The position numbers and the translations under genes are program-made. This document shows, one piece after another, positions 1 to 64,000 of a stretch of 64,000 nucleotides of DNA. Numbering within the stretch: position 1 is the stretch's first letter; each line of letters starts with the position of its first letter. The DNA is from Promethearchaeota archaeon. GTDB taxonomy: Archaea > Asgardarchaeota > Lokiarchaeia > Sigyniarchaeales > SOKP01. The notes beneath the pieces are model-generated. The model was given only the letters and a program-made list of their open reading frames with translations. It had not been told where the DNA came from and did not search any database. Location of the stretch: the NCBI GenBank assembly GCA_016840165.1, contig JAEOSU010000070.1, positions 1-64,000 on the forward strand. Direction: 5' to 3'.

Positions 1-2
1 AA

Positions 3-182
3 AATAAACTTCACATCTGGAATCCACTGATTTACGATACTTGTGCGCTTTATGATCAAGAAAAAGATATTTATCGTAGTTTTCATGAATGTTGCAGAAG
101 AACTGCTCTTTATCAAATTTATGGTGATGGAAAAGCCCCTCTTGATGGAGACTTTTCAGATCCTTCCTTATTAATTCGCTAA
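3..182 (+). CDS. 3' end of a gene truncated by the window edge (hypothetical)
   Basis: Open frame NKLHIWNPLIYDTCALYDQEKDIYRSFHECCRRTALYQIYGDGKAPLDGDFSDPSLLIR ends with TAA at 180-182, convergent with the next gene. Confidence 0.6.
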   Translation, partial: NKLHIWNPLIYDTCALYDQEKDIYRSFHECCRRTALYQIYGDGKAPLDGDFSDPSLLIR

Positions 183-212
183 TCTTTTAATAATTATTAA
201 AATTGGATGAAG

Positions 213-968
213 CTATTCTCTCCTTAATAGTGCATCCATCCATTTAGGGAGAATAAATCCACCATAGAATTCGAAAGCTGCGATAATTAATAGAACTCTA
301 GTTGCTACAACCATGATTGAAAGAATTGGATCAGTTGGATCCTCAAAAATTGCCCCCAATAAAGAATCTAAAATCGCAGCCACCGTAAATGTTATAAACG
401 CAGCGCGTAATAACTTTCCTTTGAGCTTTATATCCTTGTCTTCTGATTTGACTGATCGTTGAGCAAATATTATCCCAGTTATGAACATTATTACAATTAC
501 AACTAATAGATATATAGTAATCAATATCCCAAAATCCACAGTAAAAGGTCTCGCGGGATTAATTATGCCAATTTGATCTATATCTGTAATGAGCAAGTAA
601 AAGAATACAATTTCAAATGCAATAGATAGAATAATAGTAATACTAATCACTAGTTTTTGCCTTTTTTTACTTATCATATTTGTGTACGCAATCAACCAGG
701 TTAATAGTGCTAAAGGGATAAAAGCGTTTCCAATAATAAAATAAAGTTCTACGGGTAAAGATTCTTGCAGAACTAAATTCATAATAAAACTAATTGAATC
801 TGGAAACCAAGGATTTGCGACTCCGATCCATGAAAGCCCTACAAGAATATAGAGATTGGATTTATACTTAAAATATTTCGAAAGTATTTTAAAACCTAAT
901 ATTAAAGAGATTAAGACAAATAATAAGCTAAACAAACCTTGTAAAAAATCAACTAATTCTAAAGCCAT
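213..968 (-). CDS. Polytopic (~7 TM) membrane protein, unknown function
   Basis: About seven hydrophobic segments. The probable start is ATG at 968, 5 nt after a GGTGA RBS; the ORF track starts at GTG 977. Confidence 0.8.
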   Translation of the reverse strand: MALELVDFLQGLFSLLFVLISLILGFKILSKYFKYKSNLYILVGLSWIGVANPWFPDSISFIMNLVLQESLPVELYFIIGNAFIPLALLTWLIAYTNMISKKRQKLVISITIILSIAFEIVFFYLLITDIDQIGIINPARPFTVDFGILITIYLLVVIVIMFITGIIFAQRSVKSEDKDIKLKGKLLRAAFITFTVAAILDSLLGAIFEDPTDPILSIMVVATRVLLIIAAFEFYGGFILPKWMDALLRRE

Positions 969-1067
969 TAATTTCACCTACTAATGTATTAAATAATAAA
1001 TTTAATTTAAATTTTAAAGAATATAAAGTTTTTTTAAACTAGTACCGTTAAACTAGATTGATACTAT

Positions 1068-2150
1068 TTAAATAACCGTGTAATTTAAAGAAGAGGGACT
1101 AGCTTTAAATGCATTTAATAAATATTGTAAATGTGTCATATATTGATTAACAGAGATTTCTTGCTTTTCATATCTTAAATTCAATTTTTTAATAATATAG
1201 GAGGGGAGAAATTTTACAAACCGAATATCGGAAAGGAGGAATACTATGCCTTTTGACTCAAAAATTATACGTTCTTCTAATAGTTCCGAAAACAACTCTT
1301 CCTTGTTATTTAATAGAATAAGACAATCATTTACCGATAAATCCGTTTTCCGTAAAGATTTAATAAGATTATAAACATCCTTGTCAAGTAAAAAATTAAA
1401 ATGCCTTTTGTTTTCAATTTCTTTGCCATAATCATAGTTTGCATAAAATTTTGCATATTCCTTTTTATATCTTTTAAGAATTTTTTCATCGGTAGTATCT
1501 TTTGGAAGAGATTTCGGAGGAACTCTTACGAATGAAAGATCATTAATCAATAAATAGCATTCTTTACTTCCCGCTACTAGTTGTTTTATGATTAAATTTT
1601 CACGTAAAAAAGAAATAAGTAATAAATCAATATTTACCGTTGAAAAACCATAGGCTTCTCTTAATTTACGGATTAACTCCTCCTTGGAAATGATTCCTTC
1701 TCGTAAAATGCCTAAAATTGTAGATTTAATTTTATCATGAAAGAAATTGATTAGATTCTCACTTTCTGACTGATCAAAATTTTTTATGGTATAAAATGCT
1801 TCAGAGATGGCCCTATTAATTTTATTTGTATTCATTAATTCTAGTAAATTTTTATTAATGGTTGCTAAAATATCAGGGGTAATGATATCAGCATTCGCTT
1901 TTTGAATATCATAGATTAACACAAGGAAATATAATTCATTTTCAAATTCTTGAATCAAGGATATGTATTTCTTATCTTCATCTCCTGGAAATCTTTCTAG
2001 TTCAATCATTGATTTATCCATGTTTAATTCGTGTTGTGCCCAAATCTTTAACATTAATTCCTTTGAAGGATAAGAACTCTGTGGGGGATATTGTATTATT
2101 GGTTCTGGACCTGTACTTTTATTCCAATGGATTATAATGAGTCGCTCCAT
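1068..2150 (-). CDS. uDENN/longin-like N-terminal domain protein with probable winged-helix C-terminal part (NPRL2/DENN-like Asgard protein)
   Basis: N-terminal LIIIHWNKSTGPEPIIQYPP resembles the uDENN/NPR2 hydrophobic-F/W-x3-GP-x4-YP start. The later segment ILREGIISKEELIRKLREAYG..NIDLLLISFLRENLI looks like a wHTH. Confidence 0.55.
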   Translation of the reverse strand: MERLIIIHWNKSTGPEPIIQYPPQSSYPSKELMLKIWAQHELNMDKSMIELERFPGDEDKKYISLIQEFENELYFLVLIYDIQKANADIITPDILATINKNLLELMNTNKINRAISEAFYTIKNFDQSESENLINFFHDKIKSTILGILREGIISKEELIRKLREAYGFSTVNIDLLLISFLRENLIIKQLVAGSKECYLLINDLSFVRVPPKSLPKDTTDEKILKRYKKEYAKFYANYDYGKEIENKRHFNFLLDKDVYNLIKSLRKTDLSVNDCLILLNNKEELFSELLEERIIFESKGIVFLLSDIRFVKFLPSYIIKKLNLRYEKQEISVNQYMTHLQYLLNAFKASPSSLNYTVI

Positions 2151-2289
2151 AACTTAATATCTCTATTTATTGACTAATTGAAGGTTACCTTATAATTATG
2201 ATATAAAAAGGTAAGTTAGATAATTAATAGTATTGATTTTTGTACTAACCAAAATAAAATGATATAAAAAAGGTGATTATAAAGTTATA

Positions 2290-2556
2290 TTAGCAAGAGA
2301 ATAATTCGCTGTATTCTAATTTAATCTTTTCTATTGTCCAAGAAATTAGTTCAACAGCTCTATCACTATTTGAAATTAAAATATTTTCGGACATTTTTCT
2401 AATTATATAATTAGCGATTTCTAAATCTGATTTATTATATTTGGTTTCGCGCTGCTTAAATAAATAATTGAATTCATTTGTCAACCATTCTAATTCATCA
2501 AAAAAATAATCGTCTAACAAATCTTGAAAATCCAAATTTAAATTTTTGCATTCCAA
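2290..2556 (-). CDS. Small hypothetical protein
   Basis: 88-aa helical, acidic ORF with TTG start, co-oriented with its neighbours. Confidence 0.65.
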   Translation of the reverse strand: MECKNLNLDFQDLLDDYFFDELEWLTNEFNYLFKQRETKYNKSDLEIANYIIRKMSENILISNSDRAVELISWTIEKIKLEYSELFSC

Positions 2557-2673
2557 TTACAAAACCCCTAATATACCTTTATTATTATACTCACATAATA
2601 AAATTCCGACAATAAAAAACTATCTAAAACCAAAAATGATCTTTTCTGATATTACGAACAATATTATTTAAAG

Positions 2674-2847
2674 TTACAATTCAGATTCTCTAAAGTGTAG
2701 GCGGGTTATTGCCTTGCTTAGTTCCCATATGGATTGTACGTTTTTTGTATGTAGTGCATTATTTAATTCTTGATATAGTTGCGATAAGTTTAATTTTTCA
2801 TAATGTTTTGTATTGAATTGAGTTGTACAGTCATTATATTCACTCAT
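2674..2847 (-). CDS. Small hypothetical protein (57 aa)
   Basis: An ATG at 2847 gives MSEYNDCTTQF...HFRESEL and avoids overlap with the upstream gene; the ORF track extends it to 2943. Confidence 0.45.
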   Translation of the reverse strand: MSEYNDCTTQFNTKHYEKLNLSQLYQELNNALHTKNVQSIWELSKAITRLHFRESEL

Positions 2848-2896
2848 AGGCAAATGAAAAACAATTGAAGTAAAAAAATCACATAATATCCCAATA

Positions 2897-3745
2897 TTAT
2901 GGGGTTGACTTTTTTCCCTTCTCATATCTCCTTCCAATAACATAATAAATTACAAATAATAATGCCAAAACACCTAGAATTATGATAAGTATGATGTTAA
3001 AGCTTAAAGAAAGATTGTCTATGACCTCAATGGGTAGTTTTTCAAGATCAATAGGCGGAGAAACCCCATAGGAACTTATTAATAAGAAGCCCAACCAAGA
3101 ATAAAAAAAGGCACGAGGGATTGAGCCAATAAAGGAGCCAATGATGTACTTCTTAAAATCCATATCTACAAGTCCTGAAGCATAAGAGATAGGATCAAAA
3201 GCCACAACTGGCAAAAACCGAGCGATAATTATCGCACTCATACCATATTTATGTATAAAATGGTCTGCCATATTAATAGCGCTCTTTCCAACCAATTTTT
3301 CTGCAATTGGACGTCCTCCTTTTTTACTGACGTAAAAGCATAATGAAGCGGCAGCCATCGAACCAATAACCCCAAAAATTCCCCCTCCTATCACGCCCCA
3401 GATCATACCTGTAGCTAATAAGACTAGCTCAGAAGGTATGGGAACTAATAATCCTTGAAAAGCCATAATTAGAATAAATAACAATATACCGATAAAACCT
3501 AAATCAATGATTGGGTTTACAAAAAAATTAATTACAAGTCTATAAAGGAATTGCTTATCGATGAAAAAGCTATAGTATAGTAGAAAAAGAGATACTACAA
3601 CGAGAATTATAAAGATTACGATGTAAAAGAGTGTTTTTTTATTGTATTGAGAAAAATTAAAGAGATTTTTAAAGTACCTCTTCAATTTAAATGAAAATGA
3701 TTCTTCCTGTGGTTCTTGACCGTTATTTTCTTCCATCATAATCAA
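2897..3745 (-). CDS. TVP38/TMEM64 family (DedA/VTT, SNARE-associated) membrane protein
   Basis: VPIPSELVLLATG, ARFLPVVAFDPISYASG and GSIPRAFFY motifs. Confidence 0.9.
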   Translation of the reverse strand: MIMMEENNGQEPQEESFSFKLKRYFKNLFNFSQYNKKTLFYIVIFIILVVVSLFLLYYSFFIDKQFLYRLVINFFVNPIIDLGFIGILLFILIMAFQGLLVPIPSELVLLATGMIWGVIGGGIFGVIGSMAAASLCFYVSKKGGRPIAEKLVGKSAINMADHFIHKYGMSAIIIARFLPVVAFDPISYASGLVDMDFKKYIIGSFIGSIPRAFFYSWLGFLLISSYGVSPPIDLEKLPIEVIDNLSLSFNIILIIILGVLALLFVIYYVIGRRYEKGKKSTP

Positions 3746-3835
3746 TTAATTATAAAGCTATATGTAATTTATTTAATTTAAATAGGTTTAAAAACTATAT
3801 TTTTTAAAGATTTGATGTCAATAACGGTGATTTAA

Positions 3836-4576
3836 ATCCCCTATATTTTTGGTCATCGTGGTTTTATGGGTAGATATCTTGAAAATACGATGGAAGGGTT
3901 TAGAAAAGCGGTAAATCTGGGAGTAGGAATAGAATCGGATGTACAACTAACTAGAGATAATAATTTAGTGTGTTTTCACGATAAATCTTTCAAAGTTGCT
4001 GGAAAATGGCATGACATTTCCAAAATGAATTTAGAAGAAATAAGAAGTCTTAAATTTGTCGATAAGAGAGTAATCCCAACAGTTCCCGAGCTTTTACAAA
4101 CATTTATGAATGAAAACTCGAACCTCCGATTTAGCTTTGATATCCGAAGCAGTTTAGTAGGTATAAAATTGATTAATCTAATTCTACAATATAATCTATT
4201 ACATCGAGTCGAAATAACTGATAGAAGATTACCAATACTTAAAAAATTAAGAAAATATCACGAAGAAGCGAACTTGGTTCATACTGTTCCAGAAAAGATT
4301 AAAAATTTTGACGATAAAAAATTAGACTTTGCCCTTTTAGAGGAATTGAAGATTGACACATTAAACATCGTCTCATGGCGAGCGAATCCTAAAAACCTAA
4401 AATCTATTATCGATAATGGAATTAATTGCTATGTTTGGGGAGTCAATAATAAAAGCAGGATGAAACGTTTATTTTCTTTTAACTATCAAAATAAAGGTGT
4501 TAGTGCGATTTATACTGATTATCCAGATACTGCGTTAAAGATAGAAGCACAAATTTTAGGAGAAACATTAAAATAG
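3836..4576 (+). CDS. Glycerophosphodiester phosphodiesterase
   Basis: ENT..F, IESDVQLTRD, CFHD, IPT, VWGVN and IYTDYP motifs. The catalytic (G)HRG lies in frame upstream of the first ATG (3866), so the start is probably near 3836. Confidence 0.85.
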   Translation: MPYIFGHRGFMGRYLENTMEGFRKAVNLGVGIESDVQLTRDNNLVCFHDKSFKVAGKWHDISKMNLEEIRSLKFVDKRVIPTVPELLQTFMNENSNLRFSFDIRSSLVGIKLINLILQYNLLHRVEITDRRLPILKKLRKYHEEANLVHTVPEKIKNFDDKKLDFALLEELKIDTLNIVSWRANPKNLKSIIDNGINCYVWGVNNKSRMKRLFSFNYQNKGVSAIYTDYPDTALKIEAQILGETLK

Positions 4577-4634
4577 TTTGAAAAATAACGTCATTTACAT
4601 ATAAAATACTAGGGAATTAGAAAAAGGTTAAAAA

Positions 4635-5435
4635 ATGAATAAAAGAACATTTCAGATATATTTAGGAATTGTAATTATCTCATGGGTTATATTAGCTATT
4701 ATATTTGCTTTATATGATTTGGAAATTTCAATTTTTGTAGTAAGCGAGGCATCATTGTGGGGAAATTTTGGTGCTGACTATGGAGAATATCCTGGATATG
4801 CTTTCATAGCTTTAGGACTTTCAGCATATATTGGAGGCTATATAAAAAACCTTAAGGCACAAAAGATTCCCGCTTATCTCGCAATTCTTTATGGAGGCAT
4901 CATGTTATCTATCTCACTTCTTGATCAAAATCTGAGAAAAATAATTGAATATTTGATGATTATATTTTCTGTCATCATTTTTATAATAGTCAATTGGAAT
5001 ACAGACTTGAGTAAATATAGGAAGATTAGCGGTATCATTTCATTTCTTGCTATAGTAAATCCGTTATTATTCGTTCAACTGGTGAAATTATTTTGGGGGC
5101 GAGTTCGTTTTAGAGATTTAGTCGCGGGCTATTCAAATTTTACTCCTTGGTTTATTCCTCAAGGAATAACAGGAAATTTTAGTTTTCCCTCAGGACATAC
5201 CGCTATGGGATGGATGTTTTTACCACTTCTTGTAATAGTTCGAAAGCGAGAGTGGAAAGATCCTATAAAAATTCTAATAATTATATTAGTATTAGGGTGG
5301 GGTATATTTGTCGGACTCTCTCGAATAGTTGTTGGTGCTCACTATGCCTCTGATGTATTATTTGCATCCAGTGTGGCTGCTGTTACTACCTTGCTCTTAT
5401 ATAACAGGTTTTTCCTAAGCAGAAAAAATAAATAG
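4635..5435 (+). CDS. PAP2 family membrane phosphatase
   Basis: K-x3-GR-x-R, SFPSGH and SRIVVGAHYASDV motifs. Confidence 0.9.
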   Translation: MNKRTFQIYLGIVIISWVILAIIFALYDLEISIFVVSEASLWGNFGADYGEYPGYAFIALGLSAYIGGYIKNLKAQKIPAYLAILYGGIMLSISLLDQNLRKIIEYLMIIFSVIIFIIVNWNTDLSKYRKISGIISFLAIVNPLLFVQLVKLFWGRVRFRDLVAGYSNFTPWFIPQGITGNFSFPSGHTAMGWMFLPLLVIVRKREWKDPIKILIIILVLGWGIFVGLSRIVVGAHYASDVLFASSVAAVTTLLLYNRFFLSRKNK

Positions 5436-5452
5436 AGAAAGTTTTAGATAAA

Positions 5453-6118
5453 ATGAAACAAGTTACTGATCACGTATATCATGTAGGAGATTCAGGATGT
5501 TCAGTGTTCTTAATTGATACTCATCCAGAAGATGGCTTAATTTTAATCGATTGTGGGATGAGTTTGGAAATGATTAAAAAAAGTATCACTAAAAGTGGAT
5601 TGAACCCCAGAGATATACAGCACTGTATTCTTACCCATTTTCATATCGATCATATCGGCGCTTGCCATGATTTAAAGATGTATAACCAAAATGTAAAATT
5701 TTATGCTCATGAATTGGACGCAAAAGCAATTGAAGAAAAGGGACACGACCAGAAGACTGCTGCTTCATGGTATAGCGTTGATTATATCCCAGTTAGTTTG
5801 GAAAAGAAAATAACACAAGAAAAAGAAATATTGCATTTTGGAAATTATGATTTTCAATGCATCCATACGCCAGGACATACTCCGGGATCAATATGTGTTT
5901 ACATAGAAATTGATAATAAAAATATTCTATTTGGGCAAGATATTCACGGTCCATTTTATCCAGCGTTCGGATCTAGTCTAGAGGATTACCAAAAATCAAT
6001 GAATAAACTGTTAGGTTTGGAAATTGATATCCTTTGTGAAGGCCATTTTGGTATTTTTCGACCCTCAGAAGAAGTTTATAAATATATTAAACGACATATG
6101 AATCTCAACAAACCATAA
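5453..6118 (+). CDS. MBL-fold metallo-hydrolase (glyoxalase II-like)
   Basis: LIDCG, THFHIDH, HTPGHTPGS, GQD and EGH motifs. Confidence 0.9.
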   Translation: MKQVTDHVYHVGDSGCSVFLIDTHPEDGLILIDCGMSLEMIKKSITKSGLNPRDIQHCILTHFHIDHIGACHDLKMYNQNVKFYAHELDAKAIEEKGHDQKTAASWYSVDYIPVSLEKKITQEKEILHFGNYDFQCIHTPGHTPGSICVYIEIDNKNILFGQDIHGPFYPAFGSSLEDYQKSMNKLLGLEIDILCEGHFGIFRPSEEVYKYIKRHMNLNKP

Positions 6119-6209
6119 TTTTGATTGCCATCATTAAGAATAGGATAATTTTAAAAAATTTTATATGTTAATAATACAAGAGTTATCTATTGGAAATTAA
6201 GATGATATT

Positions 6210-7046
6210 ATGCTGTCTCTAATTTTTCAAGATTTTAACGAAGCATGGCGAAAATTCGAGTATGATTATATCTTTATTGATGGTATTTTCTTTTTATTGT
6301 GGTTAGGTCTTCTAATCAAAAAGAAAAAATGGAAGCCAATCAAATTTGGCGTTATTACAAGTATTATTGTATATTTCATTGATGCTGTGTTTTGGTGGAA
6401 CCTCCCAGCTAATGCTAATTATCCCCCTGGAACCACGATTAGAGAATATTGGATTGGTGGAGTAAAAGTTCCCAAAGCATTAGGTGAGTATTTTTGGCCT
6501 AAAGCGGGAGCTGATTTTATGATGTGTATTAGTTATTCAATGTTTATCTTTCCGTGGTTATGGATTGTATTCGAAAACTTTGTAAAGAAAAATGCTAAGG
6601 AAATTACCATTTTTACAGGAGTGTTTTTTAGTTCATGGTTTTTAACTCCATTTCTTTCATTTTGGCTTCCGATAAATAATACTATAGTTGAGACAGTAAG
6701 ACATATGGATACTCAAATGATCGCTTGGATTGTAAATGTTATTATAGGGTATACTCTTTTAAGTTTAATTTACGGAACCAACAAATTTGGGAAGAAAAAT
6801 CTAAAATATATCGCTTATGTTTTTATTATAGGATGTTTAGGCTCATTTTTTATGGAATTTCCACTATTTATTACAGGTATACGTCCAACTGGTATTGAAT
6901 TTCTGATTTTTGAAATAATTATTTTATTTAACCAAGGAGCGCCTTATTTGTTTATAGCGTATGATATTGTGCTTCCAAAAGTTTTTGCAATTCTAAAAGA
7001 AAAATTCTCAAAAAAGAAAGAATTACCTGTAATAATAAAAAATTAA
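6210..7046 (+). CDS. Polytopic membrane protein, unknown function
   Basis: About 7 hydrophobic helices; no recognised motif. Confidence 0.8.
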   Translation: MLSLIFQDFNEAWRKFEYDYIFIDGIFFLLWLGLLIKKKKWKPIKFGVITSIIVYFIDAVFWWNLPANANYPPGTTIREYWIGGVKVPKALGEYFWPKAGADFMMCISYSMFIFPWLWIVFENFVKKNAKEITIFTGVFFSSWFLTPFLSFWLPINNTIVETVRHMDTQMIAWIVNVIIGYTLLSLIYGTNKFGKKNLKYIAYVFIIGCLGSFFMEFPLFITGIRPTGIEFLIFEIIILFNQGAPYLFIAYDIVLPKVFAILKEKFSKKKELPVIIKN

Positions 7047-7065
7047 GAATGTTAAAAAGAAAGGT

Positions 7066-10000
7066 TTATTTTAAATTACTTTTAATTATTTTAATGTTGT
7101 TTTTTAAGACTTTATTAAGAGGATGTTTTTTCAAACCGCTGGAATCCAAAATTTCGAGTGCTTCTTCATGTCGGGTCATCGCTTCCGCATAGCTTTTTTG
7201 ATCTAAATAGATTAATCCCATTTTATAGTTAGTATCTGCGATACCCATTTTATCATCCAACTTCTTAAACAAGGAAAGCGCATCATTACACGTTTTCCAC
7301 GCATCAGTGTAGTTCTTCTCGTTTAAATGAACTAAAGTAAGATTATTGAGATATACTGCTTTCTTTTTGTTATCTTTTAGCTTTTCTGCAATTTTTGCTG
7401 CCTCTTTAAACCTTTTTAAGGCAATATCGTAATTACCCTCATCTAAATAGATCAATCCGATATTATTGAGACTTTCAGCTTTTCTATTAGAATTTTCTAA
7501 TTCCTCATCGACTTTTAAGGCTTTCTCGAATGTTTTTAATGCTTGAAGATATTCTCCTTGATCACGATAAATCAACGCAGTATTAAAATAATTAATTGCT
7601 TTCTCTTCAGAAGGACCTAATACCTTAAAGATCTTTACTGCTTTATCATACCATTTAAGGGATGTATCATAATTGCCTTGATCTTGATACACTAACGCAA
7701 TGTTATTTAAAGCCTCAGTCTTTCCAATGAGATCACCCCGTTTTTCAAACAAATCTAATGCTAAATTGTATCGTTTTAATGCATCTTTATAAATACCAAG
7801 TTTATAATAAACTCGTCCAATTTTATTATAGGAAGCTGCTTTTAGATCTAAATCGTCCAGTTGTTTAGCAACCTTTAAAGCTTCATTGTACCATTTCAAG
7901 GCTTCAGAAAAGTCGCGCGAATCGTCATAGATCGAACCAATACTGTCAAAACAGGCATAAATTCCTTCATAGTTCTCGATTTCAACAAATATTTTATACG
8001 CATTTTCATACCATCTTAACGATTCTGGAAATAGCTTTTGTTCTTGATATAATTCTCCGATATCTCTTATGATTTTTGCTTGATTAGTTAGGTTTCCTAA
8101 TTGTTCCTCAATTTCTAAAGCTTCTCGATATCTTTTAAGAACTTCGTCATATTTTTTATGAATAAGAAAGATGGCAGCGATATTTCTAAGCCGCACAGCC
8201 ATTCCCTTGAGATTTGCCAATTGTTCATCTATTTTTAATGCTTCTTCATATGATTTTAAGGATTCGGTATAGATCTCTTCATCATAATGAATATCCCCAA
8301 TACTATTGTAGATATCTGCTTTAGTTTCAAGATTGCCTAATTTCTCTGCAATATAAATTGCCTCATTGAATCTTCTTATAGCTTCGGAATAATGCTTTTG
8401 GGATTGATAAATTTTTCCAATAATATTTAAAATTTCAACTTGATCTTCATAATTCCCTAATTGATCAGCAATAATAAGCGATTCTTCGTAATGTTTTAAT
8501 GCTTCTAACAAATCCCATTGATCGCGATAGATACTTCCAATAATGTTTAAACAATGAGATTTTTTCGTAAGGTTTCCAATTTGTTCTGCTAGCTCAACTG
8601 CTTGCTCGAATTTCTTAAGTGCTTCATTGGATTCTCCTTGATAGTTATAATTTAAGCCAATGTTGTGGAGACTATCAATTTCTCCTTCCATATTTCCTTC
8701 TTCTATGAATATTTCAAGAGCTTCCTCAAATTTATCGAAAGCTTTATCATATGCTCCTTGATCTTGATATATAGATCCAATTTTATTCAATAAATCGGCT
8801 TTTTTTTCCACTAAATTTAAATTGGTAATTATTGAAAGTGCATCTTTATATCTGTTCAAGGCTTCAACAAAATTAGCTTGTTCCTGATAATAATTTCCAA
8901 TATTTTTTAGACTTTCTGCACTTCCTTCAAGACTTTGTATGTCTTCATATATCTCAAGTGCTTCTTGATAATTAATTAATGCATCGTTGAAATCACGTTG
9001 CTCTAAATAAATCTCACCAATTATATTTAATACTTCTGCCCTACCTTTTATGTCTTGGAGTTGATCGTACGTTTTTAAAGAGCTTTCAAGTGTATTCAAT
9101 GCTTTTTCATAATTTCTCTGTTTTTTATATATCAGCCCTATATGTACTTGGACATTTACCATTCCGCTTAACTTTCCAAGATCCTGATATAATTGATAGG
9201 ATTCTTCAAACCATCGCAAAGCTTCATTATACTTGTCTTGTATGTAATAAATATTTCCAATCTGAAGCGTGAAATCTGCTTTCTGTTCATTTAGTTTCTT
9301 CTCTTCAGCAGTAGAATACCCCTCTTCGAACAATTCTAATGCTTTTGGATAATTCCATTGATCTAAATAGATTACTCCAATATTTCTGATTGCTTTTAGT
9401 TTACCTTTTATATTCTGATAACGCTCATAAATTTCTAAAGCATTATCACATAACTCAATACCCTTAACGGAATCACCATTTTGATGATAGACCATCCCTA
9501 AAACATTATAAATAGCTGCTTTTTCGCCTATATTTTCCAAAGTATCATTGATTTCCAGCGATTCTTCAAGATATTCTATAGCTTTATCATAATTTTTCTT
9601 TGATAAGTAGATTTTCCCTATTGCTTTAAGGTTATTAGCTTTTTCTTGAAGGTCATCAGCTTTTTGATTGAATTTAATAGCGCTTTCGTATTGTTTGATG
9701 GCATCTTGATACCTTTCTTGCATGCGATAAATTTTTGCATAATTTTTTACAATTTTAGATTTTGCACCCAGATCTCTAGCTTTTTCAATCTCTTTAGAAG
9801 CTAAATCGAAGTATTTGATGGCTTCAGTAAAGTTGTTTTGTTTTTGATTGATTAATCCAATATATTTAAAAATTGTACTTCTTTGGGTATAATCTTTAAT
9901 TTTAATTAATATCTGTCCCGCCTTTTGGAACCAATCCAATGCTTTTTCATAATCTTCTTTCTCATAATTGATTTTTCCCATCTCTATTAATGTTTTCGAT

Positions 10001-11124
10001 TGCCATATTTTTTCATCTGATTCATCCGCTAGGCGATAAATTCTATCTAGACATCTCAAAGCTTCAGTATAATTACTGGTTTCATAATAGATTTTGTATG
10101 ACACATATAATTTTTGTAATTCGTTTGGTTGCTCTAAAATTGTTGGAATCCATTTTTTTAAATCTAATTGAAATTCCTCAGAGTCTAAAGTTTCCTTTGA
10201 GGAAAGAAAATTTGCAACAAAATTAGGTGTATTTATGTCGATTCTATAAATACCTTTTGATGGATTTATATATTTGAGATCGAAAAGAATCTTATCTAAG
10301 CCTTTTAACTCTTCTAAATCTTTTACATTTTGAATAGAATATTCATATATTTCTAATTTCTTCCGAATGTCATCAACGTGATTTATCCAAATAATATTTT
10401 CTAACTCATTTAATACTTTTAAACTCGATAAAATATCAGAATCGTTATTACCTGAATATCCCATCACGATTAATGTACGTCCTTTTGTAAGATTCTCAAG
10501 CACCGGCGATTTATATGGTTCTAATTGAATAATGTTATTTCGGTCATGATTGAGACTGACAAGACTAATGGTATTTATAAAAGATTTCCTAGTATCTTCT
10601 CCTGTTATTACGTTTTTTGGTGAACTATGAATTTTATAAACTGGTACTTTTCCACTCTTCATTAACTTCTCAGGATCATCATATTTGTTAAAATCCTTTT
10701 CTGTGATAACAGGTATAAGTTTCTTTTTAGGGATGGATAATTTCAGTAATGCTTGTTCAATGAGATAATCAAAGTTGCTCGTTATAACGTAATTACCTTT
10801 TTTCATCATTTCTGAAAGGAAAAAATGAATTTCATTAGGTTTATCGGACTCAAGATAATAATCAACTATATGTAAATCCTTGTCTAGCACTTCATGGAGA
10901 ATTCCAAGAAAGGTCTCAAATTTTAGAGATTCGATTTTTAATATAGAATTTACCTCTGAGGGAGTACACACATACTTTATTAATTCATTCATCATATCCT
11001 GAGCAGTAGGTAAACGTGAAGGAGCCTTCTTAGAAATTCCTGCACCAACGAGAAAAGTGAGGTCCTCTGCTTCATTCATTAAACCAGTAATATCTAAATC
11101 AGATACCTTTTTAATTGAACTCAA
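7066..11124 (-). CDS. SIR2-like (SIR2_2) domain protein with long TPR array
   Basis: FLVGAGIS..PSRLP, ITSNFD, KIHSS and MGYSGNNDSD motifs, followed by about 25 ~40-aa TPR repeats (NNIG.IY..QG.Y..AL..Y..AL.I). Confidence 0.85.
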   Translation of the reverse strand: MSSIKKVSDLDITGLMNEAEDLTFLVGAGISKKAPSRLPTAQDMMNELIKYVCTPSEVNSILKIESLKFETFLGILHEVLDKDLHIVDYYLESDKPNEIHFFLSEMMKKGNYVITSNFDYLIEQALLKLSIPKKKLIPVITEKDFNKYDDPEKLMKSGKVPVYKIHSSPKNVITGEDTRKSFINTISLVSLNHDRNNIIQLEPYKSPVLENLTKGRTLIVMGYSGNNDSDILSSLKVLNELENIIWINHVDDIRKKLEIYEYSIQNVKDLEELKGLDKILFDLKYINPSKGIYRIDINTPNFVANFLSSKETLDSEEFQLDLKKWIPTILEQPNELQKLYVSYKIYYETSNYTEALRCLDRIYRLADESDEKIWQSKTLIEMGKINYEKEDYEKALDWFQKAGQILIKIKDYTQRSTIFKYIGLINQKQNNFTEAIKYFDLASKEIEKARDLGAKSKIVKNYAKIYRMQERYQDAIKQYESAIKFNQKADDLQEKANNLKAIGKIYLSKKNYDKAIEYLEESLEINDTLENIGEKAAIYNVLGMVYHQNGDSVKGIELCDNALEIYERYQNIKGKLKAIRNIGVIYLDQWNYPKALELFEEGYSTAEEKKLNEQKADFTLQIGNIYYIQDKYNEALRWFEESYQLYQDLGKLSGMVNVQVHIGLIYKKQRNYEKALNTLESSLKTYDQLQDIKGRAEVLNIIGEIYLEQRDFNDALINYQEALEIYEDIQSLEGSAESLKNIGNYYQEQANFVEALNRYKDALSIITNLNLVEKKADLLNKIGSIYQDQGAYDKAFDKFEEALEIFIEEGNMEGEIDSLHNIGLNYNYQGESNEALKKFEQAVELAEQIGNLTKKSHCLNIIGSIYRDQWDLLEALKHYEESLIIADQLGNYEDQVEILNIIGKIYQSQKHYSEAIRRFNEAIYIAEKLGNLETKADIYNSIGDIHYDEEIYTESLKSYEEALKIDEQLANLKGMAVRLRNIAAIFLIHKKYDEVLKRYREALEIEEQLGNLTNQAKIIRDIGELYQEQKLFPESLRWYENAYKIFVEIENYEGIYACFDSIGSIYDDSRDFSEALKWYNEALKVAKQLDDLDLKAASYNKIGRVYYKLGIYKDALKRYNLALDLFEKRGDLIGKTEALNNIALVYQDQGNYDTSLKWYDKAVKIFKVLGPSEEKAINYFNTALIYRDQGEYLQALKTFEKALKVDEELENSNRKAESLNNIGLIYLDEGNYDIALKRFKEAAKIAEKLKDNKKKAVYLNNLTLVHLNEKNYTDAWKTCNDALSLFKKLDDKMGIADTNYKMGLIYLDQKSYAEAMTRHEEALEILDSSGLKKHPLNKVLKNNIKIIKSNLK

Positions 11125-11251
11125 TCAAATTCACACCCTTAAAAATTATGTATTTCGTATAAGAATAGGATTACTAGCTAATCTTAAATAATTTTGGATT
11201 ATGATTACAAAAATGTTTACTACTATCAATATCAGAGATACACTATTATTA

Positions 11252-12064
11252 TTAATAACCAAAAAAAGACTGAATTTCTTCTTGAATTTTACTCCTAATA
11301 TCCTCTTCTGTCCAATCATGGTCCATCTGCTCAATTAAAACGACCTTAACATTCGCTAATTGATCAAATATATTTGCTTTTAAATCTGAAATATCAATAA
11401 ATCTATTTTCACTTCCTATAATGATTTTCATTTTGTTATAAATCATCTCATTTAAAAGTTTTTCAACTTGATATTCATTAGAATTTAACTCTGATTTAGT
11501 TTTTGATAAAAATTTTTCAATATTTTCTATTCCATGAACATTCCTTGGAAGATATCTATTTATATATTGAAGAGTTTTGAGAAAATTACCATCATTGACC
11601 CGCTTTTTTAAATCTAAAATAGGAGAGAGAAGTAAAATTTTATTGATGAAATCAATCTTAGAACATAATAAGAGTGCAATATAACTTCCAAATCCGTGAG
11701 CTAAAATATTTACCTCTTGGCGTTTAAAGATTTCTTTTTTTCCCATAAGCTGAATAAATTCAGCGATTTTTAAGGAATCCTTTATCTGTGATTGAAGAGA
11801 AACTTTACCTTGACTGTTATTATACCCTCTAAAATTAAATAGTAATAAGCTAAATCCAGTTTTTAATAGGAATTCCAAGTTAGCAGCAATCTGGTGCAAA
11901 TTAAAAAGATTTGGAAAGTCATGGAAATAAGTAATTAATCGATAAGGTTTTTTATAGAATTCTCTGGGAAAATATAGTAAACCTCGTTGAAGTTTCCCTT
12001 CGATATTTAATTCAACCGCTGAAACCTCATAAGATCCATCATATTGTTTCTCTTTAAAATCCAT
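11252..12064 (-). CDS. Alpha/beta-hydrolase fold protein, nucleophile motif degenerate
   Basis: HDFP, FNFRGYNNSQG and LLSP motifs. The nucleophile elbow reads AHGFG instead of GHSxG. Confidence 0.75.
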   Translation of the reverse strand: MDFKEKQYDGSYEVSAVELNIEGKLQRGLLYFPREFYKKPYRLITYFHDFPNLFNLHQIAANLEFLLKTGFSLLLFNFRGYNNSQGKVSLQSQIKDSLKIAEFIQLMGKKEIFKRQEVNILAHGFGSYIALLLCSKIDFINKILLLSPILDLKKRVNDGNFLKTLQYINRYLPRNVHGIENIEKFLSKTKSELNSNEYQVEKLLNEMIYNKMKIIIGSENRFIDISDLKANIFDQLANVKVVLIEQMDHDWTEEDIRSKIQEEIQSFFGY

Positions 12065-12153
12065 AATAATTAATTTAATGATTTATTATAATGAAAAATT
12101 TTATCTTATTTGATTAATAGACAAAAGTAATCAGTTATTAAAACTTAACCCTC

Positions 12154-13002
12154 ATGATATTTCAAGATTGGCATACACACAATTCCTTATGTTCCCACGC
12201 TATCGGTTCAATAGAAGATTATGTAAAAAAAAGCATTGAGAAAAATTTAAATCTTATTGGAGTGAGCGATCACTTTCCCTATGAGTGTTTAAAGGGAATT
12301 GAAGAGATCCCATATGAAGAATATGCGATGAAACTTGAAAATTTAGAACCTTACGTCTCAACTGTAGAGTATTTAAGAGAGAAGTATCAAGATATAATAG
12401 AAATTAAGCTTGCGTTTGAATTAGATTATATCGAACAACAAGTTAATGCCCATAAACCCTATTTAAAAAAATATTTTAAGCAAATAGACTACATTCTGGG
12501 CTCAGTTCACATTTTATTAGGAAAAGGAAAAATGTTCGCGTTTGACGACAATCGATTTCTAAATGATTATAGGCTCTATGATAGTATGAATGAGATTTAT
12601 ATAGATTACTATAATACCATACAAAATATGATAATAAGTACTGAATTTTCTTTTGATATTATTAGCCATTTTGATTTACCTAAGAAATATAATAAGCGAC
12701 CAGAGGATGAAGGATTAATTGCTGAACACGTAGATCGGACTTTAGATCTCATTAAAACAAAAGATCTAACTGTAGAAATTAATACTAGTGGATGGCGAAA
12801 AGAAGTCAAGGAACAATATCCTAGTAAAGATATAATAAAGAAGATGTATGAATTAGATATTCCGATTGTATTAGGCTCTGATGCTCATCACCCTAATGAA
12901 GTAGGATTTAACTTTAATGAAGCGATAAAGTTGGTTAAAAAGATTGGATACACTCAACTGGCTTATTTTGAAAAGAGAAAAAGAAAGTTTATTGATCTTT
13001 AA
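12154..13002 (+). CDS. hisJ: Histidinol-phosphatase, PHP family (HisJ/HisK type)
   Basis: DWHTHNSLCSHA, SDHFP, ILGSVH, SHFDL, EINTSG and GSDAH motifs. Confidence 0.8.
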   Translation: MIFQDWHTHNSLCSHAIGSIEDYVKKSIEKNLNLIGVSDHFPYECLKGIEEIPYEEYAMKLENLEPYVSTVEYLREKYQDIIEIKLAFELDYIEQQVNAHKPYLKKYFKQIDYILGSVHILLGKGKMFAFDDNRFLNDYRLYDSMNEIYIDYYNTIQNMIISTEFSFDIISHFDLPKKYNKRPEDEGLIAEHVDRTLDLIKTKDLTVEINTSGWRKEVKEQYPSKDIIKKMYELDIPIVLGSDAHHPNEVGFNFNEAIKLVKKIGYTQLAYFEKRKRKFIDL

Positions 13003-13025
13003 TAACTAATTAGCGAGGCTTAAAA

Positions 13026-13739
13026 ATGGAAAAAAAAAGAGATAAGTGTGAATTATGCGGTAAGGATTTATTGTATGCAACTCAAGAAGGAGATTATAAA
13101 AATTTAATCTGTGAATTTTGTGGAAATATATTTGCGGCAAATATTTATTGTGAGGATGGTCATTATATTTGCGATTCTTGTCATATAAAAGGACCTGTTG
13201 AGGTAATAGAAGAGATTTGTGAAAAAACCAAAATTAAAGATCCTTTTATATTAGCCGATAAGATCATGAGTCATCCTAAGTTTAAGTTGTATGGCCCAGA
13301 ACATCATATCTTAACTCCTGCCGTAATTTTAACTAGTTTAAAGAATAATAATGTTAAAAAGCCAAATGGTCAAGAAATTACTTTTTTTGATGTCAAAGAA
13401 GCAATAAGAAGAGCTTCTAAGATACCAGGGGGGTGGTGTGGATTCTATGGTTCATGTGGTGCTGGAATGGGCTCAGGAATCGCAATAAGTATATTTACAG
13501 GAGCAACACCATCTAGAAATGAACCTAGAAGCTTAGCTAATAAAATAACTTCTAAAGCTTTAAATAAGATAGCAGATAATTTAGAGCATTGCTGTAAAAG
13601 GTCAGTTAAACTCACAATTTATGAAACTTTAGAATTTTTAAGAGAAAATTTTTCAATAGATTTGAATTATCTTCCTAAAAAATGCAAATTCTCGTTATTA
13701 AATGATAAATGTGAAAAAAATAAATGTCTATTCTATTAA
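13026..13739 (+). CDS. Cys-rich DUF5714-type protein
   Basis: CxxC..CxxCG..CxxGHYICDSCH, GPEHH, PGGWCGFYGSCGAG and CCKR motifs. Confidence 0.8.
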   Translation: MEKKRDKCELCGKDLLYATQEGDYKNLICEFCGNIFAANIYCEDGHYICDSCHIKGPVEVIEEICEKTKIKDPFILADKIMSHPKFKLYGPEHHILTPAVILTSLKNNNVKKPNGQEITFFDVKEAIRRASKIPGGWCGFYGSCGAGMGSGIAISIFTGATPSRNEPRSLANKITSKALNKIADNLEHCCKRSVKLTIYETLEFLRENFSIDLNYLPKKCKFSLLNDKCEKNKCLFY

Positions 13740-13775
13740 GGACATATGTTCTTATTAGTGGATTATCAGCGTTTT

Positions 13776-14960
13776 CTAAGCAGAATTTCTAATTTTAGAA
13801 AAAAATTCTTGTGAGGGGGTAGCATTAAAGAAAAACATATTAATAACTTGAGTTTTAAATTTTTCATCCTTTTCAGCTAAATTGAACATAGTATTGAGAT
13901 TTTTTCCTCCTTGCTCATAAAAAAATTCAACTAATGAACGTTTCAATTTGAAATTTTTAATTATTTTTTTTATATTATGATGAGTTTTATAAGATCTTAA
14001 TGTATTCTTAGAAATATCTTCTTTTTCTAAAGCATGTACTGCTGTTTCTGCAGCTATTTGACCAGAGACAATACTTGGGTGAATTCCTTCCCCACTAATA
14101 GGAGAGACAAAACCAGCCGCATCCCCAATCATCATAATATTATCCTCATAAAGACTTTTTTCCACTACTCCTTTTGCTGACATTGGAAAAGATCCTGTCC
14201 ATAGGGTCTTTATGCTACACCCAGAAAAGTAGTTTTTAATGTGAGTATTATTTAAAAACTCGTCATATATTGTATTTAAATTATAATTTAGATTATCTTC
14301 TTCAAAAGTACCACATCCAATATTTATACGCCTTTCATCAATCGGAAAAATCCAGCCATATCCTTTGTACGGTCGAAAGTAAATATGTAACTTTTTTATA
14401 TCCAAATTGGATTTACCTTCAATAATAGAACATTTTGCTAGTGCGATATCATTAATCTTCCAACGTTCCCTAAGTCCTGACATGACAGCTAATTTAGAAC
14501 TCATTCCATCAGCAATTATAATTATTTTCCCTAAATACTCTTCTATTCCTGATGGGGATCTTGTCTTAATCCCTATCTTCTTTTTGTTTTTGATAATAAA
14601 GTCATATGATAAATTATCATCAAAAAAATGGGCTCCTGCATTAATTGCCACTTCTTTTAATAGATTGTCAAATTCTAATCGATCAACTACCATCGAATTT
14701 TCACCATAACCTTCCCAGTTATATTCCAGTTTATGATAGTCAGCTGAAAACATAAATGCCCCAGTTTTTATAATTGGATTTAATTTCCGGATTTGGGGAA
14801 AATATTTTTCCATCACTCTTGAGCTCACAGCACCTCCACATGGTTTTCTCCAATTACTTTTTTTTTCAATTAAAGCAACTTCGAAACCATTGAGAGCGAG
14901 CATTTCAGCACATTTACAGCCAGCAGGGCCAGCTCCTGAAATAATAGCATCATAAATCAT
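13776..14960 (-). CDS. Geranylgeranyl reductase family FAD oxidoreductase
   Basis: GAGPAG, KPCGG, DRLEFD, IADG, GYGWIFP and GDAAGFVSPISGEGI motifs. Confidence 0.9.
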   Translation of the reverse strand: MIYDAIISGAGPAGCKCAEMLALNGFEVALIEKKSNWRKPCGGAVSSRVMEKYFPQIRKLNPIIKTGAFMFSADYHKLEYNWEGYGENSMVVDRLEFDNLLKEVAINAGAHFFDDNLSYDFIIKNKKKIGIKTRSPSGIEEYLGKIIIIADGMSSKLAVMSGLRERWKINDIALAKCSIIEGKSNLDIKKLHIYFRPYKGYGWIFPIDERRINIGCGTFEEDNLNYNLNTIYDEFLNNTHIKNYFSGCSIKTLWTGSFPMSAKGVVEKSLYEDNIMMIGDAAGFVSPISGEGIHPSIVSGQIAAETAVHALEKEDISKNTLRSYKTHHNIKKIIKNFKLKRSLVEFFYEQGGKNLNTMFNLAEKDEKFKTQVINMFFFNATPSQEFFSKIRNSA

Positions 14961-15102
14961 GAATATCCCTTAATCTTTTTTAATAAATAATCTTTAGTAT
15001 CGATAAATTATGATAAATGGCTTTTTTAATGCTGTCTATGATAAGGGTTAATCATTTAAATATTTTTTAGATTTCAGATAAAAATTTTAAAATTAAGGCT
15101 AA

Positions 15103-16071
15103 TTACTCCATTTTCCTGGATCGTAACCATCCTTCCATTATAATACTTTTAAAGAATTTAACATGTTTTGAATCTTTGGTATGTATTACTAAATGATTCT
15201 CATCATGATTCCCAATTACCGCAAAAAGGAGTTCTTCCCCATCTCTATCGAGGATATATCGATCTTCTGCTTCATACATTCTGATAGAGATATTATCTAG
15301 ACTCTGAAATTCTTCTAATAGTTCAGCATCCTCTTCAAGACCAGGGTCAATATAACAAGACACTTTCATATTTACTGAAGAGCGTACTTCATATAATGTT
15401 AATGTTTGGAGATCTTTTATATTTGGGACCGCAATAGTGACGTTATGAAGAGCATTCATTAATATTTCTCTCATCTTGGTAAGGATTTTATCTTTTGGGA
15501 TATCAATATTCGTCCAATCGATAATTTTAGAACCTGATGCGGCGGCTAATTGATTTCTTAGTTTTTCATTTTCTTTTTCTAATAATTCTAGATCCTCATC
15601 AGCCTTGGTTAGTTCCCCTTTTAATAGTTCAAGCTTCTCTTGAAGATTATCTATTTCTTTGTCTTTTTGCTCTACCACTGTTTTTTCTACCCTTGTATCC
15701 AATAAAAGCTTAATTTCCTTTTCTTTTAATTCTACTGATTTCTCTAATGTTTGTATTTTCTCATCTTTAATTTTCAATGAACCATCTAAAGTTTCAACTT
15801 GTTCACTTTTCAAACTAATAGAATCTTTAAGTGTTTTAATCTGATCCTCCTTTAGATTCATTGAACTTTGCAGATTTTTGATCAAATCATCTTTAGTTTT
15901 TATTTGCTCATCTTTTACCCTTATTTGATCTCTGAGGGTCATAAGCTTTTTTATCTCATCTTCTTTAACCCTAAGTTTATCTTTTAAATTCTCAATTTCT
16001 TTCTGGAGATCTTCAATCTCTTTTTCTTTTGATTTTGAATCATCTTGGGGATGGTTTGCTTGATCTTTCAT
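15103..16071 (-). CDS. Coiled-coil protein with C-terminal globular (TrmB sensor/PLD-like) domain
   Basis: About 170 aa of heptads with a 14-residue LK.E/D.I..L repeat, then an alpha/beta domain (ALHNVTIAVP...ILDRDGEELLF...W). Confidence 0.7.
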   Translation of the reverse strand: MKDQANHPQDDSKSKEKEIEDLQKEIENLKDKLRVKEDEIKKLMTLRDQIRVKDEQIKTKDDLIKNLQSSMNLKEDQIKTLKDSISLKSEQVETLDGSLKIKDEKIQTLEKSVELKEKEIKLLLDTRVEKTVVEQKDKEIDNLQEKLELLKGELTKADEDLELLEKENEKLRNQLAAASGSKIIDWTNIDIPKDKILTKMREILMNALHNVTIAVPNIKDLQTLTLYEVRSSVNMKVSCYIDPGLEEDAELLEEFQSLDNISIRMYEAEDRYILDRDGEELLFAVIGNHDENHLVIHTKDSKHVKFFKSIIMEGWLRSRKME

Positions 16072-16298
16072 TGATGCATAACTATCTTTTCATTGATCCT
16101 TTTAATTAATATAATAAAATTCCTTTTTATTTCTTAGTTATTATTTTAAAGATTAAAAATAGATTTTATTCGGGAATTTTATGATTTTATTCTTATAATC
16201 ATTTATTATTGTTCTTGAGGAGAAAATCATAGTTCTGACTAAATATGGAAATAAATTTATAAAATAGTTTTATATTTGATTACTGTTATTATAATCTC

Positions 16299-17033
16299 AT
16301 GAGCTCAGATCCGAAAATTAAAGATTTAGAAACAGATCTTAATGATCTATTAGAGAAAGAAATGAAAGAACTAGCTGGAATTCTTGGGATCACAATTTCA
16401 TCACATGGAGGTTCTCATTTAGCCAGTAAGTTTAAAAAAGATATCTCAATGACGAAAACAGAGATTAGCGCAGCAAGTAGTAGTTTAGTTTTTCTCTCAT
16501 CAAAAATGTTACAGGATTCGTTAAATCAAAAAATCTCTTACAATTTAATTACAGGAAGTAATCGTATTATTCTCTCTGTCCTAACAGATAATATCGCGAT
16601 GACTTGCTATCTTAATCGTCAACTTGCAGAATTAGAAGGATTAAACGTATATATAAATCATTTGAAAAAATTTTGTATGAAACTTTCTGCGATAATTGCC
16701 ACTTCGGACATAATTAAAGAGGAGGTTTTTGTTGCTATTAAAAGAGCAATCCCTAATGCATTAGTAGTGGCAATAATAACAAAGGATGGTCTTCCTATTA
16801 AGATTCAGGCAACAATGCCAGAACCTATTTTGTCTGCCATGATTTCGGCGATTTACAATTTATCAAGTGTTTTATTAGAAGGTGGTTTAGAATATTCTGT
16901 AATTGGAGGGGAAAATGGCTCAATAATAATCCATGAACTTGATGAAAATCGTATCATTGCAATTGCTGTGCCTGAAGCTGATGAGAAAAAACTTGGTAGT
17001 TATGTGGCAAAGATCAAAACAATAATACCTTAA
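16299..17033 (+). CDS. Tandem roadblock/LC7 (MglB/LAMTOR-like) domain protein
   Basis: Two ~120-aa units, ILGITISSHGGSHLAS..EISAASSSL and VAIITKDGLPI..ILSAMISAIY..GENGSIIIH. Confidence 0.8.
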   Translation: MSSDPKIKDLETDLNDLLEKEMKELAGILGITISSHGGSHLASKFKKDISMTKTEISAASSSLVFLSSKMLQDSLNQKISYNLITGSNRIILSVLTDNIAMTCYLNRQLAELEGLNVYINHLKKFCMKLSAIIATSDIIKEEVFVAIKRAIPNALVVAIITKDGLPIKIQATMPEPILSAMISAIYNLSSVLLEGGLEYSVIGGENGSIIIHELDENRIIAIAVPEADEKKLGSYVAKIKTIIP

Positions 17034-18290
17034 TTATCCTTCAATTATAATCAATCGTTCGATCTTATCAACGATTTTTAGCGCTCCAAAATAAGAGTCT
17101 GCAAATGAACTCCCAGTATATAACACCGTACATACTGGTTCGTTTTTCCAAATTTCATGATCAGGGTTAAATTTATCATAGACGTGATCAATTTTATTGA
17201 TTTCTTTTATTATTGCACCTTTAATAGCTTGTGGTGCAAAATAAACTAATTTCGTGGCAAATTGAGGTTTCTTAATGCTATCAAGTGAAGTTTCTATCTC
17301 TTGCCATTTATCCTTAGAAAAGGATTGAATATGTAAATCTAATAAATTAATTCTAAGTGCCCTTTCTGAAACTCTAAGGGATCCGGGAATTCTAGGATTG
17401 ATTTCCATTAAGAAGGGATAATGATTTTTTAATACATAATCAAAACCGTTTATTCCCCGTAAATTAAGAGTTTTAGTAAGAAAGATTGAAATTTCTGCGA
17501 TAACATCATTATCTTCTTGTAATAGATTGGCAGGAACTATATTACCGCAGTAAATGAACTCTTTCGGGGCATGAAGAAACCTCTCCCCTATTATTTGACG
17601 GTTGATTGAAATTACCTTAGCATTAACACCATCAGAAATCACAGTGCAACTTATAGGTATGCCATCAATATATTCTTGAACGATCCATTGTTTAGGGTTG
17701 AATTCTTTCATTCCCAGTTTTTGTTTAAGAAAGATATATTTCTGATATGATTCAATTTTATAAACGTTAACTCCTCCCGAGCTCTGCTTCTTTTTTAAGA
17801 TTACAGGGAAATGTAATTCAGGATTCTGAAAGTTAAATTGATTAGCCTCTATACTAATAGGATGCTTGAATTTATTTTTGTCCAATAATTTATATAACAG
17901 TCGAATATCTCTGGCCTTTTTGAGAGTTTCGATATCATTATTTAAACTTTGTATTGTGTATTTTTGATCTTTCAGCTTCTGATAGAAGTGTATTCTCTCA
18001 TCAAAAGCATCATCTAAACCACTTCCAATAATAAGGTATTCTATATGAGGATATTTATCTAATAAGGTTAATGAAAGTTTTAATAAATAACGATGATATA
18101 TTCCCTTCATTATTTCATAATTTGCACCAAATTCTTGACTAACAATTAGAGAATCTTCTACATAGGGATATAAATCCTCATCTCCAAAAAAATCAACCGT
18201 GAAAACGCGATATCCCGCTAAATGTAGAGAAGTAGCTAATGGCCTAGTGTTAAAACCAACAACTAGAACAGAATTCTTATTTTTTCTCAT
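17034..18290 (-). CDS. ATP-grasp domain protein (COG2232-like carboligase)
   Basis: GFNTRPLA..DFFGDED, GSG, PVILK..SSGG, VQEYIDG, YCGN, GINGFD and MEINPRIPG motifs. Confidence 0.85.
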   Translation of the reverse strand: MRKNKNSVLVVGFNTRPLATSLHLAGYRVFTVDFFGDEDLYPYVEDSLIVSQEFGANYEIMKGIYHRYLLKLSLTLLDKYPHIEYLIIGSGLDDAFDERIHFYQKLKDQKYTIQSLNNDIETLKKARDIRLLYKLLDKNKFKHPISIEANQFNFQNPELHFPVILKKKQSSGGVNVYKIESYQKYIFLKQKLGMKEFNPKQWIVQEYIDGIPISCTVISDGVNAKVISINRQIIGERFLHAPKEFIYCGNIVPANLLQEDNDVIAEISIFLTKTLNLRGINGFDYVLKNHYPFLMEINPRIPGSLRVSERALRINLLDLHIQSFSKDKWQEIETSLDSIKKPQFATKLVYFAPQAIKGAIIKEINKIDHVYDKFNPDHEIWKNEPVCTVLYTGSSFADSYFGALKIVDKIERLIIIEG

Positions 18291-18321
18291 TTGGATAATA
18301 AGAGTAATCCAATAAGAGATA

Positions 18322-20529
18322 TTAGAGTATCTTTTTTAATTCCAAAATAAGATTCTTAGGATTTATTCTATCAAATTGAAATATTTCTGCCTTGCCATAT
18401 TCTTTGAAGTTCTCCTTTATCTCGTTAGCCGCAAATGTATTCACGCCCAATGATTTCGTCGCATAGCTCTTTTTTGGCTCTAAAACCACGAGATGAACCC
18501 CTTTTCTTGAGAGCGTTTTAGTTAATTCTTTCAGTTCATTGATTATCACATCATAATCACTCTGAACTTGTGCGATCAGGTCGGGGTATTTTACTGAGAT
18601 ATTTGCTCCACAATCTGAGCAGACAAAAATAACAGGAATCACATTTCTATTTTTTAATTTTTCAGCATTGATTAATTTGAGAGATTTTGTAAGTGCTGCA
18701 GCCATTGGAGTATAAGATTTGCCTTCAATGTTCTTTACTTTATTTGCGGCAGTTTTAAAATAAACTGTTGGTTTCTGGAGAACCACCGCTTCTTTCCCCC
18801 GAAAAATAATCAAACTAATCTTATCTTTTTTTCTATAACCTTCTTTCTGGAGGGATAAAATTACATCGGTCATTTGTTTTATTACATAATACATTGAAGC
18901 AGAGCTATCTAAAACAAAAAATAAGACTAAGGGGGCTCGATATTCATATATTTTGTCCATTAAATCATATTTGTCAAACCTTATAGGAAATTCAATATCG
19001 GTTTGATTGTAAATTGTATTTTTTAAATAATTTCTGATAGTTGCATCTAATGCTATACTTTTTGGTCTATTTCGTGGAGTTCGATAAGCAACATAATGCC
19101 CTTTTTGAGTTGACGCTATCTTTATTCTTCTACCAATACCTCTCCCACCATAATTAGAAACCTTCCGATCTTTTCTAATATTATCTAAAATGGAAGTCAT
19201 CTTTTTTTCCATCTTGTATATTAATGGCATAGCGTCAATTTCATAATCTAAGAAATTAAATAACTCTTCATTATTAGGAATTTCTTTTACTTTCCAACCT
19301 CCGGCTGGCGATGGGCTTCTCTTTTTATTATCAGGGAATTTTGGTGGTGGTAATTTCTGTTCTTTGGTTTCGGGTACATCCACCTTTTTTGGATCTACAG
19401 ACTGCCTTTTAAATTCTTTCTGTGGTGCATCATCATATTTTAATGGACCCTCTGTATCTTTATTTGGTTTGTAAGTATTGGTATCCTCATAGGCTTTCTG
19501 GATCTTTCCATATACCTCAACGATTTTAGCTTTTACCTCTTCAGGGGTCATTTCATAATGTAGACTTTGAATTCGATGTTCAAACACTAGGTCCATGGCA
19601 GCATTCAGATCATCTTCATTAACTCGTTTTCTTCCATTAAATGCAGCATGAGCACGGGCACAACGAATAAAAGTGATATCTGCCCTTTGAGAAAAAATAT
19701 CTAATTCATTGACTAGTCTAGAGACAAATTCATACACTGTTGATGGTATTTGGACTTCTTTTAGAATTTTGCGGGCGTTAACGATTTTTTTACGTAATTC
19801 CTCTTGCTCTTTTTCATAGTTTTTATAGAATTCTTTAGGATTATCATCAAATTCAATTACTCTTTTTGAAATTTCCGCTCGAAGCTTTGCATCGCGGGGC
19901 GCTTTAATTTTTACCTCCAAACCTAGTCGATCTGCGATCTGTGGTCTTAATTCCCCCTCTTCAGGATTCATTGAACCGACCAAAACGAATCGAGAGGGGT
20001 GAGATACTGAAATTCCTTCTCGCTCGATAATGTTAACTCCAGAGGCAGCAGAATCCAACAATACATCAACAATATGATCTTGTAATAAATTTATTTCATC
20101 AACATATAAGATACCTCTGTGGGCTTTAGCGAGCAATCCAGGATGAAGACTGCGGATACCTTCAGTAAGAACTTTATCTATGGATAATGAGCCAGTAACC
20201 ATATCTTCAGTAGCCCCCAACGGCATATCAGCAATACGCATATTGCGTTTTTCTATTTCAAGTTTACCAGATGCTAATCTTGTTTTACAGTCTTCACATA
20301 AAAGCTCAGGATCCGCTTTTGGATCACAAGAAAAGGCACATCCTTGAACAACTTCGATTTCAGGCATAACATCTACTAAAGATCTAACAGCTGTTGATTT
20401 TCCCGTACCTTGTTGGCCAGTAAGTAGTATACCTCCAATCTGAGGATCCGTAACGTTTAGAATCAACCCCAATTTCATTTTATCTTGTCCGAGTATGGCA
20501 GTAAAGGGGTAATTAATATTTTTAAACAT
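18322..20529 (-). CDS. Chelatase ChlI/ChlD-like AAA+ ATPase with C-terminal vWA domain
   Basis: YPFTAILGQ, GQQGTGKST, YVDEINLL and MNPEEGELRPQ motifs, a Pro-rich linker, and MIDAS DSSASM. Confidence 0.9.
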   Translation of the reverse strand: MFKNINYPFTAILGQDKMKLGLILNVTDPQIGGILLTGQQGTGKSTAVRSLVDVMPEIEVVQGCAFSCDPKADPELLCEDCKTRLASGKLEIEKRNMRIADMPLGATEDMVTGSLSIDKVLTEGIRSLHPGLLAKAHRGILYVDEINLLQDHIVDVLLDSAASGVNIIEREGISVSHPSRFVLVGSMNPEEGELRPQIADRLGLEVKIKAPRDAKLRAEISKRVIEFDDNPKEFYKNYEKEQEELRKKIVNARKILKEVQIPSTVYEFVSRLVNELDIFSQRADITFIRCARAHAAFNGRKRVNEDDLNAAMDLVFEHRIQSLHYEMTPEEVKAKIVEVYGKIQKAYEDTNTYKPNKDTEGPLKYDDAPQKEFKRQSVDPKKVDVPETKEQKLPPPKFPDNKKRSPSPAGGWKVKEIPNNEELFNFLDYEIDAMPLIYKMEKKMTSILDNIRKDRKVSNYGGRGIGRRIKIASTQKGHYVAYRTPRNRPKSIALDATIRNYLKNTIYNQTDIEFPIRFDKYDLMDKIYEYRAPLVLFFVLDSSASMYYVIKQMTDVILSLQKEGYRKKDKISLIIFRGKEAVVLQKPTVYFKTAANKVKNIEGKSYTPMAAALTKSLKLINAEKLKNRNVIPVIFVCSDCGANISVKYPDLIAQVQSDYDVIINELKELTKTLSRKGVHLVVLEPKKSYATKSLGVNTFAANEIKENFKEYGKAEIFQFDRINPKNLILELKKIL

Positions 20530-20683
20530 AATTATTATGCAATAACACTTGATCTATAAAAAAAATTTCCAAATGATATAAAATATTATAGTTATTAATA
20601 AAAATAACCGTCCAATTTTCATATATTTATTTAAAATTATGTTTTATTTCATTATTTCATTATAGCTAGAGTATTGGATGACG

Positions 20684-20706
20684 AAAATAACGTTAAGCGT
20701 TATTTT
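20684..20706. terminator. Inverted repeat (possible terminator or operator)
   Basis: AAAATAACG-TTAAG-CGTTATTTT forms a perfect 9-bp stem, 31 nt downstream of the JAMM gene stop at 20738. Confidence 0.35.
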
Positions 20707-20737
20707 AAGAAAAAATTTTATGATAACTATAAGGTTT

Positions 20738-21688
20738 TTAAAATTTTTTTGAGATCTCAGCTAATTTAGAGTCTAAATTTGTCACTTCTTCATCCCAGAG
20801 TGACATGATCTCATTTACTTGTGGAATTATGGTATATCTTTCTTTATATTCAAGATAGTCCATAAATTCTTTAACATTTCCGATCTTAATATAAGTTTCA
20901 GCCACAAATTTTCGAATCTCATGAATTTGATTATTTAATACCTCTGGAATCCGATGAGATTCCCCTTTTCGCACCAAGGTCATTAAATATTCTTCAGTTC
21001 CAAGTAGAAGTGACCTAAATTTTTTTAATTTCTCTTCTACGAAAGTTTGATAAGTCTCAAATATTTTGTCCTTTGGGAAAAAGTTAGTGACATTTATGAT
21101 AAATTTTTGAGTTTGGTTAACTAATTGCTCCATATTATCATATCCCTCAACAACATAGTCAGTGGTATGATATGAAGCTTCAATCCCCCTAGAAGTATCA
21201 TCTAAACTAAATATTTTAAAGCCAGGATCATTTTTCAAAGGTTTTTCTGGATCTCCTTTTTTATCAGGCATTTCTACTTGGCGCAATAGTCTTTCAGGAT
21301 TGAATACAAGTGTGAAATAGGAGGGATTCGCTGTTTGATGGAAGGCAAGATGTCGAATATCAATATGACTTAACATTACTTTAAATCCCGGATGAGAATG
21401 CCATGAACCAACCGTATACAATCCCCTCGAAAAGGCCTCATCATCAATAAGAGTATATGTAACATTATCCTCTTCTGACCACTCATATTTATCGATGACT
21501 GCATCTTTATCAAACTTTTCATGCATAATAGGATATGATTCCTTAATCAAAATATCATCATCCTTCTTTTCACCGATAAAAACACCATTTACTTCTAACC
21601 ACTCTTCTTTTGGGATTTTTTTATTGGCAAATCTCACCGCTGCAGCAACCACAGTTAGATAAACATTTTTTGGTATTATTATAGTCAT
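20738..21688 (-). CDS. MPN/JAMM (Mov34/Rpn11-like) metalloprotease domain protein with helical C-terminus
   Basis: WLEVNG (catalytic Glu) and WHSHPGFKVMLSHID (HxH-x7-S-x2-D) motifs. Confidence 0.85.
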   Translation of the reverse strand: MTIIIPKNVYLTVVAAAVRFANKKIPKEEWLEVNGVFIGEKKDDDILIKESYPIMHEKFDKDAVIDKYEWSEEDNVTYTLIDDEAFSRGLYTVGSWHSHPGFKVMLSHIDIRHLAFHQTANPSYFTLVFNPERLLRQVEMPDKKGDPEKPLKNDPGFKIFSLDDTSRGIEASYHTTDYVVEGYDNMEQLVNQTQKFIINVTNFFPKDKIFETYQTFVEEKLKKFRSLLLGTEEYLMTLVRKGESHRIPEVLNNQIHEIRKFVAETYIKIGNVKEFMDYLEYKERYTIIPQVNEIMSLWDEEVTNLDSKLAEISKKF

Positions 21689-21866
21689 TATTACTATTTC
21701 TATTTCTTTATATTTTTGATGAAGTTATACTAATCCGTATATTTATGTTTTCTTTCTTCTACAAAATATAAAATTATTTAAATTCAAAATTTACCATTAT
21801 ATTATTACCTAGAGTCATTTTAAAACAGATTCCAAGTAAATATTTTTGATTGAATTGTGATTAAAT

Positions 21867-22487
21867 GTGAGTGAAAAAGGATTTGAACCATTAAGTAGCC
21901 AACTAGGTATTGCGGGAACATCCTATCGAATTCAATTAGGACTTATCAATGGTCGATGGGCTTCACGATTATTAAAGGGAAATAATGTAATCGATTCTTA
22001 TATTTATAAGGATGAAGATGTTCAAGGAGGGTATCCAAATCAAAATATAATAGTTGGATGGGTACTAAGAACTGTTGCCATTCCTAATATCAATCCTCAT
22101 CAAGTTATGAAGACTACTCAAGCTTTAGTAAAGCAAGCGATTGATAAAAAAGAACAGAAGAAAGTAATGGCCCCAATTTCGGAAACTAAGGAGGTTGAAT
22201 TAGAGAAAGTCCCAGAAAGCCAGCTAAAAAGAGTTCAGACCAAAGGTTGGGTAAAAGAGGAGGGAATGAAGTCAATACAAGAACTTGAGGAGGATAAACG
22301 TGAAGCATTCAGAGAAAGAATGAAATATAAACATGAAGAGGAAGCAGTAAGAAAGGGTGAGACTATACATATTACCCGAGACTTACCTTCAATTCCTAAA
22401 GCGGGAGATCAAACTTCCAAAAGTTGCCCGAGTTGTGGTAAGGATTTAGATTTTAAATATTGTCCCTATTGCGGACAAAAATTATAA
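21867..22487 (+). CDS. Hypothetical protein with C-terminal zinc ribbon
   Basis: C-terminal CPSCG..CPYCGQKL; beta-rich N-terminal domain. Confidence 0.8.
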   Translation: MSEKGFEPLSSQLGIAGTSYRIQLGLINGRWASRLLKGNNVIDSYIYKDEDVQGGYPNQNIIVGWVLRTVAIPNINPHQVMKTTQALVKQAIDKKEQKKVMAPISETKEVELEKVPESQLKRVQTKGWVKEEGMKSIQELEEDKREAFRERMKYKHEEEAVRKGETIHITRDLPSIPKAGDQTSKSCPSCGKDLDFKYCPYCGQKL

Positions 22488-22692
22488 ATTTTTTGTTATT
22501 ATCATATTTTTTGCTTAATCATCGCAGAAATTATTTAGATTCATATAGGATTATCGTAAATTAGATATAAGCTTGCTATGTAGCATTTAAAGGAATTAAA
22601 TAGTCTTTGACGACCATAATAAGGTAAAATGTATATAACAAATGGGTTAAATTAATATATTTTAAAAATTAACTATATCTAAACTTGTCAAA

Positions 22693-24192
22693 ATGAGTGA
22701 TTTAATCATGGGGAAGTATGTTGATGAAAGCATAGTGATTGTTAAACCATTGGCTTATTATAAAATGTTAGTTCATATACTTCGATTTGGTTCGAAAACG
22801 AGGGATCATAGGCAATTTAAGGAAGTAATCGGGATGTTAGTGGGTCATTTAGAAGGGGAAGATAAAATTAAAGATGTTATAATTGAGGATGTAGTACCAA
22901 TTTCACATGGTGGGTCGATAGAAGTAAAATTCACAGAAGAACAATTAGGTGCTTTCGGAGAAATAGATTTACAAATCTTTAAAGAACACGGTTCAAAAAA
23001 TTGGTTCACTGTGGGTTGGTATCATTCACATCCAGGATTAAATATATTTTTCTCCTCAACTGACGTTTATAATCAACTTTTTTGGCAGGATAGGAATCCT
23101 AGTGGCGTTGGATTGGTATTTGATCATACCTATTTAGAACGTGAAGGAGATTTAGGATTTCGCGCCTTTCGATTAGATGATCCTTCAAAGGGCCTTAATT
23201 CGGATTATCATGAAGTTAAATCGAAAGTCGAACTCCCCTCCGATGATTCATTTTATTCAAATGTAATAGATTTAATTAATAACATTCAGTTGAACCTACC
23301 ACCATTATATGAATTAAATGAAACTACAGATTTATTTAGCGATGTATTTATTCCGGATAAAAAGGACTTAGAGATCCAAAAACCAGAATTACATCTCCAA
23401 GAATTGATATCTTCTTTGAAAACAGGCCTAAACTCCTTTTTAGATCTTTCTATGATTCCATTAATTACTTCTCTAAATGAATGGAGTCAAAATATTACTA
23501 GTAAAACTTATTATAATAATACCCAAATTCGAAACGACCTAATTGAATTGAAGGATAATCTCTCAATAAGTTTAAAGGAAGTACAAAAATCATTCAATTT
23601 CAATTTGCAGGATAATTTAAAGAAACTAGATGACTATATTTCTGATACATTTGATGTATTTGAAGAGGAACAAGATAATATTAAGCAAATTTATGAGGAG
23701 TTTAAAAGTAAAGTAAATCAAGAGACAGAAACTCTATTTAATGAAAAAATAAAGTTTTCAGTGGAACAAATCAATTTTCTATTTGAAAACTGCAGAAAGT
23801 TGATAGCAGATATGGATACAGTGAATATTAATTGTATTGAAAGCCTAAAAAAGAGTAATGAAATAACGGAAAATTTATCTAAAATCGTCATGCCCTCAGA
23901 AAAAAGGATCTTCAGCAAATTAGAAGAAGATAAAAACAAAATAATAGATAACTTCAAGAAAAAATCTGCTAATCTGGAAAACAATATCACGAATATGAAT
24001 AAAGAAACAAAAAAGATTTTATCTAATCTTAAAGCAGCTATTTTAGTTCTTGAAGGTTCAAAAGAACCTATTTTTAGTAAGATTGAGAAATTAGAAAGTG
24101 AAAAGAAAAATTTGCATTCAAATATTAAAGAACTAAAAAGTGAAAAACAAGAATTATTAAGTCAAATTAAAGATTTAAAGAAAGGAGGATAA
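22693..24192 (+). CDS. MPN+/JAMM protease (Rpn11/CSN5-like) with long coiled-coil tail
   Basis: PLAYYKMLVH, KEVIGMLVG and GWYHSHPGLNIFFSSTD motifs, then about 280 aa helical/heptad tail. Confidence 0.88.
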   Translation: MSDLIMGKYVDESIVIVKPLAYYKMLVHILRFGSKTRDHRQFKEVIGMLVGHLEGEDKIKDVIIEDVVPISHGGSIEVKFTEEQLGAFGEIDLQIFKEHGSKNWFTVGWYHSHPGLNIFFSSTDVYNQLFWQDRNPSGVGLVFDHTYLEREGDLGFRAFRLDDPSKGLNSDYHEVKSKVELPSDDSFYSNVIDLINNIQLNLPPLYELNETTDLFSDVFIPDKKDLEIQKPELHLQELISSLKTGLNSFLDLSMIPLITSLNEWSQNITSKTYYNNTQIRNDLIELKDNLSISLKEVQKSFNFNLQDNLKKLDDYISDTFDVFEEEQDNIKQIYEEFKSKVNQETETLFNEKIKFSVEQINFLFENCRKLIADMDTVNINCIESLKKSNEITENLSKIVMPSEKRIFSKLEEDKNKIIDNFKKKSANLENNITNMNKETKKILSNLKAAILVLEGSKEPIFSKIEKLESEKKNLHSNIKELKSEKQELLSQIKDLKKGG

Positions 24193-24198
24193 AGGTTA

Positions 24199-25602
24199 AT
24201 GCCAAAAAACTCGAAGAATTCTACTCAAACTGATAGCAAAGATAAGATAATCGAAAGTAAATCTGAAGGTAGTGTAAACATTCAATATGAAGCATTTAGG
24301 AAAATGATAACTCATACTCTCCGATTTGCTAATGAATCAAAGGAGGAAGATCAACAAGTATTAGGTTTGTGCATTGGTGAGTATTTCAAAGAAAATAAAA
24401 ATTATATTGTTAAGGATGTTATTCCGATTTGTCATGGTGATGCTGTTGAACTTGGATTTTCTAAAGAGATTCATGAGACTATCGAAGAAATTAAATCCCA
24501 ATATTCTGAATCTATTAATTCTATAATTGGTTGGTATCACTCCCATCTGGGATACGGACTATATTTTTCAAATTCGGATAAAGTGAATAACCTCAATTTC
24601 CAAAACTCAGAAAACATTTATGGATTTGGAATTGTTATAGAACAAACATTACTTAATGAGGATCAGAGTTTTGGAGTAGCAGTATTTCGGCTTAAAGACT
24701 TTAATAAAGGTTCTGAAAATGACTATATTAAGGTAGAATTTAATATAGAACCCCCAAATTCCATGGAATTTTTTAAGTGGGTAAAACAATTAGTTGAATC
24801 AACTCAAAGCAAAAGTTCTCAGATCATTTATGAATTTAATGAAGTACAAAAACCATCTCCCGAAAATCTTCAAAAAATTCCTACACTCCCACAAGAAGAG
24901 ACGGAATCTGAAGTAAAAGAAGAACTTTCTTTGCTCTATGGAGTTGATGAGGGTATGGAAAAATTAAAAGATTCTTTTCTCAAATTATATGAAATACAGT
25001 TGACTTCATGGATGAGTGATGTTTCTAATGGGGTTTTAATTGGTTCTGAATATATTAGGAGCTCTATTAACAATATCAAAACAACTTTAACTTCAGGACT
25101 GGAAGATGCTCAACGGATATTTGATAAAAGTTTTTCTGATATTTCGAATCTTTTCATGAAGAATATACGAGGAAGCGTCGATATACGGTTAGAAAATCAA
25201 ATTGAATTGAAAGAGAATATTAAAGCAATTAATGAGGAACAATTAAATAACTTATTCGCTCGTTTAGAAAAGGAAATACGCGATGTGACGAATAATTTCG
25301 AGGAAAAAATAACAAATATTAAAAAAGAATTGGAAAAGATTGCTCTAAATAATAATTCTATTCAACAATCTTTAATTCAAACAAATGATATATTAAGTAC
25401 CGTTTATGAAGAGACCGATAAATTATCAGATAACATCATCCAACATATAGAAAATTCAAGTAAATCATTCGAATCAAAGTTATTGAATGAATTAGAAGAT
25501 TTCTCTAGAAATATAACTCCAAATAAAGAAATTTACACTGAAATAGAAGACCTAATCGAGAGATTACAACGAGTGATTTCTGATTTACGCCAAGTAAAAT
25601 AA
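24199..25602 (+). CDS. MPN/JAMM domain protein lacking the catalytic Glu, with long coiled-coil tail
   Basis: EAFRKMITH, QQVLGLCIG (Q where the paralog has E) and GWYHSHLGYGLYFSNSD motifs; helical tail; starts 6 nt after the previous stop. Confidence 0.85.
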   Translation: MPKNSKNSTQTDSKDKIIESKSEGSVNIQYEAFRKMITHTLRFANESKEEDQQVLGLCIGEYFKENKNYIVKDVIPICHGDAVELGFSKEIHETIEEIKSQYSESINSIIGWYHSHLGYGLYFSNSDKVNNLNFQNSENIYGFGIVIEQTLLNEDQSFGVAVFRLKDFNKGSENDYIKVEFNIEPPNSMEFFKWVKQLVESTQSKSSQIIYEFNEVQKPSPENLQKIPTLPQEETESEVKEELSLLYGVDEGMEKLKDSFLKLYEIQLTSWMSDVSNGVLIGSEYIRSSINNIKTTLTSGLEDAQRIFDKSFSDISNLFMKNIRGSVDIRLENQIELKENIKAINEEQLNNLFARLEKEIRDVTNNFEEKITNIKKELEKIALNNNSIQQSLIQTNDILSTVYEETDKLSDNIIQHIENSSKSFESKLLNELEDFSRNITPNKEIYTEIEDLIERLQRVISDLRQVK

Positions 25603-25615
25603 CGAAAGCTTATTT

Positions 25616-25930
25616 TTAAAAAAATTCAAGATTAGAAACCATAGAGATATGGAGTTTATATTTAGGAATATTGGTTTTGAGTCGTTTCAATTGATTTCTT
25701 TTCGCTATATTGCTTAATATTCTTCCGATTTTATCGACTCTAATGTTAATCCCAAAATTTTCTTTCAAGACAGAATTAATTTTATAAGAAGAGAGAATCA
25801 CTACATTGGAGACATTTTTTTCACATAACATCTCAATAGCTTGTTTAACTAAAGATATTAATTTATCTATATCTTGTTTGCTATTCATACTTATATAATG
25901 ATTATATTTGAAACTTTTTAAAGCTTTCAA
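25616..25930 (-). CDS. Small basic, probable winged-helix protein
   Basis: LSSYKINSVLKENFGINIRVDKIGRILSNIAKRNQL..PKYKL has a wHTH-like pattern. The true start is probably the internal ATG (MNSKQ). Confidence 0.6.
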   Translation of the reverse strand: MKALKSFKYNHYISMNSKQDIDKLISLVKQAIEMLCEKNVSNVVILSSYKINSVLKENFGINIRVDKIGRILSNIAKRNQLKRLKTNIPKYKLHISMVSNLEFF

Positions 25931-26025
25931 CGAGTAAAGAGAATGTTGTTAAGATTTATTTAAGAAAAAAATTTTATATACTAAGTCAATACATTGATTA
26001 TAATTAGTTTAAATGGATTAAATAA

Positions 26026-28344
26026 ATGAAAAAGTTAAACCTTTTATCAAAATTTAAAAATTCTTTAAAACCTCTTTTTAGAAAAATCATATTTAAAGAG
26101 ATCTATGTTGAGGGAAAAGAGCCACCTAAATCATTTGCTTTTGAAAAAGAATTTTTAGGCATCTATTGCATATTTTTATTCTATTCTTTCATTTTATTAC
26201 TTGGAATTAATTTTCCTGATAACTTATTTATTTATTTAATAACATTTGGGAATCCATTTGCTTTTGGAAATGCAATTGTAGCACTTTTTTTATGCCTTTC
26301 TTTATTATTTAGTAACGATAAAATAAGACTCTTCATTTTCGAAGGTCACACCGTATTAAAGCAAGTAATTTTATATGTCGGTATCACCACTGTTTTTTAT
26401 TTTGTATTTTTAAGTCTTTCCAGCCTCAATATTATGAGTTATCTTCTTTGTTTAGCAACATTCTGGCTTATATTATTAAGTACAAGATTTTTTATGTATT
26501 CTCGAAAATTTGCTACCAAAATTGAAGCTCAAGCTATAGAAAAGTATTCATCATTACGGCGAGCAGGGGCTTTTATCACCCCTTATTTTATTTTAGGCGT
26601 TTTAGTGGCATTAGCATTGATATATCGGAGTTTTTTAGTCTTTATATCGTTAGATCTATTTGCTTTATCTGATCCAGTCAGTGCGGTAAATATTTATATT
26701 ATTGAAATGCGTTTAATAATGCCTTTAATCTACTTTAGCCTAATACTCACTTTACTCTTCATTATATTTGAATTTGTATTCACAAGAAAGAAAGCAGAAA
26801 CAAAACGAGCGGGATTATATGATAACTTTACCTTTTCCCTCATTGTGTTATTTATCTTTTTCTTTCAGATCCTTCAAGTGACTATATTTTTATTTTTAAG
26901 CTCTGAAACCGTATCTGCTCTAAAAACTACAGTTGGTACAACAAGCTCACCTATATCGTATATTTTTATATTTGAATTTTTAATTTCTATGTTTTTTCTC
27001 TACCGCATTATTAAAAAGTTTGGACGATCAATTGGATGGCAACTATTATTCTTTAAGAGAGATGGATTGGTTCTTTTGATATTAGGTTGTGTATTTGCCC
27101 AAACGCTGAGCCGATTTTCTTTACAAACACAGATTCCAAATCAATCAATAACCATTTTGGGGAATTTCTTTATGGCAGATAAATATGTTGTTTCTATAAT
27201 TATGATCATCTTTCTTGGATTGACCCTACTAATTTACTATCTTAAACCTCATGAAACCTCAATGTTTATTCGATTACAAAAGGAAACGGTGGATAAAAAA
27301 GAAGAAAGCATGGATATAATCTATAAATTAATTAAAAGTGAGTATATTCGACGTGGAGATGCATATCCAATTGAAATTTTGGAAAGAGAATTGATTAAAG
27401 CGACTAAGTTACCGAAAAATGAGGTATATTCCTTACTGGATAAACTCTCAGATGAAAGCATTGATATTGTTTTAACCGAAAAGAAAAATGATTATGGTAT
27501 AAAACAGAAATTCATTGATTTTACATCAGTAACCGAGAAATTTGACAGCAAAACTGTTGCAGAAAGAAAAGCGAAGAATTTTTTATCTCAACGATTATAT
27601 AAAACAATTTCGAGCAAAAAAACTAAAGATTTGAAACTAAGTAGCAACATTAAATCGGAAAAAGCATCTGATCAATTTTTGAGCTCCTTAGCAACGGATA
27701 TATCAAAAAAACATAGAGATGAGCAAAAAATCAAATTAAAACAAAACAATACAGAAATCTCATTTATTAGAAAGGAGGTCCCTGAGTCATTAAAGCATTC
27801 AATATTAACTATACTTAAAAAGGAGTATATCTATCGTATTGAAAATAAAGAGAAATATCCTGATTTTACTTATCCCATATCAGAAATCGCCTCTACAGTC
27901 CAATTGGAAACAAGAATTAATCCAGGAGAATTATATCCTATCTTGGAAACCCTTAATCAAACTGATATAGAATTAAGATTACTAGATAATCCCAATGAAC
28001 CAGAAGATAAAATAATTGACTTTTATCCTATAGATGATGATTTAAATTATACTTTGTCAAGTTTTAGACCCAACCAATATTCTAAGATTAAGATAGAATT
28101 TATGAATAATTTTATTAAACATTTAAAACGCAAACGTGTTAAAGCAACTCTCTCTAAGATAAAGAAGAATATATCAAATGAAAATGAGGAACAGAAATAC
28201 TGGAATAAACTTTATCAAATTTTAATTAATTATTTTCCGAATTTCGAGGAAGTTCTCCAAAAAGAGAGAGAGGGTGGAGATATATCAAAAGTTCTTAAAA
28301 TATTCCCTCTCAAAGATATTGATGTATTCAATATTGAATCCTAA
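26026..28344 (+). CDS. Large polytopic membrane protein (~10 TM) with cytosolic tandem winged-helix-like repeats
   Basis: Hydrophobic N-terminal ~410 aa, followed by two related repeats I..L/IK.EYI.R..YPI..I/L...T.L/I...E.Y.L/IL..L. Confidence 0.8.
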   Translation: MKKLNLLSKFKNSLKPLFRKIIFKEIYVEGKEPPKSFAFEKEFLGIYCIFLFYSFILLLGINFPDNLFIYLITFGNPFAFGNAIVALFLCLSLLFSNDKIRLFIFEGHTVLKQVILYVGITTVFYFVFLSLSSLNIMSYLLCLATFWLILLSTRFFMYSRKFATKIEAQAIEKYSSLRRAGAFITPYFILGVLVALALIYRSFLVFISLDLFALSDPVSAVNIYIIEMRLIMPLIYFSLILTLLFIIFEFVFTRKKAETKRAGLYDNFTFSLIVLFIFFFQILQVTIFLFLSSETVSALKTTVGTTSSPISYIFIFEFLISMFFLYRIIKKFGRSIGWQLLFFKRDGLVLLILGCVFAQTLSRFSLQTQIPNQSITILGNFFMADKYVVSIIMIIFLGLTLLIYYLKPHETSMFIRLQKETVDKKEESMDIIYKLIKSEYIRRGDAYPIEILERELIKATKLPKNEVYSLLDKLSDESIDIVLTEKKNDYGIKQKFIDFTSVTEKFDSKTVAERKAKNFLSQRLYKTISSKKTKDLKLSSNIKSEKASDQFLSSLATDISKKHRDEQKIKLKQNNTEISFIRKEVPESLKHSILTILKKEYIYRIENKEKYPDFTYPISEIASTVQLETRINPGELYPILETLNQTDIELRLLDNPNEPEDKIIDFYPIDDDLNYTLSSFRPNQYSKIKIEFMNNFIKHLKRKRVKATLSKIKKNISNENEEQKYWNKLYQILINYFPNFEEVLQKEREGGDISKVLKIFPLKDIDVFNIES

Positions 28345-28450
28345 TTTTATACTTTCCCCTAATTATTTTTTTAAAAGAAAAATTCAAGTAAGAAAAATTA
28401 TTTATCTGAATCAATCATACCGATTTAAATCATAGTAGTTCGTGGAATAA

Positions 28451-29728
28451 TTGGTTCAAAAGCAATTACTTAAGGTATTTACTGGTATCTCTTCGTTTCA
28501 ATTCCTAGCTATGTTTAGAAGAGGGATGTTTTACACGTATCTGTCAATTTATTTGAGAGATTTTTTAAAGTTATCCGTTACGGAAACTACATTATATGCA
28601 ACCATCCCAATGATCTTTTCAGTCATCTTTCAGAATTTTGTCTGGGGTCCTTTAAGTGATCGATGGCAAAAACGCAGGACACTCATAATATTAGGAGAGA
28701 TACTAGCCGGATTCGGAACCATTTTAGTGTGGCTAATACATTCCTTATTTTCTGTTTTTTTAATAGCGGGATATATAATAATTATAGGACTTGCTTGTAT
28801 TGAGATTTTTTGGAGTATGTCGAATATAGGCTGGAGTGCTTTAATAAGTGATCTCTACCCTTTAAAAGAAAGAAGTAGAGTAATGGGGGATTTAACTAGT
28901 ATTGGGGGAATAGGCCGGATAATAGGAATCACTATTGGTGGTTATTTGTATGATAATGGCTTTGGATTCCGAAATGGTACACTTTTTTTTATCGCTTCGA
29001 TAGTTATGTTCTTATCGACTATTCCAATGGTCTTTACTCCAGAAGGAGGAATTAAAATAACTCGAGATTCTATTATTGAACCAGAGAATACAAATTATAA
29101 TCAAAATAATTATAAAACTATTTTTATAATCTTTATTATTGCATTAGTCTTCGTTAATTTCGGTCGAAATTCGATTTCAACGATATATAGCCAATATCTA
29201 ATCTTAGATGAGGGATTTAATGTCGATAGTATATTATTGAGTTACATTGCTAATTTTCGTTCAATTGCGGTGTTATTCATTGGCGTAATTGCCGGTAGAA
29301 TAAGTAAAAAATTTGGGGATTCCAAAATCTTTATTATCGGAGTAATTTTTGCAATAATTGCCCTTCTAATAACAGGATTAACAGATGAATTATTATTTAT
29401 CTTCATTGGGAGTTTCCTCATCGGAACTACTGATGTTATCATATCTGCATCATCTTATACGATCGCTTCTGATCTCATTCCACCAAAAATACGAGCTAAA
29501 CTGTTTGGAGTATATAACACTACTTTTTTTCTTTCTTGGGGCCTCGCTACTACTTTAGTTTCTGGTCCACTTATTGATCTATTGATTAACGGAGGAATTA
29601 ATGAGGTTATTGCCTATCAAACTGCCTTTATCGTAGCCGCTTTAATAACTTCAATAGGTTTTTTAATTTTTATTATATTAACGATTCTACTTTACGTTAA
29701 AAAGAAAAAAGAAAGAACCAATACTTGA
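28451..29728 (+). CDS. MFS transporter
   Basis: WGPLSDRWQKRR (motif A), SDLYPLKERSRVMG, and 12 TM. Confidence 0.9.
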   Translation: MVQKQLLKVFTGISSFQFLAMFRRGMFYTYLSIYLRDFLKLSVTETTLYATIPMIFSVIFQNFVWGPLSDRWQKRRTLIILGEILAGFGTILVWLIHSLFSVFLIAGYIIIIGLACIEIFWSMSNIGWSALISDLYPLKERSRVMGDLTSIGGIGRIIGITIGGYLYDNGFGFRNGTLFFIASIVMFLSTIPMVFTPEGGIKITRDSIIEPENTNYNQNNYKTIFIIFIIALVFVNFGRNSISTIYSQYLILDEGFNVDSILLSYIANFRSIAVLFIGVIAGRISKKFGDSKIFIIGVIFAIIALLITGLTDELLFIFIGSFLIGTTDVIISASSYTIASDLIPPKIRAKLFGVYNTTFFLSWGLATTLVSGPLIDLLINGGINEVIAYQTAFIVAALITSIGFLIFIILTILLYVKKKKERTNT

Positions 29729-29765
29729 TTTCTACAACCTTTTAAAAAAGAGTAAAAAAAATTAA

Positions 29766-29939
29766 TTATTTACAACAATCTTCACATACAAATTCATCTA
29801 ATGAAATATAACCGCATTGTCCACCCATATAACACTCTAATTGATTAGTTTCTTCGTTATATACCATACTATATCCACATTGCACAGGTAAGGTTTCAAT
29901 AACTTTGCCACATTTCGTACAAACCAGTTTTTTCACCAC
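29766..29939 (-). CDS. Small Cys-rich metal-binding protein (57 aa, not in the ORF track)
   Basis: Hand-translated as MVKKLVCTKCGKVIETLPVQCGYSMVYNEETNQLECYMGGQCGYISLDEFVCEDCCK*. GTG start follows a GGAGGTGA RBS, 17 nt downstream of copA. Confidence 0.8.
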   Translation of the reverse strand: MVKKLVCTKCGKVIETLPVQCGYSMVYNEETNQLECYMGGQCGYISLDEFVCEDCCK

Positions 29940-29956
29940 CTTTCACCTCCATATCT

Positions 29957-32938
29957 TTATTCTATAACTATCATAGATTTTCCATGGTGTTTTGGAATGG
30001 ACTCAGCCCCACAGGAAGCACCCATCCAGCAAACCAGTTGATCGCCTTCTTGGTGCATTGGCTTACCACAATGTGAAGGTATCTCTTGTTCATAATCACA
30101 TTCTTGACATTTTAATTTTCCCATAACTTTATCACTCTTACTTTTTTCATTATTTTTAATAAATTTTTCAGGATTGTTTTTAAATTCAGTTCGACAAGAT
30201 TCACTACAGAAATAGTATTCCTTCCCTTCATATTCATAAGATACCCAATCTTCTGGATTCCCTTTCATACCACAAACCGGATCAATAACTTCTTCAGATT
30301 CTTCCCTTTTCATCATTAATTTAGGATTCATATTATCATAATTTTTAAATTTATCTGGATTTCGTTTGAAATGAGCTTCACAGTTAGGATTGCAAAAATG
30401 AAATAATTTATCTTCATACACATATTCAATTGCCCTTCTTGGATCGATTTCCATACCACAAACTGGGTCTATCACTTTCTCTTGAGAAAGTAGTATTCGT
30501 TCCTCTTCTACTTGAAGGGGCGTTTTTGGTTCATAGCGTTTCAGAAATAGGGCGTTAGTCACCACGGATACAGAACTAGAAGCCATGAATACTGCTGCTA
30601 AGTATGGTGGTAAAAAGAATCCTGTAATGTAATATAAAATCCCAGCCGCAATTGGAATACCGATAAGATTGTAAATAAAAGCCCAGAATAAATTAGTCAA
30701 CATTTTTTTATAGGTTTTTTTCGATAGATTAATTGCAGCAACGACGTTCCGTAGATCACCTCGCATTAATACAATATCTGCCGTCTCTATGGCAATATCA
30801 GTACCCGAACCAATTGCAATCCCAACATCAGCTTGAGCTAATGCGGGAGCATCATTTATTCCATCACCTACCATTGCTACTGTAGCTTTTTTATTTTTCT
30901 GTAATTTTTTAATAGTCTCAGCTTTTTCATTTGGGAGAACTTCCGCTAATATCTTATCCTCTTCAATTCCTAGCTTCTTTCCGATGTTCAATCCAGTTTT
31001 CTTATTATCACCGGTTATCATATAGATCTTAAGACCTTCTTCTCGCAATTTCTCCATAGTATAATATGCTTGGTCTTTAATTTTATCCGAAATGCCGATA
31101 ATTCCTCGTAATTTGTTATCTACACTAACTAATATTGAGGTAACTCCCTCTTCTTGAAATTCCGCTAATTTAGGTAAGTATTCACTAATTTCAATATTAT
31201 TATCTTGTATCAGTTTTTCATTACCAATAATTATAACTTCATCACTGATTTTTGCGATGATCCCTTTTCCCGGTTTTGCGTCAAATTCTTTTGGAGATTC
31301 TAATAACAATCCTCTTTGATTCGCCTCTTCAATTATAGCGCGTGCTAATGGATGCTCTGAACCCATTTCAGCACTTCCAGCAGCGATTAATAACTTTCCT
31401 TCGTCAAAACCTTCTTTATTTAGTTCCTTTTCAGTGAAAATCTTTGAAACTCTTGGTTTTCCTACTGTCAAAGTTCCAGTTTTATCAAATACTATTGTAT
31501 TTACCGAATTTATAGCTTCTAATGAGTCGCCACCTTTCAGTAATATTCCATTCTCTGCTCCTTTTCCAGTTCCCACCATAATAGCAGTGGGTATTGCTAA
31601 TCCCAGAGCACATGGGCATGAGATCACAACAATAGAAGTAAATACTTGTAAAGACATCTCTAAACCGATATTTGCAATGAAAAACCAATATAAAAAGGCA
31701 ATAATGGCAATTAATACTACAATAGGAACAAAATAATTGCTCACTTTATCAGCAAGCTTTTGTTTGGCGGCTTTTTTACTTTGTGCTTCTTTCACAAAGT
31801 CTATAATCTGAAATAGTAAAGTATCCTTTCCAACTCGCTCTGATTTCACTTGTAATAATCCTGTTTGATTAACTGTTGCACCAATTACTTCACTATCAAC
31901 TTCTTTCTTAATATATTTACTTTCCCCAGTAATCATTGACTCATCAACTTTAGTTTTTCCTTTAATCACTCTACCATCAACAGGTATTTTTTCACCTGGT
32001 CTTACAACAAGAATATCTCCAACTTCAATTTCTTCGATGGGGATCTCTATTTCTTTTCCATCCTTTAGGAGTGTTGCAGTTTTTGGCTGGAGACCAATAA
32101 GTTTCTTTAAAGCTTCAGAAGTTTGGCCTTTAGTCTTATGTTCAAAGTATTTTCCGATTAAGAGGAATGACAAAATCATAGACATTGCTTCGTAGAATGT
32201 TTTTCCATCAATAAAAAACGTAGTTAAAATAGAATAAACTAAAGCAGTAGTTGTACCTAGGGCGACTAAGACATCCATATTTGTAGATTTGTTTCTTAAT
32301 GATTTATATGCTCCGATAAGGAAGAAGGATCCCGCAACACCATAATTCCCAATAGCCAAGAAAAAGAGGAGTAAATTTCTAATAAAAGACTCAGCTACAA
32401 ACCAACTAATTGGTGTAATAACAAGTGTAAATGCTAATGATATGAATAAGATTCGAAGTCGATAATTCATTTCTTTTTTATGCTTTTCAATTTCCTTATC
32501 AATCGCACCAGCAGCTTTTTCAATGTCATATCCTAATTTTTTAATGTGTGTATAAACTTTGATCTCATCAATTTTTAATTCATTGAATTCGATAAATAAC
32601 TTAGAAGCTGCGAAATTACCACGAACACTGTGTATCCCTTCAATAGACTTCACTTTTCCAACTAATGAATTAAAATTATCCTCGGTGAGTATGTCATTTA
32701 CTTTAATATCTACTTTAGCTAGAGTAGATTTATATCCTAAATCTTTTATAGCCTTGTTAAACTCGTCATAGTTGGTTACATCCGAATTATATTCCACTGT
32801 AGCCTCTTCATTTGCGAAATTTACCACTGAACTGGAGACTCCTGGCATATCCTTCAGTTTTGTCTCTATTTTTAGCGCACATGATGCACATGTCATGCCG
32901 CCTAGCTTAATTTTTATTTTTTCTTCCGTTGATTCCAC
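29957..32938 (-). CDS. copA: Copper-translocating P1B-type ATPase with HMA, 2x YHS/TRASH and C-terminal Cys/His domain
   Basis: [34 protein letters not shown] and MASSS motifs; two DPVCGM repeats; Cys/His tail. Confidence 0.95.
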
Positions 32939-33099
32939 ATATATTCACCTTTCATCAAATAATCCTATTATAGTAATAGAAAATGATGTAGAAATAGCTA
33001 CTGATTATAATTTGAAATGATCAAAAGTTTTTTTCGATTATAAGGTTTAAATTTTGATGCTATAATCTATAAATTATTAATGATTCTAAGGGATTCATT

Positions 33100-33486
33100 T
33101 TATTGAGGTTCTTTTTTTGAGTAATATTTTTCAATAGCATCGTGGAGAGCATCAGCTGCCAAATTGCTACAATGGAGTTTTTGGGGTGGTAACCCACCTA
33201 AAGAATTAGCAATATCGTCCCTAGTTATTGTTTTGGCCTCCTCTAAAGTTTTACCTTTAGCTAATTCTGTAATCATCGATGAGGTCGCAATTGCAGCTGC
33301 GCACCCGAATGTCTGGAACGATATATCGTTAATGATATCCTTTCCATTCCTTCTATCCACTTTAATATAGATAAACATGAGATCCCCGCAAATGGGGTTT
33401 CCATATTCGCCACATGCATCTGCATCCTTCATCTCTCCCATATTACGGGGGTTTTTGAAATGATCGAGCACTTTATCGGAGTACAT
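33100..33486 (-). CDS. iscU: Fe-S cluster scaffold IscU/NifU-type (MisU)
   Basis: MYSDKVLDHFKNPRN, NPICGD, FGCAAAIA and LPPQKLHCS motifs. Confidence 0.95.
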   Translation of the reverse strand: MYSDKVLDHFKNPRNMGEMKDADACGEYGNPICGDLMFIYIKVDRRNGKDIINDISFQTFGCAAAIATSSMITELAKGKTLEEAKTITRDDIANSLGGLPPQKLHCSNLAADALHDAIEKYYSKKEPQ

Positions 33487-33503
33487 TATCTTTGTAATTT
33501 TAT

Positions 33504-35807
33504 CTAATTTAGAATTAATAATTTTCTCTTTTGAGGTAAAGATACTTTTTCTACGCCTAATTCCTTAACATATTCCACAACTTCAAATAAATTTTTAGCA
33601 GATTGGTGAAAGAAGCATACTTCTTTGGGTTCGAGATTTTCAATCATTTTAGTGAGCTGTTTCTTGTCAGAATGAAGTATGATTTTCAACTGAGGAACAA
33701 ATGTATTTATGAGTAATGCTCTAAAGGGCGCTTTCCATGTTTCTGAGAATTCAATTTCTTCAGCTCCAGAAACTAAAGATAGCCCTGGTTCTTCATGCAC
33801 CGATCCTGCAAGATAAACTAAATTATGTGGATTGCGACCAATAACATTAATGATGTTTCTAATTATTCCATAAGATATATCGGGCGGATGAGAGATGATA
33901 ATGTTATTCTTATTCCTTAAAAATTCTAAATCATCCACGCCAAACCATCGAAATTTGATACTGTTAAAGGGGTTGGCTTTATCACGAATGAGTTTAGAGA
34001 TTGGTCCATATATATATTTATAACGGGTATTTATGACTTGGATGTTTTTCTTTACCATCATATCAACGTAGATGTTAGGGCGTTTTTTAAAGTTTTTTCT
34101 TAATTGTAGCTTTCGGAAATATCTCCAGAAAATCAACATAAAAGTAATTGCTAAACTCGAGGGATCTGCACCAATGAGCACGTTATCTTCATACTCAGCT
34201 TTTTGCTCTAAAAATAATATTAAACTATGAAATGTTTCATTTATATCTCCGTAATCATCCATAGCACAAGTACCATCTATGAGTAAATAATCAATAGGTT
34301 TTGAGATCTGTCCCAGAAATCTTTTTGTTCCAGCAAAAGGAGTTATATCGTAGTAAGTATAATCTCCCGTATATAAAAAGCGAAAATCTTTGACTTTTGC
34401 CAAAATCATTAAAGCTCCAGGCATATGACCAGCATGATAGAAAGAAAGATAACATTCTTTCTCTTTAAAGTCAACTTTAGTACCATTTTCAACATATATT
34501 ACATTACTGACAATCTTTCGATATTCCTCCTCTTCGATTTCAGATTGGGATTCTTGTTTCAAAAAATTAGAATCACGTAGGAGATATAAATCCAAAGTAA
34601 TCCTAGAACAAAGAATAGGGATATCTGGATAATGTTTAATTAATTCCTTTAATCCGGAGATATGATCATAATGAGAATGCGATAAAAATATTGCATCAAT
34701 GCTTGGTTTCGATGTACTATAAGGATTAGCTATACTATCTGAACCATATTTATTAGAAGCTTCTGCATCTTCATGTGATGAATTTTTTAATTCCTCCTCA
34801 AGAAGTTGAGGTAAATCGTCTAAATATTCTGTAATATAGTGGAAATCTCCTTCTTCTTCTGTTTCTTCATTAGGGGGAGTAAAACCACAATCAATTAGGA
34901 TATTTAATTTTCCCAATCCTAAAATATGGGCATTATGATTTGGTTTAAGAATAATTGGATAGATTGTTACCCTAATATCATTTTTATTCGTCTCGTCTGA
35001 AATTAAAGAGATATTTTGAAAATAAGTCTCATCCCATCGTTTTTCAATTTTATCAATAGCTAGTGAGATATCACTTTCTCCAACTGCTACTCCTGTGATA
35101 TAAAAATACCAACCATACTTTTTTACCAGTGATTCTAAATGCTCATACATTATGTCAGCATTTAAAGATTTGATGACAATGACTCTTTCTTTCTCATAAT
35201 AAATAATTTTCCTTATGGATTTCTTTTCTTTCTCTGGAATCAAAGTATTGTTATAAAAAATGTCTTTTATGACCTTTTCAAAATCAGTTTGCGTTATATT
35301 TTGTGATTTCATCAATTTAAAGTATTGGAAATACTCTCTTGTATGATATAGTGAACGCATATTCCTTTTTTGTTTGATGATAATCGAAAGCTCATCATAC
35401 TCAAACAAATCTTTAGATATTGTAACTTCTTCTCCTTTTTTTTCTTTCTTTTGTTCTTTCTTTTTTTCGCTTTTCTTAGTTTTATCAGTTTCAGAGACAA
35501 AAAAAAACCAACCATACTCTTTAACCAATTTCTCTCTGTTCCAGATTATTTGTTTACCAGATTTAGTGACCATGATTATAATTCTATCTTCTGGATTGTA
35601 AATGATCTTTGATATAGAAGCTTTAGTTTTTTCAGAAATTATATTGCTTGATAAAAAAAAGTGTTTTAAAACTTCGTGCACATCTTTTTGAGGAATTTCC
35701 TCCTTAATCATATATTCTAAATGCCTTTTATATGACTTGATTTTAAATTGTGAAGTTAACTTTTTCTTTTCAATAAGTGGTATTTTTTTAAATTCCTCAA
35801 TGTGCAT
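33504..35807 (-). CDS. Beta-CASP MBL ribonuclease, divergent aCPSF1-like, with duplicated N-terminal KH-like domains
   Basis: LIDCG, LSHSHYDH, AGHMPGA, YTGD, LHSD and FFHQ motifs; two ~85-aa N-terminal repeats ending L.K.YGW. Confidence 0.75.
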   Translation of the reverse strand: MHIEEFKKIPLIEKKKLTSQFKIKSYKRHLEYMIKEEIPQKDVHEVLKHFFLSSNIISEKTKASISKIIYNPEDRIIIMVTKSGKQIIWNREKLVKEYGWFFFVSETDKTKKSEKKKEQKKEKKGEEVTISKDLFEYDELSIIIKQKRNMRSLYHTREYFQYFKLMKSQNITQTDFEKVIKDIFYNNTLIPEKEKKSIRKIIYYEKERVIVIKSLNADIMYEHLESLVKKYGWYFYITGVAVGESDISLAIDKIEKRWDETYFQNISLISDETNKNDIRVTIYPIILKPNHNAHILGLGKLNILIDCGFTPPNEETEEEGDFHYITEYLDDLPQLLEEELKNSSHEDAEASNKYGSDSIANPYSTSKPSIDAIFLSHSHYDHISGLKELIKHYPDIPILCSRITLDLYLLRDSNFLKQESQSEIEEEEYRKIVSNVIYVENGTKVDFKEKECYLSFYHAGHMPGALMILAKVKDFRFLYTGDYTYYDITPFAGTKRFLGQISKPIDYLLIDGTCAMDDYGDINETFHSLILFLEQKAEYEDNVLIGADPSSLAITFMLIFWRYFRKLQLRKNFKKRPNIYVDMMVKKNIQVINTRYKYIYGPISKLIRDKANPFNSIKFRWFGVDDLEFLRNKNNIIISHPPDISYGIIRNIINVIGRNPHNLVYLAGSVHEEPGLSLVSGAEEIEFSETWKAPFRALLINTFVPQLKIILHSDKKQLTKMIENLEPKEVCFFHQSAKNLFEVVEYVKELGVEKVSLPQKRKLLILN

Positions 35808-35927
35808 TAATTTATGATATACACAAAATAAAATAATGGTTTCGATTTAGTAGAAAGTGTTGTAATTTAATCTTCGAATGAGTGATTAGAAAAAGTAATA
35901 AAAAAATCTAGATGATGAATTTAAATT

Positions 35928-36506
35928 TTATACTTTCTTTCTCTTGTATAATTGCCAATGAAGCCTTTCTTTTGGAGGAAAATTACCTCCTTTAACAGAA
36001 CTCACTTGTTCTATTGAGATAAAGGCTTTGGGATTTATTACTCTAATGATACTCAATACTTTAGGGAGATTTTTTCTCTTAATTACAAGCAAAACTAATC
36101 TAACAATACCTTTTGTACCCTCTGCGGTCATTGTCGTCAATCCATAACCCTTTTCTTTTAACGCTTTAATTAACTCATCCGGATTTTCTTTAACAATTAA
36201 TTGAAGGTTTAATAATCCAATGGAAATTTTTTGCTCAATAATCAAACCTACATAATTTCCCATAGCAAATCCTCCTGCATATGCAAAATAATAAATGAAA
36301 TTAGTTAAATCACTGAAGATTTGACCGATAGCAAGTAGCCAAATCATAATTTCGAAAAAACCCACTAAAGGAGCTAGCTTTTTCTTGCCTTGTGATATAA
36401 AAACAATGCGAAGCGTACCTAAAGATACATCCCCTACTCGAGCAATAAAAATTAGTATTGGCAGAATTACCAACGAGAATATGAAATTTTCATACAAATT
36501 TATCAT
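35928..36506 (-). CDS. DUF2179/UPF0316 membrane protein
   Basis: ARVGDVSLGTLR, GFFE and YAGGFAMGNYVG motifs; PII-like C-terminal domain. Confidence 0.9.
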   Translation of the reverse strand: MINLYENFIFSLVILPILIFIARVGDVSLGTLRIVFISQGKKKLAPLVGFFEIMIWLLAIGQIFSDLTNFIYYFAYAGGFAMGNYVGLIIEQKISIGLLNLQLIVKENPDELIKALKEKGYGLTTMTAEGTKGIVRLVLLVIKRKNLPKVLSIIRVINPKAFISIEQVSSVKGGNFPPKERLHWQLYKRKKV

Positions 36507-36618
36507 AGGAACTTACACCTTAAATTATAAAATATTTTTATTGAAAATCGATTCCATATTCTTTTCCCTATTTATTAGGTTCTCATTTATAAAATATTGA
36601 TTCTATATTAAATATATT

Positions 36619-37251
36619 TTATTTTTCATGTGCTTTTTCTATCTCATCTTTTAAATTTACGAGCTCAATTTTAATCTTATCTGTTTCATCTTTTAATTTA
36701 CGCCATTCTTGTTCAATTATGTTACAATCTTTTGTCAACTTTTCTTTATCTAAGTCATTGCAAGCGTTCTCCAATTTTTCTCTTGTTAAATCTAATTCTT
36801 CTCGTTTTTGATTTAACATTGATTCTAAAGCCTTTAAACCCTCTTCTTTAATTAAGATTTCTTTTAAAATCAATTCATTTTTGTCCATATCGATTAGTTC
36901 CTCAATTCTAGTGAGATAACGTTTGATGGGAGTCAGATTAATTTCTTTTGAATCTTCATTCTTAAAAAATAAACCAATATTACTGTCTTCCCCTAATTTC
37001 ACTAAAATAATTGTCACTTCTTCCATTTCAACTATGAGTTTTTTATAATCTTCTGGTTTAAACAGACAGATATCATTGATTTTTCGAGCATTATGTAAAA
37101 TTTTTGCTAATGTTTCTCCCAATTTAGGGATATTAGTTTCTTGTTCAAATGTGGACTGAAAAATCATACCATTATTATAAAACATAATGATATGAACCAC
37201 TTCTGGTAATGCGGCTTTAATCCGAACAATATTTTTAAATACTATATTCAA
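36619..37251 (-). CDS. Roadblock/profilin-like domain plus coiled-coil protein
   Basis: VVHIIMFYNNGMIFQSTF..KLG..LA..YKKLIVEMEEVTIILVKL..IGLFF pattern, then heptads. Confidence 0.65.
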   Translation of the reverse strand: MNIVFKNIVRIKAALPEVVHIIMFYNNGMIFQSTFEQETNIPKLGETLAKILHNARKINDICLFKPEDYKKLIVEMEEVTIILVKLGEDSNIGLFFKNEDSKEINLTPIKRYLTRIEELIDMDKNELILKEILIKEEGLKALESMLNQKREELDLTREKLENACNDLDKEKLTKDCNIIEQEWRKLKDETDKIKIELVNLKDEIEKAHEK

Positions 37252-38703
37252 TCACCCATAGAAAGTAGCTCTAATTCTACTTATTATATAATCGATTATT
37301 TTATTAACTTTTTTGATACCAGATTTTTTAAGGAGAAAGAAGATAATGATTATTAAAAGGATCACTAAGATAATTAATATTCCAATAGAGAAATTGAAAA
37401 TAAGCGTATAATAAATGGAAACTATTATTAGCTGATAGGTTGTAGTAAAGAATCCAATTTTAAAAAATTGCTTAAAACTGATTGGTCTTTTGTTTGCTTC
37501 AGCTATTTGAACAACTAGTATATTATCTCCTAAGGGAGTAAGATTATCACCCCAATTAGCTCCTATTGCTAAGCTGTAGTAAAATTGGTCACCATTAGTT
37601 GGAGGAAATTTACTTGAAATGGTTCCTATGACCGGAATTAAAACTTTGGTTATAGGAATATTATCTATTGTACTACTTAAAAATGCAGAAATCCATAGAA
37701 TGATAAGTACTTGAAAATAGAGATCTCCACCAGAAAGGTTAGCCATCATATCTCCAAGAAGTTGCACCACTCCGAGGAGTTCAAGACCACCTGCAATAAC
37801 GAAGATCCCTAAGAGATATAAAATCAATTCTAAATCTATTTTAGAGATTATCTCTTTTACTTCAATTCTACTAATCAATATTAGGATGAGGGCAATAATT
37901 AATGCTATTATATCAGTTGTTAACAATGATGTTGGAATGATAATAAACATGATAAATAAAATGATCAATGAAAATATTGATTTTAGTAATAAAGTCTTAT
38001 TTGGGACGAAATTCCACACATTAAATTCTCTCAGAACCTTGATTCCTTCTTGAGGAATTTCTAATGCCTTTTTAAACACAAAAATAAAGAGTAATAGTGT
38101 AAAAGCAAATATCACCAATGAAATGGTCCCAACATTCAGAAAGAAATCTATAAATTGAATTTCAGCATAATTACTTATCAATATGTTTGGTATAGAGGAT
38201 ATAGTAAAAAGTGTACCTCCAATATTTACTAAAATCGCTTGAGTGAGAATATATGGAGAAGGGTTTACATTTAAAATGCGAGATACCGTGATTGTAAGAG
38301 GTATTAGAATTATAACTGTTAAAATGTTATTCAACACCGCTGATATTAGAATAGTAATAAAGCAGAAAATAGACATTAGATAAAGAGGTTTTCCTTTTGA
38401 TAGCTTAATCAAATTTAAAGCAAAAAATTGAAAAAGCCCTGCTTCATTTGAAATTTGTACGATAAACATCATAGCGATTATTAGAATAAGCGAATGTAAG
38501 TTTACAAAACCTTCACTTTCAGATCCAAATAAAAGTTCAATGATTACTTTAAAATCCATACCCTCTAAAAATGTTAGCGTTAGGTATACGATTATGGCTC
38601 CTATTAATGCAGCTACTGCTCGATTCAATTTTTCAGTAACAATAAGAAGGATTACTCCAATAAAACATCCTAAAACGATTATGACACTAAGTATCATTAC
38701 CAA
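37252..38703 (-). CDS. SLC13/ArsB/P-protein family permease
   Basis: SAVLNN, NIGG....SSIPNIL, SSTIDNIP and GANWGDNLTPLG motifs. Confidence 0.88.
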   Translation of the reverse strand: MVMILSVIIVLGCFIGVILLIVTEKLNRAVAALIGAIIVYLTLTFLEGMDFKVIIELLFGSESEGFVNLHSLILIIAMMFIVQISNEAGLFQFFALNLIKLSKGKPLYLMSIFCFITILISAVLNNILTVIILIPLTITVSRILNVNPSPYILTQAILVNIGGTLFTISSIPNILISNYAEIQFIDFFLNVGTISLVIFAFTLLLFIFVFKKALEIPQEGIKVLREFNVWNFVPNKTLLLKSIFSLIILFIMFIIIPTSLLTTDIIALIIALILILISRIEVKEIISKIDLELILYLLGIFVIAGGLELLGVVQLLGDMMANLSGGDLYFQVLIILWISAFLSSTIDNIPITKVLIPVIGTISSKFPPTNGDQFYYSLAIGANWGDNLTPLGDNILVVQIAEANKRPISFKQFFKIGFFTTTYQLIIVSIYYTLIFNFSIGILIILVILLIIIIFFLLKKSGIKKVNKIIDYIISRIRATFYG

Positions 38704-38796
38704 TTCATCATTTAATTTTTTCTATGAGACTATCATAAAGTTCTGTAAAATAAAAACCTATTTTTTATTTAAAAATAAAAGAAGGCAAATATTAAT

Positions 38797-39462
38797 TTAA
38801 AACAATTTTGATAATTTCACAAGATCAATGGGTCCTTTAATATTGATTAAACTGACTAAATTTTTATCTATGGGTTGTATTTTCTCTTCTACAGAAACAT
38901 AATTGATGTTCCAACTTTTATCGATTAAATTCATTAATCCATAATTTTCATTCGTCAAAATTTCTTTTGCCTTTTGTAATCCTTTTTTAACAGGATAGAT
39001 AGATAAATATGGTTCTAAAAATCCATTTTTCCAGCGTGGAATAACGCATTCATAGCCCTCCGCTTGGTCAATCATAAGCGTAATAACTTCAGGCCTAATT
39101 AAAGGTATATCACAAGAGAAGAGAAAGGCTTTTTTAAAGTTCGCTCTCGATAACTCTTGAAATCCTGAAAAAATTCCAAGCATAGGTTTATATATATTCG
39201 GATGTTGAAATAAACTGCGGTCATCGACAATAAATGTGACCGCTTTAGGAAATTCGATTTCTTTTCTATATTGAAAGATTTGTTCTTCTGAATGGGCAAC
39301 CAGAAAAATATCTTGATCAAATTTTGCTAATGTCTCTATTTGATGTAAAATTAAAGGTTTCCCTAACAATTCTACTATTGCTTTCTCTGTTCCAAAACGA
39401 GTGCTTTTACCTCCAACTAATATTAAAATAGCTAAATCCTTTGAGTTATTTTCGTCAGCCAT
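38797..39462 (-). CDS. mobA: Molybdenum cofactor guanylyltransferase
   Basis: ILVGGKSTRFGTEKA, PMLGI, SCDIP, LEP..Y and NI..P.DL motifs. Confidence 0.85.
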   Translation of the reverse strand: MADENNSKDLAILILVGGKSTRFGTEKAIVELLGKPLILHQIETLAKFDQDIFLVAHSEEQIFQYRKEIEFPKAVTFIVDDRSLFQHPNIYKPMLGIFSGFQELSRANFKKAFLFSCDIPLIRPEVITLMIDQAEGYECVIPRWKNGFLEPYLSIYPVKKGLQKAKEILTNENYGLMNLIDKSWNINYVSVEEKIQPIDKNLVSLINIKGPIDLVKLSKLF

Positions 39463-39596
39463 AACATTAAATATAAATAATTCGAATATATTTGTTTTGA
39501 ATAAAGAAGAAGCGTTTGAAAAAATTTTTTCTTAATTTACTCTTAGGATATATGAATCAAAGAGGGAATATTTGATAGACTTATAACATAATATTG

Positions 39597-39782
39597 TTAA
39601 TAATCATCATCTATATCGTCGTCATCGTCAATATCTTCATCCCAATCCTCGTCCTCATCCTCGTAATCATCATCGAAATCACCATCATTATCTTCATCCC
39701 AATCCTCGTCATCATCGATATCTTCATCCCAATCTTCATCGTCTTCATCTTTCTCCATATCAAGATCATATTCTAGCTCCAT
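39597..39782 (-). CDS. Hyper-acidic low-complexity peptide (61 aa)
   Basis: ATG at 39782 after GGAGA gives MELEYDLDMEKDEDDEDWDEDIDDDEDWDEDNDGDFDDDYEDEDEDWDEDIDDDDDIDDDY. Mixed GAT/GAC/GAA/GAG codons argue for coding. Confidence 0.7.
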   Translation of the reverse strand: MELEYDLDMEKDEDDEDWDEDIDDDEDWDEDNDGDFDDDYEDEDEDWDEDIDDDDDIDDDY

Positions 39783-40163
39783 ATCTTTCTCTCCTTTTTT
39801 TTTTATTCTTTTAGTATTATTAAAGTTATTATAATCAATTACAATAAAAATCAATATCAATATTTAAATATTTCTATATAAACTAGCGATTTTTAAAGTG
39901 TATTCCCTATTGTAGACTTACAAAAACTTTAAATAGAATTATAGGTATAATATTGTTTAATAAATCTAATAAAATTAAATAGATTTGTTATCAAAAAATA
40001 AAGCCAAAAAAGGAAAATAGAAAAAACTGTTGATGAGAGAGATACTTTACATAATTTTATTAATTTTTAGGCAAAGATTGTCTTATTCTATTGACATTTT
40101 TGTAAATCTGATTTTTTAAAAGTTTATGTATTTAAAATTACAAATTTAAATTAGCAAGAATAG

Positions 40164-42101
40164 ATGACAGAAAAACTAAATATTAATACATTGGGGAAAA
40201 AAAATCCTATTCGTAATCTGAATAACAAACCCATTTGTTTAGGTCCTATCGCAGATTTAGAGGAATATGTGAAAAAAGATTGGTGGAAAAAGATCTTTAA
40301 TGCATATTACTTAAAGACTGACGGGGATGTGGTTGAGGATCAATTAATTACAGAGCATGAAATTAGAATCTTTTCAGATATACTGAAATTGAAACCAGAA
40401 GAGCATATTTTAGATCTATGCTGCGGTCAAGGGCGACATAGTATTGAATTAGCAAGAAAAAGTTTTGAAAATGTTGAGGGTTTAGATAGATCCCATTATT
40501 TAATTCAGAAAGCGCGTGTTAATGCCAAAAAGAATGGTTTAATTTGCAAATTTCGTGAGGGGGATGCAAGAAAACTTCCTTATATCACTGATAATTTTGA
40601 TACTATCATGATCTTAGGTAATAGTTTTGGTTATTTTGAATCAATTAATGATGATTTTCGTGTATTAAAAGAGTCATTTCGAGTACTTAAACCATGGGGA
40701 AGAATTCTAATCGATATTACTGATGGAACTTATCTACGGAATAATTTCCAACAGCGTTCTTGGGAATGGATAGATAAGAATTTTTTTGTTTGTCGAGAAC
40801 GTTCCTTGTCTATGGATAAGCAACGATTGATCTCACGAGAGGTAATTACCCATGTAAATAAAGGAGTACTTGTCGATCAATTCTATGCTGAAAGATTATA
40901 TTCAATTGAAGAGATTACTGAAATTTTAGAAAAAGCAGGATTTAGCGAGATAACTTTTCACGGTAATTTATCACCCAATTCGCAGAAAGATCAAGATTTA
41001 GGGATGATGGAACAAAGAATTATTGTATCTGCTGTTGTTAAGAAAGAATGGACTCAAAAAGCTAAGAGATTACGAGCAGTTGATAAAAATATAATAGTTC
41101 TACTTGGAGATCCCCATAAACCTGATATTTTAAAGCCTTCTACTATTTTTGATGATGATGACTTTTACACTATTACACAATTAAAAGCAGCCCTTCAAGA
41201 GTTGAAAGGATATAATTTTATTTATATTGACAATCATGACATATTGATACAGGAATTGACCAAATTAAAAGGAAAAGTGGATTATGTATTTAATTTATGC
41301 GATGAGGGTTACTTTAATGACGCTTGTAAAGAACTACATATTCCTGCAATATTAGATATCTTGAAATATCAATATACGGGTTCTGGTCCTCAATGTTTAG
41401 CATTCTGTTATGATAAGTCTTTAGTTCGAGGCGTTGCAAAAGATTTAAACGTTCCCGTTCCTGAAGCGATTGTTTTGAAGCCAACTGATAAAATTATTGA
41501 TCTACCCTTATATTTTCCTGCAATTGTAAAGCCAAATTATGGTGATAGCTCCTATGGTATTACACAAGCCAATGTAGTGTCGAATGGGGAAGAATTACTA
41601 AATGCTGTACGTGATATCAGAGACAGGTTTGGTTATAACAATTCCATTCTAATAGAACAGTATTTAACAGGTAAAGATTTAACCATCGGAATCATTGGCA
41701 ACCCACCGTACGAGTATGTTGTTCTGCCAATACTGGAAGAAGATTATTCCTCATTACCTTCGGGATTACCTAAAATTTGCGGGTATGAGGCAAAATGGCT
41801 TCCTGATTCACCTTATTGGAACCTAAAGTCTATTCAAGCAGAACTTAAGCCAGAAGTTGTAGAAATTATTGAATCATGCTCCTTAAGACTTTTTGAACGA
41901 CTGGAATGCAAGGATTATGCCCGATTTGACTGGAGACTAGATTCTGAGGGAAATCCGAAGCTACTTGAAGTTAATCCCAATCCTGGTTGGTGTTGGGATG
42001 GGCATCTCGCAAAGATGGCAAAATATGCCGGAATGTCATATAAGGATATGCTTCAAAATATTCTTGAGGCAGCCGAGAAAAGATATGGAATAGAGAAATA
42101 G
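40164..42101 (+). CDS. Class I SAM methyltransferase fused to Ddl-like ATP-grasp ligase
   Basis: LDLCCGQGRHS, GDARKLP and LGNSFGYF motifs, followed by VFNLCDEG, YTGSGP, IVKP..GDSSYGI, IEQYL, YARFD and LEVNPNPG. Confidence 0.88.
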   Translation: MTEKLNINTLGKKNPIRNLNNKPICLGPIADLEEYVKKDWWKKIFNAYYLKTDGDVVEDQLITEHEIRIFSDILKLKPEEHILDLCCGQGRHSIELARKSFENVEGLDRSHYLIQKARVNAKKNGLICKFREGDARKLPYITDNFDTIMILGNSFGYFESINDDFRVLKESFRVLKPWGRILIDITDGTYLRNNFQQRSWEWIDKNFFVCRERSLSMDKQRLISREVITHVNKGVLVDQFYAERLYSIEEITEILEKAGFSEITFHGNLSPNSQKDQDLGMMEQRIIVSAVVKKEWTQKAKRLRAVDKNIIVLLGDPHKPDILKPSTIFDDDDFYTITQLKAALQELKGYNFIYIDNHDILIQELTKLKGKVDYVFNLCDEGYFNDACKELHIPAILDILKYQYTGSGPQCLAFCYDKSLVRGVAKDLNVPVPEAIVLKPTDKIIDLPLYFPAIVKPNYGDSSYGITQANVVSNGEELLNAVRDIRDRFGYNNSILIEQYLTGKDLTIGIIGNPPYEYVVLPILEEDYSSLPSGLPKICGYEAKWLPDSPYWNLKSIQAELKPEVVEIIESCSLRLFERLECKDYARFDWRLDSEGNPKLLEVNPNPGWCWDGHLAKMAKYAGMSYKDMLQNILEAAEKRYGIEK

Positions 42102-42132
42102 TTTAATTTAATCATGTTTTTTATATGGTTAT

Positions 42133-43428
42133 ATGGATCTAATTCTTTTAATATTCATTTTTATTATATTTGGAATCATATTAATTAGTTATTCCTCAAA
42201 AAATATAGATTTCGTTGCGATTTCTCTTTTAGGATGCTTTTTAGCGGGATTTATCACCGGTGTCGTGTACAATCTATCTTTTTGGGATTTTATTAATTTT
42301 ATAGAATTTGATGCAATTATTATTATTTTAAGTATGAGTATTATTACAAAGATTGCACAAGATTCAAATATTTTAGAATATTTGGCTGTTAAGCTCTTTA
42401 AAGTTTCAAAAGGTAATCGAAGAGTATTTCTTTATATGATTTGTTTTATCACCACGATTCTTGCGGCGATTATAAATGATGTGATTGTAGTATTGATTTT
42501 AGGTCCCGTGGTGATACGTTTATGTCGATTTTTAAAGATTAGATCCGGTACATATTTGCTGGGAATGACGATATGCATAAATATAGGTAGTATTATAACA
42601 CCTTTCTCAAGCGGAGAAAATATTATTATTTCTACTGCTTTTTCATTAGATACTGTCTATTTTATAACTAATTATTGGATTTTTTCATTTTTCCTCTTGT
42701 TTATTACTATCTATCTCATAGATAGATTTATTTTAAGAAAAGAACCCGCGATTGAAGAACAACAAAAGCAATTTGTTTTAGAACTAGTAAATACAGATGT
42801 AATGATCTCTAATCGCAAGATGTTCTATATAAATAGCATTGGAATCATAGTTACAATTGTACTTTTTGCTATTTTACCATTATTATACCTTACTGCGGCT
42901 TTCGCGGCTTTTACCTTAGCGTTAATTAACATTAAATTTACCAAAAAGAAAACAATTGACCTATTGAAAGATGTAGAATGGGAAATCATTTTTTTCTTTA
43001 TATCTTTATATGTAGTAATTGGATGTTTATTAGAAGCAGGCTTTGAAGAACTTTTTACAGGTATTCCTTTTGGGACATTAGATCCATTCATAGTAAGCTT
43101 TATTATTCTACTACTTGTAAGCTTAATTTCTGGTTTTGTTGCCAACACTCCAACAGCTTTGATTTTTATTCCTATTGTCTCATTATTAATTAATGAGGGA
43201 TTTCCCTCTGTTCCTTTATTTTTCGCATTTATAATAAGTATTAATCTCGGAGGCAATCTAATACCACAAGGAGCTGCTTGTGACATGATGACCTTAAAAA
43301 TCGCACAAAATAATGCTGTAGAAAATCTCAATTTCAAGCGCCTTTTAAAAGTAGGAGCCACATTTGCAATTATCCATGTTGGACTATCAATAGGTTATTT
43401 ATTTCTCTTAACATTATTCACAGGATAA
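42133..43428 (+). CDS. SLC13/ArsB/P-protein family permease
   Basis: AIINDV, NIGSIITPFSSGENII, SGFVANTP and NLGGNLIPQGAA motifs. Confidence 0.88.
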   Translation: MDLILLIFIFIIFGIILISYSSKNIDFVAISLLGCFLAGFITGVVYNLSFWDFINFIEFDAIIIILSMSIITKIAQDSNILEYLAVKLFKVSKGNRRVFLYMICFITTILAAIINDVIVVLILGPVVIRLCRFLKIRSGTYLLGMTICINIGSIITPFSSGENIIISTAFSLDTVYFITNYWIFSFFLLFITIYLIDRFILRKEPAIEEQQKQFVLELVNTDVMISNRKMFYINSIGIIVTIVLFAILPLLYLTAAFAAFTLALINIKFTKKKTIDLLKDVEWEIIFFFISLYVVIGCLLEAGFEELFTGIPFGTLDPFIVSFIILLLVSLISGFVANTPTALIFIPIVSLLINEGFPSVPLFFAFIISINLGGNLIPQGAACDMMTLKIAQNNAVENLNFKRLLKVGATFAIIHVGLSIGYLFLLTLFTG

Positions 43429-43438
43429 TGAAAGAGAT

Positions 43439-44635
43439 CTAACTTTTCTCTTCTTTAAGAGGAGAGAGTTTCCTTAATCGTTGGACAATGGGAGGAAGTT
43501 TTTCAAGAAAATAGTTAATCTCCTCTTCGGTAGTAAACCTACCCAAGGTAATTCTTAGCGAACCATGTGCATCTTGGGGTTTTAGTCCAATAGCGAGTAA
43601 TACGTGTGATGGTTCTAATGATTTCGAAGAACATGCAGAACCTGTAGATACTCCAATCCCTTCAAAGTCTAAATCTAATACCATTGATTCTCCTTCAATA
43701 TATTGAATCGAAACGTTCACATTATTTGGAAGGCGCTTTGTAGGATGTCCATTTAGGAAACAATGATCAATATTTTCAGTAAGGTTATGTATAATTTTAT
43801 CCCTTAGAGCAGTTAATCGCTTAATTTCTTCAGGCATTTCTTTTTTTGCTAAATCTAAAGCTTTCACAAAAGCAGATATTCCTGGTACATTAACAGTGCT
43901 CGGACGTAAGTCTCCCTCATGACCTCCACCATACATTAATGGTTGGATATATTTTCCTCTTCCTTCTCGAATGCCTTTATTTCGGATATACAACATACCC
44001 ACTCCTTTTGGACCATAAATTTTATGGGCGGAAGCAGATAATAAGTCAATATTTAACTTATTTACATCAATTGGTATTTTTCCTAATGCTTGAACAGCAT
44101 CGGTATGAAAAATAATATTATGCTCTTTAGCAATTGTTCCAATCTCTTTAATTGGCTCTATAGTTCCAATTTCATTATTAGCAAACATAATACTTATAAG
44201 AATCGTCTTATCAGTGATGGTATCTTCTAATTGCTTCGTATCGATTAATCCATATTTATCGACCGGCAAAAAAGTAATTTCGAAACCATTTTTCTCCAAA
44301 TATTCGCAAGGCTTCTCGATCGCATGATGCTCAATAGAGCTGGTGATAATATGATTACCATGCCTTCTATTCTTTAATGCCACTCCCATTATAGCTAAAT
44401 TATCTGATTCAGTACCTGAAGACGTGAAAAAAATATCATTCCGCTCTGCATTTATTAAAGAAGCAACAAGTTCACGTGATTCAACTAAACTTTTTGCAGC
44501 TTTTTGACCCATCGAGTGCAAACTCGAGGAATTGCCATAATATTCATTTATACTATTTTTGTAGACCTCTATAACCTGGGGATCCATAGGTGTAGTTGCC
44601 GCATAATCTAAATACACATATTTGGACTCATTCAC
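43439..44635 (-). CDS. iscS: Cysteine desulfurase IscS/NifS-type (MisS)
   Basis: YLDYAATTP, SGTESDN, EHHA, HTDAVQ, SAHKIYGPKG and STGSACSS motifs. Confidence 0.95.
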   Translation of the reverse strand: MNESKYVYLDYAATTPMDPQVIEVYKNSINEYYGNSSSLHSMGQKAAKSLVESRELVASLINAERNDIFFTSSGTESDNLAIMGVALKNRRHGNHIITSSIEHHAIEKPCEYLEKNGFEITFLPVDKYGLIDTKQLEDTITDKTILISIMFANNEIGTIEPIKEIGTIAKEHNIIFHTDAVQALGKIPIDVNKLNIDLLSASAHKIYGPKGVGMLYIRNKGIREGRGKYIQPLMYGGGHEGDLRPSTVNVPGISAFVKALDLAKKEMPEEIKRLTALRDKIIHNLTENIDHCFLNGHPTKRLPNNVNVSIQYIEGESMVLDLDFEGIGVSTGSACSSKSLEPSHVLLAIGLKPQDAHGSLRITLGRFTTEEEINYFLEKLPPIVQRLRKLSPLKEEKS

Positions 44636-44749
44636 GATTCATCACTATAAGTATTAATTAATATTAAATTCACTTATATTCTTAAAATTAATATTAGATT
44701 TTATATTGTTAATATAATTCTTATAAAAATATTTTAAAAGGGAAAACAT

Positions 44750-45304
44750 ATGTTTAAGCTCTTATGGGGAATTACAGGAACTGGATATGTATTAGATGAA
44801 TCTATTGCCCTCATGGAAGATTTACAGAGCAATCATGAGATAAATATCACGGTAATACTTTCAAAGGAAGGAGCCGCAGTGGTTAAATGGTATAAAAAAT
44901 GGTTAAAATTGACTGAAACAGTCAAGAAAGTATCCATCGAGAAAACACCTAATATTCCGTTTTATGCGGGACCGGCGCAGATTGGAAAGTTCGATTTTTT
45001 TCTCGTATGTCCAGTATCCGCGAATAGTGTTGCCAAGATAGTATATGGACTTGCTGATACGTTAATTACTAATTGTGTTGCCCAGGCGATTAAGGGAGGC
45101 CAAAAAGTATACATTTTTCCCTCAGACCAAGATACTGAACCAATTGTGACTACTAGACCTGATGGAAGCCCATTAGTATTAAAGATTCGAGATATCGAGT
45201 TAGAAAACATCAAACGATTAAATCAATTGGAAGGTATCCATGTAATTTCCAACTTTTCTGAGATTAAAGAGCTTATTTTAGATGCACTCAAAGTAAAAGA
45301 ATAA
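44750..45304 (+). CDS. afpA: Archaeoflavoprotein AfpA-like (HFCD flavoprotein family)
   Basis: WGITGTG, CPVSANSVAKIVYGLADTLITN, PSD and LKIRDIELEN motifs. Confidence 0.75.
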   Translation: MFKLLWGITGTGYVLDESIALMEDLQSNHEINITVILSKEGAAVVKWYKKWLKLTETVKKVSIEKTPNIPFYAGPAQIGKFDFFLVCPVSANSVAKIVYGLADTLITNCVAQAIKGGQKVYIFPSDQDTEPIVTTRPDGSPLVLKIRDIELENIKRLNQLEGIHVISNFSEIKELILDALKVKE

Positions 45305-45306
45305 TC

Positions 45307-45334
45307 ACAGCATTGCTCAACATTAAAATGCTGT
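45307..45334. terminator. Inverted repeat between convergent genes
   Basis: ACAGCATT-N12-AATGCTGT fills the gap between the flavoprotein and ferredoxin stops. Confidence 0.35.
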
Positions 45335-45336
45335 AC

Positions 45337-45783
45337 TCATGATTTATACATTACTGGTTTAATAGCACCCTCAGGGCATAATAACTCGCATTTCAAACAT
45401 CCTTGACATTTTGCTATTTCTTTAAACTTGTATCGAATTCCAGTAATTTCTTTATCTCCCTTATGAATTTTTCCTAAATAAAACAAGTTTTTCGGACAGA
45501 ATTTACCACTATCTTCTAAACAAATACCGCACATATTGCATAATTCATGGTCAACTTTAATAGAAACAACCTGTTCTGGAACTGTCACGGAGGTGACTTC
45601 AATTGCATTGCGAGGACAGACAAGAACACAATTCAAACATGCCTTGCATTTCGAATAATCTACTTTTCTAATACTATTTTCGAAATAGATGGCTTCTGCC
45701 TTACAAGCTTTAACACAACGTTCGCAATGTAGACATAACTCTTGATTTATCTGAACGGGAACAAACTTTTCCTTAAAAGTAAT
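45337..45783 (-). CDS. Polyferredoxin (up to 4x[4Fe-4S])
   Basis: CLHCERCVKAC, CKACLNCVLVCP, CNMCGIC..CP and CQGCLKCELLCP motifs. The start is uncertain: ATG at 45867, or ATT at 45783 after GGAGG. Confidence 0.85.
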   Translation of the reverse strand: MTFKEKFVPVQINQELCLHCERCVKACKAEAIYFENSIRKVDYSKCKACLNCVLVCPRNAIEVTSVTVPEQVVSIKVDHELCNMCGICLEDSGKFCPKNLFYLGKIHKGDKEITGIRYKFKEIAKCQGCLKCELLCPEGAIKPVMYKS

Positions 45784-45912
45784 AACCTCCCATTTACTAA
45801 TCTGATTTAGAAAATAATTGATTAAAAATAAACTTAGATCTAATGTAATATAAATTAATAATATCATTTGATAAAAAATAGGAAAAAAAAAAATTTGGGA
45901 TACTTACACAGA

Positions 45913-46716
45913 TTATTGAAAATATTGAGTATAGCGTTCTTTAGGTTCTTGGGGTAATTGTTGCTGTCTCTGATATTGCTGAGCTTTTTCAGCCAACTCT
46001 AACATCTTAGCTTTAATCTCCTTCCCTTCTTCTATGAGCTTAGAAGTTTCTATATTTAAACTATAAATTTGATTCAATACTTCAATAATAGAAGCAGCAC
46101 CTTCCGGGGTAGGGATCTCTAATACCGGAGTAAATAGGGCATAAGCTCTTAGCTTATTAGTTAGAGCTTCATTAAGGATTGTAGCTTCAGGGCCAACAAT
46201 AATTCCCTTGTCTACTTTTTCCAAACCGTATTGCTCCAATCTGCCCATCACTTCCTCTTCAGCAGCATAATAGACAGGATAATCATCAATAATCCCTCTT
46301 TGGGGGATTCCCTGAAAAATTAAGACCTCTTTAGCTTTCACATCTTCTGATAATAACCAATTAGTTATTGTTTTGCTTAGATCATTATATGCCGTGGAAA
46401 CTTGAAATGGAACTTCTACAATTCCCACTATTAGATTATGCTGAGGAGAGTAATATAATCTGAATGGATGCTTTAAGACTCCCTGATAAAAAACAGAAAT
46501 TGGAGGAAGATATTCAGAGGTCACGAACCCAATTTCTTTAATATCTGGGATCTGTTCAATTAAAGCATTAGCTACGATAGGTCCGATTAATCCCACACCA
46601 GCAAATCCTAGTATCATAGTGGCTCCCTCCTTTATTTCAGTTTGTAAATCTTCGATGATCAGAGTGCTTCTTTTACCCTTTTCGCAAATATATTCCTTTT
46701 TAACCATAATCAACAC
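45913..46716 (-). CDS. Proteasome assembly chaperone family protein (PAC2/PbaB-like)
   Basis: GFAGVGLIGPIVA, LPP...HPFRLY, PTPEGAA and LIEEGKEI motifs; C-terminal YFQ. Confidence 0.85.
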   Translation of the reverse strand: MLIMVKKEYICEKGKRSTLIIEDLQTEIKEGATMILGFAGVGLIGPIVANALIEQIPDIKEIGFVTSEYLPPISVFYQGVLKHPFRLYYSPQHNLIVGIVEVPFQVSTAYNDLSKTITNWLLSEDVKAKEVLIFQGIPQRGIIDDYPVYYAAEEEVMGRLEQYGLEKVDKGIIVGPEATILNEALTNKLRAYALFTPVLEIPTPEGAASIIEVLNQIYSLNIETSKLIEEGKEIKAKMLELAEKAQQYQRQQQLPQEPKERYTQYFQ

Positions 46717-46922
46717 ATGTAATTAAATGAATTTTAGGATATCTATTTGATATAGATAAAAATTATTTTATTACTATACTTAGTGAATAATTCGCTATAA
46801 AATTTGATCTCTTATAAATATTCAATTTTATAACAGATATTAATAAAAATGATAAAATAAACTATTAAAAAATCAAAGAATTATAAATAATAGAATTATT
46901 CAATTATTTTAATAGGTGAAAA

Positions 46923-47720
46923 ATGCTTCTAGAACTTAGGAATGTAACTATTCCCACTGAAGACAAAAAATGTGTTATTGTAAACAATATTTCTTTCGGT
47001 ATTAAAGAAAAATCTATTCACGCTATAATTGGTCCAAATGGGTCAGGTAAAAGTACACTTGCTTACACCATTATGGGCTTAGAAAATTATAAGATAAGCC
47101 AAGGACAGATTTTGTTTGATGGGAAAGATATTTCTGATATGAATATCACCGAAAGGGCTAAATTAGGGATTACCTTAGCCTGGCAAGAACCTGCAAGAAT
47201 AGATGGTCTATCGGTATTGAAATATATTTCTTTAGGAATGAAAGATAAGTTAAATCTTGTAAAACAGGTAAGTGAAACTTTAAAAATTGTCAATTTAGAA
47301 CCAGAAAGATATATTAATCGAAAGATAGATGAATCCCTAAGTGGTGGTGAACGAAAACGTATAGAACTTGCTGCCGCAATCGCCATGAAACCACGATTAA
47401 TCATCCTTGATGAGCCAAGTGCTGGTTTGGACTTTATCGTTATCGAAGATTTTATGAATATCTTTGCGAAAATAAAAAAATTGGATATGACTGTACTTCT
47501 AATAACTCATCGTGAAGATGTGGGATTGGTAGCAGAATATGGTACTCTTCTTTGGCGAGGTGATCACATTATAACTGATGAATTTCCTAAAGTAATGCTT
47601 AGATATTGTGCTAAAGCAGGACTTCGAGAATTTTGTAAAAGAACTCTATATAAGAATGGTGCTGCTTGTTTTGACGAGGATTATATTGAAAGAATTTTTC
47701 GGGAGGAAAGTACATCATGA
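46923..47720 (+). CDS. sufC: SufC-like ATPase of the minimal SUF (SMS) system (SmsC)
   Basis: GPNGSGKST, GITLAWQEP, LSGGERKRIE and LDEP motifs; C-terminal Cys residues; overlaps the sufB start (ATGA). Confidence 0.9.
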   Translation: MLLELRNVTIPTEDKKCVIVNNISFGIKEKSIHAIIGPNGSGKSTLAYTIMGLENYKISQGQILFDGKDISDMNITERAKLGITLAWQEPARIDGLSVLKYISLGMKDKLNLVKQVSETLKIVNLEPERYINRKIDESLSGGERKRIELAAAIAMKPRLIILDEPSAGLDFIVIEDFMNIFAKIKKLDMTVLLITHREDVGLVAEYGTLLWRGDHIITDEFPKVMLRYCAKAGLREFCKRTLYKNGAACFDEDYIERIFREESTS

Positions 47721-48679
47721 GTAAAACTGAATATCCTGAAGAAATCTTACAAAGTCTTGAAGATTATAACATTGATATTCGAGATTTCATGCCAGGTCAT
47801 GGAAAAGGTGCCAAATTACTACTTAATTTCAACAAAATTTCCGGAATAGAACAAGTTGAGGGAATAATCTTACAAGGAAAGGAAATTCCAAATGGAATTA
47901 TTGCTGATGTTATAATCAAAAAGGGAACTAAACATGAGGAACCAATACATCTTTGTTTTGGTGTAAATAAAGAGTCGGGAATCCAAGAGATTTTTCCAAG
48001 AATTATCGCTGAAGATAATACCGATGTTAAAATTCAAGCACATTGTAGTTTTCCAAATGCAGATGGATTGATTCACAAAATGTTCGGTCATTTCTATGTA
48101 GGAAATAATTGTAATTTCGAATATAGCGAGACTCATTATCATGGAGAGAAGAGTGGAGCATTAGTTGCTCCAGTAGGTTATATGTATATCGGTGAGAATA
48201 GCGTTTTTGTTAATAATTTTAATTTGACGAAAGGTACTCCAGGTCAGGTAAAAATTCTAATTGATATCTATGCTATGAAAAACAGTGTGATAAAGTCAAA
48301 TATTAGAGCGTTCGGAAAAAATAAACATGATTCAATACGAATTCGAGATTCTGTATTCCTTGAAGGTGAAAGGGCAAGAAGCATTATAAAAATGAAAGCT
48401 GCAGCACGAGATGGTGGTGAAGTCTTGATGTATGGTGTAACAGAAGGAAATGCACCATATACAAATGGACATGTGGAGTGCAGCGAAATTGTTTTGGGGC
48501 AAGGTTCGATCTGTAGGGCACGTCCATTTATTAGAGCTACAGATCCCACATCAAGTGTTTCCCATGAAGCTTCTTTAGGAAGATTCCCTCAAAAATGGTT
48601 GAATGAGTTACAAGCAAAAGGTTTGACCGAAGAAGAGGCCACCGATATCTTAATCCAAGCAATGTTAGGTGAAGAGTAA
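47717..48679 (+). CDS. sufB: SufB/SufD family Fe-S scaffold (SmsB)
   Basis: PIHLCFG, AHCSFP, GHVECSEI and SHEASLG..L..KGL.EEEA motifs. Confidence 0.9.
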   Translation: MSKTEYPEEILQSLEDYNIDIRDFMPGHGKGAKLLLNFNKISGIEQVEGIILQGKEIPNGIIADVIIKKGTKHEEPIHLCFGVNKESGIQEIFPRIIAEDNTDVKIQAHCSFPNADGLIHKMFGHFYVGNNCNFEYSETHYHGEKSGALVAPVGYMYIGENSVFVNNFNLTKGTPGQVKILIDIYAMKNSVIKSNIRAFGKNKHDSIRIRDSVFLEGERARSIIKMKAAARDGGEVLMYGVTEGNAPYTNGHVECSEIVLGQGSICRARPFIRATDPTSSVSHEASLGRFPQKWLNELQAKGLTEEEATDILIQAMLGEE

Positions 48680-48720
48680 TAATTAATTAAATTTTGATTA
48701 ATATTAAAAAAAAGGTTTGA

Positions 48721-49242
48721 ATGATGGCAAAAAAAAATATAAAATTAGGGGATAAAGCCCCATTGTTTAAAAAAGATTCATTTAATGCAGGAGTCATTGA
48801 TTTAGGAAAATTGATAGGGGAAAAGAAAATAATACTAATTTTCTCCCGATATTTTGGTTGCCCTATATGTCAACTTGATTTTAACATACTTCTTGAAAAT
48901 CTCCAGGAGATTTACGAAAAGGGGGCAAAACTCTTATATATTACTCAATCGGGTGATAAAGTAGCAAATGAATATATCAAGAAATATCAAATTGATTTTC
49001 CTGTTATATCCTCTATAAAAGAGGATTTATATGCTGAGTACGGCTTAGGGATGATGAGTGTACGTACTTTTTCCAAAGTTCGCGGAAAATTAAAAGAAGC
49101 TAAATCACAAGGAATAGAACATGGTGATTATGAAGGATGGGAAAAACAAGAACCAGGGCAGTTTGTAATAGATGAGAAAGGTACAATTATCCATGCACAA
49201 ACAGGATGGTTATACCTTCCAGGAATATTTGAAGTATTATAA
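48721..49242 (+). CDS. AhpC/TSA peroxiredoxin-like (PRXL2-type) redoxin
   Basis: GDKAPLF, FSRYFGCPICQ and Q.PGQFVID motifs. Confidence 0.85.
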   Translation: MMAKKNIKLGDKAPLFKKDSFNAGVIDLGKLIGEKKIILIFSRYFGCPICQLDFNILLENLQEIYEKGAKLLYITQSGDKVANEYIKKYQIDFPVISSIKEDLYAEYGLGMMSVRTFSKVRGKLKEAKSQGIEHGDYEGWEKQEPGQFVIDEKGTIIHAQTGWLYLPGIFEVL

Positions 49243-49277
49243 ATAAAAATATTAAAGATTGATAGGAGCAATAAGAA

Positions 49278-49922
49278 ATGAGGGAGAACACAAAATATCA
49301 TGGTCATCTTTTTAATGGAAAAAGAGTTATTGATGAGATTCAGCCTTGGTTCGACTTTGGAACAGGAAAACCTTGGGATGATGCAGATATTCCTTGGGTT
49401 TTAGATAATAAAGTCCGTAGAGAGATTTTAATTATTCTTGCGAGTGGTCCTAAAAGCTTAAAAGAAATTCATGAAAAAACAAACTTTTCACCAAAACCAT
49501 TACTCATAGATACAGATCAATATACACCAACAGTACAGTATCAATGGAGTGAAGAAACAATTCAAAATCATTTGATGAATCTCGAATGGTATAAATTAAT
49601 AAAATCTGTTGATGATAAGTATGAATTAACGTTTCCAATTTTCAAATATCAAGATAGTAATCAATTAGATCAATATGCTCTTAAGTTCGCTGATTACTGG
49701 ATAAAAATTGTTTTAGATATGAAAAACGAATTCCAAAAATTTTATACCAACTTTGATCAACAACCAGAATTATTAGAGATTATTATTGATAAAGCTGTTA
49801 ATAAGCTTTATGAACTTTTGAAAGAACAAAAGATGCTTCCTAATGAATCTAATTTAAAAGCGTTATGGGCAGAACAAATTAGAGCTATCAAATTTGAAGA
49901 TTGGGTAAAAAAAGCGTTTTAA
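49278..49922 (+). CDS. ArsR-like winged-helix protein
   Basis: LDNKVRREILIILASGPKSLKEI..IQNHLMNLEWYKLI..KYEL pattern. Confidence 0.65.
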   Translation: MRENTKYHGHLFNGKRVIDEIQPWFDFGTGKPWDDADIPWVLDNKVRREILIILASGPKSLKEIHEKTNFSPKPLLIDTDQYTPTVQYQWSEETIQNHLMNLEWYKLIKSVDDKYELTFPIFKYQDSNQLDQYALKFADYWIKIVLDMKNEFQKFYTNFDQQPELLEIIIDKAVNKLYELLKEQKMLPNESNLKALWAEQIRAIKFEDWVKKAF

Positions 49923-50098
49923 AATTAAGTTTAATATAGAATTTTTTACATTTTCCTCTAATATTACCTGCATATCACTTAATTTCAAAAGAGAAACTCT
50001 TATGTTCTTATTATATATATGTGGATATTTCTCTACTATTATACACATATCCGCTTGTAGATTGAAGATTTCAAATAGTACTTAGGTATGAAATTATC

Positions 50099-50362
50099 AT
50101 GATAAGTTCTGATCTAAATGAATCGGAGTCAATTTTAAACTTAAAAGACTTATTTTATGAAATTGATGTTTCGGCAGAGATAAAGCAAAAGATTGAGAAT
50201 ATTCCAAGAAATTCAATTAACGAAAACATGAAATTGCTGCAGCAAATTCAATCAATCCTCCAAAAATGCGCCCATTTAACAGAAAAGCAAAAACTCTTAT
50301 ATTGTGAAAGCCAAAGATATTTTATGAAACTCTATCTACGTGATGTAAATCGTCAAAAATAA
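50099..50362 (+). CDS. Small hypothetical protein
   Basis: 87-aa helical ORF in an otherwise intergenic space. Confidence 0.55.
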   Translation: MISSDLNESESILNLKDLFYEIDVSAEIKQKIENIPRNSINENMKLLQQIQSILQKCAHLTEKQKLLYCESQRYFMKLYLRDVNRQK

Positions 50363-50410
50363 TTGTATTTTCTTCAATATTTCCTTTCTCTTTAAGTAAA
50401 AAACACTTTC

Positions 50411-52144
50411 TTATTGGTAGCGATTAATGATTTCCTTGATGACTAAAGCAATCAAATCTTTAGATTTTTTAATAGGATAAAAACTCATTTTCGTGAGTAA
50501 ATCTTTAAATTTGGCTTTAGGAATTTCAGAAGAACCAATGAAAAATCCTACAACATGGTGTCCTTGTTCTAATAATTTTAAAAATGTTTTTTTTGATGAA
50601 TTCCAGTTATATATTCCAAAATCTGTAATAATAAAGACTAAAACCTTCTGATTTGCTTTCTGACACTGTTTAGATATCTCATTAAGTGGCAACTGTGTTC
50701 CCCCTCCTTGATATCGCAATAAAATTTTTTCAGCATCTTTATAATTTGTGGTCCAATCACAAATATCGGCTTTATTAGAGAAATTAATTACACTAAATTT
50801 TATAGCTTTTTTAGCAACATAATGAAGAGCAGCAAAAGCAGCGATTAGTGCTGTATGATACGTTCCTTTCGGATGTTTAGATTTATAATTCCAATTCATA
50901 GAACCAGAAGAATCAAGTACAATTAGCAAATCCGGGATATCTTTTTCTCTCAAGCGGACTCCGCTTTCTCTTTTAATCCATTTCCTTGTGGTTATATTAG
51001 GAATAATGATAGGACTATTTAATAAGCTTTGAGTTATATCTAATGAGTCTATAGGATCCCCTAATCGCCAGGTTTCAGGGTAAATAGGCAACTCATCACC
51101 TTTTTGTTCTTCATAGATCTCAATTTCAATGAGATTTTTTGCTTGGCCTCGGTACCAAGTAGCTAAAGGATCTAAATTTAGAAGGATTCCTGCTTGATTT
51201 GCGGGGGCTCCGAATTCTGAATATGGAATCTCTTTTGCAAATTCCTCGGCTTTTTGTATCAGTTCATCTTCATTTTCGAATTTTAATTTATCAATATTCC
51301 TACTTTCAAGTGGATTGTCCATTATTTCAATAACATCTTCAGGTATATCTATTTCTAATCGTTCTTTTCCTGGGTGTTTTTTCCTAACAAAATGGTTCTT
51401 TTTCTTGAAGGTTTTACCCACTAAATTAAAATTTTCTACAATTAATGGTTTTAACAGTAAAGCAAGTTTAGATACCTTCTTTTCCCATAAAGATTCATCC
51501 TCGAATTTGGTGTTAATAATTTTTTCTGCTTTTTCCGCAAGTGAATTTAAGTTCTTAACAACTTGAGATTTAGCATCTATTATTCTAATACTTAGTAGCC
51601 TTTCATAAACTTGAAATAAAAAGAGAGAAAAAGTGCTTATATGGTTATCATTAGCGTCTAAAATATGTTTATAGGTTGTTTTTAATTCCCATGATATGAG
51701 TTGAGGATATCTTATATGTAATTTTTTATCAATAATCAAATCGGCAAATATATTAACTACTATTGGCGCAAAAACTTCATTAACGTGCTTCATTGCAGCA
51801 TTTAATAATTTTGCATTAATTAAACCATCATAGGGAATAATCTGATAATGCGATACCTCATGAAGAGTTATGGCATGAAAATAATTAATGTAATCATGAT
51901 TATCTGTAAATAAAGGTGAGTTTGCTAGATTCATAGTAATTTGCCATTTATGGGCGGGATCAATATAAAATCCTTCTTTATTGGAATATTCAAAGACATA
52001 ATTAGGTTCACTTAAAGGGGGATAATAAAGATCTCTCATCGTTTTATTCCATGCTTCTTGAGCAAATTGGAGGAGTCTTTTTTCTTTTATAGTTAATTTT
52101 AGTTCCTTTTTTTTTATAGAATCTGACTTCTTTATTTCTGACAT
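50411..52144 (-). CDS. vWA domain protein with N-terminal HExxH metallopeptidase-like domain
   Basis: ITLHEVSH and N..AD..ID motifs; MIDAS DSSGSM, GGT and ITD. Confidence 0.85.
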   Translation of the reverse strand: MSEIKKSDSIKKKELKLTIKEKRLLQFAQEAWNKTMRDLYYPPLSEPNYVFEYSNKEGFYIDPAHKWQITMNLANSPLFTDNHDYINYFHAITLHEVSHYQIIPYDGLINAKLLNAAMKHVNEVFAPIVVNIFADLIIDKKLHIRYPQLISWELKTTYKHILDANDNHISTFSLFLFQVYERLLSIRIIDAKSQVVKNLNSLAEKAEKIINTKFEDESLWEKKVSKLALLLKPLIVENFNLVGKTFKKKNHFVRKKHPGKERLEIDIPEDVIEIMDNPLESRNIDKLKFENEDELIQKAEEFAKEIPYSEFGAPANQAGILLNLDPLATWYRGQAKNLIEIEIYEEQKGDELPIYPETWRLGDPIDSLDITQSLLNSPIIIPNITTRKWIKRESGVRLREKDIPDLLIVLDSSGSMNWNYKSKHPKGTYHTALIAAFAALHYVAKKAIKFSVINFSNKADICDWTTNYKDAEKILLRYQGGGTQLPLNEISKQCQKANQKVLVFIITDFGIYNWNSSKKTFLKLLEQGHHVVGFFIGSSEIPKAKFKDLLTKMSFYPIKKSKDLIALVIKEIINRYQ

Positions 52145-52162
52145 ATTATAAGTTTAATTAAT

Positions 52163-53887
52163 TCACTCTTTTTGGATGTATTCTAAACTTTCTAAAAGTG
52201 AGCGTAATTTCAAGGCATCTGCACCACCAGAAACCTGAATATTTACTATTGAATCGTCTTTAATTCCAGTTACATTCGTCTCAATTAAAATTTGTTCTGC
52301 TCGAATCTGTTTTGTTTGCCTTTTGCTAAATGCTTGTTTTAATGGTTGATCTAAGTTAGGAAATTCAGCTGCAATTTCTACCCAAACTTCTTTGTGATAG
52401 GAATACTTAAAGGTGAAATCAGAAACCGTTTGTTTATAAAGCTCTTGGTCGCACCAATTAATCAAGTAAGCGCGGTTTGGAAATTCGAGATCATCAATTA
52501 AGTTACTCCTAATTTCGGATAAGCTTTCTATATCTCCACTCTTTACAGATTTATCTATTTTTTCAGCTAATTTAGCATATTTCTTTATTTTTAGCGACTT
52601 ACTGAAAGGCAGTAAGTCATAATTTACAATTAAATCATTTTTTGCATATTCATTTAATATCTCTAAATCTTTATCTTCTGAAGCTCCATCGCGAAAGCGA
52701 GTGGCAATTTCATAACAAGGAATGCGATTTACAAATCGTTTATTAATCATATCAATGATATGATGAGTAAAATCATACTTATTACCCCAGAATGGTGCTT
52801 TTTCCAATTCTCGGGATGAATAATTAACACGATGAGAAATAACATATGGTGCAATAGAATTTACGATATTTATGTCAACTTCATTGAGATTCAGCAGCCA
52901 TGCTAATGCTTTTGAATATCTCAGAAGGTCTTTAGCTACGCGTACACTTAAAATCGAATCAATTTTATTACACACACTTTGATTTGTGTTATAGTGACAA
53001 CCAGAACATAGACCAGAACTTGGTTTAAGATTTTCGGAGTTACCTTTATCTACTCGGGCACACAATGTGAATTCTCGAATTATCGCATGAATGTAATTAT
53101 TTACTTCAGATTTAAATCTCATTCGGTTTACGTAATACCAAATTTCCATTAATGCATCAATACTTAGAATTTCAGGGACTTCAATTAATTCATCATATCC
53201 GGAATATTTTTCATCTTTACCCCTAAGGATGAGAGATAAATCATTACTACTAGGCATTGAGATGGGAACTGAGATTCCGAATCGATCAAGAAAGGGTTGA
53301 GACAATTCAAAGGTCCCTACATCTTGAGGATTTATAGTAGAGTAAAGCGTATATTTTTCGATTGTAGCAACTGCATCATAATATTTTACTTTTCCTTCTG
53401 CCAATAAAGATAAGAGGATGTCCTGAGAGTAAGGTGTTAAACGATTTACCTCATCAATTATCTTCCAAAAACCCGTAACAAATTGCCTCCAGACTACTTC
53501 TTCTATACCATCTTTCATTAATTTTCCTAACTTTAAAGTACCAGTTAGCTTTTCTTCTGTAAGTTGGGGGTGCCCCCGAACTATTGAGTTTTCAATTTCA
53601 TCTAATCGCATACCAGTAAACATGCGACCTAATAACTTCACTAGAGTTGTTTTACCTCCTCCATGCCCCCCGACTAAAAGCATAGCTGAATTTGGAACTA
53701 GAGCGTTTAACACACATAAGGATAAGATTTCTGGTAATACTTTTTTGTTAGTTTTATTTTTCTTGTCATCATAATACTTAATTTCCAAGTTTTTCGAATG
53801 GACGAATAATTGATTTGCTTGAATAAGATTTAAAGTATTCCATACTTTTTTCCTTAATAACTCTTCCTCTCCTAGAGTCTTTATCAT
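52163..53887 (-). CDS. MoxR-family AAA+ ATPase
   Basis: GGHGGGKTT, IIDEVNRL and TINP.D.GTFELSQPFLDRF motifs. Confidence 0.88.
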   Translation of the reverse strand: MIKTLGEEELLRKKVWNTLNLIQANQLFVHSKNLEIKYYDDKKNKTNKKVLPEILSLCVLNALVPNSAMLLVGGHGGGKTTLVKLLGRMFTGMRLDEIENSIVRGHPQLTEEKLTGTLKLGKLMKDGIEEVVWRQFVTGFWKIIDEVNRLTPYSQDILLSLLAEGKVKYYDAVATIEKYTLYSTINPQDVGTFELSQPFLDRFGISVPISMPSSNDLSLILRGKDEKYSGYDELIEVPEILSIDALMEIWYYVNRMRFKSEVNNYIHAIIREFTLCARVDKGNSENLKPSSGLCSGCHYNTNQSVCNKIDSILSVRVAKDLLRYSKALAWLLNLNEVDINIVNSIAPYVISHRVNYSSRELEKAPFWGNKYDFTHHIIDMINKRFVNRIPCYEIATRFRDGASEDKDLEILNEYAKNDLIVNYDLLPFSKSLKIKKYAKLAEKIDKSVKSGDIESLSEIRSNLIDDLEFPNRAYLINWCDQELYKQTVSDFTFKYSYHKEVWVEIAAEFPNLDQPLKQAFSKRQTKQIRAEQILIETNVTGIKDDSIVNIQVSGGADALKLRSLLESLEYIQKE

Positions 53888-53991
53888 AACGATTCACTTT
53901 CAAAGATTTGTTTTATTATTTAAATTATACTATAATTCTATTTATACGATAGTATTACATCATTAATCGAGGGAGTAATTAAAATTAGTAG

Positions 53992-55572
53992 TTAAAAAAA
54001 GTATACTTTCCTTTTTTGTGGTATTATAATATTACTTGAGAGCCCAAATTCCTTGAAGGTTTCTGGATTTTCAGTATGGACGGGAATAATGCTATCAGGC
54101 TGAATTGATGATAATGTATGGATCAGATCATCAACATTAACATGACCAGAAGAATGGATAGTTTCTGTTTTAATAACTCCAAATTTATTTAACCATGCAT
54201 TTAATTTCTTTTCTTGGATGACCATCTCTTCATTAAACGGATCTGTAGTCGAATTAATAAATAAAATAGAATCTTTTCTCTGATCCAGGTCAATTAATTC
54301 ATTCATCATAAAATAATCTAAATACATTAGATATTTTTCTGGTTCTACCTTAATATTTTTGTGATTAATGTAATTTCCATCATTTAATATATTGCGTTCA
54401 TACTTCTTATAATCTTGCGACTCAAATCTGCCCCAACCTTTCCTTGGTAAATATACAGATAAATAATCATCATTATATTCCGGAATATCATAATTTTTAT
54501 AAAACTCATTAATTTCATTCTCCCCAAAGGTGGCAAGCTTCTTTTTAAACCATTCAAGATATATATGAATCTTTGGAGTAATAGCAAGGATTCTGTTGTT
54601 TTTTTTTGCTAATTCATAATATAATAAAATTCTATCAAGATTTCTTGATGGACAATTAAACAAAATTAAATCATCATGATGACCTATTAATTCTCCTGAA
54701 ATTCTCTTTACTTCATCTTCAGATTGGGAATCATCCTCAAAATCATCACTCTTATATTTATCTATAGAAGGGACTCTTGTTCCTTCACTAATAATGGCTA
54801 TTGGATTAGATTTTTTAGCGGCTATAATAAAATTTTCGACCCATTCTTGATGCATTCCGTGTCTTCTAAAATCTCCTGTATAAATAATGCTTCTCCCATC
54901 TTCTTCAATAATATAAGCGCAAGATCCTGGAATGGAATGATCAACTAAATATTGAGTAATGATTACTTTCCCATTAACAGTATTGAATGATTTTTGTTCT
55001 CCTGGGTTTATGATATTAATATTTCGTGTAATATCTTGCTTTTTATAATCACCTTTTCGAGCTCTTTTATATTCAATTTCGCCATTGGCTGTTTTCTTTT
55101 TAGGGACAAGTTTAAATGCTTCATAAAAATGTAGCATATTAGGTACCAATGGATTTGATGAAGACTCATCTAAATAGTCTAATATGGATTCTGTTAGCCA
55201 ATTAATATATATTGGTGTATTTTGTTTAAAAAAGCCTAAAAACATACAATGATCAAGATGAGCATGTGTTAAAAAAGAAGCATCAATTAAGTTGTCTTTT
55301 GAAGGAACTATATTATATTTTCCTTTCATTAATTTCTCTTTAAAGGGGTTAATAAAATCATTTCGATATATTTTATTAATCGCTGGGATGAGTCCGAGAT
55401 ATAAATAATCAATTATACCATTTAGCTTTCGTGGATTTAAGAAAGTTGAGAAGTATTGATTCATGTCACGAAATGATAATCCAAAGTCAAAACAAAATGT
55501 CTTTTCACCGCTTTTAATAAAGATTTTATTTCCTCCAATCTCATTGATGCCACCATAAAAGGAGATCTGCAT
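53992..55572 (-). CDS. MBL-fold hydrolase, RNase J-like beta-CASP family
   Basis: YGGINEIGGN, DFG, THAHLDH, VDHSIPG, YTGDFRRHG, EGT, HSSGH and PVHTE motifs. Confidence 0.85.
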   Translation of the reverse strand: MQISFYGGINEIGGNKIFIKSGEKTFCFDFGLSFRDMNQYFSTFLNPRKLNGIIDYLYLGLIPAINKIYRNDFINPFKEKLMKGKYNIVPSKDNLIDASFLTHAHLDHCMFLGFFKQNTPIYINWLTESILDYLDESSSNPLVPNMLHFYEAFKLVPKKKTANGEIEYKRARKGDYKKQDITRNINIINPGEQKSFNTVNGKVIITQYLVDHSIPGSCAYIIEEDGRSIIYTGDFRRHGMHQEWVENFIIAAKKSNPIAIISEGTRVPSIDKYKSDDFEDDSQSEDEVKRISGELIGHHDDLILFNCPSRNLDRILLYYELAKKNNRILAITPKIHIYLEWFKKKLATFGENEINEFYKNYDIPEYNDDYLSVYLPRKGWGRFESQDYKKYERNILNDGNYINHKNIKVEPEKYLMYLDYFMMNELIDLDQRKDSILFINSTTDPFNEEMVIQEKKLNAWLNKFGVIKTETIHSSGHVNVDDLIHTLSSIQPDSIIPVHTENPETFKEFGLSSNIIIPQKRKVYFF

Positions 55573-55684
55573 AAATATGGACCCAATAATTGAGTTTTTG
55601 ATTGAACGTAATTTTGTTCTTTCTTAATTAATTATTACTAATACCAATTTAAAAGTACATGGTTTACATCAAAAGAGATATTAA

Positions 55685-56872
55685 TTAAAATAAGAAAATT
55701 ATAACGTAAATTAGCAATAGGAAGATAAAACATAGAAGAGCAGGTACATAAAGAATTTTAATGACCTTCTTATAATTTGTTTTGTAATAATTAGTACTAT
55801 AGGCTACACATGGATGGATGGGAGTAATTAAGTATCCTAAAAAGATAGAACAATATAGGAAAATTAATTCCATTATAGGCATGGGAAATATTGCATATTG
55901 CACTAAATAAATTGGGATTAATATTGATAATGGAAGCTGGATGCGACCTGTTGCAAATCCCAGGAAAAATCCAATTAAGATAAATAGAAAAAAGGATAGA
56001 TTAAGACTACCGATTTCATTAGCTACACCTGATCTAATGAAAATCTCCAAAAACCAAAACATAGCAAAAATTAAGAGTGGAAATCTCCATATTTTCATTT
56101 TTTTTGCGATTTTACTAATTTTTCTTATTTTCATATTCGAAAATTTCAATCCGATTACTATACTTATACATAATCCGATAACTAAGAAAATTTCTGGCAC
56201 AATTTGAGGAAAAAATGTTCTCCCGATGAAATCTATAATAGGAGCAATGATAATGGGAAGAGAATTATGAAAAACTCTTTTTAAATCACGATGAAACACC
56301 TCTTCATAGCTATCAACCTTTCTTACTAATGTATAATACCCTATAAAGATCATAATAATAAATGGAGGAAGGAGAAAAATAAATAATGAGTAAAGCGATA
56401 TTCCTGTCAATACACTCGCAACTATCATCGCCGAAGATATTGGATAAATAAAAATTAGAACATGGCGAAACCATACGTTTATTGCTACTTTTTTATTTAC
56501 GTCTAATTCAGTATCGATTTGTTCGAGAATGGGAGCAGACATTAAAGCTCCTCCTGCAACCGGTAAAAGCCCAAAAAATGCTGGGATCAACATTATCGAT
56601 AACTTTTTTGAGAGATTCATCTTTTGAACCAATTCGAGCATCAATCCAGATTCTTCCATGATTCCCCCTAAAATTGGGATTAATATCACCGCAATTGCTA
56701 AAAAGATAATCGAAAGATCAGTAAATATTGAAACTAATGAAGCAAATATATCAATTTGGGTCAATATAGCAAAAGTAAAGGCCCCAATAGTTAATATAAT
56801 GCTTAATTCATATTTTGAAAATATTAAAATGCATAAAATAATAATTAAGAAACTTAACCAAGCAGGTATCAC
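55685..56872 (-). CDS. DUF401 family membrane protein
   Basis: PAFFGLLPVAGGALMSAP, NVWFRH and GYLITPIHPC motifs. Confidence 0.88.
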   Translation of the reverse strand: MIPAWLSFLIIILCILIFSKYELSIILTIGAFTFAILTQIDIFASLVSIFTDLSIIFLAIAVILIPILGGIMEESGLMLELVQKMNLSKKLSIMLIPAFFGLLPVAGGALMSAPILEQIDTELDVNKKVAINVWFRHVLIFIYPISSAMIVASVLTGISLYSLFIFLLPPFIIMIFIGYYTLVRKVDSYEEVFHRDLKRVFHNSLPIIIAPIIDFIGRTFFPQIVPEIFLVIGLCISIVIGLKFSNMKIRKISKIAKKMKIWRFPLLIFAMFWFLEIFIRSGVANEIGSLNLSFFLFILIGFFLGFATGRIQLPLSILIPIYLVQYAIFPMPIMELIFLYCSIFLGYLITPIHPCVAYSTNYYKTNYKKVIKILYVPALLCFIFLLLIYVIIFLF

Positions 56873-56977
56873 TATTGAAGTAATATTTAATACTATAAAA
56901 ATTAAATTTCTTAAAAATCAGAAAGCAATTAATCCCCTTTATCTTGGAAATTTTTACTAAATCTAAATTTTGTTAGT

Positions 56978-57334
56978 CTAAAAATAGCCAAGGTGTCCTA
57001 AATTCTTTCCATTCTCATCCAAGATATAGACTATACCAAGCGAAAGTATATTTTCTTCATCATCAGATTTTTTGGGTTTCGCTACCCTTTTTAGTGTCTC
57101 AAGTTTTAAAATATAGGTTCCGTTACATTTTTTACATTTGATATGAATCTTTTTGGTTGTCTTCTCCTCGTCCTCTGATTCTTCTATCTTAAAAGGCTCA
57201 AGTAAATTTACATCTTCATTATCACAATTGGGTAAAAAACATTGATCCAAGGATATTTTTTCCATTCCTCTTCGAGCTAGTGAAATATAAGCATAACTAG
57301 GAATTTCTTGCCTTAAATCATTATAATCATCCAT
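56978..57334 (-). CDS. Hypothetical Zn-binding protein
   Basis: CFLPNC and CKKC pairs; ends NLGHLGYF. Confidence 0.75.
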   Translation of the reverse strand: MDDYNDLRQEIPSYAYISLARRGMEKISLDQCFLPNCDNEDVNLLEPFKIEESEDEEKTTKKIHIKCKKCNGTYILKLETLKRVAKPKKSDDEENILSLGIVYILDENGKNLGHLGYF

Positions 57335-57475
57335 AGGTTAGAAAAAGGATGTGAGTTTTTAATTGTTATTATTATAAAAAAATATATAGAAGAATAGAAA
57401 CGTAAATATAAAAAAGCTTAATTGGAACAAATTACTATTTTTTTGATAGATATAACTACCCCAGTTAAGTAAAAG

Positions 57476-57784
57476 ATGAATAAAAAAGAACTATCTGAAG
57501 ACATATTGGATTACATTTCCAAATTAGCTCTTATAGAACTAAACGAGGAAGAGAAAGAAGAGTTCATTCTTCAATTAGAAAAGATACTACAGTATTTTAA
57601 GCAGTTAAATGATCTGAATACGGATAACGTTGAACCTACCAGACATCCAATTGATGACTTAAATAATGTTTTTCGTGAAGATGTCGCTGGGGAATCACTT
57701 TCTACTGAAGAAGCTTTGAAAAATGCGAAATACAGCAAGGATGGGTATTTTAAAGCCCCTAGAGTGTTAAAAGATAAAAGTTAA
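57476..57784 (+). CDS. gatC: Asp/Glu-tRNA amidotransferase subunit C
   Basis: ISKLALIEL, LNTDNVEPT.HP, NVFRED and ALKNA...DGYFKAPRV motifs. Confidence 0.92.
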   Translation: MNKKELSEDILDYISKLALIELNEEEKEEFILQLEKILQYFKQLNDLNTDNVEPTRHPIDDLNNVFREDVAGESLSTEEALKNAKYSKDGYFKAPRVLKDKS

Positions 57785-58779
57785 TCAGCATATTCCTTAT
57801 TTAATAATTCAATGGCTTTTTCCATATCTTTTAACGCCTTCTTTCTTTCTTTAGGAGTCATGTTATAAAAATCTTCTTCTAAATCAGTCCCTATTTTTTG
57901 GGATTCAGCTATCGGTTTAAACTTTTTATAAACTAAAGCATTAATATATCGTTCATAATGTCCCAATGCTTTATTGAGTTCAGGGTTATCTTTGATATTA
58001 TCCCATAATTCTAACGTCTCTAATGACCGTATACCTATATCAATTCGGAACCAAGAAATTGGAAATAATAATTTCTTTTTAATTCCATATTCTATAATTT
58101 TTATATTTTCCTCATCGATATACATCTCAGCAATCTCATCCTTACTGAAAACAATATTATCACTCATAATGTAAAGATTTGCTGCATTTCTGGAAGTACA
58201 TACAATCCCAACCGCAAATCCTTTTGCTAATCTAAGTTTATTAATTAAGTCCTCAAGTTGAGACCCTTTTATGTGTACATTGTTTTTTTTAGTGCCTTGG
58301 AACTCAATCTTTATTTTACTTATACCTTCTTGATCTAGGATCTTTGGAAAAAGCTCTTTTTCTCTTGATCGTTTATGAGCATCCAATAATTTATTGATAA
58401 TTGAATAATCCAGTTTTAATTCAGGAATCACCGTATGCTTTTCATCCATAAATGCATCCACTTCAAAATCGACAACTCCATAGAAAATTTTGCGGTTGTT
58501 AATTATTTGATATATAGTTTTTACGATGACATCTACAAGAGCTTCGGGATCTTCACGAATGGAATCAAACTCAGTAGTCATAAATGTGTCTATTTGATCC
58601 TCTAGTCCCTCCTCTTCATAAAACGCAGCCCAAGACATTTCGGTGTAAATATTTCCTTCATTAAAAAAATTATGATCTCTATCAATACTTATTATCGATT
58701 TTGAGCCACCAATTTCTACCCCTTTTTTTGTACCGGATGCTAAAATTGCAGAAGGAGGATTAAAGAATTCTATCGACAC
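57781..58779 (-). CDS. Hypothetical protein
   Basis: 332-aa ORF whose stop overlaps the gatC stop (shared TTAA). Confidence 0.8.
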   Translation of the reverse strand: MSIEFFNPPSAILASGTKKGVEIGGSKSIISIDRDHNFFNEGNIYTEMSWAAFYEEEGLEDQIDTFMTTEFDSIREDPEALVDVIVKTIYQIINNRKIFYGVVDFEVDAFMDEKHTVIPELKLDYSIINKLLDAHKRSREKELFPKILDQEGISKIKIEFQGTKKNNVHIKGSQLEDLINKLRLAKGFAVGIVCTSRNAANLYIMSDNIVFSKDEIAEMYIDEENIKIIEYGIKKKLLFPISWFRIDIGIRSLETLELWDNIKDNPELNKALGHYERYINALVYKKFKPIAESQKIGTDLEEDFYNMTPKERKKALKDMEKAIELLNKEYAD

Positions 58780-58868
58780 AATATATTCACGATCAAGTTT
58801 ATTAATTAATAGTAGATTCTCATTTTAAATTTAGAGTTTTTGATTAATGCACATAAATTAGAGAATGC

Positions 58869-61505
58869 TCATTCATTGAATGATAATCGAACAATAAAGG
58901 TAGATCCTTTGTTCTTTCCTTCAGATTTGACTTCAATTGTGCCGCCATGCAATTCAATAATTTCTTTTGCAAGATGAAGTCCTAATCCTGTACTTCCTAA
59001 TTGATTATCCAATTCCTTATCTAATGGGGTTTGTATTTTACTAAATTTTTTAAATAATCTTCCTATTTCATTTGTGGTTAAACCAATTCCTGTATCTTTG
59101 ACTTGAATTTCAGCATAATCATCATTTTCCTTCAAAGTTATATGAATAGTCCCTTTTTTCGGAGTGTATTTTATCGCATTGGTTAAAAGGTTCATAATGA
59201 CTAATTCTATTCGAGATTCGTCTAAGTTTAGAAATAAATTATCAGGCATATCTAAGATAAGGTTATACTCACCCCTTTTAAAAAAGTAGGTTAATTCCTT
59301 CACACATTCTGAAATTAATTGACTCAAATTAGCATTACGCTTATCGAGGGTAAATTTTTTAGATTCTATACGTGATACGTCTAAAAGTTCATCTACCAGT
59401 TTTTTTAGCCGCTTAGTGCTATTAATAGCCATATCAAAAATTTCTTGAGCTTCTTGACTTAATTCATGTCGGTATAAACTATCAAGCAACTGATATGCAC
59501 CATAGATCGTGGTAATTGGAGTCTTTAATTCATGTGAAGCTTTATCAATAAAATCTTTTCTCATCTCATCTAATTCTTTTAAACCTTGCTCTGCTTTTTT
59601 CTTTTCAGATATATTATGCATCATTATGATGATAAAGGGTTTATTGTCAATTTTAACAAAGGAGGATTCAATATTGACCCATATTTTTATTCCATCTTTT
59701 CTAATCAATTTGATATCAAGGGGAGGTATCGAAATACCCTTAGAAATTTTCTCAAGCCTCTCTAGTAACATAGGGATATATTCAGGGGATACAACGGGTA
59801 AATTTTTATATTTTTTACCAATCAACTCTTCTCTGCTATAACCAATTAAGTTTTGCAGAGAGGGATTGAAATCTACAATCCTCCCTGAGGTTTCGATTAA
59901 CAAGATGGCAAAAGGGGAATTCTGGAATAAAAATCGATATTTTTCCTCTGATTCTCTTAATCTTTCCTGAGCTTCCTTTCTGTCACTAATATCAATGAAA
60001 GAAATAAGAAATGCTGGTTTTTCTTCATATAAAATAATTTTATAGTATACATCTACCCAGATTGTATTTCCTTCCTTAGTTATTCCTCGAGCTTCATAAT
60101 GTTGGGAATAACTTTTATCATTATATTCAATGGAGGTAGCTAAGCTAATGATTTGTTTTTTATCCTCGGGATGAATGGTTTTAAAGAACTCACCTTTCTT
60201 CCAATTTAATAATTCTTCAACATCATAACCAAGTAAATTTGCTAGATTTTTATTAACATATTTAACAACTTCATCTTGGATAATACAAATACCCATTAAC
60301 GATTGATCTGCTATTGTCCTAAACTTTTCTTCTGATTCTTTTATCTTATTTTCTGCTTCCTTCATGTCAGAAATATCATGAATAACGCTTCGAATTCCAA
60401 CGATCTCTTCTCCCTTATAAATAGGCGTTGCATAAATGCTTGAATAGAAGGTACTCCCATCTTTTTTTCTTAACTTGTATGTTTGGGCTTCTAGGATCTC
60501 GCCTTTAAATAATTTTTTCAATACATTCTCAACAAGACTCCTTTCTTCGGGGATGACAAAATCATAAACCGTTAAACCTTTTTTAAAATCCTCATGGCTG
60601 TAACCGAATATTTTAGAGGCAATAGAATTTGTATATATTAAATTATAATCAGTATCAAGTTCAAAAACAACCTCCAACAATGAATCCGTTAGATCTCTAT
60701 ATCGTTCTTTTGATTCTCGTAATATTTCAGCGTGTTTTTTTCGCTCTGATATATCTCTAGTGACTAATAAGAATTTTATATTTCCCTCATCATCTTTATA
60801 CAGTTTTCCGCTAGTTTCAGTCCATATATATTCGCCGTTTTTGTTCTTAATTCTTACTTCAATCATCCGTGCATTTCCATCATAAGCTTCCTTAAATGTG
60901 GTTAATACCTTTTCTTTATCATCAGGATGAATTAAATTAAGAGAATTAATACCAATTAAATCCTTGTTTTTATAACTCATTGTTTTAAAGTGTATATCCT
61001 CGTTAATGTATTCAATCTGCATTTTAGAATTAACGACAGTTATCATTTCACTGACATTTTTGGTTAATAATCGATAATTTTCCTCAGATTTGCGCAGTTT
61101 AATTTCTAAAGACTTTCTCAGAGTTATATCTTGAGATAAAACTTGTATTAAGGTTTGATTTTCTAACTTTACTAATGAGCTTATGCTGCTAATCCATAAT
61201 CGTTTATTACTACGTGTGACAATCTGCATTTCTAATGGACCAACAGATTGCCCCTTAAGTAGATTATTGAATAAATTTTTTAATTCTGAAGGTGTTCTTT
61301 CGGGAATTAATCCTAGTTTTAAATAATGAGTACCAATAAGTTGTTTTCTATCTAATTCGCATAATTGCTCAGTTGCAGAATTAACATCAATAATCTGACC
61401 ATTAAGATCTAATAATGTAATTGAGATTGGAGATTTTTCAAAAATTAATCGAAAAATTTCACTGTGATTCTTTTGATTAAGGTGATTTTTTTCTGGAATT
61501 GACAC
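58869..61505 (-). CDS. Cytoplasmic sensor histidine kinase with five PAS domains
   Basis: Five ESEEKYR..DISE/DRK PAS-PAC units; ASHELKTP, NLLTNAIKY, DTGIG and GLGL motifs. Confidence 0.92.
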   Translation of the reverse strand: MSIPEKNHLNQKNHSEIFRLIFEKSPISITLLDLNGQIIDVNSATEQLCELDRKQLIGTHYLKLGLIPERTPSELKNLFNNLLKGQSVGPLEMQIVTRSNKRLWISSISSLVKLENQTLIQVLSQDITLRKSLEIKLRKSEENYRLLTKNVSEMITVVNSKMQIEYINEDIHFKTMSYKNKDLIGINSLNLIHPDDKEKVLTTFKEAYDGNARMIEVRIKNKNGEYIWTETSGKLYKDDEGNIKFLLVTRDISERKKHAEILRESKERYRDLTDSLLEVVFELDTDYNLIYTNSIASKIFGYSHEDFKKGLTVYDFVIPEERSLVENVLKKLFKGEILEAQTYKLRKKDGSTFYSSIYATPIYKGEEIVGIRSVIHDISDMKEAENKIKESEEKFRTIADQSLMGICIIQDEVVKYVNKNLANLLGYDVEELLNWKKGEFFKTIHPEDKKQIISLATSIEYNDKSYSQHYEARGITKEGNTIWVDVYYKIILYEEKPAFLISFIDISDRKEAQERLRESEEKYRFLFQNSPFAILLIETSGRIVDFNPSLQNLIGYSREELIGKKYKNLPVVSPEYIPMLLERLEKISKGISIPPLDIKLIRKDGIKIWVNIESSFVKIDNKPFIIIMMHNISEKKKAEQGLKELDEMRKDFIDKASHELKTPITTIYGAYQLLDSLYRHELSQEAQEIFDMAINSTKRLKKLVDELLDVSRIESKKFTLDKRNANLSQLISECVKELTYFFKRGEYNLILDMPDNLFLNLDESRIELVIMNLLTNAIKYTPKKGTIHITLKENDDYAEIQVKDTGIGLTTNEIGRLFKKFSKIQTPLDKELDNQLGSTGLGLHLAKEIIELHGGTIEVKSEGKNKGSTFIVRLSFNE

Positions 61506-61666
61506 AATTAAAGCCTTTTTTAATGGTAAGATTATTTATCATAAATTAGGTTTTTAATTTATTTAATAAATTAAAAAAAAACTTTTTTTTTAATGTTCGC
61601 ACTTTTTATGAAGTTTGTTATAATAAGCAATTTTTAAATTAAAAATAAAAATAGACATTATGGAAA

Positions 61667-63187
61667 TTAGGTTGAGTTATTTAACCTTTCTCTTCGATAT
61701 CGAGCATAATTACAGAGTATATTCAAGTTTTTGGTAGGCAAATCCCACAATTCAAATATTGGAATGTCATGGGAGATAAACTTCTGAAACCATGGATATT
61801 TATAAGGGAGGGGGCCTGCATAATATACGGGAATTGAAAATTTTTTCATTAAACGTTTGATAGGTTTAAGTACTGCTCTTTCTATCATCAGGTTAATTCC
61901 TTTCATTTTTTCATCTAAAATCATGCCCGATTGCTCCATCGTATCTAAAACTTCATCAAAATCAAAAACTCCATACACTATTATGGCATCAACTTCTCCA
62001 GATTTCATTACAAGTTTCGGTAGTTTATATAGAAGATTAACAAAATTAACATCAAAAGTGACATCAATAGGATTATTAGCACTTGCAGTTGGTGGTATTA
62101 TTTCAAATATCGTGTTTTTTAATTCCCGTGAAAACTCTGGTACACTTAGACCATATAGTTCTGCAGTTTTAGCCATCATGCTTCCACTTCCACCTGAATC
62201 TGTAACTATTCCAACTTTATTACCTTTTGGAAAGATATTATACTCTTGAGCAAAAGAGAGTGTTCTGAGGTAATGCAAAAAATCCATTATGGAATTTGTG
62301 GAGATTATACCAGAACTGTCAAACACAGCCTTTACTATTTTCTCGTTTGCTCCTAATGAACCTGTATGGCTCATAATCGATCGTGAAGCTGCCTTAGTAC
62401 CACCCGCATACATCGCAACTATTGGTTTCTTGGGAGTTATCTTTTTTGTCATATCAATAAATTCTTTACCCCGCTTAATCTCTTCAATATAAAGCCCAAT
62501 TACTTGTGTATATCCATCATCTTTAAAATATTCTAAAAAGTCAACTAGATCAATATTCCTTTCATTACCAACAGAGATAGATTTACTAATTTTAACGCCG
62601 ATTTCTTTTGCATGCCAGAAGGTTTGGGCTGCAATAGTACCCGACTGACTAATAATAGAAATATTGCCTCTCTTTGGAATCATATACGGCCAGAAAGTAT
62701 TAATGAATGCCTCCTTTTTCTCAGGATAGCGATACCATGCATTATAGATCCCCAGGCAATTTGGTCCGATAAACCTCATATTATATTTCTTTGCGATCTG
62801 GTCAAGTTTATTTGATAGTTCAATTCCTTCAGTTCCTATTTCCCTAAAACCTCCAGATGTGATTAAAAGACGTTTAATTCCCTTTTGACCACACTCTTCC
62901 ATTACTTCTATAACGGCTTTTGGTGGTAATATTAAGAATGCAAAATCAGGAATAACTGGAACATCAAATACAGATTTATACGCCTTATATCCTTGGATTA
63001 TTTCTAATCGCGGATGGATAGGATAGATCTCCTGAATTCCCTTCCCTGCACGAATATTTCTTAATTGCATCGAACCCATGGTACTCATTAGATTATTATT
63101 TGCTCCAAATATAGCAATACTCTTTGGATTTAAAAAGGAATATAAAAAATGATCTTTATTGGGCAAAATTTGTTCGGACTTTGACAT
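61667..63187 (-). CDS. Acyl-CoA synthetase (NDP-forming) alpha subunit
   Basis: PKSIAIFGA, GGFRE, GPNCLG, SQSG, SVGN, SHTGSL (phospho-His) and NPID motifs; no beta ATP-grasp domain. Confidence 0.88.
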   Translation of the reverse strand: MSKSEQILPNKDHFLYSFLNPKSIAIFGANNNLMSTMGSMQLRNIRAGKGIQEIYPIHPRLEIIQGYKAYKSVFDVPVIPDFAFLILPPKAVIEVMEECGQKGIKRLLITSGGFREIGTEGIELSNKLDQIAKKYNMRFIGPNCLGIYNAWYRYPEKKEAFINTFWPYMIPKRGNISIISQSGTIAAQTFWHAKEIGVKISKSISVGNERNIDLVDFLEYFKDDGYTQVIGLYIEEIKRGKEFIDMTKKITPKKPIVAMYAGGTKAASRSIMSHTGSLGANEKIVKAVFDSSGIISTNSIMDFLHYLRTLSFAQEYNIFPKGNKVGIVTDSGGSGSMMAKTAELYGLSVPEFSRELKNTIFEIIPPTASANNPIDVTFDVNFVNLLYKLPKLVMKSGEVDAIIVYGVFDFDEVLDTMEQSGMILDEKMKGINLMIERAVLKPIKRLMKKFSIPVYYAGPLPYKYPWFQKFISHDIPIFELWDLPTKNLNILCNYARYRRERLNNST

Positions 63188-63331
63188 GGTTCAAGAAATT
63201 ATTTCCATATTTATTAAAATGCATACAAATGCATCAGAAATTAAGATGTAGAATTAAGTAAAGAATTTGAATGTTATTTTATTTCTGATATAAATTTAGA
63301 GAGAAAAAAGAGAGTTTTTGAGTACTTTCAC

Positions 63332-63862
63332 TCATGATTTACCCGTTGATCCGAAACCTCCTAATCCTCGATCGGATGTGGGTAAATTTTCTGTTGAGAC
63401 AAATTCATAATCAAATAGTTTTCCCAGAATTAATTGGCAAATACGGTCTCCTTTTTTGAGTGAGACCTCTTTATTTGATAAATTAACCACAATAGCCATC
63501 CACTCATTTCTATAACCAGAATCAATAGTTCCCGGGCTATTTACAATCGAAATACCTTCCCATAGTGCTAATCCACTTCGAGGTACTACTTTAAAGTAAT
63601 AGCCCTCTGGAATGGCAGTTGAAAAACCAAGTAAACATCCAACTCTCTCAAGTGGTTTTAGAACATATATTTCACTAGTAATCTCGATTAATTCTTTTTT
63701 ATCTCCTTCAGAGATTATTTCTTTAAAACCCATAATTCGGGCATCTACACCTGCATCTCCTGGTTTTGAAAATTTAGGGGTTTTTACTTCATTATTCAAT
63801 TTTTTGAAGGGAATTTTTAATTTTTCATTTTTTTCCTGGTTAATCTTATTTTTCTCATTCAT
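63332..63862 (-). CDS. dut: dUTP diphosphatase (trimeric dUTPase)
   Basis: GDAGVD, PRSGLA, NSPGTIDSGYR, GDRICQL and RGLGGFGSTG motifs. Confidence 0.95.
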   Translation of the reverse strand: MNEKNKINQEKNEKLKIPFKKLNNEVKTPKFSKPGDAGVDARIMGFKEIISEGDKKELIEITSEIYVLKPLERVGCLLGFSTAIPEGYYFKVVPRSGLALWEGISIVNSPGTIDSGYRNEWMAIVVNLSNKEVSLKKGDRICQLILGKLFDYEFVSTENLPTSDRGLGGFGSTGKS

Positions 63863-64000
63863 TTAACTTCGATTTCATTTATTTATCAAATCTAATTAAG
63901 ACTTTTTATTAAAGCTTAATTAATATATTAAAGAAAAAATATTATAAAATATATCAAAGTCTAATGAAGAATCATGATAGTGATTGATAGATATGATCCA

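Follow-up and report, generated by a model that had tools for sequence, protein, structure and literature searches.

A linked pair of stalked MPN genes, one with an intact and one with a degenerate JAMM site, as a candidate enzyme/pseudoenzyme heteromer of a Lokiarchaeia-type family

Results

The gene pair and its neighbours

Within the window, the whole 64,000-nucleotide stretch of DNA that was analysed, two genes encoding stalked MPN-domain proteins, MPN-A and MPN-B, lie in tandem on the forward strand with a spacer of 6 nt (24193-24198; Table 1). The first-pass annotation had recognized them as paralogous MPN genes 6 nt apart, and its coordinates were exact. Both heads score above the Pfam gathering cut-off for JAB/MPN (PF01398, 22.5 bits), with 52.5 bits (5.1e-14) for MPN-A and 39.4 bits (6.1e-10) for MPN-B. 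The two proteins share 29% identity across 337 residues (E 1e-33), with an alignment that extends beyond the MPN domain into the tail, and in both the MPN head is joined by a short linker to a helical stalk of ~220-250 residues. Related genomes preserve the arrangement: of the 23 loci that contain both genes, 22 have them 0-12 nt apart or overlapping by 8 nt. A lack of linkage in other genomes, which the first-pass annotation had named as a refutation of its proposal, is thus not what was observed. In the exceptional genome (L014), the two genes are 6 kb apart with four ORFs between them.

Table 1 Features of the MPN-A/MPN-B locus (positions in the window)
Feature	Position	Strand	Description
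MPN-C, third stalked MPN paralogue	20738-21688	-	316 aa; JAMM site intact; helical tail ~130 residues
Zn-ribbon protein	21867-22487	+	206 aa; directly 5' of MPN-A, same strand
MPN-A	22693-24192	+	499 aa; Rpn11/CSN5/BRCC36-like JAMM head ~1-200; linker; helix 249-496
MPN-A catalytic residues	22822-23064	+	E44 22822-22824; H111 23023-23025; H113 23029-23031; S121 23053-23055; D124 23062-23064
GGAGG, Shine-Dalgarno-like, for MPN-B	24184-24188	+	within final MPN-A codons, 10 nt 5' of MPN-B ATG
MPN-B	24199-25602	+	467 aa; degenerate-site MPN head ~20-205; linker 218-256; helices 249-437, 443-466
MPN-B Q53 codon, at JAMM catalytic Glu position	24355-24357	+	aligned to Rpn11 Glu and MPN-A E44
MPN-B kept zinc-site residues	24538-24579	+	H114 24538-24540; H116 24544-24546; S124 24568-24570; D127 24577-24579

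The conserved core of the locus consists of the Zn-ribbon gene, MPN-A, MPN-B and a small wHTH-like gene, and a conserved polytopic membrane protein is encoded 3' of the pair. The Zn-ribbon gene precedes MPN-A in 23/23 loci, and its product is possibly a member of the MPN-A/MPN-B system; its sole family matches, to C-terminal zinc-ribbons, all fall under the cut-off. MPN-C, which the first-pass annotation had not noted, is divergently oriented, occurs in 18 of 24 loci with its site intact in all and probably stands outside the A/B unit. Neither the Zn-ribbon protein nor the 104-aa protein encoded downstream had a PDB sequence match below E 0.27; NCBIfam gave no family for these two, for the 772-aa membrane protein or for MPN-A, MPN-B and MPN-C. 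No PCI-domain family was found among the neighbouring genes at E<=0.01. A scan for sigma-70 promoters and terminators, which is uninformative for an archaeon, gave 36 sites against 30.6 expected. The neighbouring AAA+/VWA gene at 18322-20529 was also weighed as a partner of the Rpn10 or MoxR type and rejected, its product being a putative subunit of cobaltochelatase (TIGR02442, 599 bits; BchI/ChlI, 398 bits); in genus g4 this gene is not beside the pair.

MPN-A has a complete JAMM site

The head of MPN-A contains K43-E44-V-I-G, H111-S-H113-P, S121 and D124, which together satisfy the complete JAMM (MPN+) motif E-x(n)-H-S/T-H-x7-S-x2-D, so that all five residues of the full motif ascribed to the first gene beforehand are in place. 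The columns of E44, H111, H113, S121 and D124 are invariant in a 60-sequence alignment, and the E/H/H/S/D set is intact in all 23 syntenic orthologues. The best sequence match of MPN-A in the PDB is the Rpn11-like protein of Caldiarchaeum (6fjv, 4.8e-10), followed by Rpn11, BRCC36 and CSN5, while the top Foldseek match of its model is BRCC36 (6gvw_B, 3.4e-12). MPN-A is best read from its residues as an active zinc JAMM isopeptidase.

MPN-B has a degenerate site under purifying selection

The corresponding residues of MPN-B are Q52-Q53-V-L-G, H114-S-H116-L, S124 and D127. HMMER pairs the MPN-B segment qQVLGL with mEVMGL of yeast Rpn11, placing Q53 at the position of the catalytic Glu, and MAFFT alignments with MPN-A and 22 homologues agree; the Gln that the first-pass annotation had read at this position is thus confirmed. 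Owing to Q53, MPN-B lacks the complete JAMM motif and we did not file it as MPN+. A nearby Glu (in EEDQQ) may rescue the site structurally; the residues at -1 to -3 of the Q53 position vary among close orthologues (Q/T/E, D/S/N/K).

The orthologues of MPN-B differ from one another in what they have lost. Three of the 24 are canonical at all five residues and three more carry Ser->Thr alone; among the others, E->Q was found in five, a change of the second His to Arg in six and other losses in seven. The replacements include S, L, V or I for the first His and E, A or T for the Asp. On the tree, these losses need at least six independent events, with E->Q confined to two sub-lineages. In a census of cluster representatives at 50% identity from 1.84 billion proteins, which covered heads only, 27 of 31 B-type representatives lacked at least one catalytic residue and 33 of 36 A-type representatives were intact, the three non-intact A-type sequences resembling misassigned MPN-B. 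Glu itself is retained in 19 of the 24 MPN-B orthologues, an outcome that had been named in advance as telling against a degenerate partner and that literally applies; most of the Glu-keeping proteins have nonetheless lost a zinc ligand or the Ser or Asp, and with 3/24 complete sites in MPN-B against 23/23 in MPN-A, the earlier description of a "partly degenerate partner" is strengthened. At the sequence level, the asymmetry between a competent MPN-A and an incompetent MPN-B is conserved across the family. Since three to six orthologues have a complete or near-complete site, MPN-B may remain an enzyme in some species.

MPN-B is under purifying selection: ten close pairs, some of them from lineages that lack a zinc ligand, give dN/dS values of 0.12-0.41. 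Its reading frame is open in 24/24 genomes examined, sixteen of its columns are invariant, and its retention predates the radiation of the six genera in which the pair occurs. It evolves 1.4 times faster than MPN-A overall and 2 times faster in the head. PDB sequence matches of MPN-B are to CSN5 and Rpn11 and its top Foldseek matches to Rpn11 and CSN5; the head thus best matches active subunits and not Rpn8 or CSN6. The MPN-fold matches of both models (Rpn11, CSN5, BRCC36) have a Foldseek probability of 1.00.

Long helical stalks

AlphaFold2 places an MPN head of ~200 residues in each protein, followed in MPN-A (model pLDDT 76.5) by a lone helix and in MPN-B by two helices (Table 1). The linker of MPN-A (~45 residues) carries the conserved motif ExNE...IP, and that of MPN-B, modeled with low confidence, the conserved motif E..E...LQEIP. 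Single helices of ~220-250 residues require a partner or a surface for stability. The tail of MPN-B is 217-221 residues long in 36/36 orthologues, whereas that of MPN-A varies from 226 to 284 residues and is ~30 residues longer than the MPN-B stalk, making a simple in-register pairing of the stalks a poor fit. The hydrophobic period of the tails, averaged over 60 MPN-A and 36 MPN-B sequences, is 3.6-3.65. Power at the heptad period of 3.5 is at background: of the "coiled-coil tails" described at first, the long helical tails are real but a heptad coiled coil is unsupported, and "long amphipathic helical stalk" is the safer term.

Correlated evolution and complex prediction

After removal of the divergence of neighbouring genes, the evolutionary rates of MPN-A and MPN-B remain correlated (partial r = 0.84 when fitted linearly and 0.72 when a cubic is used), and none of 500 permutations was as high, although permutations of this Mantel type are liberal for related genomes. 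The partial correlations with MPN-C are weak for both MPN-A and MPN-B (0.22-0.23). By domain, the partial r is 0.60 for head against head and 0.60 for stalk against stalk, compared with 0.15 for the MPN-A head against the MPN-B stalk and 0.15-0.20 for mismatched parts in general. Fast-evolving paralogues of similar composition can show such rate correlation without contact.

Complex prediction for MPN-A and MPN-B yielded no interface, and with the full-length proteins it gave an ipSAE of 0.46 (0.44, 0.46 and 0.46 in the individual runs), the best of three controls reaching 0.00. The runs have at least 41% of contacts in common and a partner pLDDT of at least 68. The score is a weak pass: the mark is attained by 58 of 80 solved complexes and by 2 of 110 mismatched pairs, but just 7 of the 80 solved complexes, and both mismatches, pass with a value of 0.60 or less. 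Similarity to solved MPN heterodimers may have added to it.

Distribution and origin of the pair

The pair was found in one Lokiarchaeia-type family (f1), where it occurs in six genera; it was not found in the 125 other Asgard genomes searched, and among 151 Asgard genomes full-length relatives were found in this family only. In a quick tree, built without Rpn11, Rpn8, CSN5, CSN6, BRCC36 or Abraxas sequences, MPN-A and MPN-B form sister clades with congruent subtrees. The genome has six MPN paralogues, of which three others than MPN-A, MPN-B and MPN-C are lone stalked MPN genes without a twin, and among the six, stalk homology is common to MPN-A and MPN-B only. Orthology with a eukaryotic pair was not found: in this tree the two proteins are sisters, their stalk homology is mutual, and they were found in a single family among those searched. 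The best reading of these sequence relationships is that the pair arose by lineage-specific duplication and parallels Rpn11-Rpn8 and BRCC36-Abraxas without being their ancestor. An "intermediate" to the eukaryotic lid/CSN/BRISC core, as the first-pass annotation had put it, is disfavoured because MPN-A and MPN-B are closest to each other, the MPN-B head is Rpn11/CSN5-like and the pair was found in one family among those searched; its other term, "parallel", fits these sister genes.

A complete Ub-E1-E2-JAMM-RING operon is encoded in the same genome, which also has four or more ubiquitin-family matches, so that substrates exist. The JAMM protein of this operon (277 aa) is encoded on contig C58, and because the operon has its own JAMM, the substrate of MPN-A need not be ubiquitin.

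Discussion

Comparison with known MPN pairs

Active/inactive MPN pairs are central to the proteasome lid, the COP9 signalosome, eIF3 and BRISC. One close parallel in design is BRCC36 with Abraxas or KIAA0157 (ABRO1), the central unit of the eukaryotic BRCA1-A and BRISC complexes. There, too, an active MPN+ protein is joined to an inactive MPN- paralogue and both subunits run C-terminally into pairing helices, as the predicted C-terminal helices of MPN-A and MPN-B might. The activity of BRCC36 depends on its MPN- partner (PMC4579573). The differences are as follows: First, the coiled coil of BRCC36-Abraxas is short, whereas the stalks of MPN-A and MPN-B are far longer, at 220-250 residues. Second, MPN-B is the sister of MPN-A from one archaeal family and not an Abraxas orthologue. 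Third, the decay of its site is partial and species-dependent. Rpn11-Rpn8 and CSN5-CSN6 are also MPN+/MPN- heterodimers of paralogues, which MPN-A and MPN-B resemble at the sequence level, and both heads have Rpn11 and CSN5 among their best matches in sequence and in fold. Unlike the lid and the signalosome, however, the conserved core around MPN-A and MPN-B has no PCI-type partner genes; the lid bundle is formed by short helices in place of long ones, and MPN-B is closer to the active subunits than to Rpn8 or CSN6.

Among solved structures, the closest relative of MPN-A by sequence is CsRpn11 of Caldiarchaeum subterraneum (6FJV/6FJU), an archaeal, eukaryote-like JAMM protein that processes ubiquitin (PMC6043591). 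CsRpn11 and the Rpn11-like JAMM proteins of Asgard ubiquitin operons are single proteins of ~200-280 aa without a stalk or an inactive twin, and, in contrast to the operon JAMM, MPN-A and MPN-B are encoded outside the ubiquitin operon. A literature search turned up no report of an MPN+/MPN- pair from archaea.

An active isopeptidase with a pseudoenzyme partner

We favour, at somewhat better than even odds (about 0.55), the reading that MPN-A and MPN-B form a heteromer of an active isopeptidase with a pseudoenzyme partner, derived by duplication within a Lokiarchaeia-type family. A whole stalked MPN gene would have been duplicated within this family, and the two products would be co-transcribed and translationally coupled as subunits of one complex, paired head to head and stalk to stalk. 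MPN-A would strip the cell's own ubiquitin or a ubiquitin-like modifier, its most likely substrate, and the non-catalytic MPN-B would act as a scaffold, activator or substrate holder, the part that Rpn8, CSN6 and Abraxas/KIAA0157 play in eukaryotes. In this genome, where MPN-B keeps its zinc ligands and the sole loss is that of the general-base Glu (Q53), the protein could still bind zinc and a ubiquitin tail without cutting it. The stalk, ~35 nm long, may serve as a spacer or tether. As to the heterodimer proposed in the first-pass annotation, the active-looking MPN+ protein with a degenerate, linked paralogue has held up; binding is suggested indirectly, by the operon, the correlated evolution and the weak pass in prediction.

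The strongest competitor, to which we give a minor but appreciable chance, is that MPN-A and MPN-B form independent homo-oligomers through their stalks, with MPN-A a deubiquitinase and MPN-B a reader of ubiquitin or ubiquitin-like proteins or a substrate-specific enzyme limited to certain species, the operon reflecting a shared pathway. The Caldiarchaeum Rpn11 crystal is a homodimer (PMC6043591), some MPN-B orthologues keep all catalytic residues, the stalks are unequal in length, the complex prediction passes weakly, and the three other stalked MPN genes of the genome stand alone. Separate oligomers would, however, leave aside the translational coupling at 0-12 nt kept in 22/23 loci, the rate covariation of matched over mismatched domains and the restriction of catalytic decay to one member of the pair, all of which argue for the heteromer.

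The helical period bears on a further alternative, which we consider rather improbable, namely that the stalks are amphipathic surface or filament helices like those of apolipoproteins, phasins or perilipins, by which MPN-A and MPN-B, touching or not, coat a membrane, granule or cytoskeletal lattice. A period of 3.6-3.65 instead of 3.5 would suit such helices, as would weak Pfam matches to Apolipoprotein and Baculo_PEP_C, the name "phasin" given to an MPN-B tail fragment in one source and the membrane protein encoded 3' of the pair. Yet stutters in a coiled coil likewise push the mean period above 3.5, and the family matches are all under the cut-off and typical for any K/E/L-rich helix; moreover, the strict length of the MPN-B tail suggests a ruler-like rod and not a coat, and the conserved core contains no lipid or granule genes. 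That MPN-B is a redundant, functionless duplicate and a pseudogene in the making, as its repeated catalytic losses and faster evolution might indicate, is very improbable in view of its open frames, low dN/dS, invariant columns, fixed tail length and retention since before the six-genus radiation.

A bolder form of the favoured heteromer, which we offer only tentatively and regard as doubtful, is that this is the first prokaryotic enzyme/pseudoenzyme MPN heterodimer, of independent origin and with its decay in progress, in which dependence on the partner preceded catalytic decay and the ~35-nm stalk pair is a ruler. A rigid, length-conserved stalk pair would then set the distance of the deubiquitinase head from an anchor, perhaps the adjoining conserved Zn-ribbon or membrane protein.

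If the heteromer is real, an MPN+/MPN- design built independently by an Asgard lineage would show that such pairs arise readily as soon as a ubiquitin system is present; the pair says nothing direct about where the eukaryotic complexes come from. The series of MPN-B sites from canonical through E->Q to loss of a zinc ligand would likewise represent natural stages of decay, and could be used to test what a dead twin is for: activation, substrate holding or assembly. The pair also broadens the known ubiquitin toolkit of Lokiarchaeia, this genome alone containing six MPN paralogues and no fewer than four ubiquitin-family matches. Within one genus, MPN-B is canonical in one species, and the other species either carry E->Q or are missing a zinc ligand.

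Architecture of the MPN-A/MPN-B pair

Two adjoining stalked MPN genes, MPN-A and MPN-B, were confirmed as ORFs with the position and spacing described in the first-pass annotation (see the table); the window has a G+C content of ~30% and its closest protein matches carry the public labels Promethearchaeota or Lokiarchaeota MAGs. Both proteins exceed the Pfam JAB/MPN cut-off and share 29% identity over 337 residues, with the aligned part extending far past the MPN domain, and the GGAGG for MPN-B is located within the last codons of MPN-A. As the annotation had read them, MPN-A carries the complete JAMM set (E44, H111, H113, S121 and D124), and MPN-B retains H114, H116, S124 and D127 with Q53 at the position of the Rpn11 catalytic Glu (HMMER alignment). 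Among solved structures, MPN-A is closest to the Caldiarchaeum Rpn11-like deubiquitinase; Rpn11, BRCC36 and CSN5 come next.

AlphaFold2 models from family alignments predict a common plan for both proteins: an MPN head of ~200 residues, a low-confidence linker of ~45 residues, and a single long C-terminal helix, the stalk (residues 249–496 in MPN-A; 249–437 plus 443–466 in MPN-B). By Foldseek, both heads group with eukaryotic subunits that are active, that of MPN-A with BRCC36, CSN5 and Rpn11 and that of MPN-B with Rpn11 and CSN5. The otherwise disordered linker contains a conserved island, the short motif ExNE...IP, in both the A and B families. The stalks span 217–221 residues in every B orthologue and 226–284 residues in A. 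They are amphipathic, and their period averages 3.6–3.65 rather than 3.5 (60 A and 36 B sequences). Of the coiled-coil tails proposed at first, the long helices are upheld by the models; a heptad periodicity is not supported.

Features of the MPN cluster in the window and of related loci (L001–L003) in the same genome
Feature	Location	Strand	Description
AAA+/VWA fusion	18322–20529	−	ChlI/ChlD-type; putative cobaltochelatase subunit
MPN-C	20738–21688	−	third stalked MPN paralogue, 316 aa; intact JAMM site, helical tail ~130 residues
Zn-ribbon protein	21867–22487	+	206 aa; C-terminal CxxC...CxxC zinc ribbon after N-terminal domain
MPN-A	22693–24192	+	499 aa
Linker motif, MPN-A	nt ~23305–23370 (residues 205–225)	+	E207-x-N209-E210...P221
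MPN-B	24199–25602	+	467 aa; 6 nt after MPN-A
Linker motif, MPN-B	nt ~24826–24890 (residues 210–230)	+	E212..E215...L224-Q-E-I-P228
Small protein	25616–25930	−	104 aa; conserved downstream of B across family
Polytopic membrane protein	26026–28344	+	772 aa; conserved downstream of B across family
MPN+ protein	L001 5296–6849, contig C4	+	517 aa; TPR-like helical tail
MPN+ protein	L003 4515–5741, contig C2	−	408 aa; coiled-coil-like tail
Asgard ubiquitin operon, canonical	L002 3035–7267, contig C58		Ubl-E1-E2-JAMM-RING order

Asymmetric decay of the active site

All 23 A orthologues keep E/H/H/S/D, and the catalytic site of the C orthologues is likewise intact. Of the 24 B orthologues, only 3 have a canonical site, with Ser replaced by Thr in 3 more; the other changes are E to Q (5 orthologues in two separate clades, one including the B of the window), second His to Arg (6), first His to Ser, Leu, Val or Ile (8), and loss of the Asp (3). 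These changes require at least 6 independent events on the tree, and the window's genus alone holds several B states side by side. Most B orthologues do retain the Glu, which had been named as evidence against a degenerate partner, but the contrast of 3/24 canonical B sites with 23/23 in A reinforces that idea. In the set of cluster representatives, at least one catalytic residue is missing from 27 of the 31 B-type sequences; 33 of the 36 A-type sequences are intact, the other three showing B-like lengths or patterns. Since the acidic residues directly before Q53 differ among close orthologues, a conserved Glu standing in for Q53 appears unlikely.

Judged from sequence, MPN-B is functional. 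Its reading frame stays open in every genome examined, and its dN/dS of 0.12–0.41, a range that holds also for lineages without a zinc ligand, compares with 0.08–0.28 for A and 0.05–0.13 for C. The B head evolves twice as fast as the A head (distance 1.03 vs 0.52), which fits relaxed catalytic constraint.

Distribution and gene neighborhood

When 151 Asgard genomes were searched with the B profile, full-length matches came only from the family of the window's genome (24 of 26 genomes, six genera), with A adjoining B wherever the contig permitted; outside the family, the profile gave MPN-domain matches only, at E 1e-20 or weaker. Among 1.84 billion cluster representatives, only ~130 proteins matched at E≤1e-30, ~65 of them via the stalk, so A/B is a small family confined to one lineage. 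Across the 24 fetched loci, the genes are arranged as Zn-ribbon (+), A (+), B (+) and a small wHTH-like gene (−), usually flanked by MPN-C (−) and the cobaltochelatase-like gene on one side and the polytopic membrane protein on the other. Linkage in other genomes, a test named beforehand, was borne out: in 22/23 loci, A and B overlap or are 0–12 nt apart. The exception is a single genome (L014, 2320–8365, another family member), where they are parted by 6 kb with four unrelated ORFs inserted. Among these ORFs are a hexapeptide-repeat transferase and one with a weak match to Arf-family GTPases, and the B of this locus has lost both the first His and the Asp.

Apart from its ribbon, the Zn-ribbon protein, directly upstream of A in 23/23 loci, matched nothing in Pfam, NCBIfam or PDB; it may serve the A/B unit as an adaptor or ubiquitin binder. 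MPN-C, kept in 18/24 loci and missing beside the pair in one genus (g4), evolves slowly, with rates weakly tied to those of A and B. The 104-aa and 772-aa downstream proteins matched no family searched. The AAA+/VWA fusion scores 599 bits against TIGR02442, under the curated cut-off of 779; in five of the six genera it is syntenic with the MPN cluster, which probably reflects genome collinearity only.

Proposed partnership of MPN-A and MPN-B

In the tree, A and B form sister clades with congruent subtrees, and among the six MPN paralogues of the genome only these two share stalk homology. After the divergence of neighboring genes was regressed out, the A and B distances remained correlated (r 0.84 for a linear fit, 0.72 for a cubic one; 0/500 permutations as high), which is soft evidence because these are fast-evolving paralogues in related genomes. 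Head-head and stalk-stalk correlations were both 0.60, the A head correlated poorly with the B stalk (0.15) and its own stalk (0.20), and A-C and B-C gave 0.22–0.23. Complex prediction with full-length A and B lent weak support: the ipSAE was 0.46, and the best of three controls scored 0.00. The mark was reached by 58/80 solved complexes and 2/110 mismatched pairs, but at ≤0.60 by only 7/80 and both mismatches. The prediction runs had at least 41% of contacts in common, with partner pLDDT of at least 68, and yielded no interface; likeness to solved MPN dimers may contribute to the score.

In design, the putative A/B pair most closely matches BRCC36-Abraxas, which combines an active and an inactive MPN protein with paired C-terminal helices, followed by Rpn11-Rpn8 and CSN5-CSN6. 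A/B does not belong to the eukaryotic pairs by descent, because the duplication took place within a single archaeal family. The reading in the first-pass annotation, which had proposed an intermediate or parallel to the eukaryotic lid/CSN/BRISC core, is thus partly supported: the degenerate partner and the parallel hold, the intermediate does not. Heterodimer organisation was stated not to be known in archaea (Fuchs et al. 2018, PMC6043591), and no later description of it for archaeal MPN proteins turned up in the literature searched.

Other MPN and ubiquitin genes of the genome

The ubiquitin operon encodes a 114-aa Ubl (ending ...TAGRLI), E1-like (410 aa) and E2-like (175 aa) proteins, a 277-aa Rpn11-like JAMM, and a 379-aa membrane protein whose C-terminal region is Cys-rich and RING-like. 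Two stalked MPN genes lie outside the A/B/C cluster. Both are conserved across the family as single genes, without a degenerate twin, and encode proteins with long non-MPN tails and an intact set of catalytic residues. Together with at least 4 ubiquitin-family matches in the genome, the operon and these two genes make it plausible that ubiquitin-type substrates exist and that the set of deubiquitinases is diversified.
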